Position numbers and translations under genes: made by a program. From NCBI RefSeq assembly GCF_039654945.1, contig NW_027361767.1:1550001-1614000 (forward strand): DNA of 64,000 nt, given 5' to 3'. Shown piece by piece: positions 1 through 64,000 of the stretch (its first letter is position 1; each line of letters opens with the position of its first letter). The notes beneath the pieces were generated by a model. That model saw only the letters and a program-made list of their open reading frames with translations, had not been told where the DNA came from and searched no databases. Source of the stretch: Dendrobates tinctorius (Eukaryota).

Positions 1-812
1 AGCGCTGTAGCACAAGCGATGAGATAATCGCAGCTTCTAGTCTCTCATAGAGACTATTGAAATACGTAAAAAAAAGTTTTTAAAAATATAAAAAAAATAA
101 AAGTTCAAATCACCCCCCATTCACCCCATTCAAAATAAAACAATAATAATAAAAAAAAATACACATTTTGTATCGCCATGTTCAGAATCGCCCAGTCTAT
201 CTATATAAAAATAATCAATCCGGTAAACTGTGAAATTAGAAAAAAAAAATCAAAACGGCAAAATTACTTTTTTTGGTTGCCACAACATTGCAATAAAATG
301 CAATGACGGGCGATCAAAAGATTGTATCTGCACCAAAATGGTATCAATAAAAATGTCAGCTCGGCGAACAAAAAATAAGCCCTCGCCCGGCCCCAGATCA
401 CAAAAATTGGAGACGCTACGGGTCACGGAATATGGCAAATATATATTTTTTTTGACCACTTAAAAAATAAAAAAGAACCTAGACATATTTGGTGTCTACG
501 AACTCGTAATGACCTGGAGAATCAGAATGGCAGGGCAGTTTTATAATTTAGTGAACATGGTAAAAAAGACAATTGTGGAGTTGCATTTTTTTTTTTTTTG
601 CAATTTCACCACACTGAAATTTTTTCATGTTTTCCAGTACACAACATGGTAAAATCAATGATGCTGTTCAAAAGTACAACTTCTCCCACAAAAAAACAAG
701 CCCTCACAAGGCCACATTGATGGAAAAATAAAAAAGTTATGGCTCTGGGAAGAAGGGGAGCAAAAAATAGAAACAGAAAAACGGAACATAGCCCTGGTTC
801 TTCAGGGGTTAA
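1..812. mobile_element. End of a non-autonomous TTAA-targeting DNA transposon (piggyBac/Kolobok-like)
   Basis: AT-rich sequence ending in aggggTTAA at ~805-812. Related decayed sequence at 14530-14908 ends the same way. Confidence 0.55.
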
Positions 813-819
813 AAGGCCT

Positions 820-995
820 ACAGTAGGGGAAATAAGTATTTGATCCCTTGCTGATTTTGTAAGTTTGCCCACTGACAAAGACATGAACAGTCTATAATTT
901 TAAGGGCAGGTTCATTTTAACATTGAGAGATAGAATATGAAGAATAAAATCCAGAAAATCACATTGGATAAATTATATACATTTATTTGCATTTT
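820..995 (+). mobile_element. Tc1 terminal fragment
   Basis: ta-cagtaggggaaataagtatttgatccc terminus. Confidence 0.7.
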
Positions 996-2018
996 TATTC
1001 TTGCACATTTGATCTTTGTCCTTCATTTTGCTCTTATTGGACTTTCAGGAACTTTGTTAACTCATTAGGTGCTTCACAGGAATTAATGCAATCTGGAAGG
1101 AAGAAATGAAAAAAAAAATTACATTTTTTTTTACTTAAATGTCGCTTTAGCCCCACACAGTTTTACAAAGGTAAAATGAGAAAATGGACACCACAGTTTG
1201 TTGATGCAATTTCTCCTGAGTACAACTATACCCCACATGTGCTTGAAAACTACTGGTAGGGTGCATGGCCGTGCTTGGAAAGGAAGGAACGCTGTCTGAG
1301 TCTTGGAGCATAAAACTGGCTGGAACAAAGATCCTCTGAGGTGCCAAAACCCGCACAAGTAACCCCCAATATAGAGCCTACACCCCTCAAAGAATTCATA
1401 GGTGTGATGACAATCTTCTGCTTCACAGAATGTTATAATACTGGGTCATTAAAATTAAATATTACTTTTTTTTCCCACAAAATTGTTGCTTTAGCCCCAA
1501 ATTTCACATTTTCACGAGGGTAGCAAGAGAGATTCCACAATAGACTGGTGGGTCCATTATCTCCCGAGTACAACAGTACCTCACATACGGCTGGAAACTA
1601 CTGTTTGGGTGCATGGGAGGGCTTGCACTTTTGACATTTTACTTCTGAAGTGCAATTTTTGCTGAAACATTGTGGATACCATGTCACATTTGCAGAGCCC
1701 CTGAGGCGCCAAAACAGCAGAAACCCTTACAAGTGACCACATTTTGGATCCTGCATGCCTTGAGCAATTTATCTAGATGTGTAATGAGCATTTTAAACCA
1801 ACAGATAATATACAAAATGTTATGACATTGAAATTTACACGGAAACCCTGGTGTAAGTGCCCAGCGTAGAGCGCAGTATAAATGTGCGCCAAACCTTATT
1901 GCGATGTTTGGGAGGCAGAATGAACAAATAAACAACAGTTACAAAATTGCTTCAAAATTGTTCACCTTGTAGTATAAGTGATAATACTGCTTTATTTCTC
2001 ATGCCAGTGCGTTTAGAG

Positions 2019-2203
2019 CAGTGGTTCCCCAACGCCAGTCCTAGCGGACCCCAACAGGTCATGTTTTCAGGATTTCCATAGTGTTACGCAAGTGAGAGAA
2101 TTCCTGATGCCTTGATGATACTTCCATTACCTGTGAAATACTAAGGAAATCCTGAAAACATGACATGTTGGGGTCCGCGAGGACTGGAGTTTGGGAACCT
2201 CTG
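2019..2203. mobile_element. Palindromic hAT MITE
   Basis: cagtggttcccca / tgggaacctctg termini, long inverted arms, exact 8-bp TSD gtttagag. Confidence 0.9.
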
Positions 2204-2567
2204 GTTTAGAGCCATACCAAAAGTATTAATTTTTTTATGTTTTGCTACTATCACACACTTTGCAGAAAATTTGTTTTTCATCTATTGCCATATTTTGAAA
2301 GCTATAATTTTTCCATTTTCTTCCCTGACAGAGACATGTGAGGGCTTGGTTTTAACTAGGTGACTAAGTTTTTTAGTACCATTTTGGGGTGTATAATGTT
2401 TTTGATGGCTTTCAGTTCCGATTCAGGGATTCAGAATGAATAAAACACAGCAATTCAGGAATTCTTTGGGGGTTTTTTTTTGCTTTTTTATACTGTACAC
2501 CATGTGGTAAAATTGATAAAGCAGCTTTATTCTTTGGGTCAGTAAGATTACAGCAATACTACGTTTA

Positions 2568-3183
2568 CAGTGCCTTGAAAAAGTATTCATACCCCGTGAA
2601 ATATCCACATTTTTTCTTGTTACACCCACAAACTTAAATGTATTTTATTAGAATTTTAGGTAATACCAACACAAAGTAGCAAATATTTGTGAAGTGTAAA
2701 TGAAATGATACAGTGGTTTCTAATTATTTTATAAATATAAATCTGCAAACTGAGGTGCATTTCTATTCTGCCCTGTCTAGTCTGATACCCTTAAATAAAT
2801 TCTTTAGTGACCAATTGCCTCCAGATTGAGTCCACCTGTGTGTAATTTCTCAGTAGAACTACAGCTGTTTGTGAAGGCCAGAGAGGTTTGAGAACATTAT
2901 GGATCAGGCAACATCATGAAAACCAAGGAACACACCAGACAAGTCAGGGATAAAGTAGTGGAGTAGAGTAAAATGGGGTTAGTTTATAAAAAAAAAAAAT
3001 ATCCCAAGCTGTGAATATCTCATGGAGCACTGTTCAATCCATCATCTAAAAATGGAAGGAGTATGACAACTGCAAACCTGCCAAGACATGGACGTTCACG
3101 TACAGTGACATCACACAAGGACAGCACTAATTAGAGAATCAGCCAAGAGGCCCATGGTCACTCTGGTAGAGCTGCAGAGATCA
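2568..3183 (+). mobile_element. Tc1 left-end fragment
   Basis: TA-cagtgccttgaaaaagtattcatacccc terminus, and decayed transposase start MKTKEHTRQVRDKVVE at ~2916. Confidence 0.85.
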
Positions 3184-3380
3184 TCAAATAATAAGAAAAA
3201 AATTCAAAATATCATCATTGGATGTGAGTCCTGGGAAGCGATGCCGTTCAGGGACTGGAGGTGTTCGCTTTGATTTTCTTCAAAAGATGGGAAGTATGCC
3301 TTAGTTGACACCATTTTCATCTAAAGTGGGTAAAAGCCATCCCACTGTGACAAAGTGTACCAAATCAGGAAGGTCCCTAA

Positions 3381-3693
3381 GGCTATGTGCACACGCTGCG
3401 GATTCACCAGCGGATTTTTCTTTGTGGATCCGCAGGTAAAACCGCCGCTAAAATGACCTGCGGATTGGCCAGCGGTTTTTCCCTGCAGTTTGACACCTGG
3501 ACAATGGAATAGGTGGCAAACCGCAGCGGAATCCGCAGAAAGAATTGACATGTCAATTCTTTCTGCAGACTCAAAACCGCAGCTTTTCCGAAGTAAAAAA
3601 ACCGCAGCATGTGCACAGCGGATTGTAAATCCCATAGATTTACATGGTACTGTACACTGAACTACAGCAGATCCGCAGCATGTGCACATACCC
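3381..3693. mobile_element. Harbinger-type MITE
   Basis: TIR ggctatgtgcacacgctgcgg / ccgcagcatgtgcacataccc, TSD taa. Confidence 0.85.
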
Positions 3694-3739
3694 TAAGTCT
3701 AGTAACTCACTTTATTTTGTGCTGGGTGGCCTCAAAATA

Positions 3740-4578
3740 GACGGAGGCAGAGCAGGACCTAGACGAGGGTAGAGCAGGACCTAGACGAGGGCAGAGCAGG
3801 ACCTAGACGAGGGCAGAGCAGGACCTAGACGGAGGCAGAGCAGGACCTAGACGAGGGTAGAGCAGGACCTAGACGAGGGTAGAGCAGGACCTAGACGGGG
3901 GCAGAGCAGGACCTAGACGGGGGCAGAGCAGGACCTAGACGAGGGCAGAGCAGGACCTAGACGAGGGCAGAGCAGGACCTAGACGAGGGCAGAGCAGGAC
4001 CTAAACGAGGGCAGAGCAGGACCTAGACGAGGGCAGAGCAGGACCTAGCCGAGGGCAGAGCAGGACCTAGCCGAGGGCAGAGCAGGACCTAGACGAGGGC
4101 AGAGCAGGACCTAGACGGAGGCAGAGCAGGACCTAGACGGGGGCAGAGCAGGACCAAGAGGAGGGCAGAGCAGGACCTAGACGAGGGCAGAGCAGGACCT
4201 AGACGAGGGCAGAGCAGGACCTAGATGGGGGCAGAGCAGGACCTAGACGGGGCAGAGCAGGACCTAGACGGGGGCAGAGCAGGACCTAGACGAGGGCAGA
4301 GCAGGACCTAGACGAGGCAGAGCAGGACCTAGACGAGGGTAGAGCAGGACCTAGACGAGGGTAGAGCAGGACCTAGACGAGGGTAGAGCAGGACCTAGAC
4401 GGAGGCAGAGCAGGACCTAGACGAGGGTAGAGCAGGACCTAGACGAGGGTAGAGCAGGACCTAGACGGGGGCAGAGCAGGACCTAGACGGGGGCAGATCA
4501 GGACCTAGACGAGGGTAGAGCAGGTCCTAGACGAGGGCAGAGCAGGACCTAGACGAGGGCAGAGCAGGACCTAGACGG
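3740..4578. repeat. 22-23 bp minisatellite
   Basis: (gagggcagagcaggacctagac)n, about 38 copies. Confidence 0.97.
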
Positions 4579-5149
4579 AATGCAAAGAAGGAGGGAGAAC
4601 AGCCAAAGACGGAATCCCAGCGGCTGAAGGCCATTGTGGGGCTCTGGCGTTACCTGTCCTGCGCTAATGCGCCTCTTTAGGGGCCAATCTCCGCTTAGTG
4701 TGGAATTTACATGTGAACAATCCCTTGAAGCCATGGAGCCACATTATAAACCCTGTGCCAGTCTCTCCACCAGGTGTCCGGTGTAATCACAGCGATGTCT
4801 ATGGGGGCGACCAGTGCAATGGTAAAAGGTCCGATAATCGGGGGCTTCTGGGGTCCGAACGTGGCGGATAGTCCGGATTTTCCAGAATAAGTATCTCTGG
4901 ATGATAACCTAGCCCCGGGGGGTGACACTGACCCCTCAGTCACAGCTAGGACCGCAGTCTCACTAATGGCCACCCTGATGTGATGTATTATCATTTTAAT
5001 GACTATTTCCCTCCAGGGCTGGTCTGTCCCTGGATATAAATCCCTGTATAACAAGGTGCCATGATTTCAGCCTTCTGCTTGCTGGCACCTGTCCTTCTAC
5101 AACAAGAACAAGGCGCAAAATATACAAAAAAAAATCTCCATGGAGAGTA

Positions 5150-5290
5150 AAGCGCGCCCGAAGGAAGTTTGATCCTCTTCGCTCTCCGTCGGACTTGCGG
5201 TTTTGATTGATTAGAGGGCGTCACGTGACGAGTCGGCTGGAGCAAGATGGCGGCGCCCAGGTGAACATGCCGTCGTGCGTGTTAGTGAGG
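5150..5290 (+). promoter_or_regulatory. Probable trmt1 CpG-island promoter and first exon
   Basis: CpG-rich. Palindromic E-box GTCACGTGAC at 5220-5229, YY1 motif CAAGATGGCGGC at 5243-5254, candidate donors at 5261 and 5290. Next acceptor at 7295. Confidence 0.65.
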
Positions 5291-6236
5291 TGATTGTATG
5301 AGGGGACCAGGTTGGGGGACGCTCGGCGGAGGTGACAGACGGAGTGTGCCCAGTCTGGAGAGAGGAGACGTGACCGGAGATGTCCGTGTGCGCACAGCGC
5401 GCGGGTTTACAGTTGGTGCAAACCGACAACTCCTACCGTGGCCTGACGACCGTCAGCGTGATGAGAGTTGTAGTTTAGAAACAGCTCTACAGCCACAGTG
5501 TGTATCCCCTGCTCTGTACAGTATATGGATGACTGTCAGCATAATGTCAGGGACGCTGTGCGCTGCTCTGTTCATTGCCTGAAGGAGACCACGTGACTGA
5601 TCCATCCCCGGCCACAGACCAACTAGACGTGCACGGCTTACTCAGTGCAAGTGTATTGTGTGAGGCCAGAACCAGTCTAGTCGGATTGTGGCCGGGGGGG
5701 GGGGGGTTTGCTATGCATGTCGCGTACTTGCAGTCAGATGATCTGTGACACCGAGGACTCCTCCCAGGACACACAGTGCGCATGATGTGTCCACAAGTCT
5801 GCAGTCACACACAGTCACTACCCACTTGTACCTTTAGACTGGACGACCCCTTTAAGTACTGGAGCAGATATTGATTCGGTACTGATGACCGATCCTACGT
5901 CAGCCTCGGGCCGCCCTCTTAAGGGAATGTTCGTATAGGGCAGATATCCACAACGTCTTTCAGCACCAGCAGAGTGGAGAGAAAATGTGCAGCGTGGAAG
6001 TTTTCCAGTGGGTCAGACTTCATATCAGAGGTGGATTAATTTATGCCCCAGATTTTAATCCTTTGGACTGCAGTTTAGAACTAAAAGAAATTCTCTTCAT
6101 CCCCTCCCTTCTTATGGTTGAATGTGATTTCTTTTCTTACTCTTAAAGCTCTGGCCGGCAACTCTTCTGCTTCCTGTGACGTGATGATGACAGGGCAGCT
6201 CCTTCTCTTCTCACTGTGGACATTGTGTTTATTCAC

Positions 6237-6418
6237 ATGATTGAATCATAGGATGGTAGAGTTGGAAGGGACCTCCTGGGTCATCTGGTCCAACCCCCTG
6301 CTTAAAGCAGGATTCACTAAATCATCCCAGACAGATGTCTGTCCAGCCTCTGTGTGAAGACTTCCATTGAAGGAGAACTCACCACCGCTCGTGGCAGACT
6401 GTTACACTCATTGATCAT
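6237..6418 (-). mobile_element. CR1 LINE extreme 3' fragment
   Basis: Reverse complement of ~59500-59670 (atggtagagttggaagggacctcctgg..). Confidence 0.88.
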
Positions 6419-7304
6419 CCTCTACACTGTGACAGCCCTTGATGTTGGTAGTGACGCTCTGTTGACAGAAGTGGAAGAGAAGGAGCTGCTCTGTCAATGT
6501 GACGTCACAGCAGGCAGGAGAATGGCCGTCAGGAGCGGGCTGTGTCTGCCTGAGCCTGGAGAGATTGTGGCATAGCAGAAGAGACAGGTGATTCCCAACT
6601 ACCTGCCTATAAGTGCTTTGCCCCATATTAAAAAAAATAATTACATCATGGATAACCCCTTTAAGTTCCCATAAGTGTTTGGTGAGTTTTTGACAGTGCA
6701 GGTTTTCTGCACTAGTTACCTAACTTGGGCAACCTGTTTTCTTGTTTTTGTGCATTTTTATCTCGTTTTTTTAACTGTCCTTTTTTTTGTTAAACTGCTT
6801 TGTTTTGGAAACTTCCTGTTAGCGTTGATAAAACGTTACTGATAACATGGTGCAATTATCTGGTGATTTTCCTCATTTTATTCAAGTCTTTGTGGAGGAT
6901 CCACAATTAAAACGGATATTTACAGGAAGAGAAAGTGACATGTTGCAAAGAAAAAAAAGCCCTCAGTGTGCACATAGCCTTAGGATAAAAAATCAGTACC
7001 AGACCAGGGCATCATTTATAGAGGTCGGATCTCCGTTTGTCTGTGTGTATAATGGATCCATCACAAAAGGTTCTCCAGGTTTAGTAAGAGGATGTTTGTT
7101 TTTTACATTCAAGAAAAGGCACCACTCTGGTCCACGACTGTCTCATATTCCAGTGACTGAGCTGCAATGCCAGATGCAACCACGGGCACGAGTGGTCCTG
7201 TCCTATTAGTAGAAACCTACATGGAGAATCTCTAGGAACAAGACAGCCCCTAGATCTATAACCAGTGCTACTACTGAAACATTTTTCCCCTTCAGTTCCG
7301 TCTG

Positions 7305-10300
7305 ATGTTCTCCATCGCTCATAGGCTCCATTCTCTTCCACTGAGGGCTTCAGTCTTTACTTCCAAAAGTCTGAGAAGGATTTCCTGCGCGTTCATGATG
7401 GAGGGGGCTGCACCCTCCCAAGAAGAGACTGTTATCACAGAGGGGAAAGCCAATGTCATCTATCCCAGCGCCAACCAAGTGTTTTATAACCCAGTGCAGG
7501 AGTTCAACCGAGACCTGACGTAAGTGGAATCATGCCCTTGAGGGGTTTCACTAATGGGCCGAGATGCATCATAAAGGCAGGGTGATAGTCTGTATATCTT
7601 CATCTGTGGATGTGGCACCACCAATATATTCTTCTGTTTTATCCTCAGTTGTGCTGTCCTCACAGAGTTTGCTCGTATGCAGCTGGCAGAGAAAGGCATC
7701 GACCGTGAGTATGAGGTTTCTGTAATGCCCCTACACAAGAAGGATTTACTGCAAGGGCGGACTGGGACAGGCCCTTGGACAGGACCTGTGTCTGAGCACA
7801 CGCTACATATATATGCATAGTCACCACTCACCGTAGTCACACATACATAAGATACACACACATGCGTTGTTAGGATATTTCCATGTTATTTACAGATATG
7901 TGATATTCCATTTAAAAAAAAGTATAAAAAGAATATGATTATTGTGATTTCTTCATTTTTTGTTTGGAAAAAAAAGTTACTTTATTTGTATCCCTAAAAT
8001 AAAATAATGTAGAAGTGTACAGATATATAGATATTTATCTCTATGTACCAGTACATTATGCCTGTAAAGAAGAAGAATGCTGTGTAGATCTTTGAGGATT
8101 GACTCTGCCTAATCTGTGCCTCATTCCTGGGCTGTCTACCCACCAAGTTAGAGGTTGTGATTTTGAATTCTGAGATTACTCTTCAATAAATTAAATGCTT
8201 AACCACAAAGGCATCTACTGAGCACCGACAGTTCCCAGGGGTCATTCCCCCAATGCGGGAGAAAACAAAATGACCTGTTGTAGTGTCCTGACTGAGATAC
8301 ATGCAGTGCGCCCGACCCCCTTCTTCCACATGGGCCCCTGCACATTTTGGGTTAGAGTCCCTGTCTCTTTATCCTGACGTGTCTGTATTTTCTTTTCTAT
8401 TGCAGTGGTGGTGCCAGGGGAGAAGGAGCAGCAGAAAGTGGTGGTGGATCTGTCAGACAATGGAGAGGACTGTGAGATATCTGCCCCTGACAATAATCCT
8501 GCTCCTACAGAGAGACGCCGTGTGACTGTAGGAGAGTCCTGTCCAGTAAGTGCTGAGTAATATGTCAGGAGGGCATCTCCAAGATCCGTGCCAAATATCT
8601 GATTAGCAGTTGGCACAGGATTTTGGCTAAATGGTTTTTCTGCAACTTGTTTTCTTTTAATTAAAAACCGACCCACGGGGGGTAAAGGATCGTGCAGACG
8701 TCTGTGGATTTCAGTCCGATCTCAGACCACAATGCACTGAGTGGCCACTGGCCTCTCAACCCGAACGTGACAGTCTCACAGAAACGTATGAAGCTTCAAC
8801 GCTGAGGTTGGGAGAGCCGCCGGCCCGTCCGAGCATAGGCAGTCAATGCTCGGACCGAGGCACAGACGTCTGCTTCAACCTCAAGAAAGCACAAATAAGT
8901 GGGTGCACAAATAAGTGGGTACACACCTACCGAGCTGCTGCCATTCTGCCACCTGCAGCTCCTACAGGGGGCGTCATGTAGCTTTCCAAATGCCTGAATA
9001 CCAAAACATCCTAGAATAGGAGGCAGCACCTCCAGGACGATACCCCAGGGTGCCATCACTTATGATTGCACTCCTCTTGTTTTTTCTATGTGTTTAGTTC
9101 CTCTCACCCTAATCTCTGGACTTTATCTCCCACCGTCTCTCTGTCAGGAGGGGCTGCGGGTCCTGGAGGGTCTGGCTGCATCTGGGCTCCGTTCCATCCG
9201 TTTTGCCCTGGAGGTGCCCGGACTGCAGAGCATTGTGGCCAACGACTTCTCTGCCAGTGCGGTGAAGCTGATCAAGAGAAACATCCAGTTCAATGGCGTA
9301 GAGCAGCTTGTGACTGCCAGCTATAGTGATGCCAGGTAAGCGTACGGGGTTAATGAAGGGGACTCCAAACCTGAAACTTAAAATCAATAGTTTCCATACG
9401 TTCGAATAGACGACAACCGGTGGACAGAGGTGGCACGGAAGAAAGCAGCTAAAATTAGACAGGGATTCACTGATTTAATGTTGGTTGCAATTGGGAGAAA
9501 ATATATACCTGCCCCAATCCGGCCTTCCTTGCACATGGGAAGATACCCATTTACACTGTTGCCTCATTGCTGTCCCATGTTGGTGCCGAGGAGGCAGATT
9601 TTGGACCACTTTCTGGAAGTGTTGCCATTGGAGTGCCAGGTAAAGTATTACTTTCCCGCTATCGCAGCCATTGCTATGGGACGCTGCAGTGATATTTGGG
9701 ACTCTGCATATACCAATTCCTGTAAGAAACTATGTTCTGACATTGCGGGTGGAGCTGGGCACATATATAATAACATGATTAGCATTCACAGGAATGCGGC
9801 TGTGTCACTGACTCGCCTCGTCTGGAATTAGGTATAATTGCTATTTATTCCTTGTGCACTTGGAAACAATGGACACTACGTTCCTGCCATCCTAAAACCA
9901 CTTTAAGGTGTGTGTATTCCTGCAGCCACCAATAGGGGGGGTGAGGGAGCTTAATGCACATGTCCAGGCCTCACTTCCCTCTGGTGGTGACTGTGTGTAT
10001 ATGTCTAGGCCTCACTGCTCCCTCTGGTGGTGCCTGCGTGTATATGTCCAGGCCTCACTGCTCCCTCTGGTGGTGCCTGCGTGTATATGTCCAGGCCTCA
10101 CTGCTCCCTCTGGTGGTGACTGCGTGTATATGTCCAGGCCTCACTGCTCCCTCTGGTGGTGCCTGCGTGTATATGTCCAGGCCTCACTGCTCCCTCTGGT
10201 GGTGACTGTGTTATTTTTTCTTTAGGATGCTGATGTATAACCGGATGGGAAAACACGATCGCTTCGATGTTATCGATCTCGATCCTTATGGCAGCCCCGC

Positions 10301-13300
10301 CATGTTCCTGGATGCAGCGGTGCAGAGTGTCGGTGAAGGAGGTAGATTACGACGTTTTCTTTAGGAACCCAGCATTTGCGCTGAGGAGTTCCACCATGAA
10401 GGCATCGGTACTGATAGCGATACCATATTCTCACCCCCCCCGTTATGTATTGTGTCTCCTCCGCAGGGCTGCTCTGTGTTACTTGTACTGACATGGCCGT
10501 GCTCGCAGGTAACAGCGGGGAGACATGCTACAGCAAATATGGCTCCATGTCCCTGAAGTCCAGATTCTGCCATGAAATGGTGAGAGACGGCAATAGGCAT
10601 GAGATTTTGGGATCGTCGACTATACATTTACCGACACTCCTGGACCAGTTCATCCACTTCAAATTTATGCTAAGAACCTAAAACTCTGCCCTTCACCTCG
10701 CCAAACAGACCTACTTACTTCACCACCCTGATCTCCTCACTAGCCAACAACCCCAAGAAACTTTTTGACACCTTTCACTTCCTCCTCAGGCCAAAAGCAC
10801 AAGCTCCTATCTCAGACATTTGGGCAGATGACCTGGCCTCCCATTTTATAGAGAAAATAGATTATATCCGTCAGGAAATCCGCTCCCAACCACCAAGTGC
10901 TGTGACGCCCATCCCTTCCTGCATCTTCCCTGGCTCACTCTCCACATTTGATCCCATCACAGAAGAAGAAGTCTCCAGACTCCTCTCTTCTTCTCGCCCA
11001 ACTACATGCACTACCGACCCCATTCCCTCACATCTCCTCCAGTCTCTCTCCAGTCATCACAACTCACCTAACTACAATCTTTAATCTCTCCCTCTCCTCG
11101 GGCATTTTCCCATCCACCTTCAAACACTCTATCATTACTCCATTATTAAAGGAACCCGCTCTCGACCCATCCTGCACAAACAACTACAGACCAGTCTCCA
11201 ATCTCCCCTTCATCTCTAAACTCTTGGAACGCCTAGTCTACTGCCGCCTTACCCGTTACCTCTCCACTCACTCCCTTCTAGACCCTTCACAGTCCAGCTT
11301 CCGCCCCCCTACATTCGACTGAAACTGCACTCATCAAAGTGACCAATGACCTTCTGACAGCAAAACATAGCGGTGACCACTCTCTGCTCATTCATCTTGA
11401 CCTATCTGCAGCTTTCGACACTGTTGACCACCACCTCCTACTCTAGGCTCCAGTCACTAGGCATTAATGACACTGCTCTCTCCTGGTTCTCTTCCTATCT
11501 CTCTGACCGTACCTTCAGTGTTTTGTTCTCTGGCTCCACTTCATCTCCTCTTCCTCTCACTGTCGGGGTACCTCAGGGCTCAGTCCTTGGCCCCCTTCTC
11601 TTCTCTCTCTACACGGCCCCAATTGGACAGACCATCAGCAAATTTGGCTTTCAGCACCATCTTTATGCTGATGATACACAACTATATACATCATCCCCCC
11701 CGACCTTACCCCCGCTGTACTACAGAATGCCAGTGACTGTCTGTCCGCAGTCTCCAACGTCATGTCTGCTCTCTATCTGAAACTCAACCTCTCCAAAACT
11801 GAACTTCTTCTGCTCCCGCCATCTACTAACCTCCCTAAATCTGACATTTCCCTCTCCGTGGGTGGCACCACAATAACACCCCGGCAGCAGGCGTGCTGTC
11901 TGGGTGTTATGTTTGACACCAACCTCTCCTTCACATCCCATATACAATGTCTTGCACGCTCTTGCCGCCTACACCTAAAGAACATCTCCAGAATTCGCCC
12001 TTTTCTCACCATGGAAACAACAAAAACCCTCACTGTAGCATTGATCCACTCCCGCCTGGATTACTGCAACGCTGTATTAATTGGCCTCCCCGCTACTCGA
12101 CTTCCCCTCTCCAGTCCATACTTAATGCAGCAGCCAGGGTCATCTACCTGGCTAATCGGTACTCGGACGCGTCCGCTCTTCGCCAGTCCTTACATTGGCT
12201 GCCCATTCATTATAGGGTCCAATTCAAAGTACTAGTTCTCACCCACAAAGCTCTCCACAGTGCAGCACCCCCCTACATCTCCTCCCTCATTTCTGTCTAT
12301 CGGCCTATCCGACCACTGCGCTTTGCAAACGACTTTCGACTAACCTCTGCACTAATCCGTACCTCCCACTCCCGACTCCAAGACGTCTCTTGCGCTGTGC
12401 CAATCATCTGGAATGCTCTACCCCAAGAAATTAGGACTACCCACACTTTGCACAGTTTTAGATGCTCTCTCAAAACACATCTATTCAGAGCAGCCTATCA
12501 TGTTCACTAATCAAAGTCATTCTATGTGCAAGTGTGAGTATGTAGCCCATTCACTATCTCTGTCCCCCACCTTCTCAAGATGGCTGGACCATCATTGTAA
12601 ATACACCATTGTAAATACACACCTGTACTCTGTATCTCCCCCACCTCATTGTAGAGTGTAAGCTCTCACGAGCAGGGGCGGCTTATTTTACTTTAATTAT
12701 TGTATTGTTAACGTTGTTACTTATGACTTGTGTTTTGAAACTGTCAGGCTATGTGCCCACGTAGCGATTTAATCCGGACACTAAAAACCGGACTCCTTCC
12801 CAGAAATCGCGCGTTTTTTTTCCGCGCGATTTCACCACGATTATGTTCGCAATTTTCGCGTGTGATATTCAAGCACTTTCCAAGCGATTTGAAGCATCGC
12901 TTGGAAAATGATTGACAGGTTGGTCACACTCGTCAAACATAGTGTTTGACAAGTGTGACCAGCTTTTTACTATTGAGGCCGCCTATGCGGCCTCAATAGT
13001 AAGAGATAGAATGTTAAAAATGATAAAAATAAATAAATCGGGGTATATTTACCTTCCGACGTCCCGCACAGTCTCAGCGGCGCTCCCGTTCCCAGCGATG
13101 CCTTGCGAGACCTGTAATGACGTTGGTCTCGCGTTGCTATAGCGATCTCACGAGACTACGTCATCACAGATCCTTGCCGCAAGGCATTACTGGGAACGCT
13201 GAGGCCAGGAAGGCAGCGCGTGACGCCGGAAGGTAAATATACCCCGATTTTTTTTTTACAGGGGTATGGTGCCCAGGGCCTGGAGGACAGTCTCCTCCTC

Positions 13301-16300
13301 CACACCGTGGGTACCAACCCCACATGAGACGCTTAACTTCGCGCATGGTGGGCATAGCCACATGCGGGAAGTAAGCGATTCTCATGCATTCCTATGGGTG
13401 CGGAATCGCGGCAATTCTTTGCGATTCCGCACAAAAGAATGAGCATGCTGCGATTTTTTTCCGCGATGCGATTCCGCCGCGGAAAAAAGCGCAGCATTAG
13501 CACAGCATGTGCGGAATGCCATAGGAATGCATGGGGGGGGGGGCGTTCTGTACACGATTTTTAAACGTTTTTGCGCCGAAATTCGCGGCAAAACTGCTTA
13601 AAAATCGCATTGTGGGCACACAGCCTTAAACTGTAAAGTGCTGCGGAATATGTTGGCGCTATATAAAGATTATTATTATTTAACCGGGTCTTCTAGTGAT
13701 AGACTATTGCTTTTAGTGCCACTAGGTTACGCCATACTCTTGCACAGTCTACGAAGTCTCCCAATTAACATCCTGCACCGCTTCTATTTCCGAGCCCCAT
13801 TGTAGATGATCCTCGTGTTATTTTCCGTCTTCCCCAGGCCCTGCGTATCCTCTTACACAGCTTAGATCTGCGCGCCAATTGTTACCAGCGTTACATTGTT
13901 CCTCTGCTCAGCGTCTCCGCCGACTTCTACATACGGGTGTTTGTGCGAGTCTTCACTGGACAGGCCAAGGTAAAGATGTCCGCCAGGTGAGTGCTGCTCC
14001 GGAGACCGCGCAAGTGTATCTATAACTAAAAAATATAACCGTAATTCCCCCCCCATTTATCTCCATAGTAAACAAGCCCTGGTGTACAATTGTGTGGGCT
14101 GCGGAACGTACCATCTGCAGCGGATGGGGAGAGCTGTCGCTCATGGAAACAAGTGAGTTGCTTCAATGACTGGGAAATTTACCAGCACTTCACTTTATAT
14201 AAATCGCTTGAAGCAAGTCAGTAAGGTGAGACTACATATCGAAGAGCTTTGACGGAAGCCTATAAAGCCTCTTAGCCCATGGGAAGCCCTTCTTGAACTT
14301 CACACGTCGGGCGCAGGCATATGGATAACACACGAGGCCTTTCAGCCACTTAAACGATCACATAAAGCGTGTTTTCCCGCGCCCATTGGCAGTGACGTAA
14401 TTGTTGGGTGCCGGTGAGTTGCCACGGCATCCCGGAGCCTACTTAAGACCCCTGCTGCTGCCATCTTTGTACTCCCATGTAGTTCAGTTATAGGCACAGA
14501 TGGTAATTTCTTCTATATACTGCAGCTCTGTGATATTCCAGTATATAGTACGAGTGGTCAAATGTCCTAGAAGGACTAAAAAGTAAAGTAACAAACAGAA
14601 AAAAAGTCTAAGTCCACCTTTGTCCGATCAAAGATAAAATTGTCATTTTTCATTCACTGCATCTACGATAAAAATACATAAAAAAAGCAATCAAAACTTT
14701 GTAAATACCCCAAAATGGTACACTAAAAAAAAAAAACAAAAAAGCCTTCAATGGAAAAATAAAATTAATAAGATGAAAATCTTCATATAATATACTAAAA
14801 GACTAAAAATAAAGATTCGGGACTCAGAAAACGTCAAAATGAAGAAAAACGTTATTTTTTAAATACTAAAATATATATAAAAAAATGGAGTGATCATGAA
14901 GGGGTTAAAGGGTAACTAAACTTTCAGCCAACGTTTGACATGTCGGGCGGATAAATTCTGATTTGGTGGGCAGGTAGCTCTGCGATCCAACGGGGCAGAA
15001 GTGATCGGCTGATCCTTGGAGCGTCGAAGGTCTCTACAGTGCAGAATATTGGCTCTAGCCCGAAGTGGCTGATAACAGGGAGCTACAGCGAGTGCAGCTC
15101 GGAGTCTGCAGGGCTGCCGGTGGACATTGGTGCTGTAGTTAATGGATGTAACGCTCTCATTTCGCAGTATGAAGTACTCTGCCGGGACCGGGCCTCCCGT
15201 GGGAACAAGCTGCGAGTTTTGCCGACAGAAGCACCAGGTAGTGAGACCGCCCGTTATATGGTGGCCGTCAGTCCTGCACCCGCCGCCCCGTGTGACCCTG
15301 TGTTGTGTTTCAGGTCGGAGGACCTATCTGGGCCGAGCCCCTCCACGATGTAACATTTGTACAGAAAGTCCTGACCGCGTCAGAGAAAAACCCAAAACGC
15401 TTCAAAACCTCGGACAGGATAGAGGGAGTGCTAAGCATGGTGACCGAGGTCAGAGAGCACCCCCTCCTGGACATTCCCCACACTTGCCCGGTCCTGGCAG
15501 AGCCATAGGCTATGTGTACACTAGGGTGACCGCAAAAAATCGATGTCGGAATTTTGTCCGTCTGGACCCCACAAAACGATTCCCCTTTCCAGATATTGAG
15601 AGAGCCAAAATTTGAGCTCGATCAAACGACGTTAACCCGTGCCGCTCGTCGCTCAAAGTTTGAAAAAATCCAAATTGAGGTATTTTAAGATTTAGGTATT
15701 TTGCATAGTCTGTTAGACTATAAAGAATGTGACAACAACATTGCAGAAATAGCCCTGACCAAATTTTCCAACCATTTGTGGTATTTGAATGCAGAGTTGG
15801 TGGGATTATCGTTTTTTGATCCCACCATTACAGACAATGAAAAGTTGTTAATGGCTAATAAATTGCTCAGTAGCACAGATGAACCATCAGAGCACGCTAG
15901 GGTTGTAAATCCAAAAGTTAGGAAATAAAAATTAAAAGAGGTAGGAAGTAACCGACTTTAACGACCTTCTGACAAAAGATGAAGAACAAAAGCAATATGT
16001 CCTGCAAGTTGTAAGCAAATGCCGAGCATTATATTCTGACGTTTCAAAAACTACTTTAACAAAAGCTCTAGAATAGATTAGATAACTATGTAAAATTATC
16101 AACTCATGTAGGTTAGCGTGCTCTGATGGTTCATCTGTGCTACTGAGCAATTTATTAGCCATTAACAACTTTTCATTGTCTGTAATGGTGGGATCAAAAA
16201 ACGATAATCCCACCAACTCTGCATTCAAATACCACAAATGGTTCGAAAATTTGGTCAGGGCTATTTCTGCAATGTTGTTGTCACATTCGTTATAGTCTAA

Positions 16301-19300
16301 CAGACTATGCAAAATACAGTCATATGTAAAAGTTTGGGCACCCCTATTAATGTTAACCTTTTTTCTTTATAACAATTTTGGTTTTTGCAACAGCTATTTC
16401 AGTTTCATATATCTAATAACTGATGGACTCAGTTATATTTCTGGATTCAAATGAGGTTTATTGTACTAACAGAAAATGTGCAATCTGCATTTAAACAAAA
16501 TTTGACCGGTGCAAAACTATGGGCACCCTTATCATTTTCTTGATTTGAACACTCCTAACTACTTTTTACTGACTTCCTGAAGCACTAAACTGGTTTTGTA
16601 ACCTCATTGAGCTTTGAACTTCATAGCCAGGTGTATCAAATCATGAGAAAAGGTATTTAAAGTGGCCACTTGCAAGTAGTTCTCCTATTTGATTCTCCTA
16701 TGAAGAGTGGCATCATGGGATCCTCAAAACAACTCTCAAATGATCTGAAAACAAAGATTATTCAACATAGCTTTTCAGGGGAAGGATACAAAAAGTTGTC
16801 TCAGAGATTTAACCTGTCAGTTTCCACTGTGAGGAACATAGTAAGGAAATGGAAGAACACAGGTACAGTTCTTGTTAAGCCCAGAAGTGGCAGGCCAAGA
16901 AAAATATCAGAAAGGCAGAGAAGAAGAATGGTGAGAACAGTCAAGGACAATCCACAGACCACCTCCAAAGACCTGCAGCATCATCTTGCTGCAGATGGTG
17001 TCACTGTGCATCGGTCAACAATACAGCGCACTTTGCACAAGGAGAAGCTGTATGGGAGAGTGATGCGAAAGAAGCCGTTTCTGCAAGCACGCCACAAACA
17101 GAGTCGCCTGAGGTATGCAAAAGCACATTTGGACAAGTCAGTTACATTTTGGAAGAAGGTCCTGTGGACTGATGAAACAAAGATTGAGTTGTTTGGTCAT
17201 ACAAAAAGGCGTTATGCATGCGCTGTATTGTTGACCGATGCACAGTGACACCATCTGCAGCAAGATGAGGCTGCCGGTCTTTGGAGGTGGTCTGTGGATT
17301 GTCCTTGACTGTTCTCACCATTCTTCTTCTCTGTCCTTCTGATATTTTTCTTGGCCTGCCACTTCTGGGCTTAACAAGAACTGTACCTGTGTTCTTCCAT
17401 TTCCTTACTATGTTCCTCACAGTGGAAACTGACTGGTTAAATCTCTGCGACAACTTTTTGTATCCTTCCCCTGAAAAGCTATGTTGAATAATCTTTGTTT
17501 TCAGATCATTTGAGAGTTGTTTTGAGGAGCCCATGATGCCACTCTTCATAGGAGAATCAAATAGGAGAACTACTTGCAAGTGGCCACCTTAAATACCTTT
17601 TCTCATGATTTGATACACCTGGCTATGAAGTTCAAAGCTCAATGAGGTTACAAAACCAATTTAGTGCTTCAGGAAGTCAGTAAAAAGTAGTTAGGAGTGT
17701 TCAAATCAAGAAAATGATAAGGGTGCCCATACTTTTGCACCGGTCAAATTTTGTTTAAATGCAGATTGCACATTTTCTGTTAGTACAATAAACCTCATTT
17801 GAATCCAGAAATATAACTGAGTCCATCAGTTATTAGATATATGAAACTGAAATAGCTGTTGCAAAAACCAAAATTGTTATAAAGAAAAAAGGTTAACATT
17901 AATAGGGGTGCCCAAACTTTTACATATGACTGTACCTAAATCTTAAAATACCTCAATTTGGATTTTTTCAAACTTTGAGCGACGAGCGGCACGGGTTAAC
18001 GTCGTTTGATCGAGCTCAAATTTTGGCTCTCTCAATATCTGGAAAGGGGAATCGTTCTGTGGGGTCCAGACGGACAAAATTCTGACATTTTTTCCCCCCC
18101 ATATGAGATCCGGTCACCCTAGTGTACACGTTGCGGATTCTGCTGCGGATCCGCAGCGGATTTGGCCCTGCGGACCCGCAGCGGTGTACAGTACCATGTT
18201 AGCCTATGAAAAACAAAAACCGCTGTGCAGACGCTGCGGATTTTTCCGCGAATTACAATCCGCAGCATGTCAATTGTTTGTGCGGATTCCACAGCGGTTT
18301 CACACCTTATCATTATGAGGTGTGAAACCGCAGGGCAAAACCGCAGGCTAATCCGCAGATAAACCGCAGGACTTTTGTCCTGCGGATTTCACAAAATCCA
18401 CAGTGCAATCCGCAACATGTGCACATAGCCATACTCTTGCTCATCCACCAGCTGATGGCGTTTAACCTTATTTTTCGCCAGGAGCTGAATATCCCGTTAT
18501 ATTACACCCTGGACAACCTGAGCAGCACCGTGCGCTGTAACACCCCATCGCTGCTGCAGTTCAGGTGAGTTCCTGCAGCCCTTCCTTATGTTTGCAGCAG
18601 CAGCCCTCCCCCCCATATGTCTGAGTCCTGTGGAGTGACGCTGCTGCCCGTGGGCGTCCCTTTCACCCGGGACAGAGGGTCATCGTGTCCCGATTAATAG
18701 GACATGAGCAGGATTCCTGGCGGCGGCATCATCTATCGAGCGTGGTACACAATCACTTTAACCCTGTCTTCCAGGTCTGCCCTGCTGCATGCTGGGTATA
18801 AAGTCTCGCTGTCACACGCCTGCCAGAACGCCATAAAGACTGACGCTCCACCCTCTGTTATCTGGGACATAATGAGATGCTGGGTGAGCCACTTTGTATT
18901 TCTTCATCTGCGCGAATCTGAGGTTATTTGAGTGATGATCGGCATGGCTTCTCTTGTCGGGAAGGGGGAGGGGGTCCTAAATTCCAGTGGTCTTATTAAT
19001 GGTCGTCATCAAGCAGCAGCTTGTACTGGGTCTTGTAGCTGCTGCAGCACCTCTTTAGGATGAGAAGGGAGAGCTTCGTATTAATGAGTGAGATGAGCCT
19101 ACTGTCAGAGAGGAAGGAACCTATTAATCTAACATGGGGCCATGTACCAGATTATCAGGATTTAGGGACCATGAAGTGTCAGATTATAAAGGATGTGTTA
19201 CACGGAGATGTGATTATGTCCCGAACAGGAGAAACTGAATCCAGTGAAAAGGGAGAAGCTATCGGAGAGCTGCCCGGCCCACCACATCCTCGGGGCAGAG

Positions 19301-20368
19301 CCCAGGTAGGTGTGCGATGCCTCTTATGGCCGTCACAGTCGCACACGAGTCCCCCGTCTTTCCGCTGTCTAATCTGGGGGAATTATTTGCAGGATTGAGG
19401 CTAATTTTGAAATCCGACAGGATGCAAATCCCAACTCGCGAAGGTTGGGCTTAAAGAGATTTCAAGAAAATCCAGAGGCCAACTGGGGGCCAAAAGCCAG
19501 AGCTAAGGCAGGGTACGTACCGGGTCCGTCACATCGGTCTAATAATGGTACTGGGTCCGGCGCTCCGCTCCAAAACTATGGCGCCTCAGTATTCACCAAC
19601 TGTTCTGTGCACATAATAGTTGAGGGTCACAGCCACAGTCTGTTCCAGTACAGCTCAGGATGAGGAGGGTTGTAGGTTAATCGGGGGGGGGGGGGGTCTG
19701 GTGTCGCTTCATATTGGAATCACTGACTCTGGACTGTCTCCTCCAGGGGAGGAATATCGACGACTCTGGACGATAGGAGGAAACATAATCAGAACAAAAG
19801 GAAAGGCGCCCCGGAAGATCAAAGCCTCAAACAGTTCACGTGTAAGAAATACAAGCAGGTGAGTGGCTGGGGCTTGTGGTTCTAGATATGAGCCAGTAAT
19901 ACATGATATGCACCCCTGTAATGTACAGTCCCTGCCGGCAGGGGGCAATATACAGACACCCAGCAATAGATGCTGGAAGAGCAGCCACCATGCAAGAAGG
20001 GGGTGTCTGCATTTAGCTCCAGTGCAGCAGAATCTGCATCCATCTTTTCTGACGTGACAGAGTGACTTTTTTTTTTATTTTTACTCGTTCCAGTGAAAAA
20101 TTGCTATGGTCTTAAGATTTTTGTTGTAAAAATGACTTGGTGAAATGATTGTCGGTACGATTATGGTAGGACCGAACTAGTGTAGTTTAATTGGTTAAAA
20201 ATTTTAGATCCTGTCCACAACCCGTTAGAATCTGATTTTTCCCGTCTTTGCCTTCTCCAGGGTACCTGTGACTTGGGTGACAGCTGCCGCTACTCACATT
20301 CGCTGGATGACTCTGGGGGGTGTCCTGGGACCCCGCTTCCATCAGAAGAAAATACCACAACCGTATGA
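7305..20368 (+). CDS. trmt1: tRNA (guanine(26)-N2)-dimethyltransferase TRMT1, complete spliced CDS
   Basis: Exons joined in frame at GT-AG sites: 7305-7519, 7649-7704, 8406-8545, 9148-9335, 10226-10341, 10467-10579, 13838-13986, 14069-14152, 15168-15237, 15314-15448, 18482-18564, 18775-18883, 19229-19305, 19393-19512, 19747-19858, 20261-20368 (TGA). Trm1 motifs [27 protein letters not shown] (SAM binding), [21 protein letters not shown], and a C-terminal CCCH finger ([19 protein letters not shown]). Confidence 0.97.
9961..10209. repeat. 43-bp minisatellite, about 6 copies
   Basis: (tgtccaggcctcactgctccctctggtggtgcctgcgtgtata)n. Confidence 0.95.
10630..13681 (+). mobile_element. 5'-truncated L2-clade LINE, interrupted by a MITE at 12747-13625
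   Basis: Frameshifted RT ([41 protein letters not shown]). The 3' tail gtgctgcggaatatgttggcgctatataaaga(tta)n resumes after the MITE. Confidence 0.92.
12747..13625. mobile_element. Non-autonomous PIF/Harbinger-type element
   Basis: TIRs ggctatgtgcccac / gtgggcacacagcc with 3-bp flanks tca/tta. Internal inverted repeat at ~13039-13245. Confidence 0.8.
15522..18121. mobile_element. Non-autonomous fold-back hAT element with transposase remnants
   Basis: TIR tagggtgaccg/cggtcacccta with 8-bp TSD gtgtacac (15514-21, 18122-29). Arm 15522-15899 is mirrored by 16114-16316 plus 17935-18121. Peptides [17 protein letters not shown] and [15 protein letters not shown]. Confidence 0.85.
16317..17932. mobile_element. 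Fold-back Tc1 element made of two left ends
   Basis: TA TSD and cagtcatatgtaaaagtttgggcacccc termini. Arms 16317-17030 and 17219-17932 each encode the transposase N-terminus ([17 protein letters not shown]). The spacer reaches only the first catalytic Asp (VLWTDETK). Confidence 0.95.
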
Positions 20369-20450
20369 GGGCGCTGTGATTTATCTACTACACCATGGCT
20401 TCTCAGACTGTGGATGGACATTTCTGTTTTTTAGCATTTCATTGGAAAGG

Positions 20451-23400
20451 AAACACCAAGGTTACTTACCGGTAGCCGGTTTTTCCGGAGCCCATGACGG
20501 CACACATGAGAGAGTGGATCCGCCCAGTCAGGACAGGAACCCTACTGAAGATAGAAGGGGCGGTACCTCTCCCTCGCTTCAGTTGGTTTACAGAGCATGA
20601 GAGGCCCCCCGGGTTAGTACACAATGTAAAACTATCACCACATTTTATCTAACTAAAAAAGCACCCAAACTATAGTGCACACCAAAAGGAGTGAAAAGGC
20701 GGGGAATATACAGGTGCCGTCATGGGCTCCGGAAAAAACGGCTACCGGTAAGTAACCTTGGTGTTTTCCCGTCTCCCATGACGGCACACATGAGACTTTT
20801 GTAGAATAAGACACCTTAGGGAGGGACCACCGCTTGCAGCACCCTTCTACCAAAGGTTAGGTCAGTAGAGGAAGGCAGATCAAGGCGGTAGTGCTTAAAA
20901 AAGGTGGAAGGTGAGGACCAAGTAGCGGCTTTACAAATTTGTTCAATCGATACCTCAGCCTTCTCTGCCCAGGAGGTAGCCACGGCTCTGGTGGAGTGAG
21001 CCTTGATGCCTTCTGGAACCGGAGCACCACTTGCGGAGTAGGATAACATAATGGCCTCCCTGATCCATCTGGCAATGGTACTCTAAGCCCTTTTCTACTA
21101 CCTTGAAAGGCTACAAAAAGGGACTGATCTTTCCTCCACTGACTAGTTACTGACATATATTGTACTATGGCTCTTCTTACGTCTAATGTATGGAACTTTT
21201 GCTCCCCAGGGTTTCTAGGATTGTTACAGAACGATGGCAAAGAGATCTCCTGAGTCCTATGAAACTTTTGGACTACCTTGGGGAGATAGGCCGGGTCTGG
21301 TCTTAGAACCACTCGGTCATCCACGATCTGTGTATATGGAGGACATATAGAAAGAGCTTGTAGGTCGCTGACTCTTCGGGCTGACGTTAAGGCTACCAGT
21401 AAGACAGTTTTAAGTGTAAGTAGCTTTGGTGACAGTTCTAGTAGTGGTTCAAAGGGATCTTTGGTTAAGGCCTCTAAGACTAGGTTGAGGTCCCAGGGTG
21501 GTGTCTTTGGGATAATGACCGGCCTTGACCTGCCACAGGACTTTATGAATCGGGACACCCACCTATTGGCTGCTAAGTTGCAGTTATATAGGGCCCCCAA
21601 AGCTGAGACTTGAACTTTGAGGGTGTTAGTGGCTAACCCCAGTTGTAGCCCCAACTGTAAGAATTCTAGGATAGGTCCCACTGGCGCTACATCCCCCAAG
21701 GGTTCTCCCAGGAAGTCTAGGAACTTTTTCCATGTTCTACCGTAGATTTGGGATGTTATAGGTTTCCTACTTTTCAACAGGGTGGAGACTAACCCTGGAG
21801 AGAATCCCTGGCGACTCAGTAGCGCCCCCTCAAATTCCAGGCTGCTAGATGGAAGCCCTTCACCTGAGAGTGGACCACTGGTCCCTGGGAAAGCAGGTCT
21901 GGAATCTCCGGTAGTATCCATGGATCTGTCACTGACATGAGTCTCAGAAGGGAGAACCAAGGCCTTCTCGGCCAAAACGGAGCTATAAGAATTACTCTCG
22001 CTCAATCCTCCCTGATTTTCCTGACCACTACTGGGATCATTGTTATCGGGGGGGAAATGCATAGGCCAGGATGAACTTCCAGGGTATTTGTAGGGCATCT
22101 ACTGCGAAGGGGTTTTCCCTTGGGTTTAGTGAGCAGAACTTCCTGACCTTCCGGTTGTGTGCGGTGGCGAACAGCTCTATTTCTGGTTTGCCCCAGGCCT
22201 GAACTATTTGTTGGAAGACTTGGGGGTTTAGGGACCATTCCCTTTGTCTTAGGTGCCTGCGACTCAGGAAGTCTGCCTGTATATTTTCTGCCCCCTTTAT
22301 GTGCAGTGCTGTGATGGATAACAGATGTTGTTCTGCTAGCTGGAAGAGTAGATCTGATATTTGCATGAGGCCCCGAGATCTCGTTCCCCCCTGGTGATTG
22401 ATGTAGGCTACTACTGCCTGATTGTCCATCATGACCCGGGTGTGGCGGCCCCGAAGTAAGGGAAGGAAATGTCTCACGTCTTTTTCCACTGCCCATAGTT
22501 CTTTTACATTTGAACCGTGATCCCTTTCTAGCGAGGACCAAGTCCCCTGTATTGTGTGGGATCTCAGGTGTGCTCCCCATCCTGAGGCACTCGCGTCTGT
22601 TGTAATGATGTCCTCGACTGGTTTTTGCCACGGGACACCGGCTGTTAATTCTTTTCTACCGTCCACCAGAGCAGGAAATCTCAGCCACTGAGAGACATAG
22701 TTTGCCTTCTAAATGCCCTTTTAATTGTTTCTGTGCTGACAGAACTTCCCACTGTAGTTGCCTTAAGTGGTACTGCGCCCATGCTACTGCGGGTATGCAT
22801 GATGTCAGTGAGCCTAAAAGGGACATTGCGTTCCTCAGTGTCATATTTGGTCTTTGTATTGCTGTGCGAGCTAGGCCCCTTGGTCACTTTGCTCTCTGGT
22901 AGGAGGCAGCGTTGTTGCTCGGAGTCCAATATCAACCCTAGGAAGGATTGCTCTTTTGCTGGGGTTATCCTTGATTTGGGGATGTTTACTATCCCTCCTA
23001 TTCCTACTAGAATTGCTATCACTTCCTTCACTTGGTGTGCGCAGTGGGACTCCGACCTACCAATTACAAGAAAGTCATCTAAGTATGGGACGATCACCAT
23101 GTCCCTGGAACGAAGAAAAGACATTACTTCGGCCATCACTTTGGTAAATACTCTGGGGGCTGTAGACAGGCCAAATGGAAGGGCTGCATATTGGTAGTGT
23201 CTCACCTGCCCCTGGACATAGAGCGCTACTCTCAAATATTTTTGATACTCCCGATGGATTGGGATGTGATAGTAGGCATCTTTTAAGTCTATCACTGCCA
23301 TGAGGCAATGCTGGAACAGGATCTTTGTGGCCGTGTTGATTGACTCCATTTTGAAGGAGCAATTGTCTACCCACTGATTGAGTCTCCTCAGGTTGACAAT

Positions 23401-25794
23401 GGTTCTCCAAGAGCCGTCTGTTTTTTGTATTAAGAAGAGGGGGGAGTAGAACCCCCTTCCTTCTTCTTGCACTGGGACTAACTGTAGGACTTGTTTTTTC
23501 ACTAGTCCCAAGACTTCCGTCTCCAGGGCCAGCTGTTGCTCTTGGGCTTTCCTTCTGGGTGTCATTATGAAGGTACACCTGGGCGGACGGATGAATTTTA
23601 TTTTTAAGCTGTCCTTGATTATATTTAGGACCCATGTACTGGGGGAGATATTTGCCCAGTCGGAAAGGAAGAGAGAAAGCCTTCCCCCTACCTCCGGCCC
23701 AATGTCATTGGGGAGATTTTTTGGAGGAAGTGGAGGGCCCTTTAAACATATAGCCCGATCCTCTTTTTTCTTTAAAGTCCCAGCTTTTTCTATCTCCCGG
23801 GGGACGACCCCTGTTAAATCTCCTCCTCCGAAAGGGCTGCTTTTTAGGTTCTCCCGGAAATCGGGGAAAGCTTTTCTTCCTATCCCCCGCATGTTCCAAA
23901 ATCTCTTCTAGTTTTTTCCCGAAGAGGAATTGGCCATCACATGGAATGGAACATAACCTATGCTTTGATGGTAGATCTCCGGGACACCCTTTAAGCCACA
24001 GGGCTCGTCTTGTCGCATTTGACAGGTTTGCTGCTCTAGCTATCAATCTTGCGGAGTCTGCTGAGGAATCTGCTAGGAAAGCCGCTGCTCCGTGCACCAG
24101 TGTCAGATTAGACAGAATTTCGTCCCTAGGAACTCTATCCTTGATCTGATCCTCTATTTGTTGTAGCCAGACCATGAGGGCACGAGCGGTACAGGTACCA
24201 GCTATCGCTGGTTTCAATCCACCTGCTGAAGCTTCCCAGATGTGCTTCAGGAAACGGTCTGCTTTTTTATCAAGCGAGTCTTTCAACACGGCAAAGTCCT
24301 CTAATGGTAGAGATACCTTTTTTGAGGATCTGGCTACGGCCCCATCAATTTTAGGGACTTTATCCCAGGTTTCTGAATCCTTCTGCTCAAAAGGGTACCT
24401 CTTTGATGTGGAAGGTAAGCACCCTGACCTCTCTGGTATGTCCATTCCCTGTCAATTAGTGCTTTTATTTTATCATTTACAGGGAAGGTACGTTTTCGCT
24501 TTTCCTCCAGTCCTCCAAACATTACATCCTCTAATGATTTGGGAGCCTTTTCCTCTTTACGGCCCATTGTAGCCCTAATCGCTCTGACCAGCTTTTCCAC
24601 ATCCTCCGTTGGGAAACATGGACGGCCGCCTGTATCGCTGTCCGAGGAGGATTCTGAGGACTGAGTAGAGGAGGTGGAGGGGGACAAGGATCTATCCCGC
24701 CCCTTCTGCCTTGGCGAGGCCTCTGAATCGGAGCTCCTTATACGGTTTCTTTTATCTTTCTTTTTAAGGGCTGCCCTTAGTGAACCTTTCACCTCCTGTT
24801 GTATTAACTGTTTAAGGCTAGTCACCAAATCAGGGGTCTTCTCTTGTATAGTTTTGTTTATACAGTCAGCGCAGAGGTCTTTCTGCCACTGGTCTGCCAG
24901 CGGGTGTTTACATAGGGCGCATTCTCTATTTTTGGTTTTGCTGCTGGCCTTCCTCGACCCCTAGTGATCAAACAGAGAAAATGGAACCCCGTTACCACAA
25001 GGGTGACATTCACGTAGATCACTCACCACCGCTGTCAATCAGGGGTACCGATCTCTGAGGCTCCTCAGATGCACTCGTGACGTTTCTCCTGGACATCTCA
25101 GAGTCATGCCGGTTGCGTTTATGACTGCCGCTTCCACCACTCAAGTGACTGTTCCTGGTATGCTGGTGGCCCGGCCTGGCATCTGGCGAGAGGTCTTGCC
25201 CCACTTCCATCATGAAGCCTTGGGTATGAGTGAGTCTTCTGTGGTCATCCCCCTTTTGTAAGGGGGATCCACTGCACTCTCCGCCTCCTCCGGTTACCCC
25301 CACAGTCCCTCCTGCCACCGGGATCTCCTTTCGCTGGCCGGCGTTGTTTGCTATGGGCGCCATCTTGGATTGCCGGCGCCGCCTCCCGTCAGGCAGGCAC
25401 GCCTTTTTCCCAGCGTGCCCTGCGTGTGACGTCAGAGCGGCACGACCCGGAAGCGGCCGCTCCTGATGCCGCTGTGCTTCCTGGATGCAGCAGAGGGGGA
25501 GAGGGTGGCACGGCAGAGCCCCGGGACGTGCTGCTTCTGCGCCCGCTCGGACGCTGAGCCCCCGGGGGACCCGCAGACGGCGCTTCCCGACGTACGGCGC
25601 CCAGGACCCTGCCTGTTCTGCCACGCCGGCACGAGAGAGGGGCAGGTACGTGTTCCTCAGTACACAGGTCCCGGTCAGGACAGGAAACCTAACTGAAGCG
25701 AGGGAGAGGTACCGCCCCTTTTATCTTCAGTAGGGTTCCTGTCCGGACTGGGCAGATCCCCTCTCTCGTGTGTGCTGTCATGGGAGACTGGAAA
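20451..25794 (-). mobile_element. DIRS1-type tyrosine-recombinase retrotransposon, structurally complete, with frameshifts
   Basis: Inverted terminal repeats (~20490-20590 vs ~25685-25790). Internal complementary region 20712-20795 reproduces the junction of both ends. gag ~24960-23705; RT 23892-22681 (DLKDAY, LPFGL, YLDD); RNase H (TDASASGWGA); MTase-like domain; YR 22098-20816 (TSARRVSDL, HSTR, HY). AAA at both boundaries. Confidence 0.95.
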
Positions 25795-25826
25795 AATTAC
25801 AGTTTTTCTTTGAAAATATATTTTAT

Positions 25827-27696
25827 AAGTGGAAGACGGCCGCCTTGAAATATTTAGGAGTCTTAATACCTGCTGACATTAACGCAACATATGCTCTGAA
25901 CTAAGTTTTCTGCAGGAGCGGGACAATCTTGGACCTTAAACGATATAACAGACCTCAGCTATCTTGGTTCGGATGGGTAGGAGTGATCAAGATGGAAATC
26001 TTGCCCCGATTCCTCTATCTTTTTCAGACGGCTCCTGTGCAGGTCCCGGATTGCTTTTTCAGGCGCCTGCAATCGGCTACCAATAGCTTTATTTGGGGAA
26101 CTAGGAAGCCGCGGACTCGGTTCTCGGTACTAGTGAGACCCAAGACTAAAGGGGGGTAGGCCTCCCTGATTTTAAACATTATTATCAGGCAGTCTTGCTC
26201 TCTAGGATAGTCGATTGGAGGTTTGGCGATGCTCAAACAGTGGGTGTTCTTGGAGAAACTTTTATCGCCCTCTTCTTTGTATTGGCTACCTTGGCTGGGG
26301 GGGATCGGACGCCCGCCTGTGTCAAGTTATGCTCCACTCACACAGGTTGTTCTGAGACAGAGCCTACGTGAAATTACGCCTGACCTCTCGATTGAGCAGA
26401 TTGAGTCCCCTTTTTGACAATCCGGCCTTTCCCCCAGCAATGAATAGATCTACGTTTTTGTGTTGGTCGCGACCTGACGAGGTGGTACTGGGTCAGGTGA
26501 GGGATAAACTTGCGGGGCTCTCCGATGTGAGGGGGTTGCGGGGCCCTGGTCAAACGACGCCGCTGTCCTGGCTGGAGTTTCTGCAATTGCGGAGCTTCCT
26601 TCTCAGTTTACCATTAGGGGCGCCAACGCCATTTGAGTCTCTGATGCTCCCTACCGAGGGTCCCTCTCATGTGGTTTCGGCGCTCTATGGCCTGGTCTTG
26701 AACTCGCTTCCCTCTACTACGCTCGGCTTCATGGAGGCTTGGGAGAGGGACCTGGGGATCACCTTTTCTGAGGCAGATAGTTTAAAAATATTCACTCTCG
26801 CGCACAAGATGACAATGTCCAGTCAGTCGCAGGAGAGGAATTCTAAATTGCTGACGCGCTGGTATAGATGTCCCACACTTCTCCATAGAATTAACCCGGA
26901 GACCCCGGATACCTGTTGGAGATGTGGATCCGCAGCAGGCTCTATGCTTCATGTTTGGTGGTCCTGTGGTCTCCTGCAACCCTTCTGGAGCTCGGTGTTT
27001 GATGCCTTTCATCTGATGACTGGGGTCCGCCATGAGCCCTCCCCCCAAATTGCCCTACTATCCCTGATTCCCAATTCGATAGCTTTGGTTAAAAAGGGGA
27101 TTCTAAGAATCTGTTTAACGGCTGCCAGAGCGGTTATTCCTCGGCATTGGAGGTCCACTGAGGTTCCCTCCACGGAGGAATGGATATCTGAAATGGAGAG
27201 ACTTCATCGTCTGGAGTCAATGGTGGCGGTGATGTTGCATGTGAACAGGGGCGCACCTGGTTCCTCTGGCAATCCTTCAAGGAGAGCGCGGGGTTCCTGA
27301 ACTGGCTACGTACATATTCACAACCCTCAATACGTGGACACTGATGCTATTGGGTCCCCTTTAACCCTCTCCCTCCCTACTCCTCCCTTTCTTCCTATTC
27401 CACCCCCCTTCTTTCTTTTTTTTTTCTTTCCTTCGTTCTCTCTTCTCTCTTTTTATCTTGCTTTCCTTCTTCTATCTCTATAACTGCTTTTCTTACAGGT
27501 TATTTACTTTGTTTATAAGGTTCATATCTGGAGATGTTTTTCAGGATAGCAAGCATGTATCCTATATATGCCAGAGTCCTTGTTTGGCTATAAGTGTGCT
27601 GCTTTTAATGTTTAGCCTTGGACATGGTAAATGGCTCTCTGTACTGCTTTTACTGTTTAAAAAAAAAAAAAAAAACTTCAATAAATATATATTTAC
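25827..27696 (+). mobile_element. 5'-truncated L1-clade LINE
   Basis: Degraded ORF2 C-terminus (KYLGV, LPRFLYLFQ, CWRC..H.WWSC), 3' UTR, AATAAA at 27680. 16-bp TSD tgaaaatatattttat at 25811-25826 and 27697-27712. Confidence 0.92.
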
Positions 27697-27802
27697 TGAA
27701 AATATATTTTATTTGAAACCTGTCACACAGAGTACAAGGTGTTAGTAAGGCAGCTGTGGAGATCCCCCCCCCCCCCCCCCATAGGGAGACTGCTGTGATC
27801 CA

Positions 27803-30800
27803 CTACTCCCAACCGGCATATTTTCTGTACTGGACGGTAGCCAGGAAGGTGCGGATCTCCATGGGGTTCAGTGTGATGTTTGTGGGGTCCAGGAAGAAAG
27901 AATCATCTCCTCGGGGCAAATCAGAAGCTGCAGAGAAAAGAAAAATAGATTAATATTTGAGAAAAATCATCTTCATTAAAAGGTATGAATACTTTTGCAA
28001 CCATTAGTTTTTAAACTCAATGCATCAAAACTATCCAAAAAGCGCATAGAAGACGATGACAACTAAAGACTTCGACTCAACCAGATGCATCGCTCGGCAT
28101 AGGAGCTACCGACCAAAAACCGTTTTGTCTTTTTTTCCCTAGGTGGACTGGGTGGTTTGGGTTTTGCAGAGGAGCAAATATAATCCTCTAGAGAAGGTGC
28201 CTGCAACAGTGTCTGAGGTTATCACAGCAAAGATTTTGTTTTGATCCATTAAAACCTACATAAAATGGTCACGATTTCCATCTCTTTCCTGAATTTTTTT
28301 TTTTTTTTAAATTTGTTTATTAACCATAAGCCGTTATATAATACACACATCCAGTACAAGATGTCAAGTTTGATACAGAATGGATATTAGTTCAGATAAC
28401 ATAAAAACATGAAGCATAATATGTGCATCAATTGTGTGTAAATAAAGCAAACATTACATCAACTGAATCACAGTAGTATTGTGTTATGTTATTTTATTAT
28501 ACCAGTGATAAAACCTGCCTGGCTTCTAAACCCTCCTACCTACATCTACTAAACTATCCCGCAGCCTACATCTATAGAAAGAGCAGTTTACTGTGCGACA
28601 TCTCCCCTCTGAAAAGTGAGGTGAGAGGAGTTCCACCTCTCCCAAATCTTCTCGAATTTACCCGGGCACCCTCTATTCTGATAGTGTACGTTCATATGGG
28701 ATAATAGAATTTACCAGATAGATCCAGGACCCAAGAGAAGGAGGCGAACCCCCCCCCATCCACCGTAATGCTAGTATCTTCCGTGCCATGAACAGTGTCT
28801 TCCGCAAAAAAAATCCCAACATAATGACCCCATGCTTCCTCATCCCACACTCCAAAAAGACAGATCAGTGGCTCAAGGGGAACTGGGGTTTGTACCAAGG
28901 ACGTTAAGACGTCACCCCTCTCCAGTATTGCGCAACAACAGGACAGCACCAGATCATATGGATAAAGTCTGCACCTATTGAATGACAGCTCAAACATTCC
29001 GATGACGGGTATCGGCCCATCTTAAAGAGTCGAACTGGAGTCAAATATGACTGATTAATAATATATAACGGTATCATCCTGTTGTTGGCAGACGGAGATA
29101 CCCATATTGGTGACTCCAGGATTTCTTCCCATTCCTCACCCTGTGTATCTGGGATGAGCCTCTCCCATTTCTTCTTAAAAGAATCTAAGGCACCTTCTGT
29201 CCCCACTGACATGTACGTATATAGAGATGAGACCTTGAGGGCCCTGTGATTTGAGAATCCCTACTCTTTCCTGAATTTGTGATACATCAGTTTGTCCCAC
29301 AGAGCTGCGCTCAGAATTCTGAACCGTCATCTGTAAAGCTGAGCTGACAGAGGTGGTGGTATTATGTCCCATCTCCGGCTCTCACCTCCTTCCGCTCTCC
29401 AGCGTGGACGGTGCATCTTACTCTTTGGCAGATTTGCAGACAGAGTCATTTCTTCTACCTCGGACAAGGCGATGGTGGAGAACAGATCCTGCGTGACCAG
29501 AAATCAGAGCGGATCAGGACGCGGGAGTCCACACGTTATATACTGGACGGGTCGGCTACGGGCTGAGGTCTCACCTGGAGATTGATGGTGACCGGCTGGG
29601 AGTAGTTCCTGCTCTCGTGTCCCTGGAAGGGGTGCTCCAACCGGAGGAGAAGCCGATTTGGTTCATGCAGAGCGAGAGTGAGGAGGTGCACGTTGCTGGG
29701 GAGAGGGGACCGCAGCGCTGAGAACTGTGGGCAAAGTGAGACAGTAAGTGCACATAAGAGGGAAAGGATATTTTGTGGGGTCCAATACAGGATAATGGTT
29801 GGGGAGGTTGCAAGGACTGTTTCAGGCCCAGGACGGGGATGTGGCTACAGATAATGTCTCCCCTATAGCGACACCACCGATAATAAGACATGTCAGAGGG
29901 ACCCCCAATATATAACCCAGAGGCACGTACCTGGTTGGCGGGGCCGTCCTGTGAGCTATAAGGCACCCCATCTCCAGAGGAAAGGATGACTTGGGGCGAC
30001 ATGTATTCCTGTAGCGCCAGAGTCCGATGCAAGTCTGCAGAATCTTGTGGGGTGTCCAACAGCAGCAAATGTCTTCCCCGCACTACAATCCCCTCACCGT
30101 ACGGCCCAGGCTCCAGCAGCGGCTCTGCCACCCCTCGGGCATCGTCGTACAGGAGACGTCTGTGAACCTGGCAGGAAAGAAGAGGTGATGGCACATGTTA
30201 GATCAGGAACATAGGAAACGTAAACACCTTCATAATGACAAAAAAAATAATTCTTCCCCCCCAAAAGTTTTTTTTCCCCCCTTTAACATTCATTGCAGTT
30301 GCTCACCATCAGCTCCAGTGACCCGTCAGCGATGCTGGATCCTCCCTGTGATCGGTCCGTCAATACTGTGAACTGAATATTTTTGTCCTGCAAGACAAAA
30401 TGGACCCTTCAGACACCTCATCTGCTATGAGATGGATGGGGGGCTGCAGGGATGTAATATGGCTTCTCTGGGCAAGAGTCACTCTGCGTGGTCAGAGCCT
30501 ACAGGACAAGCTGATGAGAGTTATCCTCCGACAGCTCTAATCATCAATTACCTTCATATAGATCCGGCTTGTCACGGGGTAATAGTTTCCAGCTATGGGC
30601 TCAGTCTGTACCAGCAGCCAGGTTTCCCGAAAGTCTCGCCTAGGTGAAAAAATAAAAGTGAGGGGAAGCGGGGTAACATGACATCTGGTCCTCCGCCACA
30701 GGGCAAAACGGGAGGTGGGAGCCGAGTGACGCTGCGTCTGCTCCTCCGCCACTGGGCGACAGACGGGAGGTGGGAGCCGAGTGACGCTGCGTCTGCTCCT

Positions 30801-33800
30801 CCGCCACTGGGCGACAGACGGGAGGTGGGAGCCGAGTGACGCTGCGTCTGCTCCTCCGCCACTGGGCGACAGACGGGAGGTGGGAGCCGAGTGACGCTGC
30901 GTCTGCTCCTCCGCCACAGGCTGAGTCACCTTCTCTGCAGAACCTGTCTTCCATTTGCATCCGTATAAAACATGCCATTGGTCTGTAACGCGGAGTCAAA
31001 GCGACTGATCACTTCTTTTCCTCTGTTGTCCCTGAAATGAGAAGAAGCCATTTATACTCTGATATTGGGATGCACCCTGGGATTCTCCTTCAGAATCAGT
31101 CCGCACTCACCCCAAAGGAATAGGCCCCACCGTCCACTCCAGTTCCACGTGGCGCTGGTCCGAGTACAGCCGGACCACTTGTGAGCACCAGGAGGAGAAG
31201 TTCTGGTAGACCTCCTGCACCAGGGTGTTCTGCACACAAGCACACCGCACTTACTGACTGCAGTCCGACCATTGCAGAAGAATGCTCTGCAGCCACATAC
31301 TACACAACGTACAAGAAAAAGAGAACTCTACCTGCACCAGGTAACTGCGGACAGTCTGCGTCACAGGGAAAGGGGTGGACTGGTTGGGTCTGAAGATATA
31401 AGCTCCAGAGGTCTGCACACTGTCCTCATTGCCAATGCTAGCGTTATACCTGTGGGAGAATAGGGGTGGCAGTCCTGGTGAAGGATGACTAACATGCAAT
31501 TTCTTACATTAAGATACTGCTGTCACACAAACTACACCCCATCGTTAGCCCCTTTCTGCTGCAGCCAATTTTGCTTTTTTTCTCCCCTTCTTCCAAGAGC
31601 CATTCATTTTTAGTATTTCGCTTATCGACCTCGCCGGACGATGGCAGGATGACGCTATTTATTGTATCATGTACTGAAACTCCTGAGGCCGCACTAATAA
31701 AGATTCTCACCAGTAAAAGTTGTGTGTTATAGGTAAAGAGATCCCCTTCTCCAGATTATGAATGGCTGAGATTAATCCGGTTTCCGGGTGAAATTCCACT
31801 CTGTAATACTGGAGAGAGCGGGAACAGTCAGCGGATCACTCACACAAGCGGCGGAGGCGAAGCTGGATTACTATTCTATGACGCACTTTATTCTCCATCT
31901 TTGCAGGACTCGTCCTCTTATTTGTCTTTGTGAAGAATCTCTCCTGCACAGACACTTTCTGAACGGTGAACTTGCTGAAACCTAAAGGAGGAATCTCCGC
32001 CTGGAATATGAGCTCTCGCTCAGCCGCTCCCTGGTCCCTGCGGACGTCTTTTGTGAAATTAGAAATAGGAGTCACCTGGAAATTGGAAGATGGGATGATG
32101 AGGATAGCCAAAGAGAGAAGGAAAGAACACCTCAAAATCAAAACAATCCTTTCCTATTCACCGTTAATAAGCAAATCCTCCGCAACACACGAGATAGACA
32201 TATGTATGTATGAAAAACAGAATCACAAGCAGCACAGAGTAATCCCGCAGCATGATGGAAAACCTCACATCTCACCTCACTGGGAACAATGGCCCCCGAG
32301 GAGCCTTTTACTGTGTAGACAAAGCCATTGACTGGAAGACGAGCGATCCACGTTACTGCACGTCCCAGCGGGTTATATAGGAACACATTAAACTGTAAGG
32401 AGGAGAAAATGTAATAAGCTACAAGGCGAATTATGGGAAACTCAAATTCTATGCAACAGTCCAATCTGCAGAGTAAAAGAAGCCACACTAACTATCCTGT
32501 ATTCTACTCCAGAGCTGCACTCACTATTCTGCTGGTGCAGTCACTGTGTACATACATTACTGATCCTGAGTTACATCCTGTATTATACCCCAGAGCTGCA
32601 CTCACTATTCTGCTGGTGCAGTCACTGTATACATACATTACTGATCCTGAGTTACATCCTGTATTCTACTCCAGAGCTGCACTCACTATTCTGCTGGTGC
32701 AGTCACTGTGTACATACATTACTGATCCTGAGTTACATCCTGTATTATACCCCAGAGCTGCACTCACTATTCTGCTGGTGCAGTCACTGTATACATACAT
32801 TACTGATCCTGAGTTACATCCTGTATTCTACTCCAGAGCTGCACTCACTATTCTGCTGGTGCAGACACTGTGTACATACATTACTGATCCTGAGTTACAC
32901 CCTGTATTATACCCCAGAGCTGCACTCACTAGTCTGCTGGTGCAGTCACTGTGTGCATACATTACATTACTGATCCTGAGTTACATCCTGCATTATACTC
33001 CAGAGCTGCACTCACTATTCTGCTGGTGCAGTCACTGTGTGCATACATTACATTACTGATCCTGAGTTACATCCTGTATTATACCCCAGAGCTGCACTCA
33101 CTAGTCTGCTGGTGCAGTCACTGTGTGCATACATTACTGATCCTGAGTTACATCCTGTATTATACTCCAGAGCGGCACTCACTATTCTGCTGGTGCAGTC
33201 ACTGTGTACATACATTACTGATCCTGAGTTACCTCCTGTATTATACTCCAGAGCTGCACTCACTATTCTGCTGGTGCAGTATCTGTGTACATACATTACA
33301 TTACTGATCCTGAGTTACATCCTGCATTATACTCCAGAGCTGCACTCACTATTCTGCTGGTGCAGTATCTGTGTACATACATTACATTACTGATCCTGAG
33401 TTACATCCTGCATTATACCCCAGAGCTGCACTCACTATTCTGCTGGTGCAGTCACTGTGTACATACATTACTGATCCTGAGTGACATCCTGTATTATACT
33501 CCAGAGCTGCACTCACTATTCTGCTGGTTCAGTCAAAGTGTACATACATTACTGATCCTGAGTTACCTCCTGTATTATACCCCAGAGCTGCACTCACTAT
33601 TCTGCTGGTGCAGTCACTGTGTACATACATTACATTACTGATCCTGAGTTACATCCTGTATTATACTCCAGAGCTGCACTCACTATTCTGCTGGTGCAGT
33701 CACTGTGTACATACATTACATTACTGATCCTGAGTTACATCCTGTATTATACTCCAGAGCTGCACTCACTATTCTGCTGGTGCAGTCACTGTGTACATAC

Positions 33801-36800
33801 ATTACATTACTGATCCTGAGTTACATCCTGTATTATACCCCAGAGCTGCACTCACTATTCTGCTGGTGCAGTCACTGTGTACATACATTACATTACTGAT
33901 CCTGAGTTACCTCCTGTATTATACCCCAGAGCTGCACTCACTATTCTGCTGGTGCAGTCACTGTGTACATACATTACATTACTGATCCTGTACTAATCCT
34001 GTATTATACTCCAGAGCTGCACTCACTATTCTGCTGGTGCAGTCACTGTGTACATACATTACTGATCCTGAGTGACATCCTGTATTATACTCCAGAGCTG
34101 CACTCACTATTCTGCTGGTTCAGTCAAAGTGTACATACATTACTGATCCTGAGTTACCTCCTGTATTATACCCCAGAGCTGCACTCACTATTCTGCTGGT
34201 GCAGTCACTGTGTACATACATTACATTACTGATCCTGAGTTACATCCTGTATTATACCCCAGAGCTGCACTCACTATTCTGCTGGTGCAGTCACTGTGTA
34301 CATACATTACATTACTGATCCTGAGTTACCTCCTGTATTATACCCCAGAGCTGCACTCACTATTCTGCTGGTGCAGTCACTGTGTGCATACATTACATTA
34401 CTGATCCTGAGTTACATCCTGTATTATACCCCAGAGCTGCACTCACTATTCTGCTGGTGCAGCCACTGTGTACATACATTACTGATCCTGAGTTACCTCC
34501 TGTATTATACCTCAGAGCTGCACTCACTATTCTGCTGGGGAAGTCACTGTGCATACATTATCTTGTAATGGACTCACATTTTTAGCCTCCTCCGTGGTCG
34601 GGCACACACTGATGTTCAGTAAATTGCAAAATGTAAAACTTTCCTTGGTCCCTGTCATGCTGGAGAGCGCGTTACTGATCACAACCTGCAAGATGATAAA
34701 CGCAGAAGAGATGCTGGGAGGACACAAGGCAGGATAATACAATAAGTGTAAGCTGCAGTGTATCTATGTGTGTACTATGGCGCCAGCTGAGTGTCCATAA
34801 CAAAAATGATTAAATCATGCATGAAATGTACCATCACAAAGCATTAACATAATAACATCGTCACTAGCCCTTTAAGAACTGATACCATTTCATCAGAAAA
34901 ATAATTATCTCTCGATTTGACAATCCATAAGAAGCAATTCTTCCAAAGTTAAAGTACTGGGTGATGTTACCTGGCACGACTCCCATCCTCTATACAGCTG
35001 CAAGGTGTAGTCATCATTCACATGCTGCTTCGCTGTTCCAGTGACTGCATCATGGTGCTGAGCTACTCCCATGGCGCGTCCTGAAAAAAAAAAAAAAAAA
35101 AATCAAATCTGGAGCCGGGTTACTGTAATAAGAGGTTACAGGGTAATAAGAGGATCAGGAGCCGGGTTACTGTAATAAGAGGTTACAGGGTAATAAGAGG
35201 ATCAGGAGCCGGGTTACTGTAATAAGAGGTTACAGGGTAATAAGAGGATCAGGAGCCGGGTTACTGCAATAAGGGGTTACAGGGGTAATAAGAGGATCAG
35301 GAGCCGGGTTACTGTAATAAGAGGTTACAGGGTAATAAGAGGATCAGGAGCCGGGTTACTGCAATAAGGGGTTACAGGGGTAATAAGAGGATCAGGGGCC
35401 GGGTTACTGTAATAAGAGGTTACAGGGTAATAAGAGGATCAGGAGCCGGGTTACTGTAATAAGAGGTTACAGGGGTAATAAGAGGATCAGGAGCCGGGTT
35501 ACTGTAATAAGAGGTTACAGGGGTAATAAGAGGATCAGGAGTCGGGTTACTGTAATAGGAGGATACAGGGGTAATAAGAGGATCAGGAGTCGGGTTACTG
35601 TAATAGGAGGATACAGGGGTAATAAGAGGATCAGGAGCCGGGTTACTGTAATAAGAGGTTACAGGGGTAATAAGAGGATCAGGAGCCGGGTTACTGTAAT
35701 AAGAGGTTACAGGGGTAATAAGAGGATCAGGAGCCGGGTTACTGTAATAAGCGGTTACAGGGGTAATAAGAGGATCAGGAGCCGGGTTACTGTAATAAGA
35801 GGTTACAGGGTAATAAGAGGATCAGGAGCCGGGTTACTGTAATAAGAGGTTACAGGGTAATAAGAGGATCAGGAGCTGGGTTACTGTAATAAGAGGTTAC
35901 AGGGGTAATAAGAGGATCAGGAGCCGGGTTACTGTAATAATAGGTTACAGGGGTAATAAGAGGATCAGGAGCCGGGTTACTGTAATAAGAGGTTACAGGG
36001 GTAATAAGAGGATCAGGAGCCGGGTTACTGTAATAAGAGGTTACAGGGGTAATAAGAGGATCAGGAGCCGGGTTACTGTAATAAGAGGTTACAGGGGTAA
36101 TAAGAGGATCAGGAGCCGGGTTACTGTAATAAGAGGTTACAGGGGTAATAAGAGGATCAGGAGTCGGGTTACTGTAATAATAGGTTACAGGGGTAATAAG
36201 GGGATCAGGAGCCGGGTTACTGTAATAAGAGGATGACAGGACACTCACTTAACGCTGTGCTACTGCTAGTCCCGTACGGTCCGTGTGCGGCTGCTGCTCC
36301 GGTTATGGCCTCCAGCTGGTTGCAGACCTGGTCATACAGATTATTACGTAGCTCAGATCTCAGGGTGGCGACATCTCCTCCATGTTCAGTTACATATAAT
36401 ACATTTTCACCTGCAGGAAGTTATTGCTGAGCCTTTCATAGCGCTTGAATGCTGGCCGGCTGGTGAAATATCCTGTCCAGAACATGTGTGGACCATCCGC
36501 ATATGGAAAGAAGTCGTCCATCTTCATGGGCCTGAAATAAGGAGATGGAGGGATACTCCGTGAGGAGCCGGCGGGCAGACTGGGCCGCAGGATAGTGGAC
36601 CCTCCCTATAAGCGCAGACTCACCAGCTCAGGTTGGCCCGGTTTAGTGCCGTCAGGTAGCAGCTCGGGGTGGAGTAAATCACATTCACGTTGCTTCCATT
36701 CACTTGCTATAACGAAAAACGTAAATCAGTGAAGAGTCCCCAACCCCCAACAGATAAAGGGGCATAAGCAGCGCCCCACCTGAGCGTTCACCAGACTTAT

Positions 36801-39800
36801 AAGTTTGTCCATGTTCTTATACCAGGGGATGGCATTCTCATACTGGAAGTCAGAGCCCATGGTCATCACTATGTGACTGGAGCGATACTTGGCCGCCTGC
36901 GGGGAAAAATACAGAAGGGGCAAATTTTGCCCCACAAAAATATAGTCACTCCCAAAAACTGCTCCTGTGACCCCGGCCCCCCGCTACGCCACAGCACCAA
37001 GTAGTATGTATTACCTGCAGTCTCACGGTCTTCAGAAATGACTGTACCACGGCGCCCACATTATTGTCCTCCATCTGCGGATCATCCATTATCGGGGGGT
37101 CCGCACACAACTGATCCCAGCAGAAACCGTCCGGAGGGTTGTAGCCATTGGGCAAAACACCTGGTGACAATGCAAACATCAATAATGCTTGTGTCCTAGG
37201 AGTTCCCAGGAGTGATGTAGCAGAGCTAGAACTGTCACGATACTCTTAGGGTCCGATATATGTGGCAGCCTGTGATGGTGCAAACCCAGGTTTTGCTCTA
37301 TGACAGCTGCATCACTTGCAGCCCTATGTAAGCCTCTAATTAAAGAGGAGTCTACTTAGCTGCCAAGTGACATTCATCGCTGCCTTATCTCAGAACAGGT
37401 CTTCCAATGACCGCAGGAGATACTCGCTGTATGACGCCATTATATCATTCTAGGTGACTGACCGGTGAACAGGTCGGCAGCGGGCGCAGCCAGGTCATCA
37501 CTGCCCCTCCAGATCATCTCCATTTCTTTCTTGCTCGCACGATTCGATTTGTCCTGATAATCCAACCGCCCGAAGAACAATCCATCATATCCCATCTGCC
37601 AAACACGAGCAGAGGATGTCAGGTGCGCAGTATAGCATTACCGTACATATGGGGGGCTGAATTATAGCAGTTACAGAGGGTGAAGTATTGAACATGACAT
37701 CAATTTCCTAACGGTGCTATTGACATGAAATTCTCCCCAGATCTCAGTAACATCCCATCCAATCCACACAGGCAAAAAAATCATCCATCGATGTCCATAA
37801 ATGAAGTTATGAGTAACAATGAGGAACGACACAGGGAAGAAGTATTGGATACGCTTACTGAAATGTATTTAATATTTTGTACAAAAGCCTTTGGTGATCA
37901 TGAATGGAGAAACTAGTCGCAGGCATTGCTCAGGTGTGATTTTGTCCCATTCTGCCACACAAACAATCTCTGCATGCTTTTTGTTTTGTTTTAAACTTCT
38001 TTTTATTAATTTTAAACAAGAAGAGATTACATTTCATGCGACGAGATTCATTTCCATCAGATTCATAATTAATATGACCAGTCTCACTGAACAATTCTCA
38101 GCGTTTTCCTAATTACTGCTTATTACAATTTGCTGTTGATAGAACAAGCAGCTGCAATGCTTCAGAACCTTCTGAGAATAAAAGTCCAATACAAGGTCAT
38201 TGACATAAATTTCGAATAAATATGTCTGTAGCTGTCGCACTAAAATATGAAGTTTTAGCTAAACAGACAGAATAGAAGAAAGGGACAGTGCAGATTCTAG
38301 AGAGGAAGAGAGTTTGGGGGCAGGGTGGAGACCAGTGGGGAGTAATGTCCGGCCAGCCGCGAATTCACTTTATTCGCTCGATAGATCAACCCATGCTGCT
38401 TTCTGCATAAATTGAAGATATTTTACTGAGAGTTTAGTAGTTTTAAGTTCTCATCTGTTTCTCTAAAGAGCGTCCATGGCGCCCAGATCAGGCTGAACTT
38501 GTCCCAACGGTCGTGCTAGCTGTTATTTCTTCAGTATGGTATATCTGATTGACTTTCTGTAGCCATTCTGCCGGAGGACGGTTCTGAGATATCCAGTATA
38601 GAGGAATTAGCATTTTAGCTGCTGCTAATAAATACATAAGAAGTTTTTTGTGTTTAAATTGTGCCAATTCACCAAACCAATTCAAGAAGATCCATTTTTT
38701 CAAGGATGGGGGGTTTGGGAGTTGACAAAGTTTTGTTGAAATTTTAAGCAAATCTCTCCAAAATGGCCGAATTTTATCGCACTGCCACCAAATGTGCGTA
38801 TACGATCCAGTCTCTCCAAGGCATCTCCAACAATCCGAGGATGCCTCAGGCTGCCACTTCTTTCTAGTGTCAGGGGAGGAGTACCACCTGGTAAGGACTT
38901 TGTAAGAGTTTTCTTGGACCTTCACACAGCCAGAAGGACCATGCGAGTGTTTATATATCTCGTCAACCTCCCATTCTTGCAATTCATCCCCAAGGTCTCT
39001 CTCCCACTTTAATATGAACGCTCTTTTAGCTGAGGTAGAGTGGGTCAAGAGCCTCTGATAAAGCTTACCCAGCACGCCCTTTGGTTTATTTGTCTGGGTT
39101 ATCAAGTTTTCAAAAGCAGTCAACTCTCTGAATGGGAGTCCAGATTGTAAAAATGACCTGAGCGAATTTTTGAGCCTGTTGTAATGAAGAACGTTAATAT
39201 GGTAGTGCGGGAATTTCGCTTGTAAATCTTGTAAAGGGAGGATCGCTCCATCTTCCATAAGATCGTCCAGACTTTCGCTTATCTTATGTAATGAGTCTGT
39301 GTCTTTAATATAGGGGCGGTCTAAATAGAGGCCAGGTAGGTCCCTTACTTTTATCAGAGGAGATGGGAGCGGCATCAGTGAGGATGAGAATTTAGACCAG
39401 GACTTAATCAAGTTCTTGGTTATTGCGTTTTGGGAGAAAACTTTTTTTAAAGAGACCGTAGACGAGTGGAGTATAGTAGAGATTGGTACTGATAATGACT
39501 TCGCCATTCCTGTCCAGAGTTTGTGATCGCTGTCCCTCACCCAGTCAGTTAGTAGTGATAAAGTTGCCGCTGTGTGGTATTTTTGTGGATCTGGTGTTCC
39601 CATACCCCCTTTGTGTTTAGGCAGGGAAAGTGAGTTATAACTTATTCTGGGTTTTAAACTCCCCCATATGTATCTTCCTAAAAGAGACCGAACCCTCTGG
39701 AAGAACAAGTCAGGAGCTGTAATTGGTAACATTCTGGAGATGTAACTGTACTTGGGTAAAAGGAACCCTTTGATGAGGTTTTTTCTCCCCATCCAGGAGA

Positions 39801-42800
39801 CATAGGCGGCCCTCCACGACTTAATGACTTCTAGAGTATTATCAAGAAGGGGCACGAAATGGAGTGAGAAAAGGGCGTTCCAATGTGAGCTTAATTTAAT
39901 ACCTACATATTTAATATATTTAGAGTTTCATTTAATTGGAAAAGTTGCTTTCAGATTTTGGATCATTTTAGGACTTATATTTATACCCATCGCCTCAGAT
40001 TTCTCTAAGTTGATCTTGAAGTTCGAAAGCTCTCCAAAAGCCTCAAACCTCTCCAGTACCGCCGGGATTTCTCTCTCCGGGTCCGATAGGAGCAAGAGAA
40101 GGTCGTCCGCGAACCCCGCCACTACATGTGCGGAGTCCGCAATCCCAATGCCCTCTACTGCCGGGTGTTGTCTAATACTCTGAATTAACGTCTCAATGGT
40201 TAGGGACAAACAACGCTGGAGAGAGGGGGCAGCCCTCACGTGTGCCATTTTTGATCTCAAAGGGAGGTGACAAATCCCCATTTACCCTTACTTTTGCAGA
40301 TGGAGACTTGTACATTTGAAAGATGGCTTCAATAACCATGGGGGGGAAGCCAAACCTCACCAGGGTTTCACGCATAAATGTCCAGTCCACCCTATCAAAT
40401 GCCTTCTCTGCGTCAGTACCCATCAAAACTAGGGGTTTGTGATTGTTATGCGCATGTTGCATCAGGTGCAGTACTCTCAGGGAGTTCTCTCTCCCCTCTC
40501 TTCCTTTCACAAAACCCACTTGTTCAGGAGAGATCGGCGTGTCCAGGGTCAGGCTTACCCTTGTGGCCATCATCTTTGCGAATATTTTTAAGTCATTGTT
40601 CAACAGTGAAATCGGCCTATAATTGCTGCACAGTCTGGGATCCCTGCCCTCTTTGTGTATTAATGAGATATGTGCTTCTAATGCTTGTCTCGCAAAAGCT
40701 TCACCCCTCAATAGGTCATTACACAACTTTAATAAATGCGGACCCAGCGTCTCCCGGAAAGCCCTATAATAGGATGTCGGAAGGCCATCAAGACCTGGGC
40801 TCTTGCCCATCGGGCAACCCGACAGGGTGGACTGGAGTTCCCCGATTGTAAAAGAGGCAGACAGCTCCTGTCGCTGAATTTCAGATAAAGTTGGGAGGTT
40901 TAAATTTTGTAAGAATTCTTTTATATTAATTCGTCTTTTTTCCCGTTGCTCTGCACTCTCTCCCGGTCTTAAGTCATACAAGGCTGAGTAGCACTCCTTG
41001 AAGGCGGAAGCTATTCCGTCCGGGTTTCTAATTTTGATTCCATCCAAACCTTTAACCGTATAGATAAGAGATTTAGCTTTACGTTTTTTAATCATGGATG
41101 TCATAAATTTCGTCATTTTGTCCCCATGTGCACAAACCCCGAGTTTCCATCTGGTGTAGATTTTTATCAATTCTTTGTTTAGTAAAGGGGGTTTTACACT
41201 AAGCGATATCGCTAGCAATATCGCTAAAACGTCACTGGTTTTGTGACATTATAGCGATATTGCTAGCGATATCGCTATCTGTGATACTTACCAGCGACCG
41301 GCTCCCCCGCTGTCCATCGCTGATCGCGCGAGAATGTCCGGCTCCATTTCTCGTCGGGCGCTTCCTGCTGAGACTTCCTGCTGTGACGACGAGCGACGCT
41401 GGACGCGGGCGGGAGGACGCCAGGATCGCTGCGTGTGAATGGTAAGTATCGTGCGCTGCGTCGCTGCTGCATCGCTGTGAGGTCTTTCTGTATGAAAGCT
41501 CACTAGCGATCATTTAGCGATGCACCAGCGATCCTGACCGGGTGGGATCGCTGGTCGGATCGCTGGTGCATCGCTAAATGTAAAAGGGCCTTTAGTCTCT
41601 AAGAGATTGTCTCTTCTGAGTGAGCAGGGTCAGGGCATTGGGGTCAAGAGTCGCCTTATGATCTCGTTCTAATGTTGGAATCTCTTTATATAGAGTCTCA
41701 AGTTTTTCCTTTCTGCTTTTGTTCTTATGCGAGGCCATAGAGATCAATTCGCCTCCGATTACGGCCTTGTGAGCCTCCCAGATAGTTGGAAATTGAATAT
41801 TTTCACTCAATTTGATTTCAGAGAACTCCTGAATTTTCTTCTTTATTTTATTTCTGGAGGGTTCGTCTGCAATTAAAGTTTCATTTAACCTCCAAGGGTT
41901 ATTGTTTGGTCTATGGCCTATCAGAAGTTTAATAATATGGAGTGATCGGAGTGAACGCTCGGATTTGTGAGTCTCTCAGATATGAAGATGTCTGGAATGG
42001 GATGAATAGGTAATCAATTCTACTATAGGACGATTGTGCCTGCGAGAAATGTGAAAAATCACGTGCCGTAGGGTTAAGAAATCTCCAAGTGTCAATCAAT
42101 TGGTGTAGATGGAGGGTTGCTCGGATGCGTGCTAATGCGTTTTTTGAGATGCTAGAGTTCCCAGTGGAGGAATCTATTGGTGGCTCAAGAGGAACATTCT
42201 GATCTCCCCCCATAATCTAAGTTCCCTCTGTAAATTGGCTTATCTCTCTCATAAGTCTAGAAAACCAGGAGTCTTGTTTTGCGTTAGGGGCATATATACA
42301 ACTTATCACGACCAGTTTATGTGCTAAAATCCCCTTTATGACAATATAGCTACCATCTTTGTCGTGGAGCTGCTCGAGATACTGAAAAGGTGTATTTTTT
42401 TGCAAAAGCGATTGCCACTCCTCTCCCCTTCCTGGCAGAGGAAAATGAGTGGAACCATGTGTTATAGTAGTGTTTCTCATAACTCGGGGTTTTACCCCGT
42501 ATAAAGTGGGTCTCTTGCAGGAGTGCAATGTCAGTCCCTAATCTCTTAATGTGTGCCTGTACCTGTGCTCTTTTAATTGGTGCGTTCAGTCCTCTTACGC
42601 TGCATGACGCAATTGTCGTTTCTTGCATTCGGTCAGCCATGACAGGTCAGTGGATACCAGGGCTCAGAGTGAGATAACAGAGGATTCGCCAACGGACAAG
42701 GGAAAAGTTGTGAAAGGAGAGAAAAGGTAAAAGACAAAAACGTTAACATGTGATCAACGACAAGGGCTTGCTGCCCTAAAATTAGTAACTTTTCGTTATA

Positions 42801-45800
42801 ACCAAAATTACGAATACCACTATAATAGCCATCGGGGAGTAGAACGGAAGAAAACATGACTAAGTTGTCAAATTGTTCCATGTGGAGGCGAGATAATCCT
42901 TGTGGATCATCTGAGAGGTTGCATGCCAGGAATCTCAAGGGATAAGGGTCTCCAATTCAAACAGTGGAAGGTTCTGCTTCCCTGCTTGCCTTTTTCTGTT
43001 TCTTTGCTCTTTGGAGTCGCCCCCTCTTCTCCAGGGTTCTTGTGATGACCGGTCCGGGAGGCCGAAGTCGGTGCGGGCAAGGCGAAGATCCGGTATCTGG
43101 TCCAATTGAATGTCCAGCTCTGTGCACACCTTGGCGGTGTCAGAGGATGACTTGACCGTAAAGCTCTTGCCGTCTGCCGTGATGAAGATGCCGAATGGGA
43201 AAAGCCAACGAAAAAGAAATTGTCTCTGTTTGAGAGCATCCGTAAAAGGTTTCAGTAGATATCGTTTGGACAAGGTTGATGGTGCCAGGTCCTGGAAAAC
43301 ACGGATTTTAGAGCACTCCAGGGTGCCCAGCGACCTTGTCTTTTTTAGAATCTTTTCTATCAAGCGGAAGTCCAAAATTCTACAAATTATATCTCTTGGA
43401 AATTCTGATTGTTTGGGCTTGGGTTCCAACGCCCTGTGTGCTCTCTCGAGGATTAACATCTTTCCCTCCTCTGGGTCTAGCATAGGTAGAAAAAGTTCTT
43501 GGAGAATGGCTGGCACATCTTCTTGGTCGGGGGCCTGCAGGACCCCCGGATTCTGAGATTGTTTCTTCTGTTCCTGTTTTCCATGTCTTCCATTGCTGTA
43601 TAAAGGGAATTGATATGATCCTCTTTTTGTTGAAGACCTGATTGTAGGTCCCCAGAGAAGGCAGACAATTCGGAATGTGCTTCCTCTAGCTCCTCCACCC
43701 TGCCTCCTATCTGCTGGATATCTTTTTTAATTGTTGATAAGTCTTTCGCTAAAGGAGCCAGGGCTGAAGATAAAATTATTTCATGAAGCCTCTGGATATT
43801 GGTCTGAGTCCAAAAAATCAGAGGGATCTTCTTGCAATTCTTTCAGCAGTAAGCATTATTTTGTTAGATAGGAAGCAGCTTCCCGATAACCTCTGGGAGC
43901 CTCATCTCTCTCGATCATCATGGAACTATCATAAATATTTCTCCCCGATGGGCAAAGTGTCGAGTTCTTTAAATCATTGTAGAGAAAAAGAAAAAAAAAA
44001 AATAGTGATTTGCTCAGATAAGCTCCACTTAACCCCACGGTGAGGAATCCTCGGCACAGCACGGTCTTTAGAACATAAAGGGGATGTAGGATTGTGCTCA
44101 GGGTGTCCTGACAGGGTTACTACTGCACGAGTCCACCTGTGGGGGGGGGGGGGGGAGCGGCTATCTTAAGGCCCCGTCACACATAGCGATCTCGCTAGCG
44201 AGATCACTGCCGAGTCACAATTTTTGTGACAACAGCGATCTCACCAGCGAGATCGCTGTGTGTGTGACAGCGATTGGCCCCCCTGCCGGTATCGCTGCAG
44301 GAAAGGCCAGGACTTTTTATTGGTCGCTGGTCTCCCGCTGGCCACCACACATCGCTGCGTGTGACAGGCGGGAGAGCAGTGATCAGCTGGTAACTAATGT
44401 ACACATCAGGTATCCAAGGGACGTGAGTCCCTTAGATACCCGATGTGTACGTTAGTTACCAGCTTCCTGCATCAGCGCGCTGGTTACTAACGTGCACAGT
44501 GACGCCGGGCACAACATCACAAAATCGGTGACTTTACAGCGATATCGTAGTGTGTAACGGTGGCTCTAGGGTCAAATAGGTGTTATGGAGCGTTTTACCA
44601 ATGTAAAGCCCCCGTTACACATAGCGATATCGCTAGCAATATCGCTGTAAAGTCACTGATTTTGTGACGTTATAGCGATATTGCTAGCGATATCGCTGCA
44701 TGTGATACTTACCTCCGACCGCTCCCCCGCTGGTTATCGCTGATCACGCGAGAAGCTCCGGGACCATTTCTCGTCGTCAGCTTCCTGCTGTGACGAGCGA
44801 CGCGTGGACGCGGGCGGGAGGACGCAGGATCGCCTCGTCTGACAGGTAAGTAGCGACCCCCGACCCCTGCGATGTCGCTGGTGAGATCTGCCTGTTTGGC
44901 AGCTCACTAGCGACCACTTAGCGATGCACCAGCGATCCTGACCGCGTCATATCACTGGTCGGGATCGCTGGTGCATTGCTAGGTGTAACGGTACCCTAAG
45001 CCACTGTATTTTCAGGGCCTGACCTTGGGCCTATCAGTAGATAACAGCGGTGTTAAGGGCCTGTCACACTAAGCGATATCGCTAGCAATATCGCTATAAC
45101 GTCACATTGCCACTTAGCGATGTACCAGCGATCCTGACCGCGTCATATCGCTGGTGCATCGCTAAGTGTGACAGTACCTTTAGTTTCTAGCCTCCTAGCA
45201 AGAGGGAAGTATCACACTCCCGCTTCCCCCTCACCCGAGTCCCAAGGGCACACTCTCAGTCCCACCAGGATCGACGCAATGATAAGCGGGTCTGTGTTTG
45301 TCTCAGGGGACGGCTCGTGCAGCTGCAAAGGGAGATGGACGTTCGGCTTCCTGGAGGGGAATTCCCGCCGAGTGTCTCCTGTCTCACGCCAACTTCAGTG
45401 CACCCGATCTTCTGCTTCTCAGGACTCCCTGTTCAGGTACCTGTTTATACCGCCTGCGATCGATGTGTTCGCCATTCCTCTCGCTGTGAACGGACATCCA
45501 CGAACTGCGAGGAGATCCAGCCTTCTGGGTCTTGAGTCTGACCCACGCTTCGCCGTCTCCCGCGTGTGTCAGCTATAGCCCTTCTATAGGTGGGAGAAAG
45601 GGCTCTGGGCTTGAAATAAGGCAACCTATGGTGAGGTTAGATGGCCTTAGTAGCTCCGGGGGCCTTTTTACTTCGGCTCCAAGGCTAGATATTGAGGATT
45701 GCTTCAGATGAAGCAGGAGCTCCTTTAAATGTGCCCTGCTCCCTCAGCGGCCATCTTGGATCCTATGCTCCGCATGCTTTTTATTCAGCAATGAAGTCTT

Positions 45801-48800
45801 GCGTGATGAGCGTGCACACGGGCCATGGAGGTGGCGTGGCGAGCGTGCACACGGGCCATGGAGGTGGCGTGGCGAGCGTGCACACGGGCCATGGAGGTGG
45901 CGTGGCGAGCGTGCACACGGGCCATGGAGGTGGCGTGGCGAGCGTGCACACGGGCCATGGAGGTGGCGTGGCGAGCGTGCACACGGGCCATGGAGGTGGC
46001 GTGGCGAGCGTGCACACGGGCCATGGAGGTGGCGTGGCGAGCGTGCACACGGGCCATGGAGGTGGCGTGGCGAGCGTGCACACGGGCCATGGAGGTGGCG
46101 TGGCGAGCGTGCACACGGGCCATGGAGGTGGCGTGGCGAGCGTGCACACGGGCCATGGAGGTGGCGTGGCGAGCGTGCACACGGGCCATGGAGGTGGCGT
46201 GGCGAGCGTGCACACGGGCCATGGAGGTGGCGTGGCGAGCGTGCACACGGGCCATGGAGGTGGCGTGGCGAGCGTGCACACGGGCCATGGAGGTGGCGTG
46301 GCGAGCGTGCACACGGGCCATGGAGGTGGCGTGGTGAGCGTGCACATGGGCCATGGAGGTGGCGTGGCGAGCGTGCACACGGGCCATGGAGGTGGCGTGG
46401 CGAGCGTGCACACAGGCCATGGAGGTGGCTGCATGACTTCTGGTTTTATTTGAAACAATTGTACCTGCTGATTTCAGGTCTTTCTGTAGCTCTCCACAGG
46501 TGGTCCTTGGACAACTCTTCAGAATTTTTTTTTCACTCATCTGTCTGAAATCTTGTGGGGAACACCTGGTAATGGCCGGTTTATGGTGTAATGATGTTCT
46601 TTCCACATCCGCATAATCAGTATGTTTTGCAACAATAATGATGCAAAGGTCTTGAGACAGCTCACTGGTTTTACAAATCATAAGAGGTTTCTTGTGCGGC
46701 ACCTTGGTAACGAGACACCTCTTTATAGGCCATCAGCTAGTATTTTTTCACCAAGTGGTACGATTGCTTTCTGATTACTGATTGAATTCAGCAACTGTCA
46801 TGACTTTCCTTAGATTTTTGCATGTCTATTTTTCCCTGGATCATTTCTCATTATCACACAGCCTTATTTAAGGACATCTATGGTTTGCCTGAGTGGATTG
46901 GATGGGTTGTTACAGACATCTGCTGAGAATGTAGTGTCAGTAGCACCTGTAGAAATATATTTACTAAGAAAATTAATGACGTGTTCAATACTTATTTTAC
47001 CCGCTGTATATAATTGAACATAGGAGGCACTATTACAGGAGGTAAAAAGGCAGACTACGGGTCACCAAATTTTGGACTTTGACCAAGCTGAGCAGCATCA
47101 CTGGGCCACTTTATACAGCAGAAAGAAAACAGGAAAATCCAGCTAAAAGCTTGGCTATTTCAACAGAAAAAAAAAAAAAAAAACACATGGAGTATTATAA
47201 TCAGGATACAAACAGACATCTTCTGACGCGTTTCAAGCGTAACAAACAAAGACGCCATCAGTCATACATTGCTTTGTTACGCTTTTAACTGGATTTGGAA
47301 AGCTAAATTTACCCATTTGTTGCAGTATTATAGTAGTTACATTCTTGTACATAGGGAAAGTATTATAGTAGTTATATTCTTGTACATAGGGGGCAGTATT
47401 ATAGTAGTTATATCCTTGTACATAGGGGGCAGTATTATAGTAGTTATATCCTTGTACATAGGGGGCAGTATTATACTAGTTCTATTCTTGTACATAGGGG
47501 ACAGTATTACAGTAGTTATATTCTTGTACATAGAGGCAGTATTATAGTAGTTATATCCTTGTACATAGGGGGCAGTATTATACTAGTTCTATTCTTGTAC
47601 ATATGGGGCAGTATTATAGTAGTTATATTCTTGTACATGGGGCAGTATTATAGTAGTTATATTCTTGTACATGGGGCAGTATTATAGTAGTTATATTCTT
47701 GTACATGGGGCAGTATTATAGTAGTTATATTCTTGTACATGGGGCAGTATTATAGTAGTTATATTCTTGTACATAGGGGGCAGTATTATAGTAGTTATAT
47801 TCTTGTACATGGGGCAGTATTATAGTAGTTATATTCTTGTACATAGGGGGCAGTATTATAGTAGTTATATTCTTGTACATGGGGCAGTATTATAGTAGTT
47901 ATATTCTTGTACATGGGGCAGTATTATAGTAGTTATATTCTTATACATAGGGGGCAGTATTATAGTAGTTATATTCTTGTACATAGGGGCAGTATTATAG
48001 TAGTTATATTCTTGTACATAGTAGCAGTATTATAGTAGTTATATTCTTGTACATAGGAGCAGTATTATAGTAGTTATAGTCTTGTACATAGGGGCAGTAT
48101 TATAGTAGTTATATTCTTGTACATAGGGGCAGTATTATAGTAGTTATATTCTTGTACATATGGGGCAGTATTATAGTAGTTATATTCTTGTACATAGGAG
48201 CAGTATTATAGTAGTTATAGTCTTGTACATAGGGGCAGTATTATAGTAGTTATATTCTTGTACATAGGGGCAGTATTATAGTAGTTATAGTCTTGTACAT
48301 AGGAGCAGTATTATAGTAGTTATAGTCTTGTACATAGGGGCAGTATTATAGTAGTTATATTCTTGTACATAGGGGCAGTATTATAGTAGTTATATTCTTG
48401 TACATAGGAGCAGTATTATAGTAGTTATATTCTTGTACATAGGAGGTAGTATTATAGTAGTTATATTCTTATACATAGGGGGCAGTATTATAGTAGTTAT
48501 TCTTGTACATAGGGGGCAGTATTATAGTAGTTATATTCTTATACATAAGAGCAGTATTATAGTAGTTATATTCTTGTACATAGGGGACAGTATTATAGTA
48601 GTTATATTCCTGTACATAGGAGCAGTATTACAGTAGTTATATTCTTGTACATAGGAGCAGTATTATAGTAGTTATATTCTTGTACATAGGGGGCAGTATT
48701 ATAGTAGTTATATTCTTATACATAAGAGCAGTATTATAGTAGTTATATTCTTGTACATAGGGGCAGTATTATAGTAGTTATATTCTTGCACATAGGGGGC

Positions 48801-51800
48801 AGCATTATAGTAGTTATATTCTTATACATAAGAGCAGTATTATAGTAGTTATATTCTTGTACATAGGGGGCAGTATTATATTACAAGAGTAAAATGATAA
48901 TTTCTTTTTTAAGTGAGAGGGGATATAAAACATGCTTTTTAATAAAGTGTCCAATAGACCCTGATCACTATCTTCTCATAACGTTTGTCTCTTCCCCTTT
49001 TCACAATACTAATTCAATTTTGACTTATTCAACACCATATAGTCCCCAATTCAACTAAATTATATAAAATACTTACCGGTCACAAATCAGGATGATATGC
49101 TGTGTAGTATCATTAAGCAGGGCTGTAGACATGTGGCCCGGAGGGGTCTCACGCTGGGTGACTATCCCCTAGCTTGATTACACAGCTACGTGGCTGACTG
49201 TCACAGGGTTTCCCAAGTGTTCTGGCAGCAGATGCAATGTCTGCATGTACGCCTTAGATAAAACCCAAATCATTCCAATTGGTCTCTGGTAAATTCCAAG
49301 AGATCAAATCCTTTATTAATTGTGACACGTGGTTTACTGCATCTGCTGCCAAAAATGCCATCTGACCTATATTGGATATAATACACCAGATAAATTTAAA
49401 AAATAAATAAATTCACAGCGGAACGTCTTTCTAATATCAATAATAAAAATGCTTCTTATTCAGGAGATTAGAAACATTTTGTTATCATCCACAGGGGCGA
49501 TGTCTCGGAGTTCAGATTATACGGCATTGGAAAGAGTAATAATCCTATCGGTGGAGGTGATAAACGGGAACGCCACGAGGGAAGCAGTCTGGATTCTAAC
49601 ATGAAATACCAAATATCCCAACGGGAGGAGTTTCAGAAATGACTGGAACATTTGTTATTTTAGATTTCTTCTCCTTTGTGGTACTTGCACTTTTTTTCCT
49701 GCGGTTTATGATGCCAGTGCGGCACACACCTTGGGTATAGTAATGCAATTAAGTTTTGTGATCGGTCTTCCCTCTACATATAGGTATATGCCCTGCCCTC
49801 CTTTGTATCCTATGACTGAAGCCGGGATCACACATACGGCTGAGTCTCGCACGTTAACACCCGGCACTCGGATCGGAGCGTGCGGCCGCAGAGCAATACA
49901 CGGAGCCGATCCCAAGTGCCGGCGGCAGTGCCGGGTATTAGCACGTGAGACTCGGCAGCCCCCTGACCCCCTCTCGTCTCATTATTATACATAGTGGGGA
50001 GATCAGGACATCTTATTAAACATACCTGTGCAAAGAGCAATGCTTGTTCTCTGGAGTGTCCAAAGGGGTCGATGTGCCAAGCCACGCGAGGTCTACCGCA
50101 TTCCCCAAACACAGACTGTAGGAACTGCAGGCCGAGGGTCATCTGGTCGATAACTGGACTGTAATGTGCGGCCGCTTCATCGTTCATTGTCCAACCTCCA
50201 TTAATAAATTCCAATCGGCCTATCGTGTAGAGGGGACGGTCAGTATCATGGCAGAGCAAGGGCAACCACAGCGCCCTCTAGTGCTCACCTTCTTGCACGA
50301 GCTGAACTACATCCCTCTTTACCGCCTCCTTCTGCTCCCGCCACCAGCGCCAGAAGAACACGCTCTCCACATAGATAAATCGTCTCTTGGGGTCTGCAAG
50401 TAGCTGCTGGACGACCGAATCCAGAATATACTGCACCCCAGCGTGCTGAATGCTGTTACGTGCTGCAATGCATAAAGTATAAGTGTGACAGCGATCACAG
50501 ATGCCGCCATATCTGCTCTGCACCTATGCCGCTACACTACGTGCAAGTCTTGGGAATGCAGAGCCACAGCCATTGGTGATCATCCAACTTTATAAGTCTT
50601 GGGCAGAAGTTTTCTAGATCTGAAAACCCCTTTAAAAAAAAAAAAAGCCAATTAAGGTAAAGGTATGCTTTCTGGAGAAGCGATAAACGACACTTCCCTC
50701 TTGCAGAGGATTTCCTGAGTTTTGTAATTTTATTATCTTGTGATCGATTTCGAGGACAAATGTGAAATACTCAAATAGCTAAAAATTGGCCACGAAAGAA
50801 TAGACGAGGGGGGCAGCTATCATCATCTCCGGGGGGCTTCTCACCTCCGTAGTAATACTGATCCACCGTCTTCAGCCAGCCCACATCATTGTGCGTGTGG
50901 GGGACGAGGTGCACATTGAGGAAGCCCTCGGGGGCCACAGGGCAGGTCTGCAGGAAGAAAGGCATTACAGGGATTCACTGAAGGATGGCAGCGATCTGAT
51001 CAGCAGGTCTCAGCTATGGCGGAAGCCCTCGTCCTACACCGACCGTACAACACCCTCTCCCTCCACCACAGGCCATACTTCTCTCCGCTCACTACTACCC
51101 CCATCACCTCCTGCAAACGGCCACTGTCCTCTGTGGTGAGAGCAATATCCCATCTACTGCCCCCACAGAGAGCTGCACAACTGACATCCCACCGATCAGC
51201 GTAAAGAACCTCAGAATCCCCATTACTGAGGACCCCCGGACCCCCACTACGGGGAACAGCAAGGAAGAGGAGAGGAATCCACGGTGACTCACAGCAGCGT
51301 TATCCTAGAACGGTCTGATGGGAAGTGTAACCGAAACGGAGGACACCACGGAGCCCCTCCATATACCAACACAGGAAAGTCCCCCATACACAGCAGCCGA
51401 AAAACCGGGAACCCTGTCCTCCACCAGACCAATGCATTTCCATCAAAAGTCCTCCGCAAATACNNNNNNNNNNNNNNNNNNNNNNNNNNNNNNNNNNNNN
51501 NNNNNNNNNNNNNNNNNNNNNNNNNNNNNNNNNNNNNNNNNNNNNNNNNNNNNNNNNNNNNNNNNNNNNNNNNNNNNNNNNNNNNNNNNNNNNNNNNNNN
51601 NNNNNNNNNNNNNNNNNNNNNNNNNTCTCCTCCTCCTCCCCCCCTCCGTACACCGAGCCCCTCTCCTCCTCCTCCCCCCCTCAGTACACCGAGCCCCTCT
51701 CCTCCTCCTCCCCCCCTCAGTACACCGAGCCCCTCTCCTCCTCCTCCCCCCCTCAGTACACCGAGCCCCTCTCCTCCTCCTCCCCCCCTCAGTACACCGA

Positions 51801-54800
51801 GCCCCTCTCCTCCTCCTCCCCCCCTCAGTACACCGAGCCCCTCTCCTCCTCCTCCTCCTCCTCCTCCTCCTCCTCCTCCCCTCAGTACACCGAGCCCCTC
51901 TCCTCCTCCTCCTCCCCCCCTCAGTACACCGAGCCCCTCTCCTCCTCCTCCCCTCAGTACACCGAGCCCCTCTCCTCCTCCTCCCCTCAGTACGAGCCCC
52001 TCTCCTCCTCCTCCCCTCAGTATACTGAGCCCCTCTCCTCCTCCTCCCCTCAGTATACTGAGCCCCTCTCCTCCTCCTCCCCTCAGTACACCGAGCCCCT
52101 CTCCTCCTCCCCCCCTCAGTACACCGAGCCCCTCTCCTCCTCCCCCCCTCAGTACACCGAGCCCCTCTCCTCCTCCCCTCCTCAGTACACCGAGCCCCTC
52201 TCCTCCTCCCCCCCTCAGTACACCGAGCCCCTCTCCTCCTCCCCCCCTCAGTACACCGAGCCCCTCTCCTCCTCCCCTCCTCAGTACACCGAGCCCCTCT
52301 CCTCCTCCCCCCCTCAGTACACCGAGCCCCTCTCCTCCTCCCCTCCTCAGTACACCGAGCCCCTCTCCTCCTCCCCCCCTCAGTACACCGAGCCCCTCTC
52401 CTCCTCCCCTCCTCAGTACACCGAGCCCCTCTCCTCCTCCCCCCCTCAGTACACCGAGCCCCTCTCCTCCTCCCCCCCTCAGTACACCGAGCCCCTCTCC
52501 TCCCCCCCCCCCCTCAGTACACCGAGCCCCTCTCCTCCCCCCCCCCCCCTCAGTACACCGAGCCCCTCTCCTCCCCCCCCCCCCCTCAGTACACCGAGGC
52601 CCTCTCCTCCTCAGTACACCGAGGCCCTCTCCTCCTCAGTACACCGAGCCCCTCCCCCCCTCAGTACACCGAGCCCCTCTCCTCCTCAGTACACCGAGCC
52701 CCTCCCCCCCTCAGTACACCGAGCCCCTCTCCTCCTCAGTACACCGAGCCCCTCTCCTCCTCAGTACACCGAGCCCCTCTCCTCCTCAGTACACCGAGCC
52801 CCTCTCCTCCTCAGTACACCGAGCCCCTCTCCTCCTCAGTACACCGAGCCCCTCTCCTCCTCCCCCCCTCAGTACACCGAGCCCCTCTCCTCCTCCCCCC
52901 CTCAGTACACCGAGCCCCTCTCCTCCTCCCCCCCTCAGTACACCGAGCCCCTCTCCTCCTCCCCCCCTCAGTACACCGAGCCCCTCTCCTCCTCCCCCCC
53001 TCAGTACACCGAGCCCCTCTCCTCCTGCCCCCCTCAGTACACCGAGCCCCTCTCCTCCTGCCCCCCTCAGTACACCGAGCCCCTCTCCTCCTGCCCCCCT
53101 CAGTACACCGAGCCCCTCTCCTCCTCCTCCCCTCAGTATACCGAGCCCCTCTCCTCCTCCTCCCCTCAGTATACTGAGCCCCTCTCCTCCTCCTCCCCTC
53201 AGTATACTGAGCCCCTCTCCTCCTCCTCCCCTCAGTATACTGAGCCCCTCTCCTCCTCCTCCCCTCAGTATACTGAGCCCCTCTCCTCCTCCTCCCCTCT
53301 GTATACTGAGCCCCTCTCCTCCTCCTCCCCTCTGTATACTGAGCCCCTCTCCTCCTCCTCCCCTCCGTATACTGAGCCCCTCTCCTCCTCCTCCCCTCAG
53401 TATACTGAGCCCCTCTCCTCCTCCCCTCAGTATACTGAGCCCCTCTCCTCCTCCTCCCCTCAGTATACTGAGCCCCTCTCCTCCTCCTCCCCTCAGTACA
53501 CTGAGCCCCTCTCCTCCTCCACCTCCCCTCAGTATACAGAGCCCCTCTCCTCCTCCCCTCAGTACACTGAGCCCCTCTCCTCCTCCCCTCAGTACACTGA
53601 GCCCCTCTCCTCCTCCTCCTCCTCCCCTCAGTACACTGAGCCCCTCTCCTCCTCCCCTCAGTACACTGAGCCCCTCTCCTCCTCCCCTCAGTATACTGAG
53701 CCCCTCTCCTCCTCCCTTCAGTACACTGAGCCCCTCTCCTCCTCCCCTCAGTATACTGAGCCCCCCTCCTCCTCCTCCTCCTCCCCTCAGTACACTGAGC
53801 CCCTCTCCTCCTCCTCCTCCCCTCAGTATACTGAGCCCCTCTCCTCCTCCCCTCAGTACACTGAGCCCCTCTCCTCCTCCTCCCCTCAGTACACTGAGCC
53901 CCTCTCCTCCTCCTCCCCTCAGTACACTGAGCCCCTCTCCTCCTCCTCCCCTCAGTACACTGAGCCCCTCTCCTCCTCCTCCCCTCAGTACACTGAGCCC
54001 CTCTCCTCCTCCTCCCCTCAGTACACTGAGCCCCTCTCCTCCTCCTCCCCTCAGTACACTGAGCCCCTCTCCTCCTCCTCCCCTCAGTACACTGAGCCCC
54101 TCTCCTCCTCCTCCCCTCAGTACACTGAGCCCCTCTCCTCCTCCTCCCCTCAGTACACTGAGCCCCTCTCCTCCTCCTCCCCTCAGTACACCGAGCCCCT
54201 CTCCTCCTCCTCCCCTCAGTATACCGCGCCCCTCTCCTCCTCCTCCCCTCAGTATACTGCGCCCCTCTCCTCCTCCTCCCCTCAGTATACTGCGCCCCTC
54301 TCCTCCTCCTCCCCTCAGTACACCGATCCCCTCTCCTCCTCCTCCCCTCAGTACACCGATCCCCTCTCCTCCTCCTCCCCTCAGTACACCGATCCCCTCT
54401 CCTCCTCCTCCCCTCAGTATACTGAGCCCCTCTCCTCCTCCTCCCCTCAGTATACTGAGCCCCTCTCCTCCTCCTCCTCCCCTCAGTACACCGAGCCCCT
54501 CTCCTCCTCCTCCCCTCAGTACACCGAGCCCCTCTCCTCCTCCTCCCCTCAGTATACTGAGCCCCTCTCCTCCTCCCCTCAGTATACCGAGCCCCCCTCC
54601 TCCTCCCCTCAGTACACCGAGCCCCTCTCCTCCTCCTCCCCTCAGTACACCGAGCCCCTCTCCTCCTCCTCCCCGCAGTACACTGAGCCCCTCTCCTCCT
54701 CCTCCCCTCAGTATACTGAGCCCCTCTCCTCCTCCTCCCCGCAGTACACTGAGCCCCTCTCCTCCTCCTCCCCTCAGTATACTGAGCCCCTCTCCTCCTC

Positions 54801-55160
54801 CTCCCCGCAGTATACTGAGCCCCTCTCCTCCCCCCCGCAGTACACTGAGCCCCTCTCCTCCTCCTCCCCTCAGTATACTGAGCCCCTCTCCTCCCCCCCG
54901 CAGTATACTGAGCCCCTCTCCTCCTCCTCCCCGCAGTACACTGAGCCCCTCTCCTCCTCCTCCCCTCAGTATACTGAGCCCCTCTCCTCCTCCTTCCTCA
55001 TAGACACCATATCACACTTTGCTTCCTGCTTTAGTGAGAAGTCGTAAAGAGGAGACATGATAATGGGGTCACTCGCCTCCGGGCCGCAGCCGCTCCCCCG
55101 GTGTACCGCTCCCAGCAGCAGCAGGACGAGCAGCCCCCGGTGCCGGCAGCGCTCCATCAT
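27803..55160 (-). CDS. man2b1: Lysosomal alpha-mannosidase (GH38), complete spliced CDS, 24 exons
   Basis: Exons (minus strand): 55077-55160, 50845-50947, 50289-50462, 50026-50219, 37463-37595, 37015-37160, 36780-36896, 36624-36706, 36411-36531, 36249-36327, 34971-35080, 34578-34685, 32276-32392, 31887-32075, 31711-31808, 31332-31449, 31111-31229, 30930-31031, 30552-30639, 30307-30387, 29931-30167, 29575-29724, 29386-29488, 27803-27927. Signal peptide, [11 protein letters not shown] (Zn ligands), WHIDPFGH (nucleophile), [24 protein letters not shown]-terminus [16 protein letters not shown]. Confidence 0.97.
28297..29263 (-). mobile_element. 5'-truncated L1-clade LINE in the last man2b1 intron
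   Basis: ORF2 zinc-knuckle remnant (YLTPVRL..CLSC..HMIWCCP), poly(A) at ~28297-28308. 15-bp TSD ctctttcctgaattt at 28282-28296 and 29264-29278. Confidence 0.9.
30708..30917. repeat. 55-bp minisatellite, about 4 copies
   Basis: (gacgggaggtgggagccgagtgacgctgcgtctgctcctccgccactgggcgaca)n. Confidence 0.95.
32491..34560. repeat. 81/86-bp minisatellite, about 25 copies
   Basis: (actgatcctgagttacatcctgtattatactccagagctgcactcactattctgctggtgcagtcactgtgtacatacatt[acatt])n. Confidence 0.97.
35111..36240. repeat. 47/48-bp minisatellite filling man2b1 intron 10
   Basis: (ggagccgggttactgtaataagaggttacaggg[g]taataagaggatca)n, with an internal gtaataagagg duplication. Confidence 0.97.
41186..41591. mobile_element. 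Harbinger-type MITE (agcgat/atcgct family) in L1 ORF2
   Basis: TIR agggggttttacac / tgtaaaagggcct, flanks taa/tta. Removing it restores ORF2 as LRD-LLNKE. Confidence 0.85.
44169..45179. mobile_element. Three MITEs of the same family: 44169-44565, 44607-44996, 45056-45179
   Basis: Each has ag..ccgtyacac-type TIRs, 3-bp tta/taa-like flanks and agcgatatcgct subterminal palindromes. Confidence 0.8.
45808..46430. repeat. 33-bp minisatellite, about 19 near-identical copies
   Basis: (gagcgtgcacacgggccatggaggtggcgtggc)n. Confidence 0.97.
47323..48880. repeat. 35-38 bp minisatellite
   Basis: (gggcagtattatagtagttatattcttgtacatagg)n, about 40 copies. Confidence 0.97.
51464..51625. other. Assembly gap (162 N)
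   Basis: Run of n next to a low-complexity array. Confidence 1.
51626..54995. repeat. C-rich 25-36 bp minisatellite in man2b1 intron 1
   Basis: (ctcagtayacygagcccct(cct)n cccc)n, more than 100 units. Confidence 0.97.
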
Positions 55161-55330
55161 TACTGGCAGCACCGGATTACCGGTGCGGGAATTTACAGTC
55201 ATGTGATTGCGACAGACCACGCCCCCAAGCTGCTCGCTAGCCAAGTTTGAAGGTCACATGACCAGACAGCAGCTGATAACCAGAGCAGTACACAAACTCT
55301 GCCACCAGGGGGCGAACACGAGTAGCGCTA
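55161..55330 (-). promoter_or_regulatory. man2b1 proximal promoter with two CLEAR/M-box-like sites, a GC box and a CTCF motif
   Basis: GTCATGTGAT at 55198-55207, GGTCACATGACC at 55252-55263, CCACGCCCCC at ~55217, GCCACCAGGGGGCG at 55301-55314. Confidence 0.6.
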
Positions 55331-56004
55331 CAGACATCACAGGGCGGGATAATCGTGCCTGTATACAGCGAGTATACAGCCCCCGGGTATACCGCTGCCG
55401 CCATCACTCCCCACAGCCGGTCCTCTCTGGCGTATTACCTCACACGGGGCCTGAACCAGGCAGACCTGGATGAACAGGACAGCTGTGCAGCGATGTCACT
55501 TGGTAAACTCGTCTCTGCTAACATCAGGAGCGGAGGAGACTCCAGCAGCAAGGTCCAGTGGGACTACAACTCCCAGCACGCCAGGGCAGAGGGATAGCTC
55601 CTCTCATCCCAGGACCCCATGCCCCGGAGGCACAGGCGGCCGACCCCTCAGCACGGCGGTGTCAGTGTGCACGGACCGGGGAGGAGCGGCGATCTCCAGC
55701 TATCTTCAGTTCCTGCATTTTCCCAGCCTTTGTTTCATAAGTCATCACTTTTTTTATATTTTACATTCTTATACATAACACATTTATTACTATTTTCTTT
55801 ATATTAAAAGAATATGTTCTATAAAGTTAATATTCGCTTGTTGCCCTTTGCTGAGATGGCGCTGATGGCTTTATTGCTTTACTGGTACCGTTTTGGGGTG
55901 TTTTCTCCACTTTTGAGGGGCGGAGATGCGGCACCTGAAGAACGTCCATAGCGGAGTCCGAAAATAATTTTTCCTTTGTACAGCGATAAAGGTGTCGGGC
56001 CGCA

Positions 56005-56730
56005 GGCGACAGCGCCGGTATCTGTGTGCCGCCACTCACCGTGCGCTGCAGTGCCGCTTCTCACCACCAGGGGGAGGCGACAGCGCAGGGATCTGTGTGC
56101 CGCCACTCACCACCAGGGGGAGGCGACAGCGCTGGGATCTGTGTGCCGCCACTCACCGGGCGCTGCAGTGCCACTTACCACCAGGGGGAGGCGACAGCGC
56201 CGGGATCTGTGTGCCGCCACTCACCGTGCGCTGCAGTGCCGCTTCTCACCACCAGGGGGAGGCGACAGCGCAGGGATCTGTGTGCCGCCACTCACCACCA
56301 GGGGGAGGCGACAGCGCTGGGATCTGTGTGCCGCCACTCACCGGGCGCTGCAGTGCCACTTACCACCAGGGGGAGGCGACAGCGCCGGGATCTGTGTGCC
56401 GCCACTCACCGTGCGCTGCAGTGTCGCTTCTCACCACCAGGGGAGGCGACAGCGCCGGGATCTGTGTGCCGCCACTCACCGTGCGCTGCAGTGTCGCTTC
56501 TCACCACCAGGGGAGGCGACAGCGCCGGGATCTGTGTGCCACCACTCACTGTGCGCTGCAGTGCCGCTTCTCACCACCAGGGGGAGGCGACAGCGCCGGG
56601 ATCTGTGTGCCGCCACTCACCGTGCGCTGCAGTGCCGCTTCTCACCACCAGGGGGAGGCGACAGCGCCGGGATCCGTGTGCCGCCACTCACCGTCCGCTG
56701 CAGTGCCGCTTCTCGCCACCAGGGGGAGGC
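56005..56730. repeat. Composite ~46/68-71 bp GC-rich minisatellite
   Basis: Units of gatctgtgtgccgccactcacc[gtgcgctgcagtgccgcttctcacc]accagggggaggcgacagcgccgg, with a higher-order duplication. Confidence 0.95.
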
Positions 56731-56833
56731 ATCAGCCAGGATCCTGCAGGTAAAATAAGACTCTGTACACACAGTGCGACATCAGCGTTTATTCCTTCTA
56801 TACACAGACAGTAACGAGACGCCGGGACGGCCG

Positions 56834-59800
56834 TCACCATGGGGGAGACATAGGCTGCGGGTTCTGTAGATAAGACATGACCACGGCGGAGATCGATAAC
56901 CTGCGAGGACGAAGAGCAAATAATGAAAGGGGAAGATTTGAATAGTGGATACGATCGCCCCCTCTCCCCCACTTACATGAAGCTGCTCATCATTTGTTTC
57001 GTGTCCTCAGAGCTGCGGGAGTTGGCAAAGCTGATGAAGGAGCAATAGACGGCGATCCAGGCGCACCACTTCAGCTGCAGGACATGACAGTAGAAGCAGA
57101 TCATACACATAGCTTGAAGAACTACAACTCCCAGCAAGTCCTGACAGAATCTGATCCATGTACTCAAAACAGAAGGGAAAAAAAAAACGGGACACAATCG
57201 CCAGTTCCCCTGCCTTTCCCTGCACTCTTCCCCCGCTGTCAGGACATGCTGGGAGTTGTAGTCCTATCTAAGCAGCGCTCATTGCCACTTGTGTCTATAG
57301 GTCGCACTCACCTTCAGCATCAGGCCGCACATACTGAAGATCATGCCCAGCAGGTTCATGTAGTCTGGGGTCGGGTCGTCCAGCGTGGGCGAATTCTCCG
57401 AGGTGGGGGGCTTATATCTAAATCAGACATAAAAGGTGATTACTCGTGTGATTCTCACTTTTATTGTGCAGAGTTAGAAAAATATGGCAGCTTTCTTCTA
57501 TAAACAGCGCCAATCTTGTCTGCATCGGGTGTGTACTTACAGCTGAGCTGCAATACCATACCTGACCTGCGGACAGAGGGGGCGCTGTATTAGGAGAAAG
57601 CTGCCATGATTTTCTAACCCAAGATTTAGGCTTCAATGGTAGAGGCCACACGATATCTGGGAAACATGGCCGCCTATGTAGGAAAGATGGAGACAAGAAG
57701 AGACATGAGAAAGTAACAGGCAGCGCAGGGCCTCCGTATTATACACTGGACTAGAGGAAGAGAAGGGGCAGAGGGTCTCCGGGCTGCAGACCGAAAGCTC
57801 TACTGGGTCACCTGCGGGAGATGGCTGATAACAGGGAGCAACAGATTGGGTTTCCCTGCAGAGCAGATGGGCGACAGACATATTATATCACAGCCTTCAG
57901 CTTTGGGCTGCGAAAAAGCAACATGGATTAAAATGATGATCCCGGCCGGGATCAACTGTCCGATGACTCAGAGAAGCCATGAAGCCCCCGCTGCTCGGCC
58001 GTGCGGAGGCTTAGAGGGAACATACGTGTCCGCCCTACTCCCGGAACAGCAGGGTCACCCCGCAGCCGGATTACGTGTCCCTGGAAAAGGAGATCATAGA
58101 GATTAAAGGGGCAATTACACCATGACGGGCAGGGACTGGACCCCCACCCTGACTGCTGCACACAGTGAAGAAGCGGCAGAACTTAGCCCACAGCAGCGGT
58201 GCCCCCCCCCCGAGCACCGGTGCTCCCCAACCCTGCCCAGAGCACTGGTGTCCCCCAACCCTGCCCAGAGCACTGGTGCCCCCCCAACCCTGCCCCGAGC
58301 ACCGGTGCTCCCCAACCCTGCCCAGAGCACTGGTGTCCCCCAACCCTGCCCAGAGCACCGGTGCTCCCCCAACCCTGCCCAGAGCACTGGTGTCCCCCCA
58401 ACCCTGCCCAGAGCACTGGTGTCCCCCCAACCCTGCCCAGAGCACTGGTGTCCCCCCAACCCTGCCCAGAGCACTGGTGTCCCCCCAACCCTGCCAAGAG
58501 CACTGGTGTCGCCCCACCCACCACCCCCCGTCACCCAGAATACTGGTCCCCCCCACCAGCCACACAGAGCACCGATGTCGTGCCCACCTCCTCTGCCACC
58601 ATTGCAGAGCGCCGGTCTCCCTGGTGCAGCGCAGGCTTCAGGTGAGATGAGTTATATGTAGGATTTAATGTAACAAAAATTATTTTTATTCCAAATTCTG
58701 CATTTTTTTTACATTCTTACTTTATACGTCTCATGTAATAGCAAACTCCTGCACACATCGTCAGTAGGATGTTGGCTGCCGTTACTGTAACACTAAAGGA
58801 CCCCATAAATCCCAATCAGAGTCAGCACAGGGCGCTCCCTCCCTTCATCCAGGCCCCTCCATATATCCACCATGGCCTCAGCCTGCCGTGCGGGGGGGGG
58901 GGGGGGAATCTCAATGAGGGCAGGAGCGTCAGAAGCCCGGTACCTCTAATGGCTGCATATCTGCTCTGAGAACACACAGATCGGACAGTGAGCGTCAGCG
59001 TGCCCGACCCTTCCCTCTCAGAACATCACCTAGGAAACTGGTGAACTGCACATGAGTCAACAGTGTGATGCAGCAGCAAAGAAGGCAAATACCGTTATGG
59101 GATGTATTAACAGAAGCATACAGTCTACATCACGTGAAGTCATTATTTCCCTCTTCTCCTCTTTGGTCAGACCTCATCTGGAATATTGTGTCCAGTTTTG
59201 GGCACCACATTTTAAAAAAGACATCAACAAACTGGAGCAAGTTCAGAAAACAGCAACCAGAATGGTGACCGGTCTGCAAACCCTGTCTTATGAGGAAAGG
59301 TTGCAGGATTTGGGAATGTTTAGTTTGCAAAAGAGAAGACTGAGAGGAGACTTAATAGCTGTCTACAAATATCTAAAGGGCTGTCACATTGTAGAAGGAT
59401 CAACTTTATTCTCATTTGCACAAGGAAAGACTAGAAGCAATGGGATGAAACTGAATGGGAGGAGACACAGATTAGATATTAGAAAAAACTTTTTGACAGA
59501 GAGATCAATGAGTGGAACAGGCTGTCACGAGAGCTCGTGAGTTCTCCTTCAATGGAAGTCTTCACACAGAGGCTGGACAGAGTCTGGGATGATTTAGTGA
59601 CTCCTGCTTTAAGCAGGGGTTTGGACCAGATGGCCCAGGAGGTCCCTTCCAACTCTACCATCGTATGATCACTGGCTGTGGGAGCAGAACCCCCCCAACC
59701 GGGAACTAGAAAGTTGAGTACCCACTCTGGGATGGCACAGGGCATCAGTGCTAGAGAATCAAAAGCTTTCACCAATCCACAGGATATTTCTTGCACTAAC

Positions 59801-61614
59801 CTAGCCCCTTTAAATGTCAAGGGACATCTCCTTTAAGATTCTTCCTGTACATTGAGGCTACTAAATGGTGTCACTTGGCCAAGACGGGTGGATAAATGTG
59901 CTGAAAGGGTTATAGGTGTAACTCAATAATGTTACTTTTACTTTCAACTATGAATTCCAAAAATTGAAATGGCGCCTCCCTCCCTCCATCCAAAGTAGAG
60001 CAGATAAGTGGGGTGGACCTGGTACTCCCGAGACCGGGGCTCTGCACGGTGGGGTGGACCTGGTGCTCCCGAGACCGGTGCTCTGCACGGTGGGGTGGAC
60101 CTGGTGCTCCCGAGATCGGGGCTCTGCACGGTGGGGTGGACCTGGTGCTCCCGAGATCGGGGCTCTGCACGGTGGGGTGGACCTGGTGCTCCCGAGACCG
60201 GGGCTCTGCACGGTGGGGTGGACCTGGTGCTCCCGAGACCGGGGCTCTGCACGGTGGGGTGGACCTGGTGCTCCCGAGACCGGGGCTCTGCACGGTGGGG
60301 TGGACCTGGTGCTCCCGAGACCGGGGCTCTGCACGGTGGGGTGGACCTGGTGCTCCCGAGAGCGGGGCTCTGCACGGTGGGGTGGACCTGGTGCTCCCGA
60401 GAGCGGGGCTCTGCACGGTGGGGTGGACCTGGTGCTCCCGAGAGCGGGGCTCTGCACGGTGGGGTGGACCTGGTGCTCCCGAGAGCGGGGCTCTGCACGG
60501 TGGGGTGGACCTGGTGCTCCCGAGACCGGGGCGCTGCACGGTGGGGTGGACCTGGTGCTCCCGAGACCGGGGCTCTGCACGGTGGGGTGGACCTGGTGCT
60601 CCCGAGACCGGGGCGCTGCACGGTGGGGTGGACCTGGTGCTCCCGAGACCGGGTCTCTGCACGGTGGGGTGGACCTGGTGCTCCCGAGACCGGGGCTCTG
60701 CACGGTGGGGTGGACCTGGTGCTCCCGAGACCGGGGCTCTGCACGGTGGGGTGGACCTGGTGCTCCCGAGACCGGGGCTCTGCACGGTGGGGTGGACCTG
60801 GTGCTCCCGAGACCGGGGCTCTGCACGGTGGGGTGGACCTGGTGCTCCCGAGACCGGGGCTCTGCACGGTGGGGTGGACCTGGTGCTCCCGAGACCGGGG
60901 CTCTGCACGGTGGGGTGGACCTGGTGCTCCCGAGATCGGAGCCTGGGTCCCCCCCACCAGCGCACAGCCCCGCTCCCGGGTCCCCCCCAGCCGCGCACAG
61001 CCCCGCTCCCGGGTCCTGGCAGGTTACCCTCTACACTTTAGATGGGGGATCATTTTTACTTGTAGGATTAACCCTTTCAGTACAATACGGGGTTCACCTT
61101 CCATTCAGCAGCCTCCATGTCCAGGACGAATCCGGTCCCGGAGTGATGGACATAATACAAGAGAAATAAACAGTGACATTCCTCCGCCAGGAGCAGCAGC
61201 TCGCCGCCATACTGCCCTCCGGTACCATCCACAGGGGAGAACTGTCACGTGACCACTGCAGCCAATCAGTGTCTGACATCCAACTGCACCCCCACCCCAT
61301 ATAAACCACTATTCTCTGCCAAATCAGTTCTCACACTTTGCGCTGACGAGGGCCAATAGCCCGAAACACTGTGTCTGCAAACGGAGATTCTGATTTGGCT
61401 TTTATCCTAACCCATATTACACGACTCGTTAAAGGTTTTGATTGTGACTTGTAGGATCGCTACTACCAATTGGTGGCGCTACCGAGTTCAAGTCCTCTCC
61501 CTCTCTGAAGAGGCAATTTGCATATTACTCTGACATTAACCCCTCCGTCTCCATTGCGCCTCACCTCTGCACCTTGGCCGGCCTCCTGGGGTCGCTCCCG
61601 ACATTCCCGGTCAT
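56834..61614 (-). CDS. wdr83os: PAT complex subunit Asterix (WDR83OS), 106 aa
   Basis: Exons 61565-61614, 57312-57417, 56977-57074 and 56834-56900 total 321 nt and give [106 protein letters not shown]. Confidence 0.97.
58195..58560. repeat. ~28-bp minisatellite
   Basis: (ccctgcccagagcactggtgtccccccaa)n. Confidence 0.93.
59045..59670 (+). mobile_element. CR1 LINE 3' fragment
   Basis: [34 protein letters not shown], and 3' end ggtcccttccaactctaccat. Confidence 0.92.
60008..60938. repeat. 41-bp G-rich minisatellite, about 22 copies
   Basis: (gtggggtggacctggtgctcccgagaccggggctctgcacg)n. Confidence 0.97.
61318..61399 (+). ncRNA. Type I hammerhead ribozyme (Penelope/retrozyme type)
   Basis: Stem I tttgcg(61337-42)/tgcaaa(61376-81), core CTGACGA 61343-49, stem II gggc-caata-gccc, GAAA 61363-66, stem III ACAC-t-GTGT, cleavage triplet GTC ending at 61375. 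Stem I extends through tctc/gaga and gccaaatcag/ctgatttggc. Confidence 0.85.
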
Positions 61615-61865
61615 GTTTTCTCCCTTCCTTTCCGTAGACAACTCTCCTGCTGATCAGGGAACTTCCGGTGCCGCAACAGGAAGAAAAAGTCCGGGCGAAC
61701 CGGAAGTGCTTCCGAAACACGTGGTCTTGTTTACGAGCACCTAGGTCATAGGGTCACATGGTCGGTTCGCAGCAGCTGCTGCGCGAACTACAAGACCCCG
61801 AATTCTCTGCTGCTCCCAGAGACTCTGAGTGAAGGTGAGCGGAGGACTACAAGTCCCAGCATGGT
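61615..61865. promoter_or_regulatory. wdr83/wdr83os bidirectional promoter
   Basis: Lies between the divergent first exons. ETS/GABP sites ACTTCCGG (~61661) and CCGGAAGT (~61700), E-box CACGTG (~61718), ZNF143/Staf-type ACTACAAGACCCC (~61787) and ACTACAAGTCCCAGCATG (~61846). Confidence 0.75.
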
Positions 61866-62026
61866 CATAATGGCCTTCAGTGCAGTCACCTCACCTCTCC
61901 ATAGTCCCAGATGGTAATTCTGCCCCCAGCTGGGCCCCTGTCACTTTAAGGGCCCCAGCTCTGTGTGATCCTGTCACAGCCGTCACCTCTGTAGCCTCCA
62001 TTACTTACAGGAGCCGCTCCTGCGCC

Positions 62027-63595
62027 ATGTCCTTCCCAGCACCTAAACCGAGACCCCCAGAACTACCCCGATATCTGCACCGCAGGCTGCTGTGTGCCCA
62101 GGGGGCAGTGCGGGCTGTGCGCTACAACGGTGAGTGCCCCCGACACCGCTATTGTCTGTCGCCCCGACAACCTCGCTCCTCCCTATTGTCTGTCGCCCCG
62201 ACAACCTCGCTCCTCCCTATTATCTGTCGCCCCGACAACCTCCCTCCGCCCCTTTGTCTGTCGCCCTGACATCCTCGCTCCTCCCTATTGTCTGTTGCCC
62301 CGACAACCTCTCTCCTCCCCATTGTCTGTCACCCTGACAACCTCGCTCCTCCCTATTGTCTGTCGCCCCGACAACCTCCTCCCTGTCGTCTGTTTCCCTG
62401 ATGACCTCGCTCCTCCCCGTTGTCTGTTTCCCTGATGACCTCGCTCCTCCCCGTTGTCTGTCGCCCCGACAACCTCGCTCCTCCCCATTGTCTGTCGCCC
62501 CGACAACTTCGCTCCTCCCCATTGTCTGTCGCCCCGACAACCTCGCTCCTCCCTATTGTCTGTCGCCCCGACAACCTCTCTCCTCCCTGTCGGCTGTTTC
62601 CCTGATGACCTCGCTCCACCCCGTTGTCTGTCGCCCCGACAACCTCGCTCCTCCCCATTGTCTGTTTCCCTGATGACCTCGCTCCTCCCCGTTGTCTGTC
62701 GCCCCGACAACCTCGCTCCTCCCTATTGTCTGTCGCCCTGACGACCTCGCTCCTCCCCATCATTGTGTGTCACCTTGGCATCTCTCCTCACTGTTGACGG
62801 GGTCACCCTTTGGTGGGAGGACCAGACTCCATAACACATAGCTCCTGTCACCCTGTGGTGGGAGGGGCAGACTCCATGTCACCTAGCTCCTCCCCGTTGG
62901 CTGTGTACTCCCTGTGATGTGAGCCTTCTCTCCTTGCGGTCGGCAGTGGACGGTAATTACTGTATGACGTGTGGCAGTGACAAGTCTCTGAAGCTGTGGA
63001 ATCCGCACAAGGGCACGCTGCTGAAGACGTACAGCGGGCACGGATACGAGGTGCTGGACGCCGCAGGGTAACCGTCCCTCATTACAGGTCTTATAGCCGG
63101 GGTCGTGTGAGGGTAACAGTGGATCCATTGTGTGATCTGTAAGATCCCCACCTCCAGATCCCGCTCCCCCATATAAGGTCCCACTAGTGAGGGGGTATGA
63201 TTGGTGCCAGTTTCTCCCTCGTTGCTGTCCGGTGATACAATCCTTCCTGCTGACATAAGATGATAAAGTCTCCAGGGTCTGATACATTGTATTCCCCAGT
63301 GATTGCAGGAAGCCCACTGTGGGGACCCCCCGAACCCCCAGGAATCTGGTGGTGGCAGCACTGACCGCCCTCTCCTGGGGAGAAGTCGTATTACACTGTC
63401 TCATTGATGTTCTTTTTGTGTATTGAATGGATGAGCGGGGCCCCCGTGTGGCTTCTTTGGGGGGTTTTCTCACGTTGCGTCTCTTTCAGGTCCTGTGACA
63501 ACAGCCAGATCTGTTCCTGCAGCTCAGACAAAACTGTTGTCCTGTGGGATGTGGCGCAGGGTCAGGTGGTTCGGAAGTTTCGTGGACACGCAGGG
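62027..63595 (+). CDS. wdr83: WD repeat protein 83 (MORG1), first three coding exons; gene continues past the window
   Basis: Exons 62027-62129, 62947-63067 and 63490-63595: MSFPAPKPRPPELP..QGAVRAVRYNVDGNYCMTCGSDKSLKLWNP..YSGHGYEVLDAAGSCDNSQICSCSSDKTVVLWDVAQGQVVRKFRGHAG. Probable non-coding exon ending at donor 61834; acceptor at 62010. Confidence 0.95.
62136..62760. repeat. ~34-bp minisatellite
   Basis: (ttgtctgtcgccccgacaacctcgctcctcccta)n, with tttccctgatga variant units. Confidence 0.95.
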
Positions 63596-63851
63596 GTGAG
63601 CGGTACTTTCCATTACTGATGTAGTACGAGCCAGTAAATGACTGGCTGCCAGGGATGACTACCCAACTTCCATTGAATCCAATCAGGACGTTGCCATTAC
63701 TTTTCTAAAATCTTTTTGGTTGCTATGGGTGATTGCTCCACATTTGTACTGAGGGAATCTTCCCCAAATTTAGGCTGCAGCAACACAAAGCTAAACCCGG
63801 CAATATTGTAATGTTTCTACAAATTGGAGCTTCAGCCACAGATCCATCGTC

Positions 63852-64000
63852 CCGATGGCAGCACATCCTCCCCTGTACACGTGGCAGCGATGAGCCGATG
63901 GCAGCACATCCCCCCCTGCACACGTGGCAGCGATGAGCCGATGGCAGCACATCCTCCCCTGTACACGTGGCAGCGATGAGCCGATGGCAGCACATCCTCC
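63852..64000. repeat. 43-bp minisatellite running off the window
   Basis: (ccgatggcagcacatcctcccctgtacacgtggcagcgatgag)n. Confidence 0.9.

What the first reader, a model, noticed from the sequence alone, without database searches (positions are those of the whole stretch)
16317..17932. Mu-killer-like fold-back Tc1: 714-bp inverted arms inside a housekeeping-gene intron
Seen: two left ends of one Tc1 joined in inverted orientation (16317-17030 and 17219-17932, about 10 mismatches by eye) around a 188-bp spacer. It has full TIRs, a TA TSD and a length of 1616 bp, close to a normal Tc1. Both arms keep an open paired-like DNA-binding-domain ORF, but the DDE triad is lost. Established: maize Mu killer is an inverted duplication of a transposon end whose read-through hairpin silences the family. 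Inference: trmt1 pre-mRNA would constitutively make a ~700-bp dsRNA of TIR plus transposase sequence, a possible endo-siRNA or ADAR substrate. Truncated DNA-binding proteins could also compete for TIRs.
Basis: partly seen in the sequence, partly recalled or inferred. Interest (0 to 1): 0.8.

Follow-up and report, generated by a model that had tools for sequence, protein, structure and literature searches.

The report
Fold-back Tc1 transposon in trmt1 intron
A dead "jumping gene" built from two mirror-image copies of its own front half sits in an intron of a frog tRNA-methyltransferase gene; it is real and would fold the intron RNA into a ~700-bp hairpin, but it looks like one copy of a multi-copy non-autonomous transposon family, and any self-silencing role is untested.

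Summary
A 1616-bp Tc1 element of the Sleeping Beauty (IR/DR) type lies at 16317-17932. Its 714-nt arms differ at 10 positions, the loop is 188 nt, and a TA sits on each side. Both arms are left halves. The loop continues the left copy into the start of the catalytic domain and keeps the first catalytic D.

Spliced RNA contigs show the element lies in a 3033-nt intron of a TRM1-family gene on the + strand. That intron is almost entirely nested transposons. A sister species (coded organism B) has the empty site, so its intron is about 108 nt. The nest is therefore younger than the species split.

RNAfold pairs 705 of the 714 arm positions.

The scan found this before on other DNA. First-stage notes list at least six more 1614-1616-bp copies with 714-bp arms elsewhere in this genome. 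I could not test those notes. If they are right, this is an amplified non-autonomous fold-back family, not a unique "killer" locus.

Best reading: aberrant gap repair made the form once, joined at a 2-nt microhomology, and the family's transposase then moved it. The hairpin RNA is a by-product. Silencing, editing and repressor-protein roles remain inference. This is a known kind of element, of modest interest.

The parts
16315..16316 (.). Left TA target-site duplication
   Evidence: TA immediately before the terminus CAGTCATATG.
16317..17030 (+). Left arm. Holds the Tc1 left end with the outer binding site at the terminus, the inner direct repeat at 16510-16532, the 5' UTR and transposase codons 1-105.
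17031..17218 (+). Loop. It is the uninterrupted continuation of the left copy: the end of the DNA-binding domain and the start of the catalytic domain, with the first catalytic D.
   Evidence: Canonical family contigs run on past 17220 with other sequence (table 7).
17219..17220 (.). Junction microhomology (TG). These two bases are shared by the continuing left copy and the inverted right arm.
   Evidence: sequence compared with the loose ends of canonical contigs at 17220.
17219..17932 (-). Right arm. It is an inverted second copy of the left end (nt 1-714), 98.6% identical to the left arm.
17933..17934 (.). Right TA target-site duplication
16715..17248 (+). Left ORF, 177 aa from the ATG. It holds the PAI and RED DNA-binding subdomains and about 55 aa of the catalytic domain, then a 9-aa out-of-context tail read across the junction.
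17142..17534 (-). Right ORF, 130 aa from the ATG. It holds a DNA-binding domain with 4 replacements relative to the left arm, followed by an unrelated tail.
15521..18121 (.). Host fold-back element into whose right arm the Tc1 fold-back is inserted. Its termini begin TAGGGTGACCG and it is flanked by the 8-bp repeat GTGTACAC. Its arms are 15521-15899 and 16114-16316 plus 17935-18121, with a 214-nt loop.
   Evidence: deleting 16317-17934 restores one continuous palindrome (369 of 391 columns identical).
15508..18426 (.). Outermost short inverted-repeat element (15508-15520 plus 18122-18426), split by the host fold-back. It is flanked by the 7-nt direct repeat AGCCATA (15501-15507 and 18427-18433).
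   Evidence: The organism B contig joins 15500 to 18427, with 7 letters fitting both sides (table 5).
15449..18481 (+). Intron of the TRM1-family (trmt1) gene, 3033 nt with GT..AG ends, containing the whole nest.
   Evidence: Spliced joint 15446->18480 (cut +2) in runs X5 and X9. Flanking exons 15311-15448 and 18776-18883 hit Pfam TRM PF02005.

Best explanation
This is a non-autonomous fold-back derivative of a Sleeping Beauty-type (IR/DR) Tc1 transposon. Its right half, which held most of the catalytic domain and the right end, has been replaced by an inverted copy of its own first 714 nt. The form most likely arose once, during repair of an excision gap. Both broken ends would have copied the left end of a template, and the two new strands were joined at a 2-nt microhomology (inferred). 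The product keeps two complete left ends, each with both transposase-binding sites, so transposase from full-length relatives can move it. It then spread as a family (inferred from untested notes). This copy landed at a TA in the right arm of another fold-back element, inside what was a ~108-nt trmt1 intron, after the split from the sister species (shown). As a by-product, trmt1 pre-mRNA must carry a ~705-bp near-perfect hairpin covering the terminal repeat, the 5' UTR and the first 105 transposase codons (predicted). In a frog, such nuclear dsRNA is most likely edited by ADAR and degraded, with at most a minor small-RNA output (inferred). The intron is still spliced correctly (shown).
For: Structure, TA duplication and IR/DR layout. 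Tc1/SB identity. Breakpoint and 2-nt microhomology: canonical contigs diverge after 17220 (table 7), read. Low divergence: 11 differences in 1616 nt from the family contigs (4 in the left arm, 6 in the right arm, 1 in the loop, tables 3 and 8). Empty site in organism B, whose flanks differ by about 3% (tables 3, 5, 8). Correct splicing in two RNA runs. Predicted hairpin. Family status: at least six further 1614-1616-bp copies with 714-bp arms are noted on other pieces of this genome, and one was followed up as 'inserted as a unit' (these are AI notes, not tested here). SB biology: the left IR carries the HDR enhancer, and a transposon substrate (pTBsaXI) was built with identical left IRs (PMC5224488). 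Microhomology-mediated remodelling of Tc1/mariner elements is documented (PMC3814204). Tc1 elements make up 6.57% of the D. tinctorius assembly and 45,806 of them overlap introns (10.1101/2023.11.06.565769).
Against: I could not read any other fold-back copy myself, so amplification rests on unverified notes. No contig listed bridges the 17219 junction in an independent sample. Some arm differences (16517, 16661, 16720) sit in contigs far deeper than single copy, in both species. They may therefore be subfamily variants rather than decay after formation, which complicates both the single-template origin and the age estimate. No RNA evidence for the hairpin itself, for editing or for small RNAs was obtainable.
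Confidence: 0.75

Rival explanations
1. Mu killer-like silencer. Read-through hairpin RNA from this copy, or from the whole fold-back family, is diced into siRNAs or fed into the piRNA pathway. It then silences full-length Tc1 elements in trans.
For: The anatomy matches Mu killer: an inverted duplication of the terminal repeat plus the 5' transposase gene, transcribed from a flanking gene (PMC3440606). The host intron is transcribed and spliced. A 705-bp stem with perfect runs up to 200 bp is predicted. Read-through Tc1 dsRNA triggers RNAi in C. elegans (review PMC3878927). Small RNAs derived from intronic transposons exist in Xenopus (PMC3875865).
Against: No small-RNA or methylation data could be reached. 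The helicase of vertebrate Dicer was already inactive in vertebrate ancestors, and long dsRNA is diced poorly (PMC10328071). Tc1-family RNA in run X5 is about 40-fold deeper than trmt1 mRNA, so the family is not obviously silent at the RNA level. With tens of thousands of intronic Tc1 copies in both orientations, dsRNA would exist without this locus.
Confidence: 0.12
2. The fold-back formed in place at this locus from an ordinary full-length insertion. This copy would then be the founder, or a unique event, rather than a transposed fold-back.
For: An in-place rearrangement would leave the same TA duplication and intact host flanks. The microhomology junction fits local aberrant repair.
Against: Several copies of identical length and arm size are reported elsewhere in the genome. 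At most one of them can be the founder.
Confidence: 0.07
3. The truncated DNA-binding-domain proteins are expressed and act as repressors by occupying the terminal repeats, like the KP repressor of the P element.
For: Both ORFs are open through the PAI and RED subdomains. Dominant-negative and titration effects are described for Tc1/mariner elements (PMC3878927).
Against: At about 0.7% divergence, open ORFs are expected by chance. The right-arm ORF has 4 replacements, including one to proline, against 1 synonymous change. No protein with the junction-specific tail exists in the 5.8-billion-protein set. No promoter or polyadenylation evidence was found.
Confidence: 0.04
4. Assembly artefact, for example a palindromic long read.
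For: Short-read contigs break inside the repeats, and none shown spans the junction (table 8).
Against: The arms differ at 10 sites and are unequal: 902 nt of left copy against 714 nt of right copy. The ends are exact termini with TA. The host palindrome continues seamlessly across the insertion. The same structure is reported at other loci.
Confidence: 0.02

Closest known systems
Mu killer (maize MuDR derivative)
   Same: Both are inverted duplications of a terminal repeat plus the 5' part of the transposase gene. Both lie where a flanking gene's transcription would yield a long hairpin RNA (PMC3440606).
   Different: Mu killer is a single Mutator-superfamily locus in a plant, with demonstrated siRNAs and heritable silencing. 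This is a Tc1 element in a vertebrate and apparently one of many mobile copies. No small-RNA or silencing data exist for it.
Tc1 read-through dsRNA in C. elegans germline RNAi (as reviewed in PMC3878927)
   Same: Both involve the Tc1 superfamily and transcription that starts in flanking DNA. In both, the RNA folds back on inverted repeats to give dsRNA.
   Different: In the worm the stem is the short natural terminal repeat and RNAi is efficient. Here the stem is 714 nt and includes coding sequence, and the host is a vertebrate whose Dicer handles long dsRNA poorly (PMC10328071).
Non-autonomous derivatives of Tc1/mariner made by microhomology-mediated rearrangement (for example mosquito Stowaway-like MITEs, PMC3814204); long-TIR and Foldback-like elements such as Galileo (PMC3573991)
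   Same: Internal rearrangement at short microhomology leaves functional ends. The product is mobilised in trans and can amplify. The long inverted arms are made of element sequence.
   Different: This is not a simple deletion. It is a replacement of the right half by an inverted left half, and it keeps full Tc1 length and two DNA-binding-domain ORFs.
siteRNA source loci in Xenopus tropicalis (PMC3875865)
   Same: Both are transposon remnants inside introns of protein-coding frog genes. In Xenopus these give 23-29-nt small RNAs.
   Different: siteRNAs are mostly antisense to the remnant and are linked to repressed host genes. Here the host gene is expressed and spliced, and no small-RNA data exist.

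Membership tests
Tc1/mariner, IR/DR (Sleeping Beauty-like) subgroup | TA target-site duplication | tested here: met
   TA on both sides of exact termini.
Tc1/mariner, IR/DR (Sleeping Beauty-like) subgroup | Long terminal inverted repeats with two transposase-binding direct repeats per end | tested here: met
   The outer site at the terminus and an inner 23-nt repeat 185 nt inside are 83-87% alike, at both ends (D2/D3, I5/I7).
Tc1/mariner, IR/DR (Sleeping Beauty-like) subgroup | Paired-like (PAI plus RED) N-terminal DNA-binding domain | tested here: met
   Left ORF: Pfam HTH_SB E=2e-16 and HTH_Tnp_Tc3_2 E=1.4e-23. Right ORF: HTH_SB E=4.9e-16; its truncated HTH_Tnp_Tc3_2 match (25.7 bits) is below the 31.5-bit cut-off. 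The left ORF matches solved SB PAI and RED subdomains.
Tc1/mariner, IR/DR (Sleeping Beauty-like) subgroup | Complete DDE catalytic domain (needed for an autonomous member) | tested here: not met
   Only the first about 55 residues of the catalytic domain, with the first D, remain. The element is therefore non-autonomous.
Mu killer-type silencer locus | Inverted duplication of the terminal repeat plus the 5' transposase gene | tested here: met
Mu killer-type silencer locus | [quoted passage not shown] | tested here: inconclusive
   The host intron is transcribed, since spliced mRNA contigs exist. The hairpin is predicted. No read or contig specific to the hairpin RNA was seen.
Mu killer-type silencer locus | siRNAs derived from the hairpin | not testable with these tools
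   Only Logan contigs of DNA and mRNA-type runs were available.
Mu killer-type silencer locus | Heritable silencing of the autonomous element in trans | not testable with these tools
   This needs genetics or epigenomics. Family RNA is abundant in run X5, which does not favour strong silencing.
Amplified non-autonomous transposon family | Several copies with the same internal junction but unrelated flanks | not tested
   There are only AI notes of at least six other 1614-1616-bp copies on other pieces. The junction 24-mer is absent from metagenome contigs, and the window holds no other copy.

The most novel reading that the evidence does not exclude
The fold-back form is a family of perhaps hundreds of copies that sit in introns of expressed genes. 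Together these copies supply transposase-sequence hairpin RNA that feeds a small-RNA pathway and restrains the most abundant DNA-transposon family of a 6-Gb frog genome. That would be a vertebrate counterpart of Mu killer, and one that spreads itself.
Probability: 0.1. Interest if true: 0.7.

Novelty: new member of a known kind. Interest (0 to 1): 0.3.

Why it matters
How a genome first recognises an active DNA transposon is well worked out in maize (Mu killer, Ac/Ds rearrangements) but not in vertebrates. A young fold-back Tc1 family whose members lie in transcribed introns gives a concrete, countable set of natural hairpin loci. Small-RNA, editing and methylation data could test that idea in a frog whose genome is 6.6% Tc1. 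On the evidence so far, however, this copy is an ordinary non-autonomous rearrangement product. Its firm value is as a dated, lineage-specific insertion showing that the family moved after the split from a sister species.

Tried and rejected
- **Junction in metagenomes.** An exact scan for a 24-nt junction word in metagenome contigs found nothing. That collection is not expected to hold frog DNA, so the blank says little.
- **Junction-specific protein tail.** I searched the 5.8-billion-protein set with the C-terminal 48 aa of the left ORF, hoping to find other fold-back copies. It returned 22 Tc1 fragments; where a source names the organism most are teleost (Prochilodus, Poeciliopsis) and many carry no name. 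Identity was at most 85% and coverage at most 85%, and none carries the tail.
- **Read laying.** All four runs are contigs. No listed piece bridges 17219, so neither independent confirmation of the junction nor a copy count was possible. No hyper-editing signal can be read from contigs.
- **Findings look-up by sequence.** Blank.
- **Rfam.** A scan of 15000-19000 at E<=0.1 gave no match.
- **Pfam on the host fold-back ORFs.** No family matched.
- **Other copies in the window.** A search for other copies or fragments of this Tc1 family found none.
- **Rejected: two elements sharing one TA.** I considered that a middle element and the Tc1 fold-back lay side by side at the same TA. After deleting the Tc1 fold-back, the host arms form one continuous palindrome. 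The left-hand TA is therefore just the mirror image of the target site.
- **Rejected: assembly artefact.** See rival explanations.

Full report

Yes. The repeat finder reports inverted arms at 16315-17030 and 17219-17934. They are 716 nt long including the flanking TA, 99% complementary, and 188 nt apart. A script counts exactly 10 mismatches in the 714-nt arms, 4 transitions and 6 transversions.

The 28-nt terminus beginning CAGTCATATG occurs only at the two ends of this element, against zero expected by chance. TA lies directly outside each terminus. A 23-nt inner repeat lies 185 nt inside each end. This is the IR/DR layout of Sleeping Beauty-type Tc1 elements.

**2. What the element encodes**

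The left ORF (16715-17248, 177 aa) matches Pfam HTH_SB (E=2e-16) and HTH_Tnp_Tc3_2 (E=1.4e-23). The right ORF (17534-17142 on the minus strand, 130 aa) matches HTH_SB; its truncated HTH_Tnp_Tc3_2 match (25.7 bits) is below Pfam's 31.5-bit cut-off.

The 188-nt loop is not foreign sequence. It is the uninterrupted continuation of the left copy.

**3. The breakpoint**

Contigs from ordinary family members match the window up to 17220 and then run on with other sequence, which reads as further transposase (table 7; runs X1 and X5). The inverted arm begins at 17219. The two copies therefore overlap by 2 nt (TG).

That is the signature of a microhomology join. I infer the form arose during repair of an excision gap, with both broken ends copying the left end of a template. 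The inference is plausible because the outer terminal repeats are alike. Comparable microhomology-mediated remodelling of a Tc1/mariner element is documented in a mosquito (PMC3814204). This step is inferred, not shown.

**4. The host gene**

Runs X5 and X9 contain contigs that join 15446 to 18480, skipping 3033 nt with GT..AG ends. They also splice the two neighbouring introns (table 5). The exon translations 9145-9339, 15311-15448 and 18776-18883 hit Pfam TRM, the N2,N2-dimethylguanosine tRNA methyltransferase family PF02005.

The element therefore lies in an intron (15449-18481) of a TRM1-family gene on the + strand, and the intron is spliced correctly. I searched the exons one by one by reference and made no joined model.

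**5. The surroundings**

The intron is almost wholly transposon sequence.

- Deleting 16317-17934 (the element plus one TA) restores a single continuous palindrome. Its arms are 15521-15899 and 16114-16316 plus 17935-18121, identical in 369 of 391 columns, around a 214-nt loop.
- The Tc1 fold-back therefore sits at a TA in the right arm of another fold-back element. That host element has termini beginning TAGGGTGACCG and an 8-bp flanking repeat GTGTACAC, which is hAT-like by those features only.
- The host element in turn splits the left terminal repeat of a short inverted-repeat element (15508-15520 plus 18122-18426). This outermost element is flanked by the 7-nt repeat AGCCATA.
- The target context around the Tc1 insertion (A-A-A-TA-C-C-T) fits the ANNTANNT preference I recall for Sleeping Beauty. 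That is from memory and was not checked.

**6. Age**

Run X15 carries a different species label (organism B). Its flanks differ from the window by about 3%: 27 substitutions in about 970 aligned nt (tables 3 and 8).

X15 has a 269-nt contig that runs from the exon to 15500 and then continues at 18427, with the 7 letters AGCCATA fitting both sides (tables 5 and 8). That is a clean empty site. Organism B lacks the entire nest and has an intron of about 108 nt.

X15 contigs include unspliced introns, so the run is DNA and the joint is not a splice. The Tc1 family itself is very deep in X15, so the family predates the split while this insertion postdates it.

Against the family contigs in X5, this copy has 4 differences in the left arm (16517, 16590, 16661, 16720), 6 in the right arm and 1 in the loop (17138). 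That is 11 in 1616 nt, or 0.7% (tables 3 and 8).

One caveat applies. At 16517, 16661 and 16720 the left-arm state lies in contigs far deeper than single copy, and at 16517 in both species. Some differences may therefore be subfamily variants rather than decay after formation.

**7. The predicted RNA**

RNAfold gives -1348 kcal/mol for the element, against about -390 for shuffled sequence. 705 of the 714 arm positions pair with their mirror partner. The same pairing holds when the whole intron is folded (-2241 kcal/mol), and the host fold-back's arms pair as well. The longest perfect duplex run is 200 bp.

Because nearly the whole 2.9-kb insertion is self-complementary, folding would bring the two splice sites back to about 110 nt apart. 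This may help explain why a tiny intron tolerates the insertion, but that is inference.

**8. Unique locus or family?**

I could not search the genome itself. The notes of this scan list, on other pieces of the same genome, fold-back Tc1 elements of 1616 or 1614 letters with 714-bp arms: s1-383032, s1-386095, s1-377011, s1-382891, s1-364565 and s1-362364. Two of these are said to lie in host introns or pre-mRNAs. One was followed up and judged real and "inserted as a unit".

These are unchecked AI notes, and I treat them as a lead. Identical size and arm length at seven places, in roughly 50 Mb read so far, make an amplified family of perhaps hundreds of copies the most economical reading. This changed my reading from "a special locus" to "one member of a non-autonomous family".

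Such a family is plausible on known biology:

- The element keeps two complete left ends with both binding sites.
- In Sleeping Beauty the left IR carries the HDR enhancer.
- A transposon substrate (pTBsaXI) with identical left IRs was built for transposition work (PMC5224488).

**9. Function**

What is shown:

- The element is transcribed as part of a spliced pre-mRNA.
- Its sequence must fold into a long near-perfect hairpin that includes 316 nt of transposase coding sequence.

What is not shown: any small RNA, any editing or any effect on the family.

Three points argue for caution on the silencer reading.

- The helicase of vertebrate Dicer was already inactive in vertebrate ancestors, and long dsRNA is a poor substrate (PMC10328071).
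- Tc1-family sequence in run X5 is about 40-fold deeper than trmt1 mRNA (312-456 against 8.4).
- The D. tinctorius genome paper reports Tc1 at 6.57% of the assembly, with 45,806 copies overlapping introns. Sense and antisense Tc1 RNA would be abundant without this locus.

From established knowledge (the dsRNA-modifying activity first described in Xenopus eggs; cited from memory), ADAR hyper-editing and nuclear decay is the most likely fate of the hairpin.

The repressor-protein idea has no support beyond the open ORFs. At 0.7% divergence, open frames are expected by chance. The right-arm ORF has four replacements (L34Q, R67G, L87R, H89P) against one synonymous change. No protein with the junction-specific tail is in the 5.8-billion-protein set.

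**10. Comparison with known systems, and verdict**

The element works like Mu killer in anatomy (PMC3440606) and like the Tc1 read-through dsRNA of C. elegans in principle (PMC3878927). Intronic transposon remnants do yield small RNAs in another frog (PMC3875865).

Membership in the "silencer" class fails for lack of evidence on its defining functional features. Membership in the IR/DR Tc1 group is met for everything except a complete catalytic domain.

It is a new member of a known kind: a non-autonomous rearranged DNA transposon. Interest is modest at 0.3. It would rise to about 0.7 if the family proves to feed a small-RNA pathway, which I put at about 10%.

**11. Organism**

The runs are coded. 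I did not verify this.

Noticed in passing
window 15521-16316 + 17935-18121: The host of the Tc1 fold-back is itself a fold-back element. It has ~380-nt arms, a 214-nt loop, termini beginning TAGGGTGACCG and an 8-bp flanking repeat GTGTACAC. Each arm holds an inward-reading 75-aa ORF with no Pfam match. The inner part (about 15700-16200) is 100-1000 times deeper in organism A contigs than in organism B (table 2). That suggests a lineage-specific burst, or that the inner part is a separate element. Contigs from other copies start matching at 15687.
   Followed up: partly
window 15501-15507 and 18427-18433: Organism B (run X15) has a clean empty site for the whole 2.9-kb nest, with a single AGCCATA. 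Its trmt1 intron is about 108 nt. This gives a dated, lineage-specific 28-fold intron expansion that does not disturb splicing.
   Followed up: yes
window 16342 / 17906 (joint seen in run X9): A miniature form of the same Tc1 family exists in run X9. It has the two 26-nt termini joined by 33 unrelated letters, at depth 8 (table 5c). This is a MITE-like derivative.
   Followed up: no
window 16768 / 17452 (joint seen in run X9): A snap-back joint links the left arm to the right arm at other breakpoints (mirror position 16797). Depth is 12 and only 29 letters lie on one side. It is either a second fold-back variant or a cDNA artefact on a hairpin template.
   Followed up: no
window 16329-17213, run X5: Contigs of the ordinary Tc1 family in an RNA-type run are 312-456 deep, against 8.4 for spliced trmt1 mRNA. 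Family sequence is therefore abundant in RNA. DNA carry-over cannot be excluded.
   Followed up: no
window 20850-24830, minus strand: Long ORFs of a retroelement lie here. A 413-aa ORF looks, by eye only, like a tyrosine-recombinase (DIRS-like) protein. There are also 403-aa and 207-aa ORFs that look like reverse transcriptase and RNase H, and a gag-like ORF. They lie between trmt1 and the next gene. Another note, s1-369715, covers this stretch.
   Followed up: no
window 18122-18426 and 3385-3657: The outermost short inverted-repeat element has a 68%-identical relative elsewhere in the window. Its family is very deep in both species.
   Followed up: no
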